From assembly GCA_977018835.1 (NCBI GenBank), contig OZ361256.1, positions 7,378,001 through 7,442,000 of the forward strand: a stretch of DNA of 64,000 nucleotides, written 5' to 3'. Each line of letters opens with the position of its first letter. The first letter of the stretch is position 1. The notes beneath the pieces were generated by a model. The model saw only the letters and a list, made by a program, of their open reading frames with translations, was not told the DNA's origin and searched no databases. Shown in pieces: positions 1 through 64,000 of the stretch. Both the position numbers and the translations under genes were made by a program. Origin of the DNA: Minutocellus sp. GHC0000111. Lineage: Eukaryota.

Positions 1-541
1 GATTTTCCCCACAGCAGCGGTCGACCGCATACCGGCCGTTCAGCTTTTTCTCGATTCCATTTGCTGGCCCCTAGGTCGCGACCATAGATGCTACTATCCA
101 GCAGGGACGAGGAAGACATGCTCCTCGCTACTGTGGTGTAGGCCTACCCTTCGCTGCCAACAGGCCGACAGTCGAACAGGAGAGTTGGCGAAAGTCTGTG
201 GTCTGTGGCTGTGGCGCAGTGGCGCCGCAGGATCGGATCGATCCGATCGGCATGGCGGATTGCGCCACCGCCATGATGCGAACCTCAAAAACTCAAAACC
301 GCACCGACACGTCAGTCAGACCGGCCGCGCGCCGACCAGCCACACGGCTGACACGGCCGCGCCGGTGAGATCGAGTGAGAAGGCGAGAATGGCAGTCAGG
401 AGCCCGAGCTGATCGACCAGACACTAGCTGCTCTGCCTGAAAAACACACTCATATTGCATCAAAGAGTACCCCAACGCATCGCTTGCAATCTATTTGAAG
501 TTCACTCGAACGCGACCCCATTGAAAAAGTACAAACGAAGA

Positions 542-1063
542 ATGGCACCTGCGAAAATGGAGGATCAACTAACTTTGGTTGGGAGGACGTTGGAAGATGA
601 GAGTAGCAGAAAGCGGGAGGAGATCGAGGCAAGGCATGCGCGGGAACTCAGAGAGCTTCTCCGAGCACAAGCAAAAGAATTGAAGGAATTTGTGATATCT
701 GCCCAAGAGAAGAAGGAAACAAAATTGAACGATGTCAAAGCAAAGTTTCAAGGAGAGAAAGTAGAAAACACCACAATACAACAAGAGGAGAAGGTAGAGA
801 AGAAAGGTCGTGGGAAGATCAATTCCTGCCCAGCATGCAATGAAGTTCCTTGTTACACAAATAATGCGCAACGTAGACCTTGTGAATGTTGTGACGATGT
901 TGATAATCCTTCGAGTTTATGTGATGGATGTGCTGATAAGATGAATCTAAAAGCGGCATTGTGCGGCAATTGGACTTGCAATGCTTGTCATGAAAGACAT
1001 GTCCAAGGCTGCAGATTATGTGAGGCTGACGAGGGCGAAGGTTGGTTTATGGGGAATCAATAA
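542..1063 (+). CDS. Hypothetical protein: N-terminal charged coiled-coil plus C-terminal Cys-rich putative zinc-binding region
   Basis: ORF 455..1063, first ATG at 542 (MAPAKMEDQ). E/K-rich helix followed by CPAC, CECC, LCDGC, CGNWTCNAC, CRLC motifs. More AT-rich than neighbouring genes. Confidence 0.55.
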   Translation: MAPAKMEDQLTLVGRTLEDESSRKREEIEARHARELRELLRAQAKELKEFVISAQEKKETKLNDVKAKFQGEKVENTTIQQEEKVEKKGRGKINSCPACNEVPCYTNNAQRRPCECCDDVDNPSSLCDGCADKMNLKAALCGNWTCNACHERHVQGCRLCEADEGEGWFMGNQ

Positions 1064-1099
1064 TCAAGCAAGTATAAGCAACATTTTGCCATCAATATT

Positions 1100-2502
1100 T
1101 TAATTTGCTACCGCCTCCTCACTAATTTGTCGGAGCTTCTCCTCCTGATCCTTGGCAATCATGGCATCGATAATCGGTCCAATATCGGCACTCAAGAACT
1201 GATTCAAGGGAAAGTTCTGTCCCAACCTGTGATCAGTACATCGGCTATCCTTCCAGTTGTACGTACGAATCTTCTCCAACCGGCCGCCGGTACCAACCTG
1301 CTCTCCTCTTCGTTCTCTCTCTTCCATCTCCCGCTTTTCGTTCTCGATATCATACAGTTTCGACATGAGCATCTTCATGGCCAGCTCCTTGTTCTTGAGC
1401 TGCGATCGTTCCTGCGTACACTTGATGCGAATTCCTGTGGGCTTGTGCAGCAGATCCACAGCGGTCTCGACCTTGTTCACGTTCTGTCCACCGGCACCAC
1501 CGGATCGCATGGTCGACAGCTCAATGTCCTTGGGATCAATCTTCACATCCACCTCGTCACATTCCGGCATGATGGCAACCGTGGCGGTGGAGGTATGGAC
1601 ACGTCCCTGAGTTTCGGTAGCTGGCACGCGCTGCACGCGGTGAACACCGGCCTCCCACTTGAGCTTGGAATAGACCGAATCACCCTTGACCTCCAGGACA
1701 ACATTCTTGTACCCGCCGTCGTCGCCCCTCGACTCGTCCATCATGCCACCCCTCGGTCTGGATGAATTTGCGGTACACATCGAGCAAATCGCCCGCGAAT
1801 ATGCTGGCCTCGGACCCACCGGTGCCGGCCCGAATCTCCAGCATGACGTTGCGATCGTCGTTGGGGTCCTTGGGCAGGAGGAGGATGGTAATCCTCTGCT
1901 CCAGCTCCTCCATCTTGGGCTCGATCTCCTTGATCTCCTCCCGGGCCATCTCCTTCATGTCGGGGTCGTCGCCGGCCTCCTGGAACAGCTCCTTGGCACC
2001 CTCCAGCTCCTCCGCGAGTTGGCAGTACTACATGTACATCGATCATGTGTGTATGTCAGTATAGTAAAAACAGAGGTGAGTGAAATGCTTTGAATTGAAT
2101 TGATCAATATCGGCATGGGAAGCACATGCAGCAACACGCAACAATATTTATTTCTCATCATGTCTTTGCTTCCAATACAGCACTCACCTCCTCGAACGCC
2201 AGCACGACCTCCTCGCTCTTGGACCGGTCGGACATGACCTGCCGGAGCAGGTTGGAATCCCCGATGACGTCCGGGTCGGCCAACCGCTCCGTCAGGGCAT
2301 TGAACGACCGGCGGATGCCGTCGAGGCGCTCCATCATCTTCTCGTCGATGGCCTGGAGTTGGGAATTGGTGGTGACGGTGGTGACGCCATGAGATACAGA
2401 TGATCGGGTATTAAAGGAGGGCACAAAGGCGTGACAATTCGACGAGGAGAGGGCGACTGTGGCGGCAACGATGGCCGTGGCGGCCGTGGAGAAGGACACC
2501 AT
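1100..2502 (-). CDS. prfA: Plastid-targeted peptide chain release factor 1 (2 exons: 2502-2188 and 2027-1100; apparent frameshift near 1745)
   Basis: [25 protein letters not shown] (PxT motif of RF1), [11 protein letters not shown] (GGQ), KIRTYNW. Signal peptide followed by CHA-FVP. Intron GTGAGT (2187) to TAG (2028) keeps the frame. Confidence 0.93.
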
Positions 2503-2719
2503 GGTGGCTTGACTTCGCGATTTTCGGTGAAAAATGGGAGGCGATGACGCATGAAGGGCTCGTTGAAGGGCTCGTTAGCAGTCGAGCGAGGTCGGATTTT
2601 CTCTTTTTGCTTTTGTTTCCTTCGCATTCTCTACATGTAGCTAGCTAGCATGTCGATTTGTAGTATTTTCCTTTTTGGTTTTCAATTTCCTCACATTCCA
2701 TCCAGATCTTCTCTCCAAG

Positions 2720-5462
2720 ATGGTGTCACCGGCAGGCGTAGGCTCCGCCGCTGGGATCGCTGCTCCCCCCAGCCTCGGCCCGTCCCTCCAGGACGTCCTC
2801 GCGGCCCTTCGCTCTCCAGGCGACGAAGACGACGGTGTCCATTACGGCGCCGCTGCTCGTGGTGGTGGCTGCGATGGTGACGCGGAGGAGGAGGTATCTC
2901 CCTCCAAATTTCTGCTGGGACTCTTTGATGATGACGATGGCGATGTCGTCGGCGAGCCAGCTGCTGCAGCTTTGCCCGCAGAGGCGCCAAGCTCTGGATT
3001 GGATCCGACCATGGCGCCTCTCTGGGACGACAACGTCGCCCTGTCGTTTCCCAGTGCTCGGCTGGCAGGCGAACCGCAGCCCGAGCTGGTGGCTTCCAGT
3101 AGCGGCAGCAGCAGCGGTGCCGCTACGACAGACCCCCAAAAGATGGTTCCAGCCCACGACGAATCCACCCAGCTGGTGTACGACATCCTGGGAGCCGACG
3201 AGATCGAGCAGCTCGCCACGGGGATGCTCGAGATGGGTTCTCCGATTATGGCTGTATCCAATGCCTCGGCGGCCGAGACTGCTGGCGCTTCGGCTTCGGA
3301 TGCAGCAGCCATTGGGATGGATATTGGGCGACCCGACGGCGTTGGTTCTTCGACTGGCAGCATGATGATGAGCAGGATGCGGATGGCCTCGTCGTGGCAT
3401 CTCGGTCCTGGGGCCAACGCCAATGCCAAGCGCAGGAGCAAGGTCAGGCAGGAGGACGATATCGGCAATGCCATAAACAGCAGTGGCAGAAGGATCCTCC
3501 CGGTTCGAAAGGCAAGGATCAACCCCGGCATCGAGTACGACGATGCCGCCACTCCCGCCAATAATGGCGGCGCTGGTACCAAGCGACGGAGCAGCGGTGA
3601 ATCGGCAAAATCGGTTGCCTCCGTGACGTCTGCGGATGGCAAGCCTGGCAAGCAGATTGTTCTCAGTGGTGATGAGAGTGGTAGTGGTAGTGGCGGTGGT
3701 AGTGGCGGTGATGGCAACGCCAACAAGAAGAGGAAGAGGAGCAGCACTGGCAGTGGCAGCGGTGGTACCAGCGGTAGCAAGAAGCCTGCCACCACCAAGA
3801 AGAAGGCCGACGCCATCGCCAAGAAGGCGGCCGCAAATCTGGGATTGGATCCCAAGGCGGTGCCGCAGCGTCCCAAGCAGGCTCCCAACACCTTCATTCT
3901 GTTTTGCAACGCGAATCGCAGCCGCATCAAGGCGGAGAATCCGAACTTCAAGCCGTCGCAGATGAGCTCGCTGCTCGGCGAGCAGTGGAAGGCGCTGTCG
4001 GACAGGGGCAGGAGGCCGTACGTCGATGCTGCCGCGAAGGCAAACAAGGAGTACGCCGTCAAGTTGGAGGCGTACAATACCGCCATGGAACGATTCCGCG
4101 AGACCGACGATGGGAAGCGGTGGGTAGAGGAGCAGGATCGGCTCTTGCGCCAGTCGGTCGAGGAGGAGGGTGGAGTATGGGATTCCAGCATGGGCATTGG
4201 TACCAAGGAGAAGGAGGATGAGGAGAAGGCCATTGCGGCCGTCGTGGCGGCGGCTGCCGCGGTCAAGGCTCAGGAGGATCGTCAATTGAAGGCCAAGGCT
4301 GCTCTCCAGAGGCAGGAGGAAGAAAAGCTCGAAAAGGATCGTCAGCTGTTTGAGAAGGCCAATATTGCCCGGCCACCTCGTCCTCCAATCAAGCCCAAGA
4401 GCGCCTTCTCCTTCTTTAGCGATGCTCTGTATGAGAAACGAAGCTCGAAGGAGAACCGACTGCAACTAGAAGTAGTGACACCAATTACATGTGCGAGCGA
4501 CGAGGATGATTCGTCGTGCCCTGCAATCCTGTACGACCGGCTCCCTCAACCGGAGAAGGAGATGTATGAGGTTATGGCGAACAAGACGCAGATGACCTAT
4601 CAAAAAGCTATAGCGGAATACGAGCAAGAGCTGGAAACAGCTCGCAGCCGCGCAAGGGAGATTATTGACATGCTGGACCCGAAGAAACGCGCTGTCAAGG
4701 TTGATCAGATGATCCTTGAGGTCGCAGCCGTCCGGAGGCAGACTCCTGGTCATGCCGACTGGTTTCTTCCTGACAGGCAGAGGTTGGTTCGGCACCAGCT
4801 CGACTGGAGACTTCGCCAAGCTGCCAAGGCCGGCTGTACGCAGGCGGAATTTTCGAGGAATTTGACAATGTTGTATTCCAGAGAGGGCCGGGAGCAGGAG
4901 GAGAGGAGGAGGCTGGAGCAGATTCGGCTTCAGAGAGAGGCGCAGGAGAAGAGGATTATGGCAGAGACGGAGAAGATGAACCAGCTTCACGAACAGATGC
5001 AGCGGGCGCATCAGCTGCAGCAGTTTCAACAATTGGAGGCGGCGAAGCAGGCCATGCCTTAAGCAGGCCATGCCTTATCCGGGATACCACGTGTCCCAGG
5101 CGTATTACCCACATCAGGCCTACCAGTGGGGGGTCATGATGCCCACGCAGATGCCCAATGCCTATGCCTCTTACTCGGTACCAGCGGTGTCTGAGGCAAA
5201 GAGCGCTCCATCTCAGAATACGAGTAGTGCTCGTCCAACCGCCGCGGTCGCTTCTGGCAAGGCTGCTAGCGTCGAGAACAACAACAACAATCCTCTAATG
5301 GCTCTGGCCATGCTCGCGGAGTGGAACGATCAGCGTGCCCAATCCCAGCCCTCGGCGGCGGTCGATGCACAGACTCATCTCAACGGGGCTACCTCAGCGG
5401 CTTCATCTGTCACCAAAGGGGTTTCATCGGGCGCCAAAAAATCTACAAAGGAGGCGCCATGA
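2720..5462 (+). CDS. HMG-box DNA-binding protein (two HMG boxes, second degenerate); C-terminus split by a 16-bp tandem duplication
   Basis: RPKQAPNTFILFCNANRSRIKAENP...LGEQWKALS...PYVDAA is an HMG box; second box PIKPKSAFSFF...YDRLPQPEKEMY. ORFs 2675..5062 and 5070..5462 join if the duplication at 5045-5076 is removed. Confidence 0.85.
5045..5076 (+). repeat. Perfect 16-bp tandem duplication (AAGCAGGCCATGCCTT x2)
   Basis: Read directly; creates the TAA at 5060-5062. Confidence 0.95.
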
Positions 5463-5557
5463 GTTTATCTCTTCCTAGTAGAATTGTTTTGCTTCGGCTG
5501 GCATGTAGCCAACCAGAGACAAAGCACAGCGCTCCGCTGTTGTGGATGCGTTTGAAT

Positions 5558-5603
5558 AGCATGTTGATCAAAACCTCTAAAGCATGTTGATCAAAACCTC
5601 TAA
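5558..5603 (+). repeat. Perfect 23-bp tandem duplication (AGCATGTTGATCAAAACCTCTAA x2)
   Basis: Read directly; intergenic, between convergent genes. Confidence 0.95.
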
Positions 5604-5637
5604 ATTCTTTGCTATGTACATTTATTGTTTCATCTGC

Positions 5638-7824
5638 TCATGTCAAATGCTGAATGCTGGTACCAACCTCAAAACCGAGAGAACCGCGGTCTTTGGCACT
5701 GGCTTCCCTCGCAGCAATAGCTGCCTTCATCTCTGCTACAAATTTTGCATCAGCCTCCTCCCCAACGTCGATCCAAGACGGACTGTCGGTAAGGTGCTTC
5801 TCCATCAAGGAATGATTCCGTCCCTTGGTCGCACCGTCGTGCAAATTAAGCCTCGTGGTAAACTCCTCAAACATGGGATGTGAATCATATTTCCCGATGA
5901 TTCGATATCCAGCCTTTTCATACAGCGTTATCGCTGCCAGGTTATTCACATCGACGTGAAGGTAGAGACTTTCAATACCCTTTAGTGTCGCGAGTTCATC
6001 AACGCCCGACATCAGTCTCGTCGCAGCGCCAGTTCTTCGAGCCTCCGGTAGCGCGGCAACCTCGGTAATGTACAAAATGGTGCCGGCAGGCCGTCTCTTG
6101 CCCAATTCTGTCCCATAAAATTCATGGACGCTAACCTCCACACTGCCCATGAACCATTGTGACGATGTGCTCTCTCTCGGCTTGATGAGATCGCCATAAT
6201 CGGCGCCATCCTGATAGACATTCCTTGCGACGATGGAATCACGCATATTCGAATCGATAGCAGCCACCAGGCACGTGGCGCCCTTGTTCCTTCTGTGGTC
6301 CAGCACCTCACACGACTTTTGGCAAAATTTGGCCCGCAATTCCGGAGCCATCTCACTGAAGACAGAAAGCCGAAGGTTGGCAATGTCGATATCATCCCAT
6401 GGCGTGGCAACACGGACAGAAATTTGATCCCTCACCTCGGCAAAGTATTCCGCATCGGATGAAGAGGAGGAAGTCGCTGCTGCATTGGCCCCTGCCATGC
6501 TGTTTTCGTTAGCGTCATCATTGCCAGTCTGAGGATGTAGGAGTATGCTGCCCGATTGGGGCGGTTGCCAGTAGGATATGTAGTTGTGAAACGCTCTCTC
6601 CTGTGCATACTGCTCATCAAGATTTGGTTGCGGTTGTGGTTGCGGTTGTGGTTGAGATTGCGGATAGGACGAATACGATGGGTTCAGCGGCTCACCGAAG
6701 AGCCCAAAGGACGATGGTTGAGATGCCTTCCGTCGATCCTCCTCACGCTTCATCAGATCACTGACCGTCGATTCAATCAACGACTTGGTATTGGCTTTTG
6801 GGTTGTTGGTCATTGACATTTTGGCATCCTTCCCATCCGATGACGGCCCGTCGTCCTTCTGTTGCTGCTTCTTTTGTCGGGCCGCCGCCGCGGCAGCTGC
6901 GGCAGTCCGGACTGTGCCCAGCAGCTTCCCCGCCACCGTCCCACCGGCTCTCCGCGCGCTGCCCGTCTTGAGCGCGCCGACGCTGGTCTGCGTCCGTCCC
7001 ACCTTGGTGTTGGACTTGGCCGGTCGGTTGCCATCCTTCAACGCTCGTCGACGGAGCAGAGCCGCCGCGGCCGCTGCTCGTGTGGCGTCCGATTTACTGT
7101 CTTCTTCTCCTTCGTTTGCGGATGATTCACCTCCCTCTGACGCTTCTGCTTGGCCAGGCTGTGGTGACTCGGTGTCATCATCCTCGGCAGCAGATGCCAC
7201 GACAACATTGTCGGACGTTCTGGTAATGGTCACGCCAGGACCGGGCCGTACCGTTACGGTCGGTCAGTCAAATCGATCCACCTTGCCTTTGTTGTCATCG
7301 TCGTCACTGCTGGTACTGCTTCGTCCGAACGGTCTTTGCCTTGGCCGAAATCCAACAAATCCAGGCGATTGGCTCCTCTGCTCTTCGTCGGATGTTTGTG
7401 TCTGCTGCTGCTGTTGCCGATGAAGCAGAGCGGCCTCGGCGGCCTTCTCGACTTGGGCCACACCGGCCGCCACCCTTCGTCGGACGACGTCGCCGCCATT
7501 GCTACCACTGGTGGTCTCGGTAGAAGTATCTTCCGGCGCAATGACATGAAGGGGCAGCCCCGATCGTCTCCGTCGGAGGATTCCCCGCACATCCGTTTGG
7601 GACTGCGTCAGGGAGGCAACGCCTGCCGCCGAGCAGGATGTCGGTGCTGCTGCTTCTTCTGTTGGAGATGTCCCGCCGACGACAGAAGCCGCCGAGCCTC
7701 CGTATGTAAATCGAGGCCTTTGCAGGCTGTTGGGAGAGTAGGCATCGGCGGTACTTGAAACGGCGAGGAGTATGGTCAGTATCGACAGGGACGATGAGGA
7801 GGAGGAGGGCAATCGAAGAATCAT
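5638..7824 (-). CDS. GNAT-family N-acetyltransferase, probably plastid-targeted; in-frame TGA at 7264-7266
   Basis: YITEVAALPEARRTGAATRLM...LYLHVDVNNLAAITLYEKAGY matches GNAT motifs A/B. Upstream ORF (ATG 7824; hydrophobic signal then ADA-YSP) is in the same frame, separated by one TGA. Confidence 0.8.
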
Positions 7825-8667
7825 TTTTGTATTTTTAGTACGTGTTCCTCGTTCCTCGACGATCGGATGTGTTGCGACTGGTATGCCGACAAATAAATAA
7901 TGAGGAAACCAGAACAGACGGCTCACAGATCTCAGAGCTCAGTTCAAAGAGATGAGACTGCGATCGATAAGAGGACGGACGTCGCTTCAGAGCCAGGCCG
8001 GCCAGCCGATCGATAGTTCCTCGGCGAGAGCCACCTCGGCGCAAGTTGTGTTCTTGGCTTGACTTCGTGGCGATGGCAGTTGAAGAAGGCGAAACAACAC
8101 CTGACGTCGAACAGAAACTGTCTATGAGCGATTTTTTTTGTGTCAAAAGTCGAGCCTGCCGGGCAAATTGGCAAAGTTTCCTCGCGCAAACCGCCACCAA
8201 CCCGACCCACAGTCAACTGTCCAACCGCCGAGGCGGCAATAAAGGGAAGCACAAGGAAGCAAGATTGCAAGATCTCTCTCTTCGTCAATCGTTCTTGATT
8301 GACGAAGTATAATTGACCTTGATAGATTCCCCTCAAGCTAATCTATTGCAGCACATCTTGTGTTTCATCTGCATTGAGGTGCACAACCACGTTGAAATTC
8401 AATATTGCGGGAAGGGCGGCAGCGAAAGGAGATTGATCAGCGCTTCGGGAAGCGCACAAAGGCTCGCAGACGAACCCATCGGTGCAACACCACGTTCTTC
8501 TGTTCTGTGCTGAGACGAATTATCCGATAATTCTTTATCTCATACACGTTAGAGTACATCGATAGCTTCTTTCTGGTCGGCGCTGCTGCTTGGCTTCGCT
8601 TCGCACTTGCTTCAATCAAGTCAATTTCAAATAATATCAGCACCGACAGCAAGCAGGCAAAAGGTCC

Positions 8668-11600
8668 ATGGCAGTCATGACGACGGCGGCGGTTCCTCAA
8701 ACGCCACCCCCCAAGCCCGCCAACAACGTGGAGGGCAGCCCTCACAGCGTCAGCGGCAAGACCAACGCCACCAGCAGCGGGGGCAAGTGGAAGAAGCGCC
8801 TGTCTCTCGGGTCGGGTCACAAACGGAACGCCTCGGCCGACGTGGCGCTGACCACCATTGATGGGCCGTCGAGCCCAGCAGGCGCAGCCACCCCCGCCCC
8901 GGCCGCCGGGACATGTCCGTGCCGCCAGCGAGGGCGGCGCTGCCACCGACGCAGGCGGGAGCGGGCGCAAGGGGAAGAAATCGGCCCTGCGCAAGTTCAA
9001 GAACCTCATCCCCTCGTCCAGCAGCGAACGGGCGGGGTCGTCGGCGGCGGCGTCGGCGCCCGTCGTGCGATCCCCCGCGGCCGGCGGCGGTACTAGTAGC
9101 GGCAGCGGTGCGGGCAGTGCAACAGGCGGAGTAGGAGAATCCAGAGAAGTTCAATCGGCCGACGGTCGTTCGGGGTCGGGAGGCGGCGCCGCCACATCGA
9201 TCAAGAAGAAGCTTACCGGCGGCAAGGCCAACAAGGCCGCAAGTCCAACCAATGACAGCGGCAGCAGCACCGACGTGCGTCCGGGCACGCCCAAGAATCT
9301 GGGCGTGGATGGCATCGTCAGCGGTCCGCCGTCCGAACCACCCCCGAAGAAGAATCTGGTGGCCAAAATACGTGACAACATCAGTCCTCCGAAGGAACGG
9401 CCCGAAGCCGGCGACGAGGACAACAATGCCGCCGGGACGTCATCGTCGTCGCGGATGAAGGAGATATCCACCCAATCCAGCATCTACGAGGAGGCGCATC
9501 ATCGGGATGGGTTCTGCCGCAGGGTGGACTCGTACGATGGCCAAATCATCGTCGTGGACGGTCGGCCGACGTACGAGGTGGGCAACTACCTCGGAGGAGG
9601 TGTCGCCGGCGTCGTTTACGAGGGCACTCGCCTCCTCCCCATATCGGAGTACCCCGTCCGCACTGGATATGCCGAGCGGGAACGTGCCGCGGCGGCAGGT
9701 GCCGCGGCGGCTGCCGTTGAGAGCCCATACTCCAGCGCCAGAGCAGTAGGTCAGAACAGGTACCAGGTGGACAATGAAATTGTGGAGACGCAGGGCAATA
9801 TGTGCTCGGCTCTTTGTGCTCCCTCGGATGCCATGGGCGCCAGCGAGGACAATGGCTCCATCATTGACGATGGGGCTGCCGGTGGTATCTGCGCTCCCAT
9901 GGCTGTTCGCAGCTCGGCCCGGGATCGGAGGGCCATGGCGGCGGCCGATGGTGCCGTCGAGGTGAAGGAGGGAAGCGGCGTCATTGAGAGCACTCCACAA
10001 GGCGCCGAAGCCTTTGGCGACGACATTGCCTTTGAGATTCCGCGCAGTCCGACAGGAGATTCCAATGCTGGAGAAATGATTCCTATTATGGATGCCATCG
10101 ACGCTCCCAGTCGTTCGACGCATTATGCCCGAGCTGCCTCCCGTGCCGACTCCGCCACTGCCAGTGCAATCACTGGTGGGCTCGAGAAACTTGACCTTGA
10201 CGAGTCCGACTACGCCGCCAGGGCAGCTTCGCCATTCAGTGCGACTGGAAAGATGCTCATGGTGGAGGAAACTGTCGCGGTGAAAATTTTGAATCCTGTC
10301 GGTTACCGCCTCCTCTCGAACGATTCTATTCGAGGCGCCGTCGTTGTGAAGGAAGGAGAGCCATTGACCCAAGAAGTCATCGATGGATCTCGGCCAATGG
10401 AAGAGCATCATGTCTGGTGGCTCGTCAACCCCAACAGCCGCAATCTCCGCACGCTGCAAAAGACAGGCCCGGCCGGCGATAATGTGGACCGTGGCTCGTC
10501 CGAACGAGGGTTGCGGCTTAGTCTCGTCGCGGCGTTCGTGGATCCCAAAACAAATCTCCTCAAGGAGCTGCCCCTCACTCGATGCATCGAAATATGGGGC
10601 CACGCACCGTTTGGCGCGTCCGAGGCAGAATTTGATGCCATGATGGATGCTATTGAACGCATCAATGCTGGACAGCCACCGACGAATTATGCCAGTCCTC
10701 CTCCTTCGAGAGTTGGTACCGAGGAATCGGGGGCATCATCTGGACAGGCCAACACAAGCGGCAACGATGGGTACCTAACTCCCGTCCAAGTTCGGAAGAA
10801 CATGTTTCGCAAGACAGAATCTCAAACGGGACTTGCCCGTGCCATGGCTGCTACACGGATAACCGTATACTGCGCGCCATTGAATGCCTACATTGCCTGC
10901 CCAGCCGTCCCACCGAAGTACCTGCGTTGGCTCCGTCAGCGCCGCGCCGCTACCAAGGAGATTCGTCATATGATGCAGATCGGCCGCCACCGCAATGTTG
11001 TGCATCTGTACGAGGTTTTGGAGCTCGTTCAGGATTCCAAGTCGACCATGTTCCTCATTCTTGAGCTTGTTCGGGGAGGAGAGCTGTTTGATTTGATTAG
11101 CAGCCAAGCCGGAAAGAGCAAGGATAAGAAGGGCAAAGTTCGAGACCCGAATGATGATCCCGAGGCTCGGATGCTCAAATTTTTCAAGGAGCTGGCATCT
11201 GGCATTGCCTACTGCCATGATAATGGCATTGCGCACAGAGATCTCAAGCCGGAGAATCTCCTCGTCCACAACGACGCCAGTGGTGGCCAGACTCTCAAAA
11301 TTGCAGACTTTGGTCTCTCGGCGACCTTCCATCTCAATGCTCACATGAATCGATTGCATTCCACCGACTTTGACCTGATGTCGGAAGTAGGAACAATTGC
11401 TTCGCCTACTTCGTCCGGCATCGGCTCTCCCTGGTCGCCTGAGGAACGAGAAACCATTGAAGCAGCGCAAAGTCCCATTGCCACCTCTCTCAAGGCTCTT
11501 GGCCAGACCGCCATGTCGTTCCTGACATGCGGAAGTACGGAGAATGTCGTCGGCCTTGGTGCCTGTTTCCCCGGTTACTCTGACGAATCCAATCAGCCAG

Positions 11601-12106
11601 AGCCTCTCCGTACGATGACATCCATCGTTGGTAGTCCTCACTATGTGGCTCCGGAGATCATTTCTCAATCTTCCCCGGATAAGAATAAGAAGAAAAGTCC
11701 AGAGAAAAGCCGAAATGCCTCACCCGATAGTACCGATGAGATTGAGGGGTACGATGGTTGCAAGGCGGATGTATGGAGCGCGGGTGTCATCCTATACGCC
11801 ATGTTGTTCCGTTCTCTTCCCTTCGGCGAAGATCTGCTTCGCTGTCCTCGGTTCCAATCCTTCAAAAAGTGGTACGTCGAAGCTCGGAAGAAGGGAGGGC
11901 GACGATCGTCGGCCCAGGCGGCTCTGGATCCGATCTTCACTCCGGCGGATGAGGAGGAATTGCTCGGTCCGCACTGGTTCTTCCCCACAGAAACCAGCCG
12001 AGAGAGCCGAGATTTGATCGTTGCCATGCTCAATCCCAATGCCCACGAGCGTCTATCGATCGACATGGTCCTTCGGCATCCGTGGGTCTTGTCCTACCGA
12101 GAGTAG
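8668..12106 (+). CDS. Ser/Thr protein kinase (CAMK/SNF1-like) with very large insertions; probable +1 frameshift near 8908
   Basis: YEVGNYLGGGVAGVVYEG, VAVKIL, KEIRHMMQIGRHRNVVHLYEV, HRDLKPEN, DFG, GSPHYVAPE, DVWSAGVILY, R(L)SIDMVLRHPW. Confidence 0.92.
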
Positions 12107-12533
12107 GATGGCTACAGTGCAAGCAATCTAACAACACGCCTGTGTAATCTTAATGAATTTTACAACAATGCTGCTACGTAACTACGTGTAGACCGGCGTT
12201 AAAAGCTTGGCATTTTACTTGTCCGGCCCACCTTTTCGGGCTTTCGACCTGACGATAACATGACGTTTTGGGCGTCAAAGAGGTACGAGAAACCCGGAGG
12301 AATCCATGCCTGACGTCGGTCGGTCAGCAACAGCATCGATGAAGTCCCAAAAGCGGAAGGAGAAGCCGGCGAGAAGCACTCCCGCTGATCGACCTGCTGC
12401 TAACGCCCCACCTTTAGCCTGTCGCCAAGCAATAACTCCCGGAGATTCCAGCACATTGACCTGTGGTGGGTTGCCGCTGATAATTGTGCAGGGAAATATA
12501 CTCAGCACGTAGCGTAGCATAAGTTGTATCATC

Positions 12534-15500
12534 ATGGCTACCGCAGAAGAACCTCCCGCCGAGGGCCGGGTCCTGCGGCTGCACTTTGCCTGCCGGGCGG
12601 CTCTCCCTCACGGCTCGACCCTGCGCGTCACGTCCACCCGCCTTTGGGCCCCGGACTCATCCTCGGCGCACATTACCGAGGGCGAGGCGCCGCAGGGATC
12701 CGAGGACTCCACCGACTTTGACCATCACGGAGCCGACGCCGACAAGCACATGTACGCCTCGAGCGTCGAGATGGTAACGACGCCGGAGACGTATCCCGTG
12801 TGGCGGACCCGAACTCCGGTCGTCGTAGTGGCCAACGCGGCCGGTGGAGACGTTCAGAAGCATCGCTACCGCTACATGGTCGTGACGCCCGGCGTAAACA
12901 TCGAGGGGCTCGATGACGATGATCTTGGAGAGGAGGCCGAGGAGATGGTGACGGCCGAGGCGGCTCCGACCGATTCGCCCGATCATGCCGCCCGTTTGGG
13001 CGGTGGAGCGCACACCACCGATGAGAGTGGGGATGGACCACTCTCAGTGATGATGTGGGAGGATCCCTTTGTGGAGAACCGCGATCCGTCGGTGAGTTTT
13101 TACTATTATGATTTTTGCTCGCACGAAAGAGAGTTTCTTTGGGTGTCAAGGCAGTTGCACAGTGTTTCTGTGATAAAGCAAGTGTCAGTTCCATGGTGTG
13201 AATGCAATTGAACACACCAGGATTTTCATTTGACATTATCGGCTCACTCCTTGCAACTCTTTCCCTCATGACTCTTTCAACAAAAATAGCGCCCCGACCC
13301 ATCCGTCTCCGTCGTATCGCTCCCCTCGGTCCGTCGGAAGAACTTATCCCTCGGTGATCTGCCCTGACGTACCATCGACATCGATCTTACCTCCCTTCCT
13401 CCCTCCGGTGCCATCCAGTCCACTTCTGAGACTGTTCCTGATAGTATGGGCCGGGATGAGTTCAGCGAAGATGGCGTTCGCATCGATCACTGGAATGATG
13501 AGACCGACCTCACCTTCCGTCAGTATCTGGAGCACCAGGAGACTGCTGCCATAAACAAGATCGAGGCCGAGGCCAACAGTATGGAAGACGAGGCTTACCG
13601 CGAGGCTACTGGTAGTGACAACATGGTAATTGATGAGGAGGGTGAGGGAGGTCAGACCGCAACTTCTGGTGGATCTTCTACTCAACGAATGATTCTGGTC
13701 TGTTACCATCTTCCCGTCATCCTGACAAGGAATCCCGCCGATGGTTCCTGGTCGGCATGCTGGTCAGAGTCGCTCATTGCCAAGACGGAGGCGCACACCA
13801 TTACGGAAACATATGAAACTCATTGGGTTGGTACTGTTTCGACGGTCCCTCCCATCGCCACCGATGAGGATAGGGATGCTGTCCGTGCCGTCCTGGAACC
13901 CATGAACTGCACTCCCATCTTCCTCAACTCGGAGGTCGAGGAGGCCCACTACCTCGGCATGTGTAAGCAGGTACTCTGGCCATGCTTCCACAACGTCGAC
14001 CTTCTCGACCTATCCGCGAGTGGCTGGGGACAGCGCGAAAGCATGGAGGTCGTCATCAGCAAGGGTGCCGGTGATGAGGTGAACGTCGGCAATACCGATA
14101 GTGATTGGGACCAGTCCAAGCTCGATGGATGGTGGTCAGCCTACCGAGCCGTCAATAGCATCTTTGCCGACATTATGTCCATGATGCTCCGTCCCAACGA
14201 TATGATATGGATTCATGATTATCACTTGACGCTTTTGCCCAAGATGATTCATGATGCCGAGATTGAAGAGACAGGCAAGAGGACTGTCGAAATGATTTAC
14301 TTCCTTCACATCCCCTTCCCGACAAGTCAGGTGTTCCGCGAGCTCGAGCACGGCGAGGCCATCCTAGAGGGTATGCTCCACGCAGATATGGTTGGATTCC
14401 ATGCCTTTGACCACGCAAGACATTTTCTCAATGCCTCCAAGCGTATCTTAGGTTTGACATACGAGAGTCTTGTCGGTGGTCTCATTGGCGTTCGTTATCG
14501 CAGGAAGAAGGTTCTCGTCACCGTGAGCAACGTGTCTATCGAACCGGACATTATCGACGCGGCTCTGGAACTACCAAGCGTTACAGAGGGCACCAAGGCG
14601 TTGAAGGCGAAGCATGCCGGTCGTCAGATTATCACTGGTGTTGACATTGCCCAGAGACTATCGGGTGTGTTCCTCAAGCTTCTTGGTTACGAACCGACTC
14701 CTACATGACTACCCTGTGTGGCAAACCAAGGTTGTGATGATCCAGAGATGCCTCGTTCCTGGGACCCGTCACGCCGACGAGGCCGATACACTCAAGGAGG
14801 TTCGGGCCCTTGTCAACCGAATAAAGACGAAGTTCGGCGCCGATGTGATTGATTACGAAGAGGTCATCTGCTCGGCTCTTCCCATCGACCAGCGTCTTTC
14901 TCTTTGGTCTGCATCTGATGTATTGAGTGTCACTCCAGTCCGTGAAGGATTCAACACCGTTCCGCTGGAATATGTGTACTCAAGAAAGGAGCCGGCCGTT
15001 CCTGGTGTGGTCCTCACTTCCGAATTCTCCGCCATCAACAGTATTCTCAACGGTGCACTCCGTATCAATCCCTACGATATCCAAATGGCAGTCACGTTCA
15101 TGGACAAGGCTCTCACGATGAGCATTGAAGAGAAGGAGGCTCGCCGTTCTCGTGATATTGAATTCGTCTCCTCTTGTCCCTCTGGCATGTGGACTAGAAA
15201 TGTCCTGCGTGATCTGCGCGATGCTACATCCGGAACGAATGCAGATGGCACCAAGAATGTCTGTGAGGAGGCAGCAGCGAGGATGGAGAGTGTTGACGAG
15301 GCAGCGGCGATACTTTCCACGAACAGCCTTGAATTCCCTCCCCTCAACATTGATGCCGTCACAAGAGCTTACAAATCAGCATCGCAGCGTGTCTTGGTCA
15401 TTGATTTCAATGGAACTCTGGTCATGAAGGAGCCACCGGGCAAGTACCTGAAGCGCGAAATGTTGGGCACAACGGGCAACAAACCTCCCGGAATTGTTCT

Positions 15501-16080
15501 CAAGGCCCTCGCCGATTTGTGTCAGGATCCCAAGAATACTGTTCTTGTCGTGTCTGGAGACACGCAAAAGAATTTGGAAGATGCCCTGGGCAACTTTCCC
15601 GGCCTTGGCCTTGCCCATAGTAACGGCGCTTGCTATTCTGTACCGTTGCCGGGGGAAACCCAGCGCGAGTGGCTTTCTTATGATCTCGGTGTTGATGTGG
15701 AGGCGGTGAAGAAGACGGCATTGCCCATCCTATCAAAAATACACTGCGCGAACGAACGGTTCCTTCGTCAAGCTAACACATCCAGTATTGGCTGGACCTA
15801 CTATTCTTGCGACCCGGAATGGGGAGCACTCCAGGCTTCGTACTTGGTGCCCGAGTTGGAGCGCGAGCTCAGCGCATTCGATGTGCGATTTGTCACGCTC
15901 AAGGGCGTTGTCGAGGTTGTACCGAGGAAGCTGAACAAGGGTCTTGTTGTTAAGAAGATTCTGGAAGAAGTTGCTGGTACCACTGGTGGAAAGCCTGTAG
16001 ATTTTATTCTTTGTATGGGAGATGACGTTTCAGACGAGAAGATGTTCACTTCCGTCTTTTCGTTCATTGCAGAGTCCAAT
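12534..16080 (+). CDS. TPS: CBM20-like + trehalose-6-phosphate synthase/phosphatase (GT20-TPP) fusion; intron 13092-13289; several lesions; 3' end truncated
   Basis: HYLGMCKQVLWPCFH, WIHDYHL, FLHIPFPTSQVFR, GFHAFDHARHF, REGFN..PLEY, LTSEF, DFNGTL (HAD motif), GDDVSDEKMF. GTGAGT...TAG intron in phase 0. Confidence 0.92.
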
Positions 16081-16747
16081 GCACCACTTCAAATGTACCC
16101 ATTCCTTTGTTGGCTTCGACAAAGGTTGCACCGACGGGAACGTCAACCCTCCGCAACATGACCTTCAAGTCGACACCGATACAATCGACATCTGTACCAG
16201 TGTCTCCCATGTCCAGAATCATCATTTCCAATGGTTCTTCGTTGTCGCTGGAACGAACATTGAGCCGGCCGTTGACAACCTTGCTCTCGTTGAAGACGAT
16301 GTGAGCACCATCCGCAGACTGACCAAACGTCTCGGTAAAGTTATCGTAGAACGAAACGTTACCATCCGCGTCGACTCGCAACATTTTCGAAGAACCTCGA
16401 GGAGATGCCGGATATCTGGCGATGGATTCAAGTCGCAAGTCATACGAGAAATCGGCCAGACGGATGGCTGAGGAATCATTGTCTTCATCAGCAGCAGCGC
16501 TACTTGTAGAGCCCATCTTGCGCCAATGAGTGGCATTGTCCGGCACGTCTTTGGAAGTCGGCATGAGTATGGGTGGTTGGGCTGCCGCAAACATGGAGCG
16601 TACGACTACCCGATCCAGAGCATGATGTGATGGGGTTCTACTGCTCGACGATGCAGCAGCGAGATGCCACCGTCGAGCGACGCAAGCGGTCGCCGCTCTC
16701 CCTCGTACTGCTGCGTTCATCTGAGCAAAAAGTGACTGAGCATGCAT
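16064..16747 (-). CDS. queA: QueA-like S-adenosylmethionine:tRNA ribosyltransferase-isomerase, N-terminal part only, with organellar-type presequence (3' truncated)
   Basis: IRLADFSYDL..ESIARYPASPRGSSKML...IVFNESKVVNGRL matches the QueA N-terminal signature (DFDYxLP..IAQxP...SRLL...VFNDTKVxxARL). Arg/Ser/Ala-rich N-terminal leader. Confidence 0.8.
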   Translation of the reverse strand: MHAQSLFAQMNAAVRGRAATACVARRWHLAAASSSSRTPSHHALDRVVVRSMFAAAQPPILMPTSKDVPDNATHWRKMGSTSSAAADEDNDSSAIRLADFSYDLRLESIARYPASPRGSSKMLRVDADGNVSFYDNFTETFGQSADGAHIVFNESKVVNGRLNVRSSDNEEPLEMMILDMGDTGTDVDCIGVDLKVMLRRVDVPVGATFVEANKGMGTFEVVHWTLQ

Positions 16748-16962
16748 GAGCGGATGAGCGGATGTGGGTTGGTCCGTCCTTCGTCCTGCAGTCCGTCGCC
16801 AGCGGTACTACGGTTCGTAGCGGTACGTACGGTCAAAACCGCGAGCGAGCCGGCCTCTCCTCTCTGCTGCCGATGATTTATGATTCATTCTTCAACAAGA
16901 ACAGAATAAGATTGGCCCGTGTCGGCGGCATAAAAGCAATCACCATCCATTGGCTGGTAGCA

Positions 16963-17845
16963 ATGGATGTGAAGAAAAGCACATCGCTGACCGATCAGCG
17001 GAACGATCCCTTCGCCGAGCTCTCCGGCGATAAGCGTCGTCTCGAAGATGGCACCACCACACAAGGAACTGGTCCTTCCTCTCCTGAAGTACACGAGCGG
17101 CGAAGGTGCAATCCCACCAAGAGGTGGGCTCTTGTCGGTTGGCTCGTAGGTGCAGCCATGCTCATTACTCTCATTGTCATTCTCGTTTCGGCTTTTGTTG
17201 TCAAGCCGAAAGGAGATAGTGGCAACAAAAATAATAGCACCACTGCTAGTGCCGACCTACAGAATGACAGAAATGCAGTCGCCAATTTACCTTCGACAAT
17301 GGATATGGTCAATTTATCGACGGCTGCCCCTTCGTCAATCGCCCCTACATTGCCCCCAACGCCTATGCCAACACGCATGGTCAGAGAAGAGCCCACAATG
17401 CATCCAACTGAAACCCCAGACGTTTCGACGTCCGACACATCTGACTACACCATTGGCGTTTATTACTACCCTTGGCACGGCAGTAACTTTCATAATCGGC
17501 AGTATCTACGAGGAGACCTGCAGCCACCGCAGCTTCCTGCGTTGGGTGAATATGACGATACTGATCCAGCTGTTATTGCACGACATTTGCAATGGAGTCG
17601 AGGTGCGAACGTAAACCATAGCAAAGACCTACTTTGATGACCCCAATTACATGAGAATAGTCGGCCGTCCTGTATTGTTCGTCTACCTAACGAGAGTACT
17701 AAGCCGAGTTGGCAAATTGGGGGAGACCACAGCTCTTATGCGACAGGCAGCAATGGGAAACGGTGGACATGATCTCTACATTATGGGCGACCAAGTGTTC
17801 AATGAGGCACCTGACGATGGCAATACTTATGAACCTTTTGTTTGA
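16963..17845 (+). CDS. Type II membrane glycoside hydrolase, GH99/GH71-like (endo-alpha-mannosidase-like); internal deletion near 17617 and 3' truncation
   Basis: N-terminal TM helix, Pro/Thr stem, GVYYYPWH...PALGEYDDTDPAVIARHLQWS, then in another frame YFDDPNYMRIVGRPVLFVY. Confidence 0.75.
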
Positions 17846-19588
17846 CGAACCATCCTGTTTCGGCTTTGGCGGATCAGAATAAAGTTCCTCTTCGAACTCT
17901 CCTCTTGCAAGCTGACACATGTGCACTATATGATTGGTAGCCTCCTCGACACGCTCTTGGGAGGGTTTTGATATAGAAACTGGAATAAACATAAATTCTC
18001 CATCTTTTCTGAACCATCCCATTTGCTTTTTGGCGTAGCGCCGAGTTGCAGTGGTGAATTCATCCATGAAAGCATTCAATGCATCATTATCTTGGTCCTT
18101 GGCATCGCTTCGACGGAGGTAGTCGAGAGTCTGGCGATATCCGATTGCTCTCGCCGGCTGACCAGCATCTGGCAGCTCGCCAGCGACACTAAGGCTTGCC
18201 GTTTCATTCAATAGCCCTCTCAGTAGCATAACCTCGCACCGTCGATCAATAACTTCGGCATGCTTCATTCTATCGTCTGGGCACAGGAAGAAACATCGCA
18301 CGTCATATCCTCTTGTTCCCAGTGCACCAAAGCGCTCACCACTGTATACAGCCTCCAACTGCTCCTCTGTTGCCTTTTCGGCACCCACAGTGTAGGATAC
18401 TTCGAGGATGCGTCGCAGGCGATACCAATCCTTTCCGCAAAGCTTTTCCACGCGGGCTCTGAATGGCTTTCCCAGTGACGATGCATGTGCTACTGCCGCG
18501 TCCCAACCGGGTGACGGTGCATCTTCATCGTCTGCCTTGCTTTCGCTGTCACTGTTCCCAGCACTATCAAAATTTCCCCCGTCCATCTCCTGGAATTGTT
18601 TTATATCATTCGCAGCTCTCTCCAGTGCATCATCAGTTGGTCGCATTGCGTCAGGTCGGCCATGAACGAGCCACTGAAGATACATCATGGTCCCGCCCAC
18701 AACGACGGGTAGTATGGGAGCATTTGATGACATGTTTTGCTGTGAGCGTGCTTGAACAATACCCTTGCGTATGTCTTCCTTCCTCGTTCGCCTCGATTTC
18801 AATATTTCTTCTTCGACAAGGCTATCGTCGTCGCCATCCTGCCCATCACCCGGCGCCACAATCGCCTCTCCATACAATTCGTCAATGGCAAAGATTGCAT
18901 CTCGCATCCAATCGGCAGCATTATACGCCAAATCATCGGCACCGACCACATCAATAAGATGGTGAGGACATTGTTCTCGCTCGTCTTGCGTTGGTTTGTT
19001 GGCTCCGACCTGCACGCCTCGGTATGCCTGCACGCTGTCAGCAGACACAATGTTTCCAACGGCGGTCTCTTCTTCTGTGGAGTCCGATTGTGATGAAATT
19101 CCACAAGATTTCATCAGCCGAGAAGCTATTTGTGACTTGCAGAGCGACATGGCCACCGAGCTTTTGCCAACTCCGGTTGGTCCTGCAATCACGACGACGA
19201 GAGGCTTGCGATCGCTTCTAATATTAGTGCTGGCGGCGACGGCAGGATCAGTCCCCTTGGTCCCTTCAGCTCCGTCATCTGTGGGGAATGGACGCTTCAT
19301 GCTTGCTCGTGCGATGCTCAAATATCGTGATGAGATTTGTCTTGGCCGGCTTGACGTTGATGCTGATGTCCTTATGGAAGACAGAACGAACGATGCGACT
19401 GGTCGCATACCACCTAAAACTTGCGTCCCCAGAATGAACGCAGCAATCAAAGCGTGAATCTTGTGGTGAAATACAGCAGGAACTTGCCGGCAGCTGCTGG
19501 CATATCGCCTTGCCATCTTCCTCCTCAGGAATGAGCAGAACGAACTCACTCGCTTTGGCAACAACAGAATTTGCAAATTTGCGGCCAT
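17840..19588 (-). CDS. miaA: tRNA dimethylallyltransferase (MiaA/IPT), organellar-type N-terminal extension
   Basis: VVIAGPTGVGKS, IVSADSVQAYRG..VGANKP, PHHLID, VVGGTMMYL, AIGYRQ, TRRYAKKQMGWFR. Residues beyond ~17840 are antisense to the GH99-like gene. Confidence 0.93.
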
Positions 19589-19668
19589 GGTGAAAGCTCT
19601 GTCCGTCGTACGGTGAAGCGGCCGAGAGCCGAATGCGAAGTAACAGACACGTCTCGTGCTGGGTCAAG

Positions 19669-21875
19669 ATGTCGGATACGGGCGATACCGCTGCCACCGC
19701 CAACGGCGGGGATGAGCGCAAAGCCAGTCATGACAGCGACAGTGGTAGCCGCAAGGACCGCCGTCGTGATCCGGATGACGCCGACCGGGACGAACGGCGG
19801 CGGAAGAGCAAGAAATACTCCGACCGCGACCGCCGGCGCTCCAGGTCGAGGTCCAGGTCTCGTTCGCCCACCAGGAGGAGCCGGGACGATCGGGATCGTC
19901 GTGATCGCAAGAAGAGCAGGAGGGGGGACGACGGCGACGAGAAGAAGGACGACAAGAGTGAGGGCAGCGGGACCGACAGCGAGGAAGAGCGTCGGCGTCG
20001 GAGGAGGCGGAAGAGGAAGGATCGGGAGAGAGAGCGAGACCGACGCAGTAGCAGCCGCCGCAAGCGAGGTCGGAGCCGGCGGAGCAGCAAGAAGAAGCGG
20101 CGGCGCAGGAAGCGTTCGCGCTCCTCGTCTTCTTCTAGCAGTAGCAGCAGCTCTTCATCCAGTAGCAGTAGCAGCAGTAGCAGCTCTTCCGACGACCAGC
20201 AAAAGTCACAAAAGACTCGCAAGGTCGCAAACGAACGGCTTCTGGCCAAGCTGGCGGCCAGAGGCGAAACGCTCGAGGAACGTGAAGAGCGGAGAGCGGT
20301 CCGTCGCGCGGCAAGGATTCAGGAGCGCTTTGGCTATACAGCCGAGGATAATCCCTTCAATGACCCGAACATTGCCGAGACTTTTACGTGGAAAAAGAAG
20401 GAGGAGAAGCAGGCTGCCTCCTCGGCCCCTGCACCCGCTGCGGCCGCGGCAGCTGCTCCGGCGGGCGATTCGCGCAAGAGCAAGCAGGATCACATTTTCT
20501 CCGAGATCGACAAAGTCCGGCAGCGTCGGAAGGATCGAGAGGCGCACTTCGAGGAGATGGAGCGCATCCGCGCCGAGGAGAGCCGAATGAAGGAGCTGGA
20601 ACACTACGACGAGTGGGCCCGGAAGGAGGAGGAGTTCCACCTCCAGCAGCAGAGGCAGCGATCGGCCATCCGCCTCGTGGAGGGGAGGGAGAAGCCGGTC
20701 GACGTGTTGGCCAAGAATTTGCTCCTCTTTGGTCTGTCGGACGAAGAGAAGAAGAATCGTGCCGCCGTCAAGTATCAGGAGAAGTACAATGCGCTCGACG
20801 AGCTGGAGACTCTTGAGGCAGAGCTGGAGGAGCCTCACGTTTTCCTTCGGGATTTGAAGATCGATGAGCTGCAGGAATTGTTGGCCGATATTGATGCCTT
20901 TCGCACTTTGGAACGGGAAGCTGCCGTCGCTGCGTCGAGAGATGGAGGTGGAAGTGCTGATGAAGAAAACCCTGTTTTGAGATATTGGGATGCCCTGCAC
21001 TTGGTGACGCTTGATGAAATCAAGTTCGTCAATACCGGAGGAAAGGATGGCAAACATGCGTCAGTGGTGGCTGATATCCAAAAGATGTTTGAAGGGCAGA
21101 CTCGCTCGGCCCTGGAAAAGATGAAGGGTTAGATCGAGGCCAAGGTTCGAGGTAGCGGACCAAGATTCGATAGTGGTGGAGTTGTCGACACGGACTACTG
21201 GAGCACCGTTCTGGATCAGCTCATTGTGCATCTGGCCAAGATGGAACTGTCGGAGATTCATTCCAAGATGCTCGTTCGTCAGCTCGAAAAGCTTGAAAAG
21301 AGAAAGGACGAACTTGCCAAAGCGTCTGTCGAAGGTGGAGAACCCGCATCTGCCGAGGATGCCGCTCGAGAGAAGGCTGAAGATGAGGCAGCTGCCGCCA
21401 ATGCAGCATCGGTTCCCAAGGGTGTCGAGCCAGACTTTGGCAACTTGGAGGAAGAGCTTGGCCTTACCAACGAGGTGGACCTGTCTGCTGCTGGGTATGC
21501 TTGGCAAGACAAGTACCGACCCAGAAAGCCCGTTACTTCAACCGTGTCAAGACCGGTTACGACGGGAACAAGTACAACCAGACGCACTACGATCACGATA
21601 ATCCTCCCCCGAAGACAGTGCAGGGTTACAAGTTCAATGTCTTCTATCCTGATCTTATCGATAGAACGAAAACGCCTCAGTTTGTATTGGAACCAGCCGA
21701 TACCGACGAGTTTTGCATCATCCGGTTCAAGGCTGGACCTCCGTACGAAGATATTGCGTTCAAAATTATCAACCGAGAGTGGAATAGGTCTCGCAAACAT
21801 GGCTTTCGGTGTACATTCGAACGCGGCGTACTTTCACTCTATTTCAACTTCAAGAGTCACTGGTATCGGCGTTAG
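19669..21875 (+). CDS. CACTIN: Cactin (spliceosome-associated); in-frame TAG at 21130-21132 and -1 frameshift near 21530
   Basis: RS-rich N-terminus, FGYTAEDNPFNDPN..FTWKKK, EEEFHLQQ..IRLVEGREKPVD, KYRPRKP(R)YFNRVKTGY..NKYNQTHYD, FKAGPPYEDIAF, FNFK..YRR. Confidence 0.93.
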
Positions 21876-21947
21876 ATAGGAAAGGTTAAACAGTAAGAAA
21901 AGGAGTAAAAAGCAGCTTGAAAGAAAACTAATGACTACATTTGCGAT

Positions 21948-23398
21948 CTACAGCTCTTTGCATATCACATATGGATCGCTTGCGAGGCGCCCTCTGTCGC
22001 TAATCCAACCAAACTCATGATGCGCCAGACCGTTCGGTACAAGCTTTTGCCTGTCTTCTGGAGACAGAATGATTTTATACCTAAAGACCCCAACACATTC
22101 ATCGTCGTCTTCTTCGTCGTCATCGTAATCTTCTGGTGGAGGCTCGGGAAGCCATTTCTTCTCTACGTAAGGACGTCGTTCGTGCTGTGCTAATCGCCCA
22201 AGACTGATCTCTGCCTCGTCGAGGTCATACAAATTTCGGATGGTTGCCCCCCTTTCCGATATGATTTGAATAGATCCACGTCCATTACTAGTAGAGGTAA
22301 GAGGATTTGTGCCAGTATTACTAGGAGCAGCAATATTGGCAGCTTGCTTTGCTGGGCGATTGTTGACCGAATCACTTCTGGTCGGACCACCCTTGGCGAC
22401 ATCGACCAGTTGCCCTGCTGCAACTTGTCCTGCAGTTTCCACTGGGTCAGATTTTGGGAATTCCAAGGCCATAAGAGGCACACGCAGCCCATCCCCAAGT
22501 CGATAGTAGCTCTTTGTGGCAGATTTGTCCCTCTTTTTTCCCCGCAAAGCTGCATCGATGGACGGGAAAGTCACCACGTCCTCGTTGATGCCCAAGGACT
22601 TTCGAAACTCAATGCCTGCCGTGGCGCTATTGCCCCTACTGTCAGATTTTCCAGAAAATTTCCTGGATCCGAGACAATGGCTGGAATCGCCATTTTCCCC
22701 ATAATTGGATGACGCACCGCATGATTCTTCACAGCATATGGCCCCCATTTGCTGGTACCATCGTTGGCACTCTCTGACGATGATGCTTCTTTCTGATGGT
22801 CCGCCTCTTGGTCGTCGAGGCCAAAGATTCTTCTGATCTGAGCACCGACGCTGCGAGTGCGTGCTGTAACGACACTCTTACGGCCAGAGGACGCAACAGG
22901 ACCGCTGCTGGGTCTACCAGTTGCATTGCTCTTGCGTCTCTTGGGCGTCTTGCTGTCAAGGTTGACCGGCGCCTTGGCATTGGGCGCATGATATGGCTGC
23001 TGATCCAAGGGGACTGGCGGTGGACGGCTCACGGCGCCATCCCCTCTCACCGGTAGGTCAGATGCCGCCAAATCCCGACGAGGCACCGGAGATACATCCT
23101 CGGCCAGTGGAACGCCCCCAGCATTGGTGGCATGTCCATGAACCGGTAGCGTCTGCTGGGTCAGGCGAGCGCCGGACAGAGAAGACGGCTGAGTACGAGT
23201 GGAGGCATCGGCAGTTTGGCGGGCACCAGATGCCGGGGCGGAGAGAGACGATGGAGTTGGTGACCCAGTGTGCCGCCTTCGTTTTTTAGTTTGCTGACCC
23301 TTCCGCCTCCGCCGCCACCGCTTGCGGCATTGCTCGTCCGCCTCATTGCTGAGCGATGAATGATGGAAATGATTATGAGGCAGGTGAAATGCACTCAT
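21948..23398 (-). CDS. Hypothetical protein (two overlapping ORFs, likely frameshifted); C-terminus resembles an SH3b-like beta domain
   Basis: ORFs 22571..23488 and 21948..22748 overlap on the same strand; C-terminal ATIR...LGRL...RYKI...GWISDRGRL. Confidence 0.45.
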
Positions 23399-23624
23399 TT
23401 CGAGATGACGTGTACCTAGGTACCATGGTACGATGGATGACCCCACGCGCCCACGGTACACGCACACACTGCAACACCACCACACCACACCAGCTTACAC
23501 AACCATCACTGCGTCCTCCTGAGCATGTATGTGGTCGAGTTAGGTTCAACGTGCTTTTAGAGTGGAGACTATCGCAACTTGTAACTTCATATCTTGACAT
23601 CTACGTGGTCAGCACGAAGCGAAG

Positions 23625-24677
23625 ATGAGCAGCGCCGACGAACACATCGTCCTGCAGCTCATCGGCGAGGGCATTGCCATGGGAACGTTGCATGTTCTCA
23701 CTGGGCCGGACCATCTGTCCGCCCTGGCCACTCTGAGCGCCAACAGGCGCTGTGCTGCGTTCTCCCTTGGAGTGCAGTGGGGACTCGGTCACTCGACGGG
23801 CCTCATAATCGTCGGTTCTGCCCTAATTGCTGCCAGTGATAGTGGTGCCGAGGAGGTGGTGGTGCCAGAGCTGCTGTCCAAGATATTAGAGAGCGTCGTC
23901 GGCGTGTTCATGCTGCTTTTGGGCATTTACGGCGTCATCAAGGCAATACGGAAGAGACAGATGATTGATGGAGATGATCCCTCAACGCTTCCGTTGACTA
24001 AGGATGATCTCGAAAATGAAAACGACGATAACGACGATGATGCATCTATTGCTCTGGTACCAATCAGAAAGGTGGGAGGAGAAAGTGTTGGAAAAGAAGA
24101 CAAGAATAGTAGCAATAGCGACGACTGTGGAGGGGAACAAGATGACGAGAATGACGCTTCATTCCCCGCATCTGTTGAAAAATCCAATTTGCATGTTTCC
24201 AAAGGAGAGCCATCGATGTCGTTAGCGGACGTTAACAACTCCAAGGCAGCTGCAGCTTCGCTGGCCCCGCCCATTGACAAATCATTTGGTTCCTCCATAT
24301 CAGAGCGATTGTCGCCAATCCTGTCTTGGTTTCAGAATATTCGTTTGTTCTCCAAAACATATTCGCCTCGATTGTTGGCTCTTGGAGTCGGAATCATTCA
24401 CGGTGTTGCCGGTCCTGGCGGTATATTAGGCGTCGTTCCAGCCATTCATCTACAGGATTGGAAACTAGCAACGGTATATCTGGGTACGTTCTGCATCACC
24501 TCGACTCTCGCAATGGGCAGCTTTGCAGCTTTGTATGGGAGCTTCTCTGCAAAGATTTCGGACCAAACGCATCTCGAATTTCAATTAGAATGCTTCAGCG
24601 CGGCTCTCAGTATCATAGTGGGCGTGATATGGCTGACCTTGCTTTTTCTTGGTAAGCTGGAGGAGTACTTTCCATAA
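23625..24677 (+). CDS. Nickel/cobalt transporter-like membrane protein (NicO/UreH/DsbD_2-like)
   Basis: GTLHVLTGPDHLSAL (Hx4-5DH), WGLGHS, GIIHGVAGPGG; multiple TM helices. Confidence 0.85.
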   Translation: MSSADEHIVLQLIGEGIAMGTLHVLTGPDHLSALATLSANRRCAAFSLGVQWGLGHSTGLIIVGSALIAASDSGAEEVVVPELLSKILESVVGVFMLLLGIYGVIKAIRKRQMIDGDDPSTLPLTKDDLENENDDNDDDASIALVPIRKVGGESVGKEDKNSSNSDDCGGEQDDENDASFPASVEKSNLHVSKGEPSMSLADVNNSKAAAASLAPPIDKSFGSSISERLSPILSWFQNIRLFSKTYSPRLLALGVGIIHGVAGPGGILGVVPAIHLQDWKLATVYLGTFCITSTLAMGSFAALYGSFSAKISDQTHLEFQLECFSAALSIIVGVIWLTLLFLGKLEEYFP

Positions 24678-24908
24678 TATAAGTGAACACGTTGGATGTT
24701 ACACAGTCACTCTGGCAAGGTTGGTGGGTGCAAGTGGTCTGGCTAGATTAGAGGTAGGTAAGAGAATTGGAATTTTTACGTAATGAATTAATGCTATATA
24801 TTGCTCGTGCTTGTAGCCAATGTTCCCAAGCATTTTCATCAGCTAGTCCATACCTAGGTATACTATTAATATCGCCAATTCTTGAAGCATCGCCGTTGTT
24901 CTTGAATA

Positions 24909-25499
24909 TCACACAAGATAACCCTTTGCCATGTTGAGAGATACGCCACGGCCAATATTTCCAGCCTCAACCCCACATGTATCCCGTTTCAATTTGTCCG
25001 ACCATTTCTGATGATTTTCCAACACACTCAGCAGTTCCTGTTCACCGGCGAGTGGAAGCACCGTAGATTTCTTGTCACTTCCAGTACTACTCGTATCAGC
25101 AATATCTTTGCTTGTCGCTACGCTTCCCTCCTTCCGATGAATTTTGGATCGACACCAAGTTGGCTTGACAGGAGTGCTTCCCGAGACCTTTCCAGACTTT
25201 TTACGAAGGCTTTTGTTAACGATCTTAATTGCAGTCATTGGCTGCATGTCCTTCACACTTCTCTTATGCTGTGCATCTTTTCCAGAGGAAATTGGTGCAT
25301 GTTGATCGCCATGCGCGTCATGGTGAGGAGAGTTCTCGTTCTGCATCTGATCCGTCTGGTCGTCGGTGGAAGAAGAATCTGAAGAGAGCGTTGAGACAGA
25401 CACAAACCGGTGATGCTGTGGATGGGACGGGCTGCAGATATCAATGCCAATGGCCTTCTCCGCGCTCTTGCTGCTGCTGCGGAACTTCATGGCACCCAA
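24909..25499 (-). CDS. Hypothetical low-complexity protein
   Basis: 196-aa ORF, no recognisable motif. Confidence 0.35.
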   Translation of the reverse strand: MGAMKFRSSSKSAEKAIGIDICSPSHPQHHRFVSVSTLSSDSSSTDDQTDQMQNENSPHHDAHGDQHAPISSGKDAQHKRSVKDMQPMTAIKIVNKSLRKKSGKVSGSTPVKPTWCRSKIHRKEGSVATSKDIADTSSTGSDKKSTVLPLAGEQELLSVLENHQKWSDKLKRDTCGVEAGNIGRGVSLNMAKGYLV

Positions 25500-25649
25500 T
25501 GCGCGTATGATGTCGTCTCTCCCCGTGCTCTCGGTTGATCGCCCATCATGTAGGCCTACTTCTTGCGCTGGCGCTGTGCCACAGATTTACTTGCCTTGTA
25601 CTTCAGCGAATGACTGTCGATTTTTTTAGTATGGCCAGAACACAAAAAA

Positions 25650-27217
25650 TTGTTCAATTCCCAACGCTCGGAGGTTACCAGCCATCGACTGAACTCCCTC
25701 CCGCGGCAACATTCGCAGAGTCGGAAGGGAACAGGAAATAGCACGGCCTATGATGGTGAGACCATTGAAACCATCCCGACAAAAGAGTTGAGGGGCCAAT
25801 CCTTTTCTACTTTTGGCCATCACCAGAATGACGGCCTCGACCGGTACGGTAACTATTCTCTCCCTGATCCCGGAGAGAAAGGTAGTCACAGTACATCAGT
25901 AACTGATGATATGGAGTCGGTAACGTCGTCAATATGTAGCAGAAGTGTGCGTATCAAGACCAAACGAAGAGGAGCGGAGACCAACGAAGTAGAACTCGAG
26001 ATGTTGCTTGAAGAGGAGAGCCTCAGTGGCAGTAGTAGCGGGAGTGAGGATGATTCAGAATTCTCAGTATCAGTAGTTCACGACGACGACGACGACGACG
26101 AAGGGGGAGTCGATGGTCTTCCTGGTGAAGTCGATGTTTCTGTAGGTGATAGTGGAAGTACAAGCACGTCGAGTACATCGAGTAGCGCATCCAGTCAGAT
26201 CACTTCAGCCAGATCTGAAGCTAGTAGCGTCGAGCATGAGAAAGACAACAACGAAGTACCTTCCGGCGGTGATAAAGGTACCGCTGCACCAGCAGCGAGT
26301 GTCAACGTTCGGATCGACAACAGGTCAAATTGTAGTGACAATTCCTATGATACCAGCGCCGACGGTGGTGAGGATATCAACGAAAGCGAGCCTCCACTTC
26401 CACAGGCTTCTCAGTCCGACGTTCACCAGTACAAAGAAGGAGCAGATAAGTACCATGCTCCCAAAACGTCGAGCGCGTCTGTGAGCGCAAGCAGTAGTAC
26501 TTCAGCCTCTAAAGATGCGTCTCACGCAAGAGGGGAAAGACTCGGGATAGAAGAGACCCTTCGACAAGGCCACCGCTGCCTTCTAATCCACGAAAATCCA
26601 ATGCATCCCAGCCGTCGCCAAGGCCCAGCTCTAAGCCACTCAACGAGAGCAAGAATGAGAACAGGAAGAGAGAGAAGGAATTGGAGAAGATCAGAAAGGT
26701 TGAATTGGACGTCCTTGGCCCAGTGAATTCGCCGATGCAGCAGAATACAAATTTTGTCCAAGACAAGGCACTAACAGAGAAGAAGTCTGGATTTGTCAAG
26801 GAGACGGTAGAAAATATGTTGGAGGCGGCATTCAGCCCCGATGGAGAAAATCTTCGTTCTTATGACCAAACAAATCAAAAAGGACGTACGTTCCGTCCCA
26901 AAATTCCATTTTTCGACTCGATGACCTCATCAAATGAGTCCGAGCAGAGCAGCGTCAAGGATTGGGCCGATGTCGAATCCTGGTGTAGCAGCGTGCAGGA
27001 GAATTCGACCAAGGATGTGTCCAGGTGGCAAAGACGAGTGAAGTACCCAAATAAGAAGAACAAAAAGGGTTGGTACGCGAAACCCGTCGAAGAGATCAAA
27101 AACAAGCAGGGGTACGAGGTGGACGTAGTCCAGCTCGGCCTAAAGAAAGGAGGTAAGGACAAGAATAAAGGCAAAGGCAAAGCGAAAGGAAAAGCCAAGA
27201 CGAAACAAAAGCGATAG
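25650..27217 (+). CDS. Hypothetical Ser/Asp/Glu-rich protein with Lys-rich C-terminus (probably frameshifted)
   Basis: ORFs 25650..26726 and 26681..27217 overlap in different frames. Confidence 0.45.
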
Positions 27218-27290
27218 ATCCCAGTGCAGGGTTCCTGGTAAGCTCCTGGTAAATTGCTACATACATGCGGATAAAGATAGATATTACAAT

Positions 27291-28511
27291 TCAGTGAACA
27301 TTCTGGCTACAATCGTACAGCAAATTTATCAAGGTATGAAATATCTTGGTTGGATCGGTCCGGCCACTCCCGTTCACTGCACGGAAGAGACGAGTCACGT
27401 CCAAATAGGATTCCAAAACTGTCACAACATCATCGCAGCGCTTCATGTATTTGGTGCGAAGATAATCCAGCCTCTCTGCCATAAAGTCGAGCTGTTCGTT
27501 GGTGTATGGTCGGAATGACTCACCCTCCCTGTGTGAGCTGGGATCGACCAGCCTTGTCTCCTTGGTCTTTCGGCGGCGGCTGGATCGCCGATGGAGACTA
27601 CCACCGAGATCACGGAGGCGAGTGCGAAGTCGTCGCTTGGTCGTGCCCTTTGTTTCCGCATCACTTCCTTCCTCGTTGGTAATATCCTTGTACTTGACGA
27701 TTCGTCTCCAAACGCAGGCGACCTTGCCCTCATCGAGCTCGACTGTGTCCACTCCCTCCGATTTATCAAGGAAGCGCGCAAGGGAATGCGCATGACTTGG
27801 ACCAAATAAATCATCGGTGATGCCTTCATATGTTACCACGAATCGATCGCCCTCCAACCCTCCGTTGGGGTAGGCATCGAGCCAATATTCTGTGTGCCGA
27901 GTCCATTCCTCCATTTGCTCAAAAAAGTTGTCGTTGCGCCACTGAATCCAGTCATCGAGGGGAGCACGTGTGCTGTGCTCCGCGATGCCATTTTGCTTTT
28001 CGTACAAGTGATTGTGATACGACGGGATGGCATCCTTGGGATGGCGCAATATGAGGAGGGCACGTGGAAAGTGAATCTTGTCGATGCTTGCAACGTCGAC
28101 GGTTTTCCTTGTTGGGAAGTGCGTTTTGACGGACACGACTTTGTGCCAATCTAGGCCATTGATGCGGCAATCGTCGGTAGTGGGAAGACCAGATAGAGCT
28201 GTAATGAGATTCCAGGAAAGCTTGGCACCTGAACCAGGGTACGATGCCGCCCAGGTGGGCTGGACCGAGTGTGGCGGGTTCGTGGGACGCTTGATCTCAC
28301 AGCCGCCACCATTGGGATCGAAATCATACTGCTGATCAATGCTGGCAAGACGCCTTCCGATGCCACCACGCTGAGAATTGGATCGAAAGGGGACAAGTGA
28401 TATTTCCAGCAAGCCAAGAGCCAACGCCCCGGCAAGAGCGGTGCAGATGGCCAACTTGGTAGTGCCACCATTGATTGGTCTTTTTCTCTTCATCCCTGCT
28501 GTGGCGGTCAT
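27291..28511 (-). CDS. Type II membrane sulfotransferase-like protein (WSCD-like P-loop domain)
   Basis: N-terminal TM anchor; ASYPGSG (5'-PSB), VKTHFP, LILRHPKDAIPSY (3'-PB), VTYE. Confidence 0.8.
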   Translation of the reverse strand: MTATAGMKRKRPINGGTTKLAICTALAGALALGLLEISLVPFRSNSQRGGIGRRLASIDQQYDFDPNGGGCEIKRPTNPPHSVQPTWAASYPGSGAKLSWNLITALSGLPTTDDCRINGLDWHKVVSVKTHFPTRKTVDVASIDKIHFPRALLILRHPKDAIPSYHNHLYEKQNGIAEHSTRAPLDDWIQWRNDNFFEQMEEWTRHTEYWLDAYPNGGLEGDRFVVTYEGITDDLFGPSHAHSLARFLDKSEGVDTVELDEGKVACVWRRIVKYKDITNEEGSDAETKGTTKRRLRTRLRDLGGSLHRRSSRRRKTKETRLVDPSSHREGESFRPYTNEQLDFMAERLDYLRTKYMKRCDDVVTVLESYLDVTRLFRAVNGSGRTDPTKIFHTLINLLYDCSQNVH

Positions 28512-28846
28512 CTTTGGATGTGCTTGGGCGCGGCGGGCACAAAGAAATTGAATTGAATTGAAGGAAAGCAGGTGATGTGCTCAGATAATCTTACAGTGTA
28601 CCTGGTTCCTTGGGATAGCAACAATACAGATGCAATCAGTTTGTATCCTGATATCGACAAGCATATTATCTTTTCCCCGGTCTTCGTCTTCGGACAACAC
28701 TCCTCAACCGAATTTTCCCCTTTAAAAGCCTCAACTCTTACATTAGAGGAGTAATTACAACCGCACATCATGTGCTGGTATTGAAGAGGTCAGATACGGC
28801 CCCTAAACGACGCGCTGACCTGACAAAATAGAGCAAATACACCGCC

Positions 28847-30337
28847 ATGCCCACCATCAAGGGAACCGGTTCCATTGCCGACGATCGGGCTCGGACGAAA
28901 CTGGTCCGGTCCACCAAATTCCCTCCCAACTTCTCACGCAAGGTGGACACAACACGCGTCCACCGGGCCATCCTCACGCAGTGGATCGAGGATCGCATCA
29001 CTGCCCTCCTGGGGGGGTTTGAGGATGAGATCGTTCAGAGCATGGCGGTGAATTTGTTCTTGCCACCGGTGCCGGAGGATGGGGCACCGCCGGCTGCGGT
29101 CGACCCCAAGCTGGCGCAGGTCGACCTCGCGGCGTTTCTGGGCGAGAAGGAGGCGGCCATCTTTTGTCGGGAGTTGTGGGAGCTGCTCCTCGATGCGCAG
29201 GACAATGCCGGCGGCATTCCTAGGAAATTGCTGGAGGCCAAGAAGGCGGAAATGGCCAAGGAGAGAGAGCAGCAGCAGGCTCAGGCTCGGGCCAGTGCCG
29301 CCGCCGCAGGTGCAAGGAGGGGCTTCAGCGCAGGTCCTGCCGCTGCGGCTGCCGCGGCGGCAGCTGGTCCGCCGCCAGATGTGAATCAAATGATTGCCGA
29401 GGCGAGATCCCGTGCTGAAGCAGCTCGACAACTTCTCGCGGGTGGACCCGATGGTATTCTGGCCGCGGAAGCAGCGGCGGCGGCTGCGCCACCTCCGGTT
29501 GCCGAGGTGGTGGCACCACGAGTTGACGTGGAACCTGCTGCTGCTCGTCCCGTGAGTCCACAAGCCCTTCCGGAGGATGACAATGCCAAGGAAGAAGGGA
29601 AGCAGAATGGAAATGAGCAGAGCTCACCGTCGCGGGGAGGTAGGAGAGATGATGATGGTCGTCGGGGTGGCGATAATGGCAGGAGGAGAGATTACAGTGG
29701 ACGCGATTACTACATTGACCGCCGTCGAGATGGTGGTGATCGATATGGCGGCTACGGGGGCGGAGGCAGGGACTACTATCGAGGTGATGGCAGAGACCGG
29801 CGATATGATGGACGTTACGATGATGGTTCTCGTCATTATCGTCACCACCACTCGAGCCGATATCCTGACGACCGAAGGCGGGGCCGCAGGGGTGATGATC
29901 ATGGAAGGCGAAGAGATGAGTCGAGGAGAAGGCGTCGGAGCAGATCCAGAGAACGCAGGGATCGAAGGAGGCGGCACCGGTCGCGTTCTCCTCGGTCTCG
30001 GAGCAGAAGCTATGACCGCAAGACCAAACGTCGGGATAGTGGTGGTCGGAGCAGCAAGTCGGACAGGAGCCGATCGCGCAGCCGCTCGAGGAGCCAAAGC
30101 CGATCGCGCAGTCAAAGTGTAGATAGCTTCGATCGTGCAGTTTGTCGCCCCGCGGATAAGTCGGCAAAGGACGATGATGGCAGCCGTTCCGCTTCGCGAT
30201 CAAGATCGGCTTCCAGATCGAGTTCACCCGACGCTGGTCGCAGGCGTACCCGTAGCGCGAGCAGAAGCCGCTCAGGAAGCAACAGTAGAAGCAGGAGCCG
30301 GTCCAGAGCAAGTAGCAGTGCAAGTCGAAGCAGATAA
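28847..30337 (+). CDS. PWI-domain Ser/Arg-rich splicing protein (SRRM1/SRm160-like)
   Basis: KFPPNFSRKVD...QWIEDRITALLG.FEDEIV...DPKLAQVDL..FLG..AAIFCRELWELLLDAQ...GIP; RS-repeat tail. Confidence 0.9.
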   Translation: MPTIKGTGSIADDRARTKLVRSTKFPPNFSRKVDTTRVHRAILTQWIEDRITALLGGFEDEIVQSMAVNLFLPPVPEDGAPPAAVDPKLAQVDLAAFLGEKEAAIFCRELWELLLDAQDNAGGIPRKLLEAKKAEMAKEREQQQAQARASAAAAGARRGFSAGPAAAAAAAAAGPPPDVNQMIAEARSRAEAARQLLAGGPDGILAAEAAAAAAPPPVAEVVAPRVDVEPAAARPVSPQALPEDDNAKEEGKQNGNEQSSPSRGGRRDDDGRRGGDNGRRRDYSGRDYYIDRRRDGGDRYGGYGGGGRDYYRGDGRDRRYDGRYDDGSRHYRHHHSSRYPDDRRRGRRGDDHGRRRDESRRRRRSRSRERRDRRRRHRSRSPRSRSRSYDRKTKRRDSGGRSSKSDRSRSRSRSRSQSRSRSQSVDSFDRAVCRPADKSAKDDDGSRSASRSRSASRSSSPDAGRRRTRSASRSRSGSNSRSRSRSRASSSASRSR

Positions 30338-30483
30338 GTGAATCGACGCGCACATTTTATCATACCGAAGCACATAAGGTTTCCGTCTATGTCTTAAACT
30401 ACTAATATTTACAAATCAAGGGAAACATATTCATGCCAAGGTTCCTTTATACTAATATTGAAATATCAGCATATGCCATTATT

Positions 30484-30852
30484 TCATCCCCATGCCTCCT
30501 GAAGGCTATAGTGGACGACGAGCTCACCCCGGACGCTGAAGCACTCGTCCAAATCGCCCACTAATTGATCAGGAGACGGCACGAAACAATTGATGTACAG
30601 GAAGAGCGAGCTGCCCGTCCCCGATAGCTTCAGCATCTTGCGCAAGAATGCAATGACCGAGGTGAACCGCTGATCGGACGCAATGGCAAACTTGGTCTTC
30701 TTCATCAATGGCGCCGAACCGACTGGAACAAAGTGTATCTTTGTCTTTCTGCGCTTTGGTGGAGCAGCGGCAGCGGCGGCCGGTGCTGGTGCTGGTGCCG
30801 CAGCAGCGGAAGCCGACGCAGGTGCATCCTGCTCCTCGGACTTGTTGACCAT
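30484..30852 (-). CDS. ATG12: Ubiquitin-like autophagy protein ATG12
   Basis: KIHFVPVGSAPLMKKTKF...FLRKML...SLFLYIN.FVPSPD..VGDL.ECF....ELVVHYS..EAWG (C-terminal AWG). Confidence 0.95.
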   Translation of the reverse strand: MVNKSEEQDAPASASAAAAPAPAPAAAAAAPPKRRKTKIHFVPVGSAPLMKKTKFAIASDQRFTSVIAFLRKMLKLSGTGSSLFLYINCFVPSPDQLVGDLDECFSVRGELVVHYSLQEAWG

Positions 30853-31180
30853 GATGCCGTCACCGCGGAAAAAGCTACATGAACAGTCACTGGCCGATCG
30901 TAGCGAGAGCGTACATGTAGATAAAATCAAAGAGCAAGCGGAATACTTTTGCTAATATGGCCAGGACCGATTCGGTAGGAACTTGCTCCTGACAACATTT
31001 GGCTATCCCAAGCGTAAGCAAGGCCCTTGGCTATCCCAACTTCTTATTCCGGGTGTCTCAGAGCGATGCACTTGCTTTGCAATTTGAAATTGGATTTATT
31101 ATCAAAATTGTACATTCCTCAATTGCTAACTTTAGACACTCTTATGCGATACCCTCCTATTCCTCTTCTTTATGTTTATG

Positions 31181-32782
31181 TTATCTCAACACATCCGCAC
31201 AATTGAGCCTTGCAAGATATATGGCGCATGTCCAGTAGTACAAAACAAAATCAAGCTTGTTGGCTTCCCACAGTACATCGAAAACATCCGAGTTCAACTC
31301 AGCCGATGCATCATTGTTTTGAACTTTGCCCATGTTGATCACATGAGTCTTCTCGAAATTGGTCCATCCCAACAAGTGTTGCAGTGGCTCATGGTGTTCA
31401 TCGAATAATTCCATTGGTATAGCCAGGTCAAATTTGGCAAGGGTCTCCACGGCCTTCTCAAAGGATTGTCGCCACACTTGTTCGTCTTGAGTATTCTCAA
31501 TCTCACGGATAGTTGCTTCGTTCTTGACTCCACCCTTCAAATGTTGTTCGGCATTGATTTGAAGATTTGTCACTGGAAGCTGGCCGCCACTGAATTTCCA
31601 TGTCGCAAAGTTGTACCGTCCAACATTTCCAGCGAAATCATCGCTCAGCATCTTCCATCTACTCGCTCTACGGCCACGTCGCTGCAGGAATTCCTCCAGC
31701 GTTGGCTTTTCCTCGGCTGGATTGTTCAATATCCCCCAGAACTTGTAGGCCGACAGGAGACGATTGATTGGATTCCTAATCGTCGTCAAAAAGAGTAAGT
31801 AAATACCACCACTGTTCTTCCCCGCCAAGTCCAAATCACTCATCATCTGAAGCTCTAGGAAATCATGGTTGAAGGGCTCCCACTCGTTTGACACAAGTCT
31901 GTGCGGCTTTTCGAGGAAATATTTGACGAGTTTTTCTCTGGACCAAGAGCCCACTCTAGCATCTGGCATGCCTGGTTCACTTGGCATACAATAATATCTT
32001 GGAATCTCTTCCTTGGGCATGTTGGCCTTGGCCATTGTACAAAAGCTGGTACCACCCGCCTTGCTTAGGTGTTCGTAATAGACTGCAACTTTGTTGTGAT
32101 TGCTTGTCTTGTACCCATTTGCATTGCCATTATCCTGCCGGTACCATTCTGAAGATTGCAACAATGGACGTTCCGGTAACCATTCAATCAAGTCATCCCC
32201 ACTCCATGGACACTGACCCTTTCGCAGCTCAGCAAAATGAAATGGATCCACCAATGGCGGTGACGATGACGTTCCCTCCAGCATTGCCCGCAGATCATTG
32301 GTTGGCATTCGCGCCAGACCCATCAAGGTTTCCACGATCTGATCAATGGATGCCGCCCTAACTCCAGACTCATTCTTGCGCGCCGCTTTCCTTTCGTCGT
32401 GCCGTTTCCGTAAATCCAGCGCTTTGTTTGCATTTGTAGCGCTCTGCTCATTCGAATTACGTTGCGCGGCATTGCCAGCACCACCACGGAGACCACCACC
32501 TCTGCTCGAACCCGCATCGGAGCCGTTATCGATCTCCAGCGTCGCGTCTTGTCTCAGCACTCGCGCCGTTATAGTAAGCCAAACGAATATGGCAACCACG
32601 ATGAAGGTCGTAAAGGCACAAACAAGTACAAACGTTTGGGAACAGGCAGTGCCACATGGTGCTTTTGATCGTTTCCTCCGAGTACGCCTCCTCCTGTCTC
32701 TGGTCGAGCCGGTTCTGCTGCTGCGAGTTCGGCGTGCAGTTCCATTCTCCTGATGAGTAACAGGTGGCCTACGCGATATCAT
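31181..32782 (-). CDS. Golgi-type sulfotransferase family 2-like protein
   Basis: TM anchor; YYEHLSKAGGTSF (5'-PSB) and TTIRNPINRLLSAY (3'-PB); NKLDFVLY. Confidence 0.8.
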   Translation of the reverse strand: MISRRPPVTHQENGTARRTRSSRTGSTRDRRRRTRRKRSKAPCGTACSQTFVLVCAFTTFIVVAIFVWLTITARVLRQDATLEIDNGSDAGSSRGGGLRGGAGNAAQRNSNEQSATNANKALDLRKRHDERKAARKNESGVRAASIDQIVETLMGLARMPTNDLRAMLEGTSSSPPLVDPFHFAELRKGQCPWSGDDLIEWLPERPLLQSSEWYRQDNGNANGYKTSNHNKVAVYYEHLSKAGGTSFCTMAKANMPKEEIPRYYCMPSEPGMPDARVGSWSREKLVKYFLEKPHRLVSNEWEPFNHDFLELQMMSDLDLAGKNSGGIYLLFLTTIRNPINRLLSAYKFWGILNNPAEEKPTLEEFLQRRGRRASRWKMLSDDFAGNVGRYNFATWKFSGGQLPVTNLQINAEQHLKGGVKNEATIREIENTQDEQVWRQSFEKAVETLAKFDLAIPMELFDEHHEPLQHLLGWTNFEKTHVINMGKVQNNDASAELNSDVFDVLWEANKLDFVLYYWTCAIYLARLNCADVLR

Positions 32783-33169
32783 ATTGACATGGTATTGTAA
32801 GTAAGCTCAGCAATAACAATAAGCGTACCGTTGGGCAGCATGCAACGGCGGATGACGAGATCGAGCATGAGGGCGAAGCTTTCTTTCTGATGGATCTGAC
32901 GTGTCGGTAAGTTAACCACGGCCTCTTCGTCATCAGCGTTGCTGTTTTGCTCTTTGTTCGGCAGTCGGCATTGCTCTTTGGCACGCCATAGGGTAATTGT
33001 ACATTCGGGCCCTGAATTTATGCGCCCTACTCTCTTGTCGGGGGATCGTACCATTTTATTGAGCGGATAGCAATCGACGTTTAGAACATCTTTGTTCCAT
33101 TTCAACCAGCACAAAAAACGAAACCACGGTCTCGATCTCGTACCGCGCCAACCAAAGAAACGAGCAAAC

Positions 33170-35050
33170 ATGCTGAACCAAACCACCACCGGCATGTACA
33201 GCCTCGGATATCTGGCGGGACAGCACTGCCACGATGCGTACCAGTCCCTGGTTGATACGGTGGCATCGTCGCCTCTTCGTTACCTCTCAGTTGGCAATGC
33301 CGCGTCCGGTGCCTCGTCGGCATCTCACATCATTTTTGCCCTTCCGGAACAGTACCGCTCGTGGTGGATCGCACTGATTCGAGAAGATCCTGTTCATGTG
33401 ATTATCGAAACGGTCCTCATTGCCTTTGTGGTGTACATGCTGGTGTGGAGACGGTACAGCCAAAGGGCCGGAGAGAAGAGAGAGAGGCTCACCGATGCCG
33501 AACGGGCCGAACTGCTGAGGGAATGGAAGGAGACTGGCCGAGCGGGGCTGGTACCCACCACAGACAGTGCCAATGGCAATGATGATGCAAAGAGAAGAAT
33601 CGGCACTGGTGTTGTGGTGGAAAAGGTTCATGGGTCGAAGATGACTATTCTTCTGGATGTCAACAGGGGCAGGAATACGTCCTCCTCCTCCAATTCCCTC
33701 AACACCTCCCGTCGCGGCTCGCCACGGTCCAAGTCCCCTAGTGAGCGGCAACGGATGACGGTGCTCAACTTTGCCACTCACGACTTTCTGGGCATGGCAT
33801 CTTCTGATGATGGCGATGGTGTATCCAGCGCTGATGCTGGTGCAGCAGGGCCAGCCGCTGCTGCCTCTGCATCATCTTCCTCCTCTGTTGCCTCGGCCGG
33901 AGCGGCAGTATCGAAAACAGACGAAGCATCGTCGGCACTATTGCCAACGACGTCGGTCAAGGGAGCTGCCCGGGCTGCTTTGGCCCGATATGGCTGCGGC
34001 TCGTGTGGTCCCCGCGGCTTTTACGGCACCATCGACGCCCACCTGGACCTTGAGGATGCCATCGCGGATCACATGCGGACGGACGGTGCCATCATGTACT
34101 CGGACGGTGCCTCGGCGGCCACCTCGACCGTGGCGGCCTTTGCCAAGCGTGGCGACCTGCTCGTTGTCGATGAGGCCATCTACGAGGCTCTCAACACCGG
34201 CGTGACGCTGAGCCGGGCCAAAGTGGTGTACTTTCGGCACAATGACGTGGAGGATCTGCGCAGCGTTCTTGAGAGGATCCGCGAAACGGACCTCCGTCTC
34301 AAGCGCAATTCGTCCGATCAGCGACGGTTCATTGTGGTGGAGGGCCTGTATAAGAACCGTGGTACTGTCCCACCGCTAGACGAAATTGCCAAGATTAAGG
34401 CTGAATTCTGCTATCGCCTCATTGTGGACGAATCGTTCTCGTTTGGCACACTCGGTCCCAATGGACGAGGCGCACTTGAACATTATGGCCTCACTCCAAT
34501 GGTCGATGCAGAGATCATTACTCTGAGCTTGGAGAACTCCATTGGATCCATCGGTGGTGTATGCGTCGGTAGTGAGGAAGTTGTGGACCACCAGCGTCTT
34601 TCTGGTGCTGGATATTGCTTCTCGGCGTCGGCCCCACCTTTCCTTGCCAGTGCCGCAATCGCCAGTCTCAAGCGCATCAGGAATAATCCAGCGCTTTTTG
34701 ACAGTGTGCGGAAAAATAGAGAAGTCATGTATCGCGCCCTTCGTGCCTCGTCCTTTCCTTTGGAGGTTGTCAGCGATGACTTGTCGGCAATGATTTTCCT
34801 TGAGCTACCTAAACAAGATGCTGATAAGTCTGTTGAGGAACAGGTGCAAATATTGGACGATATTCGGGACAAATGCCTCCGTCAGGGCGTGGCAATCGTT
34901 TCGACTGGTGACTACATTATGAACAATTTGCACAGTCCTCCTCCTCCAGCGTTAAGACTTACTGTTTCGGCTGTTCACACCGAAGATGAGGTGAAAAAGG
35001 CTGTGCAGGTGTTGAAGGATGCGACGGTCCATGTTCTTGGAAAGAGATGA
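33170..35050 (+). CDS. LCB1: Serine palmitoyltransferase long-chain base subunit 1
   Basis: NFATHDFLG, YGCGSCGPRGFYGTIDAHLDLE, FRHND, DESFSFG, SLENSIGSIGG (no PLP Lys, as expected for LCB1), QRLSGAGYCFSASAPP. Confidence 0.93.
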   Translation: MLNQTTTGMYSLGYLAGQHCHDAYQSLVDTVASSPLRYLSVGNAASGASSASHIIFALPEQYRSWWIALIREDPVHVIIETVLIAFVVYMLVWRRYSQRAGEKRERLTDAERAELLREWKETGRAGLVPTTDSANGNDDAKRRIGTGVVVEKVHGSKMTILLDVNRGRNTSSSSNSLNTSRRGSPRSKSPSERQRMTVLNFATHDFLGMASSDDGDGVSSADAGAAGPAAAASASSSSSVASAGAAVSKTDEASSALLPTTSVKGAARAALARYGCGSCGPRGFYGTIDAHLDLEDAIADHMRTDGAIMYSDGASAATSTVAAFAKRGDLLVVDEAIYEALNTGVTLSRAKVVYFRHNDVEDLRSVLERIRETDLRLKRNSSDQRRFIVVEGLYKNRGTVPPLDEIAKIKAEFCYRLIVDESFSFGTLGPNGRGALEHYGLTPMVDAEIITLSLENSIGSIGGVCVGSEEVVDHQRLSGAGYCFSASAPPFLASAAIASLKRIRNNPALFDSVRKNREVMYRALRASSFPLEVVSDDLSAMIFLELPKQDADKSVEEQVQILDDIRDKCLRQGVAIVSTGDYIMNNLHSPPPPALRLTVSAVHTEDEVKKAVQVLKDATVHVLGKR

Positions 35051-35144
35051 TAACTAACTCAATTTCTAACATGGATGTAGAGGCACACTAGTAGGCACAT
35101 TGCATTACCAATACATAGAGAACATTTAAATGTAAATATTTCCT

Positions 35145-35981
35145 TCACTTTTCCGACAGCCTGTTTGCAAGCTGCTCAATTGTAACAACTCGATCTCGAA
35201 CCTCGTTCCATCTGCTTCCACCATCCTCCTCCTTCAACGAGGTCTCGAGGTGCATCCGCTCTTCGTCGTCCTCGACAAGAAACAAATGCACATTGGATAT
35301 CGGCAAGGACGTCGATGTGTCCACATTGGACTGCAATATCAACCCGGTCCAACCATAATGCCCGGCCAATGCCACACTGTTCAACCAAAAGGCTCCACTG
35401 TTGACATTGCCTCTCTCTGTCCTCAACTTTGGTATGGATCCGGACAAGTCTGACCGATCGACACCTAAATGCCCAGAGCGAATGACTGCGGCCAAATTGT
35501 CCACGGCAAGCGTTCTCGGAGTTGAAGGCGATCGCACGGCAAGTGGATTGCCAGTACCGTGGTGCTTGTACCTGCCCAGATGAGATTTGATTGTATCGAT
35601 CTGTTTCTGACGTTTTGGGTCGATCCGAGGTGGAGTCCGAGGTGATCGGCTCAATGCTGGTCGGGCTCGCGGTGATGGTGCCGACGGAGACGGAGATGGC
35701 GCGCCAGATGCCACATCCTCGCTGTCGACCATCAACCTCCGTCTGCTCGTGGCCCTGCCAGCCCCCATCTGATCAACGAAGCAGGAGCCAGAAACCGAAG
35801 CCGCCGATGGCGCTGGAGGTGGTGTCGCATGAGCCGCAGCGACGGCGACGCCATGGTGATGTCCAAAGAGAGCAGCGAGGCCAGCGCCGACGCCGCGTCG
35901 TGCGCTCCTCTTTCTCTTGACCCTGGACGCAATACTGCTCCCCGGCGGGGATGATGGTCGATCTTGCTCCGTTGATGCCAT
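35145..35981 (-). CDS. Hypothetical protein
   Basis: 278-aa ATG-initiated ORF with low-complexity N-half and globular-looking C-half; no family recognised. Confidence 0.5.
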   Translation of the reverse strand: MASTEQDRPSSPPGSSIASRVKRKRSARRGVGAGLAALFGHHHGVAVAAAHATPPPAPSAASVSGSCFVDQMGAGRATSRRRLMVDSEDVASGAPSPSPSAPSPRARPALSRSPRTPPRIDPKRQKQIDTIKSHLGRYKHHGTGNPLAVRSPSTPRTLAVDNLAAVIRSGHLGVDRSDLSGSIPKLRTERGNVNSGAFWLNSVALAGHYGWTGLILQSNVDTSTSLPISNVHLFLVEDDEERMHLETSLKEEDGGSRWNEVRDRVVTIEQLANRLSEK

Positions 35982-36111
35982 CTTGCAATCTGCTTACATA
36001 GGCCTACATACATGCACGCTTCCCTTGCTTGTTCTTCGACTGTTGTTGGTTGTTGGCGCTTCGCTGGTTTTCTCGTACGGTACGTACTCAAACACTCAAA
36101 CGCTCATTTTT

Positions 36112-36277
36112 AAGATCAGGATGATGTGTTTAGAGCAGCCGAGATCGATGAGGCCGAACTAGTGGCAAAAGGAAAGGCTTTAGATCTTGAAGTCCGTCGG
36201 TGGTTGGCAAGCAAGATGAATAAGAATCTCACAAAAAGCAGGTTGACAGCGCAGGTGCTAGGAGTGGGAGCGAATGC
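36112..36277 (+). repeat. 166-bp direct copy of 38574-38739 (3' end of the recombinase ORF)
   Basis: Identical except one synonymous change (ACA vs ACC). Confidence 0.97.
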
Positions 36278-36280
36278 GCC

Positions 36281-38984
36281 TTTGCTTCCGAACTTTACCC
36301 GGGTGTTTCGGGGGGATTCCTGGGTAAAGTTTGGCTCGCATGTTTGCTGCGAGAAGACTTCAAGATTTTCCCCGCGATGCCAAGCATCAACTGAAAGCGC
36401 ATCTTGGCTGCGAGCCAAAATAAAAAACAGAAGTCTTTTGACACCATGGCCGCCGCTACTACTGCTGCTACCGCCGCCACGAACGCCACCGCCGGCCTTC
36501 GCCGCACGGCAGTCCCAAGGGCACCACCCGAGTTATCATCGTACAAGACCCGATTCAATGCATATCTTCAGCATATCGGTCTTCCCTTTGTCGACGACTT
36601 GACGCCCGAAGACGTCGCATCGCCCGGCGACATCGAATCAATTATGTGCTCTTGGGCCGAGTACATGTCGACGAACCCTCCGAGGTACATGAACAACCGG
36701 GACAAGCTCCTCAAGGCTGACGGCGTCGGCAACGGCTTCGGCCTCATCAAGGAGTACCTGAAGGACCGGTTCGGCCGCCACGTCGACTGGACCGACGAGA
36801 CCTGGTTCACCCTCTCCAAGGGCGCGCTCGTCAAGAAGCTGGAGAGAGACAGCGTCCGTGGCACATCTGGTGTCGACGAAGTACCCGGCAAGATCGGCAT
36901 CGTTCGCCTCAACCCCGATGCTGGTGTTATTGAAGGACACGACGGTGTCAGCACCAGTCCATTTGCCGACGATGTTCCCGACATGGTCACCATCAATCGC
37001 AAGCTACTGAAAACCAGCAAGCTCGGCGACAAGCACCAGCGACGCCTTGCTCTCAACTTGACATATGCCGCCGATGGCCGGTCCGGGGAGGTGAAATATC
37101 TCAACTACCAGGGCATGACATATGATCCCGTCGGTAATTGTGCTGCTGCTGACTGGAAGGACTTGAAGAATGGCACGACCAGGCCGACTACCTTCTGTAC
37201 AGATTATGACCGGTGGGAGACTTGTGTATTTGATGCCCTTGGTGACCACTGGAGCGTCGATGGTGGCCTCTCTCGTACCTGCAACTCCTCTGGCAATATA
37301 GGTTTTCTCCAGGCCTTTGTTGTACCGATGTGCCAGGCTCGAAGCGATTCCTGGACTTCCAAGACCCTCACCGAAACCTTGCGAGATGATCTGCCGGATT
37401 CAATACGGGACAGCATATCTGGTCGAAGCATGCGATACGGCGGCACTACCCACCTTCACGAAGATCCGTCGGTGAATCATCCAGAGCTCACGGCACGATC
37501 AGGCCACGCTCCTGCTGATAACACCAGGCACTACGTGCTATCTCGGCGGGCGATGCAACATGTGCCAATGAGGTCTCTTGCTGGCCATCCCTCTCCTCGG
37601 AAGTCCCACCGTCCTCCTCGGCTCATTGCCATCAGCACTTTGCCTGACGACATGGCTCTTTTGGATCGGTTTGCAGACAAATTATATCCAATGACAATGC
37701 CTGATTTCAAGGCTGGAGGGAGGCTACGGCAGCTGGTACGGGAGGTGCTGGCCACCAACATTATGAATTTTTCGACGAAGCTGTCTTTTCTTGGAGTTGC
37801 AGGCCCTGCCGTTCGTCGGATGATGAATGTGGGGGACGAGCTCGGTATTGATCTGTCTCAATTGAAGGGGTGGTCAAGGAAGGTGGCAGATGATTTCAAG
37901 GCCATCAATGCACCGTATTCATCCGCTGAGGAGGAGCTTGCTACTGTGGTAGCTGAAAACAATCGTTTAGTATCAGATTTGCGGAAGGAGATTGCCGATT
38001 TGAAGGCTTTGGCAGCAACCAACGCAAGAACAATATGTCACCTTGAGACTCAGCTACAAAAATCGGATGCAAGGGCGCTAAATGGAACATCGGTGCCATT
38101 GATTGCTTCTGGTGGTGTTGATTCGGCGGTTGCTGGTACCAGTAGACCTGCCGGTGGCACCATCCGACGAAGAGAGCCATCCCCACCGCGATCCCCTGGC
38201 CGAAACGTGCGGCAGCGCACCGCTGGAGGTTCTGGCATTATCGGCACCGCAATATCTGCCATTGCAGTATCGCCGGTTGCCATAGCAAGGAGAATGGTTG
38301 GAGGAGCGCCACCGCTACCGACGGCTCTTCGGCCTCCACCGCTACCAACGACGGAGCAGTTGTCAACTGTCAGCAGCGCTGGGGGCAAAAAGAAGAATAA
38401 GTGGTCGCTCATGAGCGAAATAGTAATAGAATTGGCTCGATCTGGAAAGCTGAAGTCAGGGTCGTCGCATGAATCCATGCCTCCGCCGCTGGCAATACTT
38501 CCCAGGGCTTTTGATCGCAATGAAAAGACAAAATATAAGTTGGCAATGCGTGTGGTTGATGCAGCTGTCACAAAAGATCAGGATGATGTGTTTAGAGCAG
38601 CCGAGATCGATGAGGCCGAACTAGTGGCAAAAGGAAAGGCTTTAGATCTTGAAGTCCGTCGGTGGTTGGCAAGCAAGATGAATAAGAATCTCACCAAAAG
38701 CAGGTTGACAGCGCAGGTGCTAGGAGTGGGAGCGAATGCCCAGAAATTACCAGACAATGCATGGCCGAGGTCCAATGGGGGTCTTTTTGGGATGTTTCGT
38801 AAATAAGTAATCATTCATTACCAACACATGTAGTAAACATGAAGTTACCGGTAGTCACATGTAGACTCGCCGAGCAGAGATGCTTTTGTCATTTCGCTCC
38901 CTTTTCCTTCTTTTTCCTTCTTTCTCCTCTTTTTCTTTCCGCGGGTAAAGTTTGCCCTGCGGGTAAACTTGGGAATTTTTGCTT
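36281..38984 (+). mobile_element. Tyrosine-recombinase DNA transposon (Crypton-like), ~2.7 kb, bounded by TTTGCTT direct repeats with subterminal inverted arms
   Basis: TTTGCTT at 36281-36287 and 38978-38984. Arms TTCCGAACTTTACCC (36286-36300) and GGGTAAACTTGGGAA (38961-38975) are reverse complements at 13/15. Single YR ORF inside; no RT or DDE domain seen. Confidence 0.82.
36446..38806 (+). CDS. Tyrosine recombinase (integrase-like) with C-terminal coiled-coil and putative DNA-binding region
   Basis: Catalytic-order motifs ADGRSGEV (R), KDLKNG (K), SGRSMRYGG (H/R-x-x-R), ARSGH (H), TRHYV (Y). Intact and intronless. Confidence 0.85.
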   Translation: MAAATTAATAATNATAGLRRTAVPRAPPELSSYKTRFNAYLQHIGLPFVDDLTPEDVASPGDIESIMCSWAEYMSTNPPRYMNNRDKLLKADGVGNGFGLIKEYLKDRFGRHVDWTDETWFTLSKGALVKKLERDSVRGTSGVDEVPGKIGIVRLNPDAGVIEGHDGVSTSPFADDVPDMVTINRKLLKTSKLGDKHQRRLALNLTYAADGRSGEVKYLNYQGMTYDPVGNCAAADWKDLKNGTTRPTTFCTDYDRWETCVFDALGDHWSVDGGLSRTCNSSGNIGFLQAFVVPMCQARSDSWTSKTLTETLRDDLPDSIRDSISGRSMRYGGTTHLHEDPSVNHPELTARSGHAPADNTRHYVLSRRAMQHVPMRSLAGHPSPRKSHRPPRLIAISTLPDDMALLDRFADKLYPMTMPDFKAGGRLRQLVREVLATNIMNFSTKLSFLGVAGPAVRRMMNVGDELGIDLSQLKGWSRKVADDFKAINAPYSSAEEELATVVAENNRLVSDLRKEIADLKALAATNARTICHLETQLQKSDARALNGTSVPLIASGGVDSAVAGTSRPAGGTIRRREPSPPRSPGRNVRQRTAGGSGIIGTAISAIAVSPVAIARRMVGGAPPLPTALRPPPLPTTEQLSTVSSAGGKKKNKWSLMSEIVIELARSGKLKSGSSHESMPPPLAILPRAFDRNEKTKYKLAMRVVDAAVTKDQDDVFRAAEIDEAELVAKGKALDLEVRRWLASKMNKNLTKSRLTAQVLGVGANAQKLPDNAWPRSNGGLFGMFRK

Positions 38985-39051
38985 TGGGTGTTCCATCCGA
39001 TTTCCTCGAATCGAATCCATTTCCTTTCAATAAGCTGCTACACCGCCAACC

Positions 39052-40545
39052 ATGGGACCCCGTCGCAAGGCATCGCACGATGCCGCCGCATCCTCCTCTG
39101 CCAACACCGACGCCGTCGAGATCAGCATCCCCAACGACGCACTGTACCGCGACCTGGCATCGAACAATTCCTACTTCGACGGCCTCGTCGACATGCTCCC
39201 CTCCAAGCTGTACATTGCCGGCAACACCGGCGACGAGATGTACAATCCCAAGTACAAGCGTGGCCAGCACAAGGAGAGCAAGGAGGCCCGCCGGGCGCGG
39301 AACAAGGCGGCGCGGCTGCAGAAGTTCCAGTCGCCCGAGACGACGCTGGAGAAGAAGGCTCGGTTGGCTCGAGAGGAGGCCGAGATGGATATGGACGGCG
39401 ATAGCAGCAGCGACGACAGTGATGACGAAATGGAGGGTGGCAAGGCTGGTAAGAAACGTCGCATGAAGAAGAATGCCGCCAAGAAGCAGCAGCTGCAGGG
39501 CAAGAAGAAGGCTGGTGCATGGGCCGACGATAGCGATGATGACGGCGACAACGATGGTGATGATATGATGATGTCTGATGATCAGCCAAAGAACAACAAG
39601 AAGAGCAAGTCAACAGCCGATGGTGAAGGCAACGCAGCCGATGCTGATGACGATGACGCCGCTCAAGGAGAGGGAGGGTCGCGCATCGAGGCCCTCCGAG
39701 CCAGACTCCGGGCCAAGATCGCCGAGCGACAGTCGCAGCGTCCTGGTGGGGTGCAGTCTCCCGATGCCGTATCGAAGCGTGCGGCCCGAAGAGCTGAGAA
39801 GCAGCGTCGGGTCGAGGCGGCCAAGAAGCGCGCCGACAAGGGCGGATCGACTCGTGTTGGCAAGAACGATGCCAAGAAGTACAAGGTGTCTGATGCCGAG
39901 CTGGGTGGGACCGTCGTCAACACTGGCCGGGGTGCCAATGGCGGCTCTCGGGAGGAAGATTTGGCCGGGGTGGACTTTGGAGGCATCGCTGGTCTGTCCA
40001 AGAAGGCAACGTATTTGGACAACAAGTCGTTGGCCAAGTCCGGTGGTAAGAAGAAGAGCCTTGACCGGCTCCTGGCCGATGCCGAGAAGAAGCGCGACCG
40101 TCTCCAGGAGCTCAAGGCTGGCACTGAGGAAGACAAGGAGAAGGCCATGCGTATTCAATGGGGAGATACCCTCAAGGAGGCCAGTGGTGAGCGTGTCCGA
40201 GATGATCCTGCTCTCATTCGTAAGGCAATGAAGCGCAAGGCCAAGAAGAAGGCCAAGAGTGCCAAGGCTTGGGAGGCTCGCACGGAGGAGCTCAAGGATG
40301 CCAAGGACCAGAAGCAAAAGATTCGCAGTCACAACCTCGAGAAGCGCAAGCTGGGCGGTACGGTGGCTGCCAACATATCCAAGAAGCGCATCGTTACCGA
40401 AGAGGACAAGGATAATGAGGAGAAGAAGGAGAAGCGACCCCGTCTTGGTCCTTATGCCGGTGCTGGTGGCAAATCCCGTGCTGGTTTCGAGGGCAAACGC
40501 CAGGCTTTCATCAACGAAGCGAAGCCGAGCAAGGGCAAGAAGTAG
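39052..40545 (+). CDS. SURF6: SURF6/Rrp14 nucleolar ribosome biogenesis protein
   Basis: N-terminal YFDGLVDMLPSKLY (RRP14-N); W...LKEASGERVRDDPALIRKAMKRKAKKKAKSAKAW; RAGFEG. Confidence 0.92.
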   Translation: MGPRRKASHDAAASSSANTDAVEISIPNDALYRDLASNNSYFDGLVDMLPSKLYIAGNTGDEMYNPKYKRGQHKESKEARRARNKAARLQKFQSPETTLEKKARLAREEAEMDMDGDSSSDDSDDEMEGGKAGKKRRMKKNAAKKQQLQGKKKAGAWADDSDDDGDNDGDDMMMSDDQPKNNKKSKSTADGEGNAADADDDDAAQGEGGSRIEALRARLRAKIAERQSQRPGGVQSPDAVSKRAARRAEKQRRVEAAKKRADKGGSTRVGKNDAKKYKVSDAELGGTVVNTGRGANGGSREEDLAGVDFGGIAGLSKKATYLDNKSLAKSGGKKKSLDRLLADAEKKRDRLQELKAGTEEDKEKAMRIQWGDTLKEASGERVRDDPALIRKAMKRKAKKKAKSAKAWEARTEELKDAKDQKQKIRSHNLEKRKLGGTVAANISKKRIVTEEDKDNEEKKEKRPRLGPYAGAGGKSRAGFEGKRQAFINEAKPSKGKK

Positions 40546-40626
40546 TAAATAAGAGTTAGAAATTTAATTTTGTTGACATTCGTACGAGTAACTGCCAATG
40601 CTTTAGGTGTTAGATTGATACGATCG

Positions 40627-43600
40627 TCATTCCGACTTCTTCTCTTCGTTGCAACTATCGGGACTGTGAGAAATACCGTTATCAACGGGAGCAAGCCTAT
40701 TCATAGATTGCAAGAGCGCAGCCTCAAACATATTGTGAGCCTCCTCTCGCTGCTTGATTGCTGTTAGTATCCGCTCACGGGATGCCTGGAGTTTCCTCCG
40801 GGAATCTCGAACTTTGGCAAGTGCATCTTCAAGGTTATCAGACCTGGTATGAAGGAAAGGATACCGAATGCTATCTTGCCAATTAGGACAGACTGCCTCG
40901 ATTGCTTGGAGTCTTTCGGGGTCGGCCAGTATTGTATCCTGCAATTCCTCGAAGGCATCGTGGCCTCTTTGAGTCAATTGCGACTGCAGCTCTGGCGATG
41001 GCAGTGACTTTTCCGGGCTGGGTGTATTGGGGGTGCTGGCTGAGGGGTCCTCCTGAAACAATTCCAACAAGTCATCAATTCCTGTCTCGGAGTCGTCATT
41101 GATGGCTGCGTCAACCTTTTGATTCAAATCATCACCCGCTACCTCGGCGTTAGATTGGGAGTTAGCTTCTTTCACTGGAGTTTCTGGCAGCTCGGTATTG
41201 CAGTTGAATAGTGTAGCAGAGGAGGCAGCATTCCACATACCAGCCTGAGAATTTCTCGAGGCACGCTCCAGTCCTCGTTGGGAGGCTTCGTTATAATCTG
41301 CCATAGGACTTCTAACCTCGACCGGAGAGTCTTCTTCCGTCTTTTCATAAATGATCGACTTATTTGGTTCTGCAGCACCATTCTCGATGACATAAATATC
41401 GTCACCATCGTCAGCATCACGTACAGAGACATTATTTTGGATCAAAACAATCTCTTCCTCGATCACTGGGTCTAGCTCCGTGCCCTTAGACTCTTCTTCT
41501 GAAGCTTGCTTTCTACCGGTATCATCATTGTCATCCGACGCATCAGCTTCGTCTTCTCCCCTCATCATTTGAGTGAGCGTCGGCTGAGCCTCCTTCACAG
41601 TTGGCTCAATACCGAAAAGCCCTTGATGGGCCTTCTCCACACGAGATTTTTTGGCTCGAGGATAAAAGACTCCTTTATCCTCGCCATCAACATCAGCATC
41701 GGCAAGGAAGCGCGGCTTGGCTTCCTCTTCGCCACCGCCACCGACACTTGCCCTCTTCTTAGCAACCTTATTTCGATGCTTCTTCAATTCACGGCCGACC
41801 TTGTAGCACAGCGTATCGAACCACGACGCGCTCTTTTCAAGCCTGCCGAGTCGTCCAAGGAGGGCTCGTTCGATTTCCGCGTCGGATCGAGCAAGCTTAC
41901 TGATGGGATTTGTGGCGTCTAATTTTGCTCCTTCCTCCAATCCTCTCAGGGCAGCGCCACGAGAGCAGGAGCAGGTGGAGCACAGCGCACATGCGGCGCC
42001 TCCACGTTTCGTCCGCTTGGAGGCACTTTCGTAGTCACCATCGCTATCCTTTCCCGGCGACGGCTCTTTGGCAAATTGACGCAAATAATCCGAGTGTTGC
42101 CGATCCCGAGACTTCTCATTGTCAGAAATCTTCTTCGATGAAGAAATATCAAAGTTGTCGTCATCAGTGGGAGACGATTCTACCTCCACCTTCTTCTTGG
42201 GCTGCTGTCGCTTGCGTTTTTTCTGAGCTGCCTTTGCTTTGGTGGTACCTGCAGTGGCCTTCGTAGTGCCCTCTGCTTTCTTGCTGGTCTTGGAGGTCTT
42301 TGCCTTCTTGCTGATATCAGTTTTGGTCTTCTTGGTGCCACTATCCTCTCCACTTTGCTTTTGCTTTTTCGCCGGAGCCGCTGGCTTCTCCTTCCTTGCT
42401 TTCTTTTTGTTGGTGGTAGACTCAGCTTTCTTCGATGCTTGCTTCTGCTGCCCATCGCCATTGGTCTTGTCACCATCGTCCAAAGATAGATCAATCACGG
42501 GGGATTTTGCGCTTGCTACTAGAGGTGCCTCCAACGGTTTTGGCTTACCACAAGCATCGCACGTAAACTTCCGGACATCATTGTCCAGAGTACATTTGGG
42601 GCACTTCCACTTTAGATCCGAATCCTTGCTGCCTCCAGAATCAGAAGGATTTGCATCAACCGAGTCGATATTCGTTGCAGCGACATCACCGGCAAGCTTC
42701 TCTGACGGAGAATTCGATGGCGGTCGCCCTGTGCCACACGCCTCACATTTGCGCTTCCGTGAGGTATTCAAGAGCGTACAGGCCGAGCAATTCCAGCCCC
42801 GGGTTGCTGTCGCCCCTCTGCTTCCGGATTTAGGTGCATCGGCAGTAGGCGTATCTGGAACATTGGTTGCGCCCGATGATATCTTCGCATAATCACCCCC
42901 TGGTGCTGAACTCGTTACCGATGACTCTGCTCTGGGTTTGGGCTTAGACGAAACTGCTGGCGAAGAGATATCATCGGCTGGTGCTACCGCTGCTGCTTCC
43001 GCTTTGGACGCCGACTTGGCCAGTGCCGCTTCTACAAAAGCCAATGCGTTGTCCCCCTTCGCTGCCGCCAACGAAGCCCTGTCATTGATGTTGATATCGG
43101 GGGATCTTTTCATCGTTTCACTGGCCTTCTTCATCTTATTCGAGATTGGGGTGGTTTCCTTTGCCCTTGGTGTGGAAGTACCATCGCCCTTGCCCTCTTC
43201 CGAAGATGACGATGATGGACTGTCCAATCCAACACCAACCTGCTTGATGCTTTTGGTCGCCTTTGGTTTCGACTTGGGTTTGGGCTTGATCGTATCTTTC
43301 TCCTCCTTTTCAGTCTCCTTGATTGTGCTGTCATTTTTGTTGCCCTTTTGCTCCACGTTCATACCATCACTAGTATCTTCACCGTGGGAAGACGACCACT
43401 CCACGGGCGAAAAGGACGGGATCGGAGGCTTGTCATGGCCGCCGTTGGACGATGACGACGCATTCCTCTTCCTTCGTTTGGCCGACGATTTCTTCTTCTT
43501 GACATTGCTGCCACCACCGTTGCCGTCGTTTCCACTACTTGCATCGGTGCCGTCGCTGGCCGCCGACTGCAAACTACCGGCAGACGCCAGGCTGTCCTGG

Positions 43601-44208
43601 CTGTCTTCAAGACCCCCACCAACATCAGTTTGCTGCTGCTTTTGGCTCTGCCGTTGACTTTGGGACCATTCGAACTCATTCTCGTCGGTCCCGCTGCTGC
43701 ATGGCTCGGTATCCTCGTCGCTATTGGCGTTGCGGTTGGGATTGGTCTGGGAAGTCGTGTTGCTGCTACTGGTACCGCCCCTCTTGTCATTGTTCTTGTT
43801 GTTCTCGGTACCTCCAAATTTGAACGACAGGTCATCGGGAAAAGTCAGGCCAGAGGACGATGAGGAAGCGGCCGCCGCCGCAGCAGCACGTTGCTGCTCC
43901 CGCGCCTGCCTCCGGGCGGCGAACACCCCGGAGATGACCCGCTTCTTCCGCCGGGTGCTGCCCTTCTGCTTCCTCTGTGAAGCCGCTGCTGCCTCCGACT
44001 GATGTGGATCGGATGCGGGCAAAGGTTTTGGTGCAGAGTTGTTGTGGTTGGTACGCTTTCGTTTGAGGGATAGCTTGGATCTGATCCCACCACCGTTGCT
44101 ACTGCTGCTGCCAGCGCTGGTGGGTCTACTAGCAGTAGACGTTAGAGACGCGCTGCCCGACGATGAGGGCCTGCCAGCGGCAGACGGCGCCGCTCCCTCG
44201 TCCGCCAT
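40627..44208 (-). CDS. Large low-complexity nuclear-type protein with two RanBP2-type zinc fingers
   Basis: WNCSACTLLN....KCEACG and WKCPKCTLDN....TCDACG; basic NLS-like stretches. Confidence 0.8.
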   Translation of the reverse strand: MADEGAAPSAAGRPSSSGSASLTSTASRPTSAGSSSSNGGGIRSKLSLKRKRTNHNNSAPKPLPASDPHQSEAAAASQRKQKGSTRRKKRVISGVFAARRQAREQQRAAAAAAASSSSSGLTFPDDLSFKFGGTENNKNNDKRGGTSSSNTTSQTNPNRNANSDEDTEPCSSGTDENEFEWSQSQRQSQKQQQTDVGGGLEDSQDSLASAGSLQSAASDGTDASSGNDGNGGGSNVKKKKSSAKRRKRNASSSSNGGHDKPPIPSFSPVEWSSSHGEDTSDGMNVEQKGNKNDSTIKETEKEEKDTIKPKPKSKPKATKSIKQVGVGLDSPSSSSSEEGKGDGTSTPRAKETTPISNKMKKASETMKRSPDININDRASLAAAKGDNALAFVEAALAKSASKAEAAAVAPADDISSPAVSSKPKPRAESSVTSSAPGGDYAKISSGATNVPDTPTADAPKSGSRGATATRGWNCSACTLLNTSRKRKCEACGTGRPPSNSPSEKLAGDVAATNIDSVDANPSDSGGSKDSDLKWKCPKCTLDNDVRKFTCDACGKPKPLEAPLVASAKSPVIDLSLDDGDKTNGDGQQKQASKKAESTTNKKKARKEKPAAPAKKQKQSGEDSGTKKTKTDISKKAKTSKTSKKAEGTTKATAGTTKAKAAQKKRKRQQPKKKVEVESSPTDDDNFDISSSKKISDNEKSRDRQHSDYLRQFAKEPSPGKDSDGDYESASKRTKRGGAACALCSTCSCSRGAALRGLEEGAKLDATNPISKLARSDAEIERALLGRLGRLEKSASWFDTLCYKVGRELKKHRNKVAKKRASVGGGGEEEAKPRFLADADVDGEDKGVFYPRAKKSRVEKAHQGLFGIEPTVKEAQPTLTQMMRGEDEADASDDNDDTGRKQASEEESKGTELDPVIEEEIVLIQNNVSVRDADDGDDIYVIENGAAEPNKSIIYEKTEEDSPVEVRSPMADYNEASQRGLERASRNSQAGMWNAASSATLFNCNTELPETPVKEANSQSNAEVAGDDLNQKVDAAINDDSETGIDDLLELFQEDPSASTPNTPSPEKSLPSPELQSQLTQRGHDAFEELQDTILADPERLQAIEAVCPNWQDSIRYPFLHTRSDNLEDALAKVRDSRRKLQASRERILTAIKQREEAHNMFEAALLQSMNRLAPVDNGISHSPDSCNEEKKSE

Positions 44209-44524
44209 CTTGCCGAGCAGAGCGACCGTTGCTTGTGGTGCTGGTTGGCGAGGCTGGCAGGCTCGTTTTGCTTGAGTTTAGGTTTTCTGAGCGAGTCGAG
44301 TAAGTCCAATTTAGTAGAGGTGTCTGCAATGTAGGAAGGAATTCATACATGTAGAGGTGTCTGTACTTTTTCCAGAAAAGATTGCCTCAACTTTGCGCGC
44401 CATCTCAACACTCAGCACATCTTTTTGCTTGGAGTATCACAGCTCTCTGGCTTTGCTCGCCTGCCTTGACCCACATACTAGCCTACGTAGTACACAGCAT
44501 ATCCGAACCAGCAAGACAAGCACT

Positions 44525-45319
44525 ATGCCCGCCTTCCACAGAAACGCTCTGGTCGCTGCCCTCCTGGCATCCGCCGCATCCGTCGAGGGATTTGCCCCCG
44601 TCGGATCGACTCCTCGTACTGCCGCCAATGATGGCAGCAGCAGCACGACGGCCCTCTCGGCCATTGATCCCAGCGCCATTTTCCCCGCCGCTCTGTTCGG
44701 TGGCGCTGTCTTTGCGACCGTCCAGTTTTCCGACAAGGAGACGTCTGTGGCCGATGTGGTTGCCAAGAAGGAGGATACCAGCAGCACCAGCACAACCACA
44801 AGCACAGCCACCATCGAAAAGGAGCCAGAGGTTGCCGAGGAAAAAGTAGCAGAGGAGGCCAAGGAGGCGGAACCCGCCCCTGCCCCTGCCCCCGCTCCTG
44901 CCAAGGATGAGCGAAAGTATGAGTTCACCACCCCGGCGGCTAAGCGGAAGAAGGAGGCCAAGGTGGCGGCCCCAGCGCCGGTCCCGGCACCGGCACCGGC
45001 GGCACCCAAGGCAGCGGCTCCTGCCAACAAGGACATTTCCGAAATTCGCAACGAGGTGGCCAGCACCCTGGACTCGCGGAAGGAGATGCAGAAGCGGTTG
45101 GACGATGCTAAGGCCTCCCGCGACGCGGCCAAGAGCAAGGAGGAGCCTGCTGCTGTGGAAGCGGCCGAGGAGGACGTGGCGGATGAGGAGACTGCCGCCG
45201 TCGTGGACGAAGCGGACGACGATTCCAGCGAGGAGAAGGTAACGGGACGGAAGCGCCGGTTCGTTGGCAAGGTTGTGAAGAAGGTGGTGATGCCCTGGAA
45301 GAAATGGAATTCCCTCTAA
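44525..45319 (+). CDS. Probable plastid-targeted Ala/Glu/Lys/Pro-rich protein
   Basis: Signal peptide then VEG-FAP (ASAFAP-like), short hydrophobic segment, VVMPWKKW tail. Confidence 0.7.
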   Translation: MPAFHRNALVAALLASAASVEGFAPVGSTPRTAANDGSSSTTALSAIDPSAIFPAALFGGAVFATVQFSDKETSVADVVAKKEDTSSTSTTTSTATIEKEPEVAEEKVAEEAKEAEPAPAPAPAPAKDERKYEFTTPAAKRKKEAKVAAPAPVPAPAPAAPKAAAPANKDISEIRNEVASTLDSRKEMQKRLDDAKASRDAAKSKEEPAAVEAAEEDVADEETAAVVDEADDDSSEEKVTGRKRRFVGKVVKKVVMPWKKWNSL

Positions 45320-45572
45320 AGATTGGGAACTGTTTTGCGTACAGTACACTTACGTTGGGAAAACTATTATCATCATCATTGGGCAACAACAAAAAAGAAA
45401 CAAAGAAGAAGAACAGAAAGTTCGTTTGATACACCACTACATTGCATGTTTGTACCTATTGGTTGGGAGCGGCGGTAATTTTGTAGAAAAATATTTTACT
45501 AATGCCCCATTTTGTTTGTGATGAAGCTTTGTCGTTGTTAAGTTGTTTGGGAAACGAACATGTTGAAATGTA

Positions 45573-47046
45573 TTACGAAGAGGAATGATATCGACGGTGC
45601 AGTTGGATTAAGTTGTGTTCCAACAGTGCCACCGTGACCTGACCAACCTGAGGGATGTACAATATCCCAGGCGTATCTGTATTTCGAAGATCGTCCTCGT
45701 TTATATTCTTTTCTCTCGCCACATTGACAACTGTGGTATTCTCCTGAAGCCAAGCTACCGGGATGTGAAACTTATCATTGGGCACAGCCGATACGACAAC
45801 CGACGATTGGCGGACACAATCTTCCAGAGTTATCTCGGATTCTTTGCAACGCTGAGTCCTCCCACCTTCGGAAAATTGCACAATAGAATCAATGTCCACC
45901 GAGTAGACTCGTGCACCATCATTAGCCAGCATGGCTGCCAGTGGTCTGCCAAATATTTCCGACCTATTCACAATGGTAATGACGCAACCCTTTAATCTCT
46001 GCCCGGTGGGAGCTGCAGCATCGTAAGCCCGGTGACAAGATTCCAAGATCTTTGCCACAGCTAAGGCCGTGCAGGGAAATATGACAAATTCATCGTCGTC
46101 ACCATCACCAGGGGCAGAGTCGCTCCGATTGACGTACAGGTGCGAAAACTTGGACATGATGCGCGAATTGTAGCTGTTACAGAGCCCCTCAACATCCAAA
46201 CTTGCAGGGATCATATCTCGAAAGTAGTCATCAAATGTTTTGTAGTACACGCCGGTAGTTTTGTTCTTGTACGGTCCACGCTTCCCTATCCAATCGGTGG
46301 GGTCCATTGCCGATGAAAACATTTGCGTGCTCTGACCAGGGGCCAGCGATCCGATTGTACTTTCAACGTTCATCCGCGTGTGATCCAGGAACGACGATAG
46401 TTTGTGAATATTGGGAACTTTCTTAAAGATGGGATAGAACACCAATACCCCATGGACGCCAAGAATCTCTTCCGCTCGGAAGATGGCATCTTCCACCTTT
46501 TGAGGGTCTGCTGGGACACGCCACAAATCATACGAAAATCCATCTTCCAAGAAATTTGTGGCAATATGTTCCGAGTATGCCTCCGCATCTTCGTCCACCA
46601 GGCCCCGTTTGGCACCAGATGTTGTAATTCCGACAAGCTTTATATTTGTATTTTGTTGTGTATAATAACGCACTGATTCGGTCAGCCACAACTTGGCTGC
46701 CCTCCCATTCGTGCTGGTGATGAGTGTTGTGACGGCGAAATGATGTGTCGATAGGGCCTCGTGCCAACCCACTGCTTTTGTATCTACGCAGTATGTTCAA
46801 TTCATTGGCATTATGTACTGTGGGTAAACGAGTGTTTCTTGGACTGCAACTAATCCTTGTGCCGAAAGCAGGTCTGTGGTTCTGGTTGCGATGACGGGTG
46901 GGTGTGGATGGTGATGAGTCACTTGCAATGTCATGGTGGCTTATCGAGCGCAGCCCGCTCGAGCAGGCTGTAACACTACCACGCCGACTGCACTCTTTAT
47001 TGGCACCGATGCGGTGTATGCAGCGGCGATAGACCAAGCGGGTCAT
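45573..47046 (-). CDS. Methylenetetrahydrofolate dehydrogenase, NAD-dependent MTD1/FolD-like, with Arg-rich presequence; frameshift near 46670
   Basis: VHGVLVFYP, DVEGL, PCTALAVAKILE, TIVNRSEIFGRPLAAMLANDGARVYSVDI, VGQVTVALL. Confidence 0.85.
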
Positions 47047-47210
47047 CTCATGCCAGTATCTTCGTGGCGGCCAATAAAAAATTGCTGCCCCCCCCCTGGC
47101 GGATGACGGCGCGACAGACGGACAGCAGACGGACCAGCACGTCGCGTCGGTCAACGCAACGCAACACAACGGCAAGCAATGCAATCGCAAGCAACGCAAC
47201 TTGCTTGCAA

Positions 47211-47263
47211 ACTGCTGACTGCTGACTGCTGACTGCTGACTGCTGCTGACTGCTGCTGCTGCT
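47211..47263 (+). repeat. (CTGACTG)n / (CTG)n micro-minisatellite
   Basis: Read directly, in the spacer between divergent genes. Confidence 0.85.
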
Positions 47264-47359
47264 CAGGCTGCTCATTTCCGCGGTCATTCGATACCATCAT
47301 ATGTGACAATCGGCTCAGCTCAGGCTGCTCATTTCATTTTGGGACAATCGGCAAAATGC

Positions 47360-48391
47360 ATGCTGGAAATGTTCGTGGCTGCCGCTGCATTATTACTACT
47401 GGTCGCTTGGCCGACGCTGGCGCTGCAGCAGCCCCACATATACGAGTGCAGCAGGCGTGCGTTTGGTGGCACATTGACGAGTTCTTTACTCACTCCGGCC
47501 ATCGCTAATGCAGCAACGTCAGACTCTGATCAAACATTGCTCATTCCGCCACCACAACCAGTTCCGATTCCTGGCGCAGGCGCCGCATTACGCCCATTGG
47601 TCGTAGGCGATGATTCCTGGCAGGTCCCAAAGTTATACACCAAGCTTGCGCAGAGTAGGATAGCAACTCAGGAGCTTTCGCCCCTTGTGCCTTCTTTGTC
47701 GCCCTTCGCCGAGAATGATATTTATTATCCCTCCTCATTTGCTGGCAAGTGGGAGGTCACGGCAACACTCAGACGAAAGACATACCCCTACGGCCCATCC
47801 TTTGTTCCGTCGCGATCTTTGATTGAAGGCTCTCCTCGGTACAGAAGTGAGAACGTCGGTGATTCAACGACGTATCAAGCGCAATTCTCGGCACTTGGTG
47901 GTGATGGCAACAAAATAATAGCCGACCGACGATTCAACTCAATATCAACAACCAAGGCATATAATCAGCTGACCCCTGTCGAAGATATCATATGGGATCC
48001 GAAGAAGGATCCAACTCAGTTAAAAATACAGTTTGCAGCTGGGCAGATTACAGAAGACATGCGGCCCATAGGACCTTGGCGTGCAGAGGTGTATCTTACG
48101 GCTAGGAAGAAGGAGGAGTCTGATGGGGGGTCGACATTCGCAGCCTCGGAACGAACACGCCAAGTGACGATTGGAGCTGGTGCGGTTGTAGTATCGGACA
48201 CTGAAACTATTACAGAATATCATGTGCAGAATTCTGGAGATCAAATACAAGCTCTGCAACGAATTTCGGTATACCTAACTCCAAATCCAAATTCAAGAGA
48301 GGGTGTTCTGTGGCAACAAGTTGGTGGGAAGGCAGTGGCCTACTTTGACTATGACATCGATATGAAAAGATTTGAATTGGAGATGCGCTAG
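47360..48391 (+). CDS. DUF6816-like plastid/thylakoid protein
   Basis: Signal peptide, SRR..-hydrophobic-ANA lumen-like segment; DIYYPSSFAGKW, IADRRFN, ETITEY, YLTPNP, AVAYFDY. Confidence 0.65.
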   Translation: MLEMFVAAAALLLLVAWPTLALQQPHIYECSRRAFGGTLTSSLLTPAIANAATSDSDQTLLIPPPQPVPIPGAGAALRPLVVGDDSWQVPKLYTKLAQSRIATQELSPLVPSLSPFAENDIYYPSSFAGKWEVTATLRRKTYPYGPSFVPSRSLIEGSPRYRSENVGDSTTYQAQFSALGGDGNKIIADRRFNSISTTKAYNQLTPVEDIIWDPKKDPTQLKIQFAAGQITEDMRPIGPWRAEVYLTARKKEESDGGSTFAASERTRQVTIGAGAVVVSDTETITEYHVQNSGDQIQALQRISVYLTPNPNSREGVLWQQVGGKAVAYFDYDIDMKRFELEMR

Positions 48392-48399
48392 TTTCTCGT

Positions 48400-49602
48400 A
48401 GCAAAGGATTATTATTCATCGATTTGATTCGAACAATTTCTTCTCCTATTGCCATGCTCGATGTCAAGCCTGGACTCTCGATGCCAATCAAATCGATGAA
48501 ACCATCGACTTTGTGTGTCTTTGGTCCAGATATTACAAAATCACCACTTGCCTGTGAGGACCCCTTTGGCGCACTCTTTGGTCGTATACCTGCGTAATCA
48601 GGAACTAGGCCATTGTCTTGTAACTTGGGCCAATACTTGCGTATTGCGTCATAAAATGAGTCGGCTCGACTTGGATCGACGGATAAGTCAATGTCATCCG
48701 GATTCACAATTCTTCCAGCCACTCCACATCGGGGCCAAATCGTGTGCTCCCCCCAAGATCGATGGTGGCATGAACTCCAAGTCCACCTGGTTCGGGAACG
48801 GGATAAATGAGATGGCTAAATGGTCCTTTCTGACCTTCCAATTTGTAATAATTCCCTTTGGCAAAGTATTGCTTTGGTGCTGCTGCCTCATTCTCGTCCG
48901 TTGACAAAGGCATCAGTGATCCATAAACCATTGAAGATATCTCGTGTGCAAACAATCCAGCGCAATTACCAAATTGTCACAACTCAAAGTCATGTCTTCA
49001 GTCTCAACCAACAAGCTGCCTTTGTTGATCCCATTGTTTGTTACCAACACATTCTGAACGACACTATTCAACGCCAGTGAGGCCCCATTTGATTCGGCGT
49101 CACTCAAAAACTCGAGCATGAGCGTGTGACTATCAACGATGCCTGTTGATGGCGAGAAGATGGCTCCATGGCACACCACCTCTGGCTCCATATTTTCCAC
49201 TTCTTCCTTCGACATGAGGCGCAGATCACTTACCCCATTGGCATTTGCTCGCTCGATAATTGAGGGAAGATTGGTTTGCAGTTGAGACTCGTCAGTGGCA
49301 ACAATCAGCTTTCCAACCCTTTTGTGAGGGACGCTGTGTTCGGCGCAGTAGTCATAAAGCATTTCCTTTCCCCGCACGCACAGCCTCGCCTTGAGGGGTT
49401 GCAACTGAGGAGGACAGTAGATTCCTGCGTGAATCACCTCACTGTTTCGGCTGGACGTTCCTTGGCCGAATGCACTCTCTTTCTCGAGGACGATGGTCTC
49501 GCGGCCAGTCGCAGCGATCGCTCTGGCAGCAGCCAGACCAACGACTCCCGCTCCAACGACCACCGTATTGACGTGATATGCTGCCGCCGCGGGTGCTGCC
49601 AT
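48400..49602 (-). CDS. L2HGDH: L-2-hydroxyglutarate dehydrogenase / FAD-dependent oxidoreductase; frameshifts near 48965 and 48708; 3' end uncertain
   Basis: VVVGAGVVGLA, TSSRNSEVIHAGIY, VGKLIVA, SPSTGIVDSH, AKGNYY, LIYPVPEPGGLGVHAT.D, FGPDVEW, YAGIRPK, GIESPGLTSS. Confidence 0.9.
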
Positions 49603-49726
49603 AATATTAGGTGTCGTGTGGTAGGTGGCTGGGACTCAACCCAGCCAAGTTCCAAAGTGCCCTCGGCGACCTGCCGCCTTGGCCGCTCCGCCCCCCGCCC
49701 CCCCCCCCTGAAAAGAAAACACACAT

Positions 49727-49806
49727 GAGTCGAGTCGAGTGAGTCTTACGTTTACACAAAGCGAATGAATCGACGAATGAATCGAGAATCGAATCGAATC
49801 GAATCA
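49727..49806 (+). repeat. (GAGTC)n and (GAATC)n pentamer microsatellites
   Basis: Read directly, upstream of the L2HGDH-like gene. Confidence 0.75.
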
Positions 49807-49937
49807 TCTGCAACCTCCTTGTGTTTTATATTGAAATATCCAAGTCATTTGCGCTACGTAGAGTCTAACTACTAGCTAGTGATAGGTCTTAGTTGCTGGC
49901 AAGGTAGTTCTACTGGTAGGCTCAGCTCTCTACGTAG

Positions 49938-51443
49938 CTAGAGCCCCACAATGGCTGCCATCGATTTGACGCTCTTTTTGGCCCGTTCTGTTGCACCGGG
50001 AGAATTCAGGGTCAGGCTCGGCATGGCAAGAATAGGGGCAGCCATTGCAGCTTCTTGCAGTTCCAACTGCGACTTGATGCTGGGCAAACTGGGCGAACGA
50101 GGAGTTACGGCGCCAGCAACGTGATGAGAACTGGTTCGCTTCCTCCTCACTGGCGAGGACGGTGTCGAGAATGAATCCGACCTCATCTTTGTGATTCCCC
50201 GACCAAATGTCCGGTCAAACAAATCGACCACGGTACCATCCTTGTGGTGCATCTCAAACGAAATGGGCATAAACCAATCCTCGAATTCGAACGGCATGTT
50301 GATCTGAATACCCGTCAGAACAAATAGACATGAATTATCGTCACCGAATTGCCAATCCTTGACAATGGAATCGAGCATTTTTTCCTATTCGATGCATCTG
50401 CTTGGCGAGCGTGGCCTGTCTTGCGTTTTCGTCCATTGAAAAGCCATCTTCGCTGCTGAATTCCGACGAATTGATATATGAGTCTTCGATGATCTGGAGG
50501 CATTTCTGCACTTCTTGCATAATGAAGCACATCTGATAATCATCAGGGCATTCGGTCAGATCGGGAACGGGCTGTCCAGAGCAGCAATGATTCAAAGCAC
50601 CAACGGCGGCACCGCAAGCCGATCCATCGTGACTTTGTCCATCCCGCGTGAATTGTCCCAATTTCAGACTGTTTGACATGCCAATATGGGGAGCCTGTAG
50701 GACAAATGCATTTCCGCCATCGGGGATGTGATGGGTGAAGGCACCCCAACCAGTCTTTCCTGTGAATGGAATGCCTCCAAGCCCGCCCAAATGAAAGCAC
50801 TTGCCACCTCCGAAAGTATTGATGAAATCGGTAGTGATGCATCCCTCCCTATCGTGATTTATCTCGTCTGGACAGACAGACTGGGCATAAAGCAGATTAT
50901 CTTCTCCAATGTTGAGCTCATCAAGTGTCGCCTGGACCTTGTCGGTAATGACCGAGCTTCCAGCTGCATTTGGAAAATATTTGTGAATGAATGCGACATT
51001 TGCATTCGATCGATCGATGATATTACTAATGCCAGCAGCCGATATGCGTCCCTCGTTCAGTATGACCGTCTTGATATCTTTCACGGCGGCATCGAGTGCC
51101 GATACTGATGACATAAATTAAAGTGCGGCACGCACAAGCAGCCAATAGAATTAAAAGAGTGAGGTATGCGTATGATGAGGTAGTAGGCAATGCCATTTAT
51201 TCCAATGTCGATACATTTTATGAACTCACAATCATCAATAGAGCCATCGAGGCCAGCAAGACCCAGGTCGGCGGCCGGGGTTTTCTTCGTTGAAATGAAG
51301 GAATCGGAGAGCCTCTTCGAAATCATGCCTTTGCCCGGCGTCTTTGTCTGCTTTTGTAGTTTGCGTTCAGCAGCGGCGCTGGAAGCGCCACCGCTGCTAC
51401 GGCCACTGCTATTTATGATGCTGGTTGTCCTACCGCTCTTCAT
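49938..51443 (-). CDS. LCIB/LCIC-family (theta-type) carbonic anhydrase; intron 51105-51229; frameshift in an A-run near 50380
   Basis: SVCPDEIN, FHLGGLGGIPFTGKTGWGAFTHHIPDGG, APHIG, RDGQ..GSACGAA, GIQIN. GTGAGT...CAG phase-1 intron joins exon 51443-51230. Confidence 0.9.
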
Positions 51444-51800
51444 TGTTGTGATGAGGACAGCATGTACCTCTAGCTGCGTAACCAATGACGCAAGTGCCGC
51501 GCTCGGTTACCGCGGTTCATGCGGCTGAGAACGAGTGGCGTTGAGCAGGCAGCAGCAGCACGACGGCATCGCACAACTGCGCGAAACTCCACCTCCAGCG
51601 AAGTGGCACAAGTCCAGTAATTCAAAATGAGGCGCCAAAGGAGCAGCACGTCCAAGATGCTAAGATGCGCCATCGCCCATCCAAATCCATCAGTCTCAAG
51701 AATACAAGGGCCGAAACTGTCGTCTCTTCTAAGGATCTCTCGCGCAGCCGTCTAGTCACATCATTTTTGACTCAAGGATTCCTTCTTTTCCAGGGAACAA

Positions 51801-53433
51801 ATGGAATACAACACTCATTACCGAAACGAGACTCCATCCGAGCAGGAGTCGGCGGCCAACACCATGGCGCCTCTCGACCATGTTCCGTATCAGATCGATT
51901 ATTCGTCCAAGAATGTTGGCAAGACGGTGGCCAACACCAAAAAGAAGATTGAATTCAAGTTCGGCTTTGCGAATAATGACGCCATATCTCACGGCCAGAA
52001 GGGAGTTGCGTGCCGCGGCATCGAGCACAAAGTAGTTCTAAAGTGGTCGCTGACGAGTGGCAAGACCGTTTTCGAATGCGACATGAAGGAGATCCACTTT
52101 GGCCTGAGCGGTAACAAGGTGAGATGAAGAAGGATAAGATATGATGTCATCGAGCGAGATATCTATTGTGGGGATATTCTCTTTGGCGAATCGCTTGCAC
52201 CTTGACGATGATCATTCTGTGTCTGTGCGCTGCATGCCTCTCATACAACTTTCTACATTCACTCTTTTCCTTCCTCAGTTTCAATTCAGCTGGCCGCTGC
52301 GTAAAAATGTTGTGATCGAAATGGTTGCACATGCGGCCCCTTGCTCGACCAAGGGGAATGCCCCCGCGAACTGGAAACAGTTCGACCTCTTCATCAATGG
52401 AATGTCGTACTTCCATTTCCCGAAGATTTTCGAGCTCGGCATCGTTCCTTTCCGTGGCCTTCAAGCTCATCCCTCTCCTTACGGAAGAAACTCTCCCCGT
52501 AGCATGATGGGTGGCCAAGGATACGGCGGTGGAAACTTTGGCCGTCCCAGCTACAATGTGCCCCCTCCTGGAGACTTTGCGGCTCCTCATGCAGCTCCTC
52601 GTGATCAGACTCCTCCGTCTCCACCTCAGGAGGCGGATCTTCTCGATTTTGGTGCTCCTGAGCCTGTCCCTGCTCCGGTCCAGCAGCCTCAGGCTCGGCC
52701 TCAGCAGCAAATGTATGGAGCTGTCCCCGCACCAGAGTTTGCTATGGCCCCAGCGGCCCCTGCCGCTCCCCAGGCCCTTCCTGTTGCTGTTGTGCCTCCC
52801 GCATATGAGCAGCAGCCACCTGCTTTTGCTACCGCACCAGCTCCTCCGGTCGCTCCGGCTCTGGCCCCTCAATATGCCGAGCCGGCTGTTCCAGCTTTCG
52901 CAGCAGCACCCGTCGCCCCTCCTGCGCCCCAGTTCGAGGTCACCCAGGCTCCTCCTGTTGAAACAGTTCCAGCCCCTGTGCCTGCTGAGCCTGTTCACGC
53001 CCTCCCGCCCGCCCAGACTAACGAGAGGCGTGATCCTGGCACCATGTCCGGTGTCGAGAGAGCTATGGATAATTTGGTGAACCTCAGCGACATCACTGCA
53101 TCGCCTGACTTGCAGGTTGGAAAGCTCACGATGATGAGCCCCGAAGACAAGAAGAATGCTTCCAAGCCTGCCTTCAATAACGCAGTGCCTCCCTCTGAGC
53201 TCAAGTCGACCGCTGAGCCGAAGAAGAGCGTGATGAATACATTCACGCCAAATCCGTCGATGCAGCAGCAGCAGCCTGGCATGTACGGTGCTCAGCAGTA
53301 TGGCATGCCTCAGCAGCAGCCCCCTCAACCTGGAATGTATGGCCAGAACCCCATGAGCATGGGAGGCTATCCGCAGCAGCAGCAGCCTCCCGTGGCTCCT
53401 CAGCAGGTTCCGTACAGCAACTACCAGTTGTAG
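51801..53433 (+). CDS. Hypothetical protein: globular N-domain plus Pro/Gln-rich tail with DLLDF motif; intron 52119-52278
   Basis: GTGAGA...CAG phase-0 intron joins ORFs 51801..52127 and 52141..53433. Confidence 0.75.
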
Positions 53434-53739
53434 TTTAGTGGATAGAGTTATTCAGACGAAGAGAACAAGATACAGATCTGCCGGGCACACGGACATGAGT
53501 CAAGTGTATCTATCACATAGATCTTGAGATTCATTTTAATTAATTAGATAAGTAAGTATACATACAAATAATGACTACGTAGCTAGCTTGTTCGAATTGG
53601 AGTCGGTATGCTATGCAGAGCGTCTGCAATCCCTGTGAATAGCGAAGCAAGAGTTGGTGGCTGGCTCGGTGCGGAAGGCAATCGCTGTGATGCACGAAAT
53701 CAACAAAGAAACAAAAATTTACATGTAGCGACGTTCCAA

Positions 53740-54375
53740 TTATGCACCCACTGATGTCGTTCGCTTACGAGCGCGCCGGAAATATACATGCGAAAGTGTG
53801 ATCATCTTAGGACTTTTGTGGTGATTGGTCTGGTGAAACCTCGAAAATCGCTCCTTGATCTGGCCTATCGCCTCGTCTGTATCTCCCAACCCCTGATGGA
53901 GAGCGTTAATGAAATCGCGAGTGTGGACTTCTCTTCTCTGCTTGGAATCAGCAGCAAGTTTGTCCAAGTAGGTCTCCGCATACCTATGGACAAAGCCATG
54001 ATATTTGTTAATGGCTCCCAGAAACTGCGCCTCGGTACGTCGTCGTCGCCATGCGGTCTCCGTCTTGGTCTTGTATACCTCTGTCTTTACCCGACCGGCA
54101 ATTAGTAAGTACATATCCCGAAGGAATTCTGCTTCCCGGGTGTTGAAAAGGAATACTGACCAAATGACGACAATCCTACCAATTTCGCCCACGATGAGGC
54201 ACGGTATGAAGCGTAGATAAAAGGCGTTTCGTGTCGCACAAAACGTCAGAAGGAATGCGGACGAAGCAGCAAGAGATATGGCAATATGTCGAGGAAGAAC
54301 TTGGAAGGTGTCGGTAATGAAAGCCACATTCATCTCAATTTGCCACTCTGGCGACTGGATCATGGGGCCATGCAC
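53740..54375 (-). CDS. Hypothetical membrane protein (5' end uncertain)
   Basis: 211-aa ORF with two hydrophobic segments. Confidence 0.4.
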   Translation of the reverse strand: MHGPMIQSPEWQIEMNVAFITDTFQVLPRHIAISLAASSAFLLTFCATRNAFYLRFIPCLIVGEIGRIVVIWSVFLFNTREAEFLRDMYLLIAGRVKTEVYKTKTETAWRRRRTEAQFLGAINKYHGFVHRYAETYLDKLAADSKQRREVHTRDFINALHQGLGDTDEAIGQIKERFSRFHQTNHHKSPKMITLSHVYFRRARKRTTSVGA

Positions 54376-54561
54376 GTCATCTCAATCTCGGCATCAACTC
54401 ATGAGGCCAATATGTAAGGGGGGAATGAGGACCAAATTGGAAGTGTCAACACCTCTGGGAAAGGAAGAGATCGATGGCACCGGCCCTTGTTTGGTTCTTC
54501 GTCTACTTGGCTACGGCTATATCTGTGGCTTGTCTTCTTGTGCTGGTCTCCGATCGCTCAA

Positions 54562-54637
54562 CAAATGGACCATTAATTGCCACAACGTTCTGACTTCTGC
54601 AAATGGACCATTAATTGCCACAACGTTCTGACTTCTG
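54562..54637 (+). repeat. Perfect 38-bp tandem duplication
   Basis: CAAATGGACCATTAATTGCCACAACGTTCTGACTTCTG x2. Confidence 0.95.
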
Positions 54638-54988
54638 CTCTGACTTCGCCATTGTTCGGCTCTCTTGCGCTGTTGCTGCGCTCTACACTCTCGCTGACGA
54701 CTCACTCGACTCGACTCGACTCAATAGCCCCTTTGCACACCTTTCGAGAAAATTAATTATGCCTTTCTTCTACTCTTTGACTTCTTCCAAAGCATGTGCT
54801 TTTGCCTCGCTGAAATCTGCAGACAATAATCCCTTCAGCAACTCTCTCGCCGAATACGACCACAAGCCCCTCGCCAAGCATCCAAGATCATCATTGGTCT
54901 CGAGTTTTTCGCTCACAATTCGCTGAATTGAATTGACTTGAATAAAGTCAAGCCAAAACTAAAACGACAGAGCAACTTACGCACCAAC

Positions 54989-55901
54989 ATGAAGCTCTCA
55001 ACCGCCACCATCACTCTCGCCATTGCCGTCGTTGCTGCTGCTGGCAATACCAGCGTCGATGCCAAGAAGGAGACTGTCACTCTTCGAGGCAAGAACAAAA
55101 AAGAATCATCGCCGAGGCCTTCTGGTTGACAAAGGTCTTCCGAAGGAGCCCAAGGTGCCAAAAGATCCCAAGGCGCCTCCTCCGCCAAAGGAACCCAAGC
55201 ATCCTCCCAAGATAGGTCCTAAGGAAGAAAAAGTGATGAAGGGCGTCGAAGCCGAGGCTCGCGCTGCCAATCTCGACCTTCTCAAGAGAATGCAGCACTC
55301 CTCTGTTGCCTACTCTGGCGGTCGTGGATATGCGTGCCGCTTCGATTCCACTGGTCTCGGTGGCCCGGATGACCCCCTTGCAGATCCCTTGTCCAATAAG
55401 TACTTTGACCGTGTGGCCGATCAAAGCTCTCTTCAAGATTGCCAGGCACTATGCGATGCCGAATCCTGGTGCATTGGAGTTGAATACGGCTTTGCCAACA
55501 AGCGATGCGAATTGTGGCGGACGGAAATTGGCCACTTCGCCGAGAGGGACTCCAAGTGGGGTTGCTTCCGCAAATTCCAGGGCAGTGGCGACGCCGTCTG
55601 CCGAGTCAGCGATGTAGACCTCGTTCTTGGGTCCTACCTCGATGATTCTGGTGAACACATGAAAATTGTCAAGCTAGACAGCATCGAAGAATGCACTCAA
55701 GTTTGTGCCAATGATTCCACCTGCACTGGCGTCGGCTGGAATGAGTGTGAAAACGAATGTGAGCTTTGGAAGAGCGAAATTGGCCTCATGCTTCCAGTCC
55801 GTGGCCAGAAATGCCTCACCAAATTTACCATCGCTGCGGAGCCTGGAGACGAAATCCTTCTCAAACCAGCTCTCAAGGCCGATGAGATCAATTCGCCTTA
55901 A
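54989..55901 (+). CDS. Secreted protein with Pro/Lys repeats and two PAN/apple-like domains; frameshift in an A-run near 55100
   Basis: Signal peptide MKLSTATITLAIAVVAAA; SLQDCQALC...CIGVEY....RCELW and SIEECTQVC...CTGVGW....ECELW. Confidence 0.8.
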
Positions 55902-56143
55902 GATTCGACAATCTTTACTATGAAAGTTTGAGATAACATCATTTTGATGTTATGTTTTGTGTTGATGTAAAAAGAGAGAGAAGAAGACACAATTCCATGT
56001 ACCAGTAATCCAGTAATATAATAAACATATTTCAAACGCATAGCTCGCATGTTCTTTAGGGTAATACCCTCCGATTGTTCTTTAGAGTAAAAAGTTTTTT
56101 CTAATGATATATTACCGAACTAAATAATCGTCGCTGTGGGATC

Positions 56144-58866
56144 TCAAGGCATACCCGTACCTCCCATGGCGGCAGGAGTCGGGGGCAGTGTTGGTGGCTC
56201 AAATGAGCAGGAGTTGTCCATGCTTAGTCCTTGATACATCTCACTTTGTCCTCCCCAGTTGCGCTGTCTTCTGTATTGAACAAAATCAAATGAGTCGGAC
56301 TGTGTCTTCTTGTAGTACAGTCCACCAGCGATAGCACAAATCAGTGCAAACCAAGCGAATTTGTGACTCTTCTTTGTAGTGGACGAAGACGACGAGGAAG
56401 AATTAGATGGGGTGTAATTTGGCTTATTGTCGCTGTCGTCGGGGGGAGGTACGTACGGCTTCTTGCCACCACTGGATGTCGGCATCGGTACCGGTGCTGA
56501 CGGTTTGGGAGCTGGAGCGACGGGCGCCGGCGACGGCTGGGGAGCGGGGTCGTGGGGCGATGGACCAGGACGGGGCGGGCTAGGCGACGGTGGCATAGCA
56601 CCTCCGAGACAACCGCGGTCATACATTGTGTAGAAGTCCCAACTCTCCTTGGGAACTTCTCGCCCACAATCCAGCCGCCTGAATGCCGGAAAAGGGCCGG
56701 CATTACCACAAGAATCCTTGACAAAGTCACACTGGTTCTGGTTATCGAAGTCGATGCGGCTGAATTTCTCCAATAAATTCTTCTTGCAAGGATCATAAAA
56801 CTCATTCCAGGCATCGCAATCAATTTCATCGAGCGCCTTGCATGCATCAAGAGTTTCCGCTAAAAGCACCTTGAAATGGATAAACGATGCGCACATTGGG
56901 CAGTCCTTGCTGGCATCCGACGCGCACGCGCAGAAGGTTTCGGCGTTGGAGTAGAGATGGTTCGCCAGTGCCGCGATTGCCTCGGTGGGGGCATCGGGAT
57001 TTGCCTCGCTCTCCGGCGCCTTGATGGTGTCTGATAATATTCTCATGCAATCCAACGCCTTCCTACCGCCGTGCATATTGTCGTTGGCGTACGAATGAGC
57101 ACACGCCTCGAAGGCATCAAGCTTGCCAAAGTTATTCTCGTCGAAATCCGTCACCATTGCTTTTATCGTATCGACTTCAGAGCATTGGCTAAACTTCATT
57201 ACAGCTGCCGATCCCTTGAGTGTTTCATCGGCATTGCACTGTTTGGTGACACCATGCTCGTCCTTCTTGGGCGGTTGAGGTGGAACTCCTCCGCCTCCGG
57301 AGGGCAACTTGCTCTCGCAATATTCAGTAGGCTTCTCGTCGTCGACCGAGCAGCGGCAGAGTGCACAATCGATGAGTGCATTATATTGCATATTGGCAAA
57401 GCAAAAGGCCGGCGTGTCGTCTAGCAAGCAGGGAGAACACGTCTCCTCTTGCTCACAGGCGCCGATCTGGATGATGCACTTTTCCTTGATACAGCCCAGA
57501 AGGTCGTTGTAGCTTTTGTATTCGGGGTCGTTCTCGTGTCCACTGGTGGGGGGTCCGTCGCAAGTCTTTTCGCAGGCCTCACCAGCCGAGCTAAATGTGC
57601 AGTCCATCGGAGTCCCTACATCCGCAATCGATGGCGCACCGATCGTCAGAGCCTTGATCTCCCAGCTCACCTCGTTGCCCCAAATGCCACCCTTGACCTC
57701 GACGGAGTAGCACGATGGGGTGTTCTTGAGGCAGATGAACTCCGTTCCCTCTGATCCCTCCTTTAGTCCGCCCTCATAAACGACCTTGTCGCTGTCATCC
57801 TTGATACTCATGGTAGTTGCATCCCACCCATCGCCCCAGCTATCGTACTGGATGAGACGGTACACGGTCTCGTCCGTCCCGCACTTGACGTCAGAAGGCT
57901 GGGGCTGCGGTTCGGGCTCCGGTTCGTCCTTGCACTTGACCGTCAGGTTCGGGTCGCACTTGTCGCTGTCGGGATCGCGGCAGGCGTATCCATCCTGACC
58001 ACACACCACGTACTGACCTTCCCCTGCCATTTGCTGCTTGCAGGTGTCCTCGCAGCAATCGCCGCCGTCGTAGTTGCAGATGGCCGAATTGTAGCACCCT
58101 GGCAGTGCATCGTCACAGACACCGTTTCCCAGAAAGCTGGGGTGTTTCCCGGGCCAATCGCATTCCGTAAGGGCATCGCAATCGGGCTGCGTCTCATCGC
58201 CATCGCCCTCGCCATCGTCCGGAACGTCATCCTCATCTTCCCAAATCACACAGGAGTCAAAAGTATTGCAAAACACGTCCCTCTCGGCCTGATCGTTCTG
58301 CAGATCGGTACACTTGCCCTTGGCGGACAGGAACTTAATGACGTCCGGACAGGGGGTGTTGGCCGGCACCGACGCCCAATCGACGTCGTCGGCCTGCATG
58401 GTGGCAAAGCACGTGATGCACTTGGCGTGGGGCATGCAGTTCAGAAAGGCTGAGTCGCACCGCTCCTGTTCGTCGCCGCCGGATTGGAGGCGTCGTCGTT
58501 GTTTGGTGGAGTCATCGGCGGTACCCTTCGATGGAAGGAAGGTAAGCCGACCCCCATCGCTTTGCGACGGCGAGATACCGTCCCGGGCGGCAATTCTGAG
58601 GCAATAGGATGAATTGTCAAGAAGGTATACGTGTGAGCAATTGCAATTACCCGTATCTTGGAAACAAAGATTTATGCATGCGATCCCGTCTGCACGATTT
58701 GTTCTCATCAGACGTGGGCGTGCAGCTCTCGTCTCGCGTTGCGCCAGTTACCGATGCGGACTAGATCACCCCACACTTACCTTCTTACGATCGGGGAGAT
58801 CTCCGATAGGCCATCGGAGACGGCCAGGACGGCCGGCAGCAGTAGGAGCACCGTCCCGAACTTCAT
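56144..58866 (-). CDS. Cys-rich type I membrane protein with LNR/Notch-like repeat; intron 58596-58780
   Basis: Signal exon MKFGTVLLLLPAVLA, GTAAGT...CAG phase-2 intron; LGNGVCDD..CYNSAICNYDGGDCC; DSWGDGW motif; Pro-rich stalk, TM helix, cytoplasmic tail. Confidence 0.85.
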
Positions 58867-59060
58867 CGTGGAGACACGAAGTTCGTGAGAAATGAGCTTG
58901 CTGATCCTGCAGCTGAGTTTCCGTTTTACGTCAATGCTGTAGACTCTATGTGTTTGACTCGTTCGACTCATTCAGGCAGGATCGGATGAAAGATACACAC
59001 GGCTTGAGACGAGAACCAGTATGTCATGCATACCATTGGTATGAAGGTACGCCATTCATC

Positions 59061-59567
59061 ATGCCCTTGACCAGCACTTATTCATCAGCAGGCCTTGCCC
59101 TCGCTCTGATCGCCACGGCGACTTGCGCTGTCGCATTTACTGCTCCGACATCGTCTTCGGGCAGCAAAAGGAGGCGAACACCAACGCTACTTAGTCGCAT
59201 CTTTGCTACGTCTTCGGGTTCCGATGGCGGCATGCCCGTATTGCCATCCGATGTCGTCAAGTACAGCCAGGTTCCCAAAGAAGGATTCTTCGTCAAGGAC
59301 AAGATCCCCCGTGGACTGTTGAAGGATCATACAACAAAGGAAGGGACCTGGGGTGTCATCCGTATCAACGCTGGAAGGTTGCTTTACAGGATAGAAGAAC
59401 CACAACCGGCCTTGGAATTTGAATTGACTCCCGACGGTCCAGGTGGCATCATCGAACCAACAAGGCTGCACAGAGTAGCCCCGTTGACGGATGATGTTGA
59501 ATTTTGCGTAGAATTTCACAGATTGCCTGGCACTGGACCAGTCGACGAAAAACGAGAGGGATTGTAA
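59061..59567 (+). CDS. DUF1971 / TehB-YeaR-like cupin protein, plastid-type presequence
   Basis: IPRGLLKDHTTKEGTWGVI...GRLLY...IIEP..LHRV....DVEFCVEF; signal peptide then AVA-FTAP. Confidence 0.8.
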   Translation: MPLTSTYSSAGLALALIATATCAVAFTAPTSSSGSKRRRTPTLLSRIFATSSGSDGGMPVLPSDVVKYSQVPKEGFFVKDKIPRGLLKDHTTKEGTWGVIRINAGRLLYRIEEPQPALEFELTPDGPGGIIEPTRLHRVAPLTDDVEFCVEFHRLPGTGPVDEKREGL

Positions 59568-59737
59568 GAGTTGACGAGTCATGTTTGACTGACTTTGTGA
59601 GCGTAAATCTGCGCTACAATGATAATGTCCTGCATAGCTTGAAGGACAGTGAGCCGAGCAATGAACCATGCGTTGAAATAATAATAATTACAACTGCTGT
59701 CTTTAAATGGTAATCAATTTTCATTGCAGAAAAAGTA

Positions 59738-61492
59738 TCATTCTGATTGGCAACTGAACACGTGTATACTTCGACGAGTTGTAAGCAATATTTCATTCAA
59801 ACCATCGCCATCTAAATCCGCTGATGATATGGCATGTATTGGATAAGGCAGTTGGCAGCTCCAATACAATTTGTAATTTGAAGTGTTCTCGCCAGTTGGT
59901 TCAAATATCAGCACTCTGCCCGAATATGTACCAATGGCAACGCAAGTATTCGTCCCATTAGAGATTGATTTGACGCAAAGGACTCCATCCTCAGCACCAA
60001 TACGCCCACACCATAAATTGGAAATAATCTCCTCAGGTAAGCCAAAAGGTTCTTCGGCACCACCCGATTGGTGAAATGCACAGGCAAATCCGCACAGAGA
60101 ACCCACCACGAGAGTACATGATTTCTGTGGAATCGACGAATCAGCAATCACTGGCGATGGCATTTGTCTCGTTCTACTGCTAATGTCCAGGGTAACAATC
60201 GGCCCATCTACAACAAGGTCAGAGCTCCCAACCACTGTGAATTTATGCTCACTTTGGGAGGATTGTTCGTATGTGTACGATACAACCCTTACAATTCCGT
60301 CTTGACATCCCATGGCAATGTAATTGATTGGTGCGGAATCATTACTGCTTTCGTTCTCACCAGATCGGCTGGTGTTATACTCTGAATGTAGACAGTCAAT
60401 GGACATGATTGTACTTCTGAACGACAAAAGATTTTCACTCGTTTCTTCTTCTCCTTCTTCTTCCGAACTTGGCTTTGATGCCATAAAGATTGGTACTTCT
60501 TCGAGAACAAAGTGAGGTCGTAGTGCACCAAGACCAACAGCCCTATTGCTTGCATTGCTTTCCTCTCTTGGAATGTAGAGATGCAACCTTGAGTCATCGG
60601 CGCCACTGACAAAGACAGCAACTCTTTCTGTGCCATCCTTTTGGGCCAGAGCAGTTGTCCTAGTGGCCAGCGGTATGTAGTTCAGAGGTCTTTCGCATGT
60701 CACCATCATCGTTGCATCGTCCGAACCTCCAAACGGAGAGGGTATTGGTACTCGCAATCCGCTCAGAACAAGTATTGCCCTCGAAGCTTGCGAATCCATC
60801 CCAGATACTGAGGACGCATCAAAACCAGCGATGCTATCAATTGTCATGCTATCCAGTGAATCCACCACGCGGAGGGAGGAAGCCCCTGCTGATCCCGAAC
60901 CGCTGACATGACGTCTGTGCTGTTTTGGTTGTCTGTCTGACGATCCCCCCTCGGCGGCGGCGGTTGACGTATCGGTCGTAGCTCCATCGGAAGATTCCAT
61001 TCTTCTCAGCACAAAGGCTTCGGTGGCACCTGAAGATGATCTATCGCCCGAGGCACAATCGCGGTGTGGGAGGCATGAATGAGCAACGCATGTCAGCGAC
61101 GGGTCGTTCTCATCCTCCGCGGCGGCGGTAGCATCGCCAAGCATGTCAGCGAGAGCTTGATGCTGTCCACGAGGTAGCCCATTGCCTTCGTAGCAGTCAT
61201 AAATTGAATCAACTATCTCACCCTCCTCTCCCCTAGCAAGAATCTTCCGATACGATACAACCCCCACCTCAATTTGTTGCTTCGCTGTGGCACGTCTCGA
61301 GACGATCCTGACCTCACGTTTGTATTGGTCGTGTTTTCTCGTCGAGGTGTAAATGGGCTGCGAATCTGAGAGTGGTGTACAAATTTTAGCCCCAGAATAC
61401 ACTGTCGTCGGCGACGGAAGGTGGGTACAATAAGTCTCATGGTACCTGCCGCCGTCGGTGGTTCCGCGCTCGGAGGAGCACGCGTACGCCAT
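59738..61492 (-). CDS. Kaptin-like beta-propeller / FG-GAP protein
   Basis: SGADDSRLHLY, AMGCQDG, DGPI, DGVLC, GTYSGRVL, C-terminal DLDGDGLNEILLTTRRSIHVF resemble KPTN. Confidence 0.65.
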   Translation of the reverse strand: MAYACSSERGTTDGGRYHETYCTHLPSPTTVYSGAKICTPLSDSQPIYTSTRKHDQYKREVRIVSRRATAKQQIEVGVVSYRKILARGEEGEIVDSIYDCYEGNGLPRGQHQALADMLGDATAAAEDENDPSLTCVAHSCLPHRDCASGDRSSSGATEAFVLRRMESSDGATTDTSTAAAEGGSSDRQPKQHRRHVSGSGSAGASSLRVVDSLDSMTIDSIAGFDASSVSGMDSQASRAILVLSGLRVPIPSPFGGSDDATMMVTCERPLNYIPLATRTTALAQKDGTERVAVFVSGADDSRLHLYIPREESNASNRAVGLGALRPHFVLEEVPIFMASKPSSEEEGEEETSENLLSFRSTIMSIDCLHSEYNTSRSGENESSNDSAPINYIAMGCQDGIVRVVSYTYEQSSQSEHKFTVVGSSDLVVDGPIVTLDISSRTRQMPSPVIADSSIPQKSCTLVVGSLCGFACAFHQSGGAEEPFGLPEEIISNLWCGRIGAEDGVLCVKSISNGTNTCVAIGTYSGRVLIFEPTGENTSNYKLYWSCQLPYPIHAISSADLDGDGLNEILLTTRRSIHVFSCQSE

Positions 61493-61703
61493 CGTGGTGG
61501 TCAGAAGATGAGGCAGGCGTCAGGAAACAAGCAAGGAACCCGGAAATCCGACGAAAAAAGACAGCCGTACACGTACACGTACGTCGTAGCGCCGTACTAG
61601 TAGTAGCCAGCGAAGCCAGAGATGACACAACTCAACTCAGCAAAAAGTAGAACTCCACGCGTGCACGTATCAACCTGTCGGCCTGCCTGTCTCCTCCTTC
61701 CGG

Positions 61704-63251
61704 ATGCATCGGATATGCAGTTCGCTCCCCCGTCTCCTATTGACCTTTATTACTATCGTTACTGTTGCCCGAACGTCCAGCGTCGATTCCTTCAGCATTA
61801 TGAGCGGCAGTGCTTGTTGCAAGGCCAAGGCTGCCACGTCGCTTTCATCAGCACAATCATCTGCATCTGAAGCGATGATGAATGGAGCCGCTGATTCGGT
61901 GCAACCGCAATCGCCACCCGTTGCCAGCACCAAGACGAGCAAGCCTAAGCGTACATTTTACAGACGGCCAATTCCCGATACGTGCGTGGCACTGTCAAGT
62001 CCAGAGGGCAGAAAGATTTTTACATCTGCCCACAATTCGGGTGGTCTCAAATCGTTCTTTCCTCTCATGGAGCAGTTCTCGACGCAAACCGAACCAGCCT
62101 ACTGCGGTCCAACGACCCTGGTGGTCATTTTGAATGCACTGGCGGTAGATCCTCGGCGTACCTGGAAGGGGCCTTGGAGGTGGTACGAGGAAAGCTTTCT
62201 GAATTGTTGTGTTGATCTTGAGACGGTGAAGAAAACCGGCATAACACTGGGAACATTTGCGTGCTTGGCCAAATGCCAGGGCCTCACGGTAGAGGCTCAT
62301 CATGGATCGGATAAGTCGGTCGATGAGTTTCGTGATGCCGTCAAGGCTGCATGTTTGGAACATTCAACCAGCACCAACAACAATGGGAACAGCACCGCCA
62401 ATCACCAATTTCTTGCCGTCTCGTATACTCGCAAGGTTGTAGGTCAAACCGGAGATGGACATTTCAGTCCAATTGCTGCCTATGATGAAGCCAGTGACAG
62501 TGTGTTGGTGCTTGATACTGCTCGCTTCAAATATGGACCCCATTGGATGCCGTTGCAGGTGATGTATGATGCCCTCCAACCCATTGACAAGGCGACCGGC
62601 AAAAGTCGAGGATATGTTCTGCTTTCGTATGACTACAATGACCACGATCAATCCATAAATATGCCTCGATCCATTTTGTTCCGATCGAAGAAGGGTCAGG
62701 ACCCCACCCGACGACTGTTCAAGGAATACATGAATGAGATGTCGTACAAAGTTTCGTTTGAGGATACTGTGCTTTATTGGACAAAGGATGGACAAGATGT
62801 TGATTACATTTGGTCAATACTGGATGCTCAGCTTGTCCCAACAAGTGAAGAAGAGGAAGATGTCGTGACAAACGCACGATCTTTACTGACAGATCTCGTA
62901 GGCTATGTAAGTAGCAACGCGTCGCGGGCTGAGATCAAAGAGCGGTACGATGAGCGATTACTGTACGAGTCCAAGTCCATGTGTGCCGATTCTTGCTCGG
63001 GAAATTCTTGTGAGGACACATTTACTTCTCGAAAGATTGCAATTAGTTCTATTGAGGCGATTCTTGTGCTATACTTGTCGACATTGGAGACAGGTGAAAT
63101 TAGAAATTTATTCCAGAGCTTTCAAGAGGAAAGCGGCGAGAAAGACTATCCAAATTTGACCTATGAGCAGTTGATATGCGAGGCCGATTTGATTCGCTAT
63201 GCAATCGAAGCCAGTGATGAATCGGAAGATGATGCCTTTGGGAGTATGTAA
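61704..63251 (+). CDS. PCS: Phytochelatin synthase (glutathione gamma-glutamylcysteinyltransferase)
   Basis: FYRRPIP, QTEPAYCGPTTL (catalytic Cys), DPRRTWKGPWRWY, GHFSPIAAY (His), LDTARFKY (Asp). Confidence 0.95.
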   Translation: MHRICSSLPRLLLTFITIVTVARTSSVDSFSIMSGSACCKAKAATSLSSAQSSASEAMMNGAADSVQPQSPPVASTKTSKPKRTFYRRPIPDTCVALSSPEGRKIFTSAHNSGGLKSFFPLMEQFSTQTEPAYCGPTTLVVILNALAVDPRRTWKGPWRWYEESFLNCCVDLETVKKTGITLGTFACLAKCQGLTVEAHHGSDKSVDEFRDAVKAACLEHSTSTNNNGNSTANHQFLAVSYTRKVVGQTGDGHFSPIAAYDEASDSVLVLDTARFKYGPHWMPLQVMYDALQPIDKATGKSRGYVLLSYDYNDHDQSINMPRSILFRSKKGQDPTRRLFKEYMNEMSYKVSFEDTVLYWTKDGQDVDYIWSILDAQLVPTSEEEEDVVTNARSLLTDLVGYVSSNASRAEIKERYDERLLYESKSMCADSCSGNSCEDTFTSRKIAISSIEAILVLYLSTLETGEIRNLFQSFQEESGEKDYPNLTYEQLICEADLIRYAIEASDESEDDAFGSM

Positions 63252-63343
63252 AATCTACATGTATTAGAGTCAATATATATATATAAGTAAAGGATGAGTT
63301 ATATTCTCATATGATAACGTTCGTTCAAGTTCAACAATTATCA

Positions 63344-63800
63344 TCATTGCACCCTCGTAGCCTTGACGTCCAGCAACAAGCTCTCTCCCGGTATATCTTT
63401 CAACAATATCATGACCCGTCGTATCCGCTGCTTTGGTCCAAATCCAGATGGTACAGGGCCAGGCTTGCCATCTTCTACCCCATCCACATATGCCAGCTCG
63501 GGAGGGATGATGATGCGTCTTATGCCACCGACCATCATGCCTCTGATGCCTTCATCCAGTCCGGCAATCGCCCCCTTTGGATCTCCAACAGTGAAGATGA
63601 AGGGAACCCCTTCGTTCCGTTCGCTCGAATCGACAAGATATCCGTTACTTCTCTTCCCACTGAATATTTACCCGCTTGCCCTCCTCAACGACCTCACCCG
63701 AACCTGGTCGAAGGTCCTCATATGACACTCCTGCAGATTTAGTCTGACCGTCGCCACTAGGGCGAAGACCTCAAGAACGAGGTGCAATTGTTGTAGTTGC
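63344..63800 (-). CDS. FKBP-type peptidyl-prolyl isomerase (plastid-lumen-like), 5' part unresolved; frameshift near 63657
   Basis: GVSYEDLRPGSG..VEEGKRVNIQW / GYLVDSS...PFIFTVG...IAGLDEGIRGMMVGGIRRIIIPPELAY...LLLDV. Confidence 0.8.
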
Positions 63801-64000
63801 ATGAGTTGAGAAAGAAGATGCGATCTTCCTTTCGTTTGTATCGATATCGAGGTGTTTGTGCGGTATATTCACATACTTTCGCTGGATTGCTAGAAGTGTG
63901 CGTATGCTGTTTAGTCCCGGCGGAATTGAACAAGTGTCTGTCCGACCGAGACCCCCAATCGTTTTCTTCTCTGTTTTTGAGCACATGTGAATGCGCATCT

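What the first reader, a model, noticed from the sequence alone, without database searches (positions are those of the whole stretch)
36281..38984. Intact tyrosine-recombinase (Crypton-like) element whose joined ends form a loxP/dif-like core site
Seen: one uninterrupted ORF (ATG 36446-38806) with R-K-(H/R)xxR-H-Y motifs. Left end reads cc-TTTGC-TTCCGAACTTTACCC (36279-36300); right end reads GGGTAAACTTGGGAA-TTTTTGC-tt (38961-38984). The two 15-bp arms are reverse complements at 13/15 positions and TTTGCTT is directly repeated at both ends. Circularising at that repeat gives GGGTAAACTTGGGAA-TTTTTGC-TTCCGAACTTTACCC, i.e. inverted arms around a 7-bp asymmetric spacer. Established: this is the geometry of tyrosine-recombinase core sites (Cre/loxP, Flp/FRT, XerCD/dif); Cryptons are YR-only DNA transposons with short terminal direct repeats and proposed circular intermediates, and CryptonS is known from stramenopiles. 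Inference: a recently active, possibly undescribed diatom YR family whose recombination site can be read directly, so a candidate eukaryotic site-specific recombinase/att pair. The ORF is unbroken although many host genes here are damaged.
Basis: partly seen in the sequence, partly recalled or inferred. Interest (0 to 1): 0.88.

Follow-up and report, generated by a model that had tools for sequence, protein, structure and literature searches.

The report
Young Crypton transposon with lopsided ends
A 2.7-kb piece of DNA repeated in many near-identical copies carries one intact gene for a predicted cut-and-rejoin enzyme and likely moves by looping out as a circle between two 7-base repeats, which would make it a small, handy test case for how such little-studied jumping genes work.

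Summary
The 786-aa ORF is intact. Its family, traced to about 25% identity, keeps R-E-K-R-H/W-Y invariant, and its N-domain folds most like Cre's; the catalytic fold was not modelled. Public contigs cover 36282-38982 at about 25-50 times flank depth, with sharp ends and varied flanks; copies at 98.6-99.7% protein identity lie on many Mb-size contigs. The true terminal repeat is the 7-mer TTTTTGC: next to the right arm, but 7 nt outside the left arm, both in other copies and in a 72%-identical relative. Joined ends would therefore give arms 14 bp apart, not a loxP-like 7. Here the left repeat appears split by a missed 164-nt copy of the element's own ORF, so this copy may be stuck. No circle or clean empty site was seen; only contigs were available. 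Verdict: a Crypton-type, probably diatom family with Starship-like asymmetric inverted ends. This scan earlier noted Cryptons with inverted ends in other protists.

The parts
36107..36111 (+). First five T's of the inferred left 7-bp terminal repeat (TTTTTGC), separated from its final GC by the insert
   Evidence: Sequence; intact form at the same position in L001 and other copies. The split is inferred.
36112..36277 (+). 166-nt, 99.4% copy of the element's own ORF bases 38574-38739; its last 2 nt (GC) may be the end of the left terminal repeat, giving a 164-nt insert
   Evidence: The host-insert junction is carried by one contig in each of X8 and X13 (same sample) reaching 36141. The insert-element junction is not among the rows shown.
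36278..36285 (+). Constant offset between the left terminal repeat and the left arm: 7 nt (GCCTTGC) in other copies, 8 nt here through an extra T
   Evidence: the upstream extension of P0018 (F-L-R-L-A-S-E-L-Y-P) is compatible with it; 7 nt of different sequence in L001
36286..36300 (-). Left arm: inverted copy of the 15-bp end motif
   Evidence: 13 of 15 match to the right arm; 11 of 15 in L001
36322..36336 (+). Inner left copy of the arm motif, forming a local inverted pair with the left arm (gap 21 bp; 11 bp in L001)
36446..38806 (+). Intronless 786-aa ORF, predicted tyrosine recombinase. Four-helix N-domain aa about 25-135; catalytic region with R212, E215, K241, R327, R330, H354, Y363; helical domain about 380-490; coiled coil about 493-546; disordered 548-650; C-terminal helical domain about 650-770
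38900..38940 (+). Pyrimidine tract before the right-end motifs, conserved in L001
38943..38957 (+). Inner right copy of the arm motif, 18 bp before the right arm (also 18 bp in L001)
38961..38975 (+). Right arm, directly next to the terminal repeat
38976..38982 (+). Right 7-bp terminal repeat TTTTTGC; true right end at 38982
   Evidence: Contigs from all 4 runs leave the window at or within 3 nt of 38982 into different flanks; identical in L001
39052..40545 (+). Host SURF6/RRP14 gene; its ATG is 69 bp from the element's right end (not part of the element)
   Evidence: Pfam PF04935 E=1.4e-25, PF15459 E=3.1e-9
35145..35981 (-). Divergent host ORF with no Pfam match; the element sits in the short head-to-head gap between this ORF and SURF6 (not part of the element)

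Best explanation
This is one copy of a young, multicopy 2.7-kb element whose single gene is predicted to be a tyrosine recombinase that likely moves it by recombination between two 7-bp TTTTTGC repeats. Shown: sharp ends, varied flanks, many near-identical copies, conserved catalytic residues, and the end layout repeat-7 nt-arm ... arm-repeat in two subfamilies. Inferred: the recombinase (Y363 as nucleophile) would exchange strands within the 7-mer, excising a circle whose junction has the arms 14 bp apart and leaving one 7-mer behind. It would then integrate into TTTTTGC-like host sites, the right repeat coming from the element and the left, more variable one from the target. The four arm motifs are likely recombinase binding sites. 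The right arm sits where a core site should. The displaced left arm and inner copies more likely act as accessory (arm-type) sites, perhaps bound by the C-terminal domain. In this copy the left repeat appears to have been split by a 164-nt insert templated from its own ORF, so it may supply protein but excise poorly.
For: Single-contig depth 3460 and 3426 over the element against 68.5 and 73.3 (left flank) and 113.6 and 124.9 (right flank) in X8 and X13, ratios 27-51. Right flanks differ among the loose-end rows. Cluster of 72 members; 15 listed, on 11 distinct contig lengths of 0.5-3.3 Mb, with 7 full-length, one sequence on 10 contigs; those other than the window's own are 98.6-99.7% identical. 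L001 (72% aa) has perfect TTTTTGC at 2649 and 5368 with the same layout. In a 27-sequence alignment, R212, E215 and K241 are in 22 of 22 rows covering them, R330 in 24 of 24, Y363 in 25 of 25, and position 354 is H in 11, W in 12, L in 1. dN/dS is 0.155 over aa 25-400 against L001. ESM features score 0.95-0.97 to diatom and oomycete clusters and to NDC10_II, Phage_integrase, DUF3435 and DUF3504 clusters. N-domain: best of 48,161 chains is Cre (Z 7.5, rmsd 4.0, 86 aligned), QRICH1 rank 3, Ndc10 rank 7. Precedent: CryptonF-1_cRei excises cleanly and targets a near copy of its terminal motif (PMC9977147 passages); Starship circles were detected (10.64898/2026.09.21.753150).
Against: No circle joint in 4 runs; these are contigs only, and Starship junctions were just 36 reads against 6,959, so this is weak. 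No clean empty site: one X8 contig joins different upstream sequence to 38983, that sequence is not in the window, and the left flank has about half the depth of the right. No Pfam, PHROG or PDB sequence hit to any YR. AlphaFold left the catalytic region under pLDDT 50 twice. Foldseek found nothing at E<=0.001, and Z 7.5 for a helical bundle is below the tool's stated trust level. The canonical His of HxxR is R, K or Q in all 24 rows. Read laying warns that summed depth is not a copy number. Ends were read from only two subfamilies.
Confidence: 0.75

Rival explanations
1. One reading: crossover between the right repeat and the TTGC just outside the left arm, giving a symmetric loxP/dif-like site with a 7-bp spacer.
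For: In this subfamily the 7-nt offset ends in TTGC, matching the last four bases of the terminal repeat, and the geometry fits the 6-8 bp spacer rule quoted in PMC3212892.
Against: 6 of 6 left-end contig records shown carry the extra GCC and an outer TTTGC; P0018 is compatible with this. L001 has CAATCAG there, with no TTGC, and its best inverted match is at offset 7. The fifth matching base and the TT depend on a private extra T and on flank.
Confidence: 0.08
2. The element is mobile, but spreads mainly without a free circle, for example by one-step or replicative YR exchange between an element end and a distant target, which also causes rearrangements. This locus would be such a breakpoint or a self-insertion into a fragment of another copy.
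For: Copy number is high. The 166-nt piece ends in TGC exactly where the element begins. The two flanks differ in depth, and the other allele at 38983 is unrelated upstream. CryptonF-1_cRei increases in copy number and mediates inversions and translocations.
Against: L001 has two perfect 7-mers as expected from circle integration. TTTTT just left of the insert plus GC at its end rebuilds the 7-mer, which favours a simple insert. The right flank does not continue the ORF, so this is not a simple nested insertion.
Confidence: 0.12
3. The ORF is not a working tyrosine recombinase: either another kind of transposase making 7-bp target duplications inside subterminal inverted repeats, or a domesticated YR-like gene.
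For: No profile hit to any YR family, and the catalytic fold was not modelled; HxxR His is not kept.
Against: The repeat has the same sequence across copies and subfamilies, unlike a target-site duplication. R-E-K-R-H/W-Y order and invariance to about 25% identity, ESM neighbours and the Cre-like N-domain point to YR. Tens of copies with differing flanks exclude a single syntenic domesticated gene.
Confidence: 0.05

Closest known systems
CryptonS elements of oomycetes and Phaeodactylum tricornutum (Kojima & Jurka 2011, PMC3212892; passages, section 8 and supplement 1 read)
   Same: YR-only DNA element of about 3 kb with a short, constant terminal direct repeat and a C-terminal extension without a Pfam GCR1_C match. 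The one diatom member, CryptonS-1_PTri, also has a 7-bp repeat (CTGTAAG). Non-autonomous derivatives are known.
   Different: Repeat sequence TTTTTGC rather than TATGG, TTACTG or CTGTAAG. Four subterminal arm motifs in an asymmetric inverted layout, whereas Cryptons are described as lacking terminal inverted repeats. Tens of copies against 4 for the diatom family. Relationship of the proteins was not tested.
CryptonF-1_cRei of Chlamydomonas reinhardtii (PMC9977147; passages)
   Same: Terminal motif on the element matched to a slightly degenerate target; insertions near genes; association with rearrangements.
   Different: That element was seen to move in mutation-accumulation lines and uses a 5-bp motif; here activity is inferred from youth of the copies.
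Starships (PMC10104507, PMC9156397, PMC11162782, PMC13465315 passages; 10.64898/2026.09.21.753150 parts 1-2 of 4)
   Same: YR at the 5' end, short direct repeats by target microhomology, inverted ends described as often asymmetric (PMC13465315), circular intermediate.
   Different: Starships are fungal, tens to hundreds of kb, carry cargo and have DUF3435; this is 2.7 kb, has no cargo and no DUF3435 profile hit.
Cre/loxP, Flp/FRT, XerCD/dif core sites (spacer rule from PMC3212892; the rest recalled)
   Same: Cre-like core-binding N-domain; catalytic residue order; inverted binding motifs near a 7-bp crossover.
   Different: Arms would be 14 bp apart with the crossover off-centre; targets are many degenerate 7-mers, not one unique site.

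Membership tests
Crypton (YR-only DNA transposon) | Encodes a tyrosine recombinase with catalytic R-(K)-H-R-(H/W)-Y | tested here: inconclusive
   R212, K241, R330, H/W354 and Y363 invariant, but HxxR His is R/K/Q; ESM 0.95-0.97 to YR clusters; Cre-like N-domain Z 7.5; no profile hit, catalytic fold not modelled. Likely met, not proven.
Crypton (YR-only DNA transposon) | No reverse transcriptase or other transposase inside the element | tested here: met
   The single ORF fills 2,361 of about 2,705 bp with no Pfam hit to RT or DDE.
Crypton (YR-only DNA transposon) | Short terminal direct repeat similar across copies, not a variable target-site duplication | tested here: met
   TTTTTGC at both ends of L001, at the right end of the window and in contigs; left copies TTTTGC or TATTTGC.
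Crypton (YR-only DNA transposon) | Interspersed multicopy with different flanks | tested here: met
Crypton (YR-only DNA transposon) | No terminal inverted repeats (descriptive feature in PMC3212892, PMC13465315, PMC8969392) | tested here: not met
   15-bp subterminal inverted arms, 13 of 15 here and 11 of 15 in L001. They are short and offset, so such motifs could have been overlooked in described Cryptons; this is why it is filed as a variant.
Crypton (YR-only DNA transposon) | Clean excision leaving one repeat; circular intermediate (proposed) | tested here: inconclusive
   No joint in contigs of 4 runs; raw reads were not available.
CryptonS | YR falls in the CryptonS clade with the conserved CryptonS C-terminal region | not testable with these tools
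   No Repbase sequences were on hand; the nearest ESM clusters are unnamed diatom and oomycete proteins; the deep HMM search never ran because the queue was full.
CryptonS | Terminal repeat mostly TATGG (5-6 bp; 7-bp CTGTAAG in the diatom family) | tested here: not met
   The repeat is TTTTTGC; its length equals the diatom member's.
CryptonF | C-terminal GCR1_C domain | tested here: inconclusive
   No Pfam hit; ESM 0.84 to a cluster in which 20% of members carry GCR1_C, a lead only.
Starship | DUF3435 captain and large cargo | tested here: not met
   2.7 kb, no cargo, no DUF3435 profile hit; only ESM similarity at rank 12.
DIRS/Ngaro/VIPER YR retroelements | RT/RNaseH and split direct repeats shared by all copies | tested here: not met
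   No RT; the 166-nt repeat is private to this locus, since other copies have different left flanks.
loxP/dif-type core site | Inverted arms separated by 6-8 bp after joining the ends | tested here: not met
   14 bp in both subfamilies.

The most novel reading that the evidence does not exclude
A currently active, diatom-wide lineage of tyrosine-recombinase transposons, distinct from CryptonS, that uses a new site architecture: arms 14 bp apart, an off-centre 7-bp crossover and phased accessory sites read by a separate C-terminal domain. It would be a minimal single-gene eukaryotic integrase system with Starship-like asymmetric ends, usable to show Crypton-type circles and to deliver DNA to TTTTTGC sites.
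Probability: 0.25. Interest if true: 0.72.

Novelty: new variant of a known kind. Interest (0 to 1): 0.5.

Why it matters
In the papers read here, Crypton movement was first observed in Chlamydomonas (PMC9977147), and the circular intermediate was shown for Starships but remains proposed for Cryptons. This family is small, intronless, high-copy and very young, with ends readable in two subfamilies, so the circle model and the role of each end motif can be tested directly. It also suggests that short offset inverted motifs may have been overlooked in Crypton ends.

Tried and rejected
No whole genome is held for this window and L001's record is not held, so no genome-wide census of ends was possible. 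Pfam, PHROGs and PDB sequence searches with the protein or with profiles found no YR, only weak coiled-coil noise. tblastn against plasmids: no match. Viral and GTDB contigs: no relatives; the right-end motif had 0 matches in viral contigs. Rfam: 0 matches in 35500-39500. The full-length AlphaFold model (pLDDT 49.9) gave no meaningful Foldseek hit. The second model (55.2) gave none at E<=0.001, though Cre rows had the highest probabilities, up to 0.51 over 113 columns. The 1.84-billion-protein HMM search never ran, so distant kin and a phylogeny against known Cryptons are missing. Only one read-laying result was obtained, so the other allele at this locus stays unresolved. Expression is not claimed: 10 RNA runs hold the sequence or part of it, but the one laid (X4) gave a contig spanning the whole element plus about 6.7 kb beyond it, as DNA would. 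Rejected: split direct repeats of a Ngaro-type element (the repeat is private to this copy); simple nested self-insertion (the right flank does not resume the ORF); pure assembly artefact of the insert's left junction (present in X8/X13 contigs). Paper searches that found no description of this family or of offset inverted ends in Cryptons; Repbase entries and most subscription papers are outside that library. Supplements 2-6 of PMC3212892 were not read.
Full report
Observation. The ORF 36446-38806 is intact (786 aa). The arms at 36286-36300 and 38961-38975 match at 13 of 15 positions, which 39 of about 20,000 random pairs of 50-bp zones from the window achieve. The arm motif occurs four times (inverted at 36300; direct at 36322, 38943 and 38961), and a 166-nt, 99.4% copy of ORF bases 38574-38739 lies at 36112-36277, directly against the left end. 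That copy is the only self-match in the window at E<=1e-3. The neighbours are ordinary eukaryotic genes, and the element sits between a divergent ORF and SURF6, 69 bp from the SURF6 ATG.

It is a young multicopy element. The window's protein belongs to a 90% cluster of 72 sequences. The 15 listed lie on contigs of 11 distinct lengths (0.5-3.3 Mb), 7 are full length, and one sequence is on 10 contigs. The full-length ones other than the window's own are 98.6-99.7% identical to it. These could come from more than one assembly. I laid 4 of the 22 listed runs, from at most 3 samples. In X8 and X13 (one sample), single contigs over the element have depth about 3,430-3,460, against 68-73 on the left flank and 114-125 on the right, ratios of 27-51. 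The tool warns that depth is not a copy number, so I read this as tens of copies. Coverage steps up near 36282 and down at 38982 in all four runs. Of the loose-end table, 18 rows were shown and 5 were not. The window copy differs from the contigs at 5 positions plus one extra T.

The ends. At the left, all 6 contig records shown continue 9 nt beyond 36282 as TTTTGCGCC or ATTTGCGCC. A metagenome relative, L001 (72% aa; 1 of 109 pattern matches confirmed), has a perfect TTTTTGC at 2649 and 5368. The left one is followed by 7 nt of different sequence and then the arm, the right one directly follows the arm, and a register scan peaks at offset 7. The spacing of the two right motifs (18 bp) and a pyrimidine tract are also kept. 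The gap between the two left motifs is 21 bp here and 11 bp in L001, about one helical turn apart, on two examples only. The upstream extension of P0018, from another contig, reads as expected for the intact left end; this is compatible evidence, not proof. Joining the ends at the true repeat puts the arms 14 bp apart with the 7-mer off-centre, outside the 6-8 bp spacer of classical core sites (PMC3212892 passage).

This copy. The window has TTTTT at 36107-36111, then the ORF-derived piece, then GC at 36276-36277 and the offset. The simplest reading, which is inferred, is a left TTTTTGC split by a 164-nt templated insert with TGC microhomology, as repair of a break at the recombination site might leave. 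The host-insert junction is present in X8 and X13 contigs. Against a tidy story, one X8 contig joins other sequence to 38983, that sequence is not in the window, and the left flank has half the depth of the right. The other haplotype is thus divergent or rearranged rather than a clean empty site. This remains unexplained.

The protein. No Pfam, PHROG or PDB sequence profile matches a recombinase. Three homologue searches reached relatives down to about 25% identity, mostly unnamed; one is from the diatom Aulacoseira subarctica. A diatom host is inferred from this and, not determined. In 27 aligned sequences, R212, E215, K241, R330 and Y363 are invariant in all rows covering them, and position 354 alternates H/W, which I recall as typical of tyrosine recombinases. 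The His of HxxR is R, K or Q. dN/dS against L001 is 0.155 for aa 25-400. ESM features score 0.97 to unnamed diatom and oomycete clusters and 0.95-0.96 to NDC10_II, Phage_integrase, DUF3435 and DUF3504 clusters; 10 of the 10 best named hits share a family or clan. AlphaFold modelled the N-domain and the helical region well but not the catalytic core. The N-domain's best match among 48,161 chains is the Cre N-domain (Z 7.5, rmsd 4.0, 86 residues), with the Crypton-derived QRICH1 at rank 3 and Ndc10 at rank 7. Such Z values are not decisive for helical bundles, but the three YR-related hits agree with the other evidence.

Mechanism. Shown: ends, repeat, copy number, conserved residues. Inferred: Y363-dependent exchange within the 7-mer excises a circle, and integration uses TTTTTGC-like targets, which fits a constant right repeat and a more variable left one. 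The same polarity is reported for CryptonF-1_cRei (PMC9977147 passages). The right arm is placed as a core site. The left arm and inner motifs more likely serve as accessory sites, by recalled analogy to lambda and Tn916 integrases; the C-terminal domain is a candidate reader, with only a weak GCR1_C-like lead (0.84). No circle joint appeared, but Starship junctions were 36 reads against 6,959 terminal reads in raw data (10.64898/2026.09.21.753150, parts 1-2 of 4 read), so contigs cannot exclude circles. Contigs sharing only the first 139 bp or the last 57 bp or fewer, and internally deleted proteins (P0004, P0051, P0056), suggest non-autonomous partners.

Comparison and verdict. It works like a Crypton and meets the repeat, single-gene and multicopy criteria. 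It departs from the published description of no inverted repeats (PMC3212892, PMC13465315, PMC8969392; passages) and resembles Starships in having asymmetric inverted ends (PMC13465315 passage). A 7-bp repeat in a diatom Crypton is already on record, with another sequence (supplement 1 of PMC3212892). CryptonS membership could not be tested. Passages of PMC10104507, PMC9156397, PMC11162782, PMC12130899 and PMC3627910 added context only. Six paper searches found no description of this family. Earlier notes of this scan report Crypton-like elements with inverted ends in other protists (unchecked); none matched this sequence. Verdict: new variant of a known kind, interest 0.5.

Noticed in passing
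window 36112-36277 and 38574-38739: A 166-nt self-templated copy of the ORF's 3' part sits inside the inferred left terminal repeat; possibly a scar of break repair at the recombination site.
   Followed up: partly
window 35700-36111 and 38983: The left flank has about half the depth of the right flank, and one X8 contig joins sequence not found in the window to 38983: a divergent or rearranged second haplotype.
   Followed up: partly
window 36282-36420 and 38926-38982: Contigs sharing only the left 139 bp (X7) or only the right 57 bp or fewer (X4, X8, X13) point to non-autonomous or sibling elements using the same ends.
   Followed up: no
relatives of window 36446-38806 (proteins P0004, P0051, P0056, P0053): In-frame deletion forms: recombinase domain fused straight to the C-terminal domain (P0004 on 6 contigs, P0051 on 3), one form lacking the catalytic domain, and one copy interrupted after WKDLKNG.
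   Followed up: no
window 13446-16161: The trehalose-6-phosphate synthase/phosphatase gene is split into two overlapping ORFs at about profile position 293-298: frameshift, intron or sequencing error.
   Followed up: no
L001 2677-2687: The shorter gap between the left motifs contains a further partial GGGAAAGT motif; the gap differs from the window's by 10 bp.
   Followed up: no
window 61704-63251: Phytochelatin synthase gene (PF05023, E=1.1e-84); ordinary host gene.
   Followed up: no
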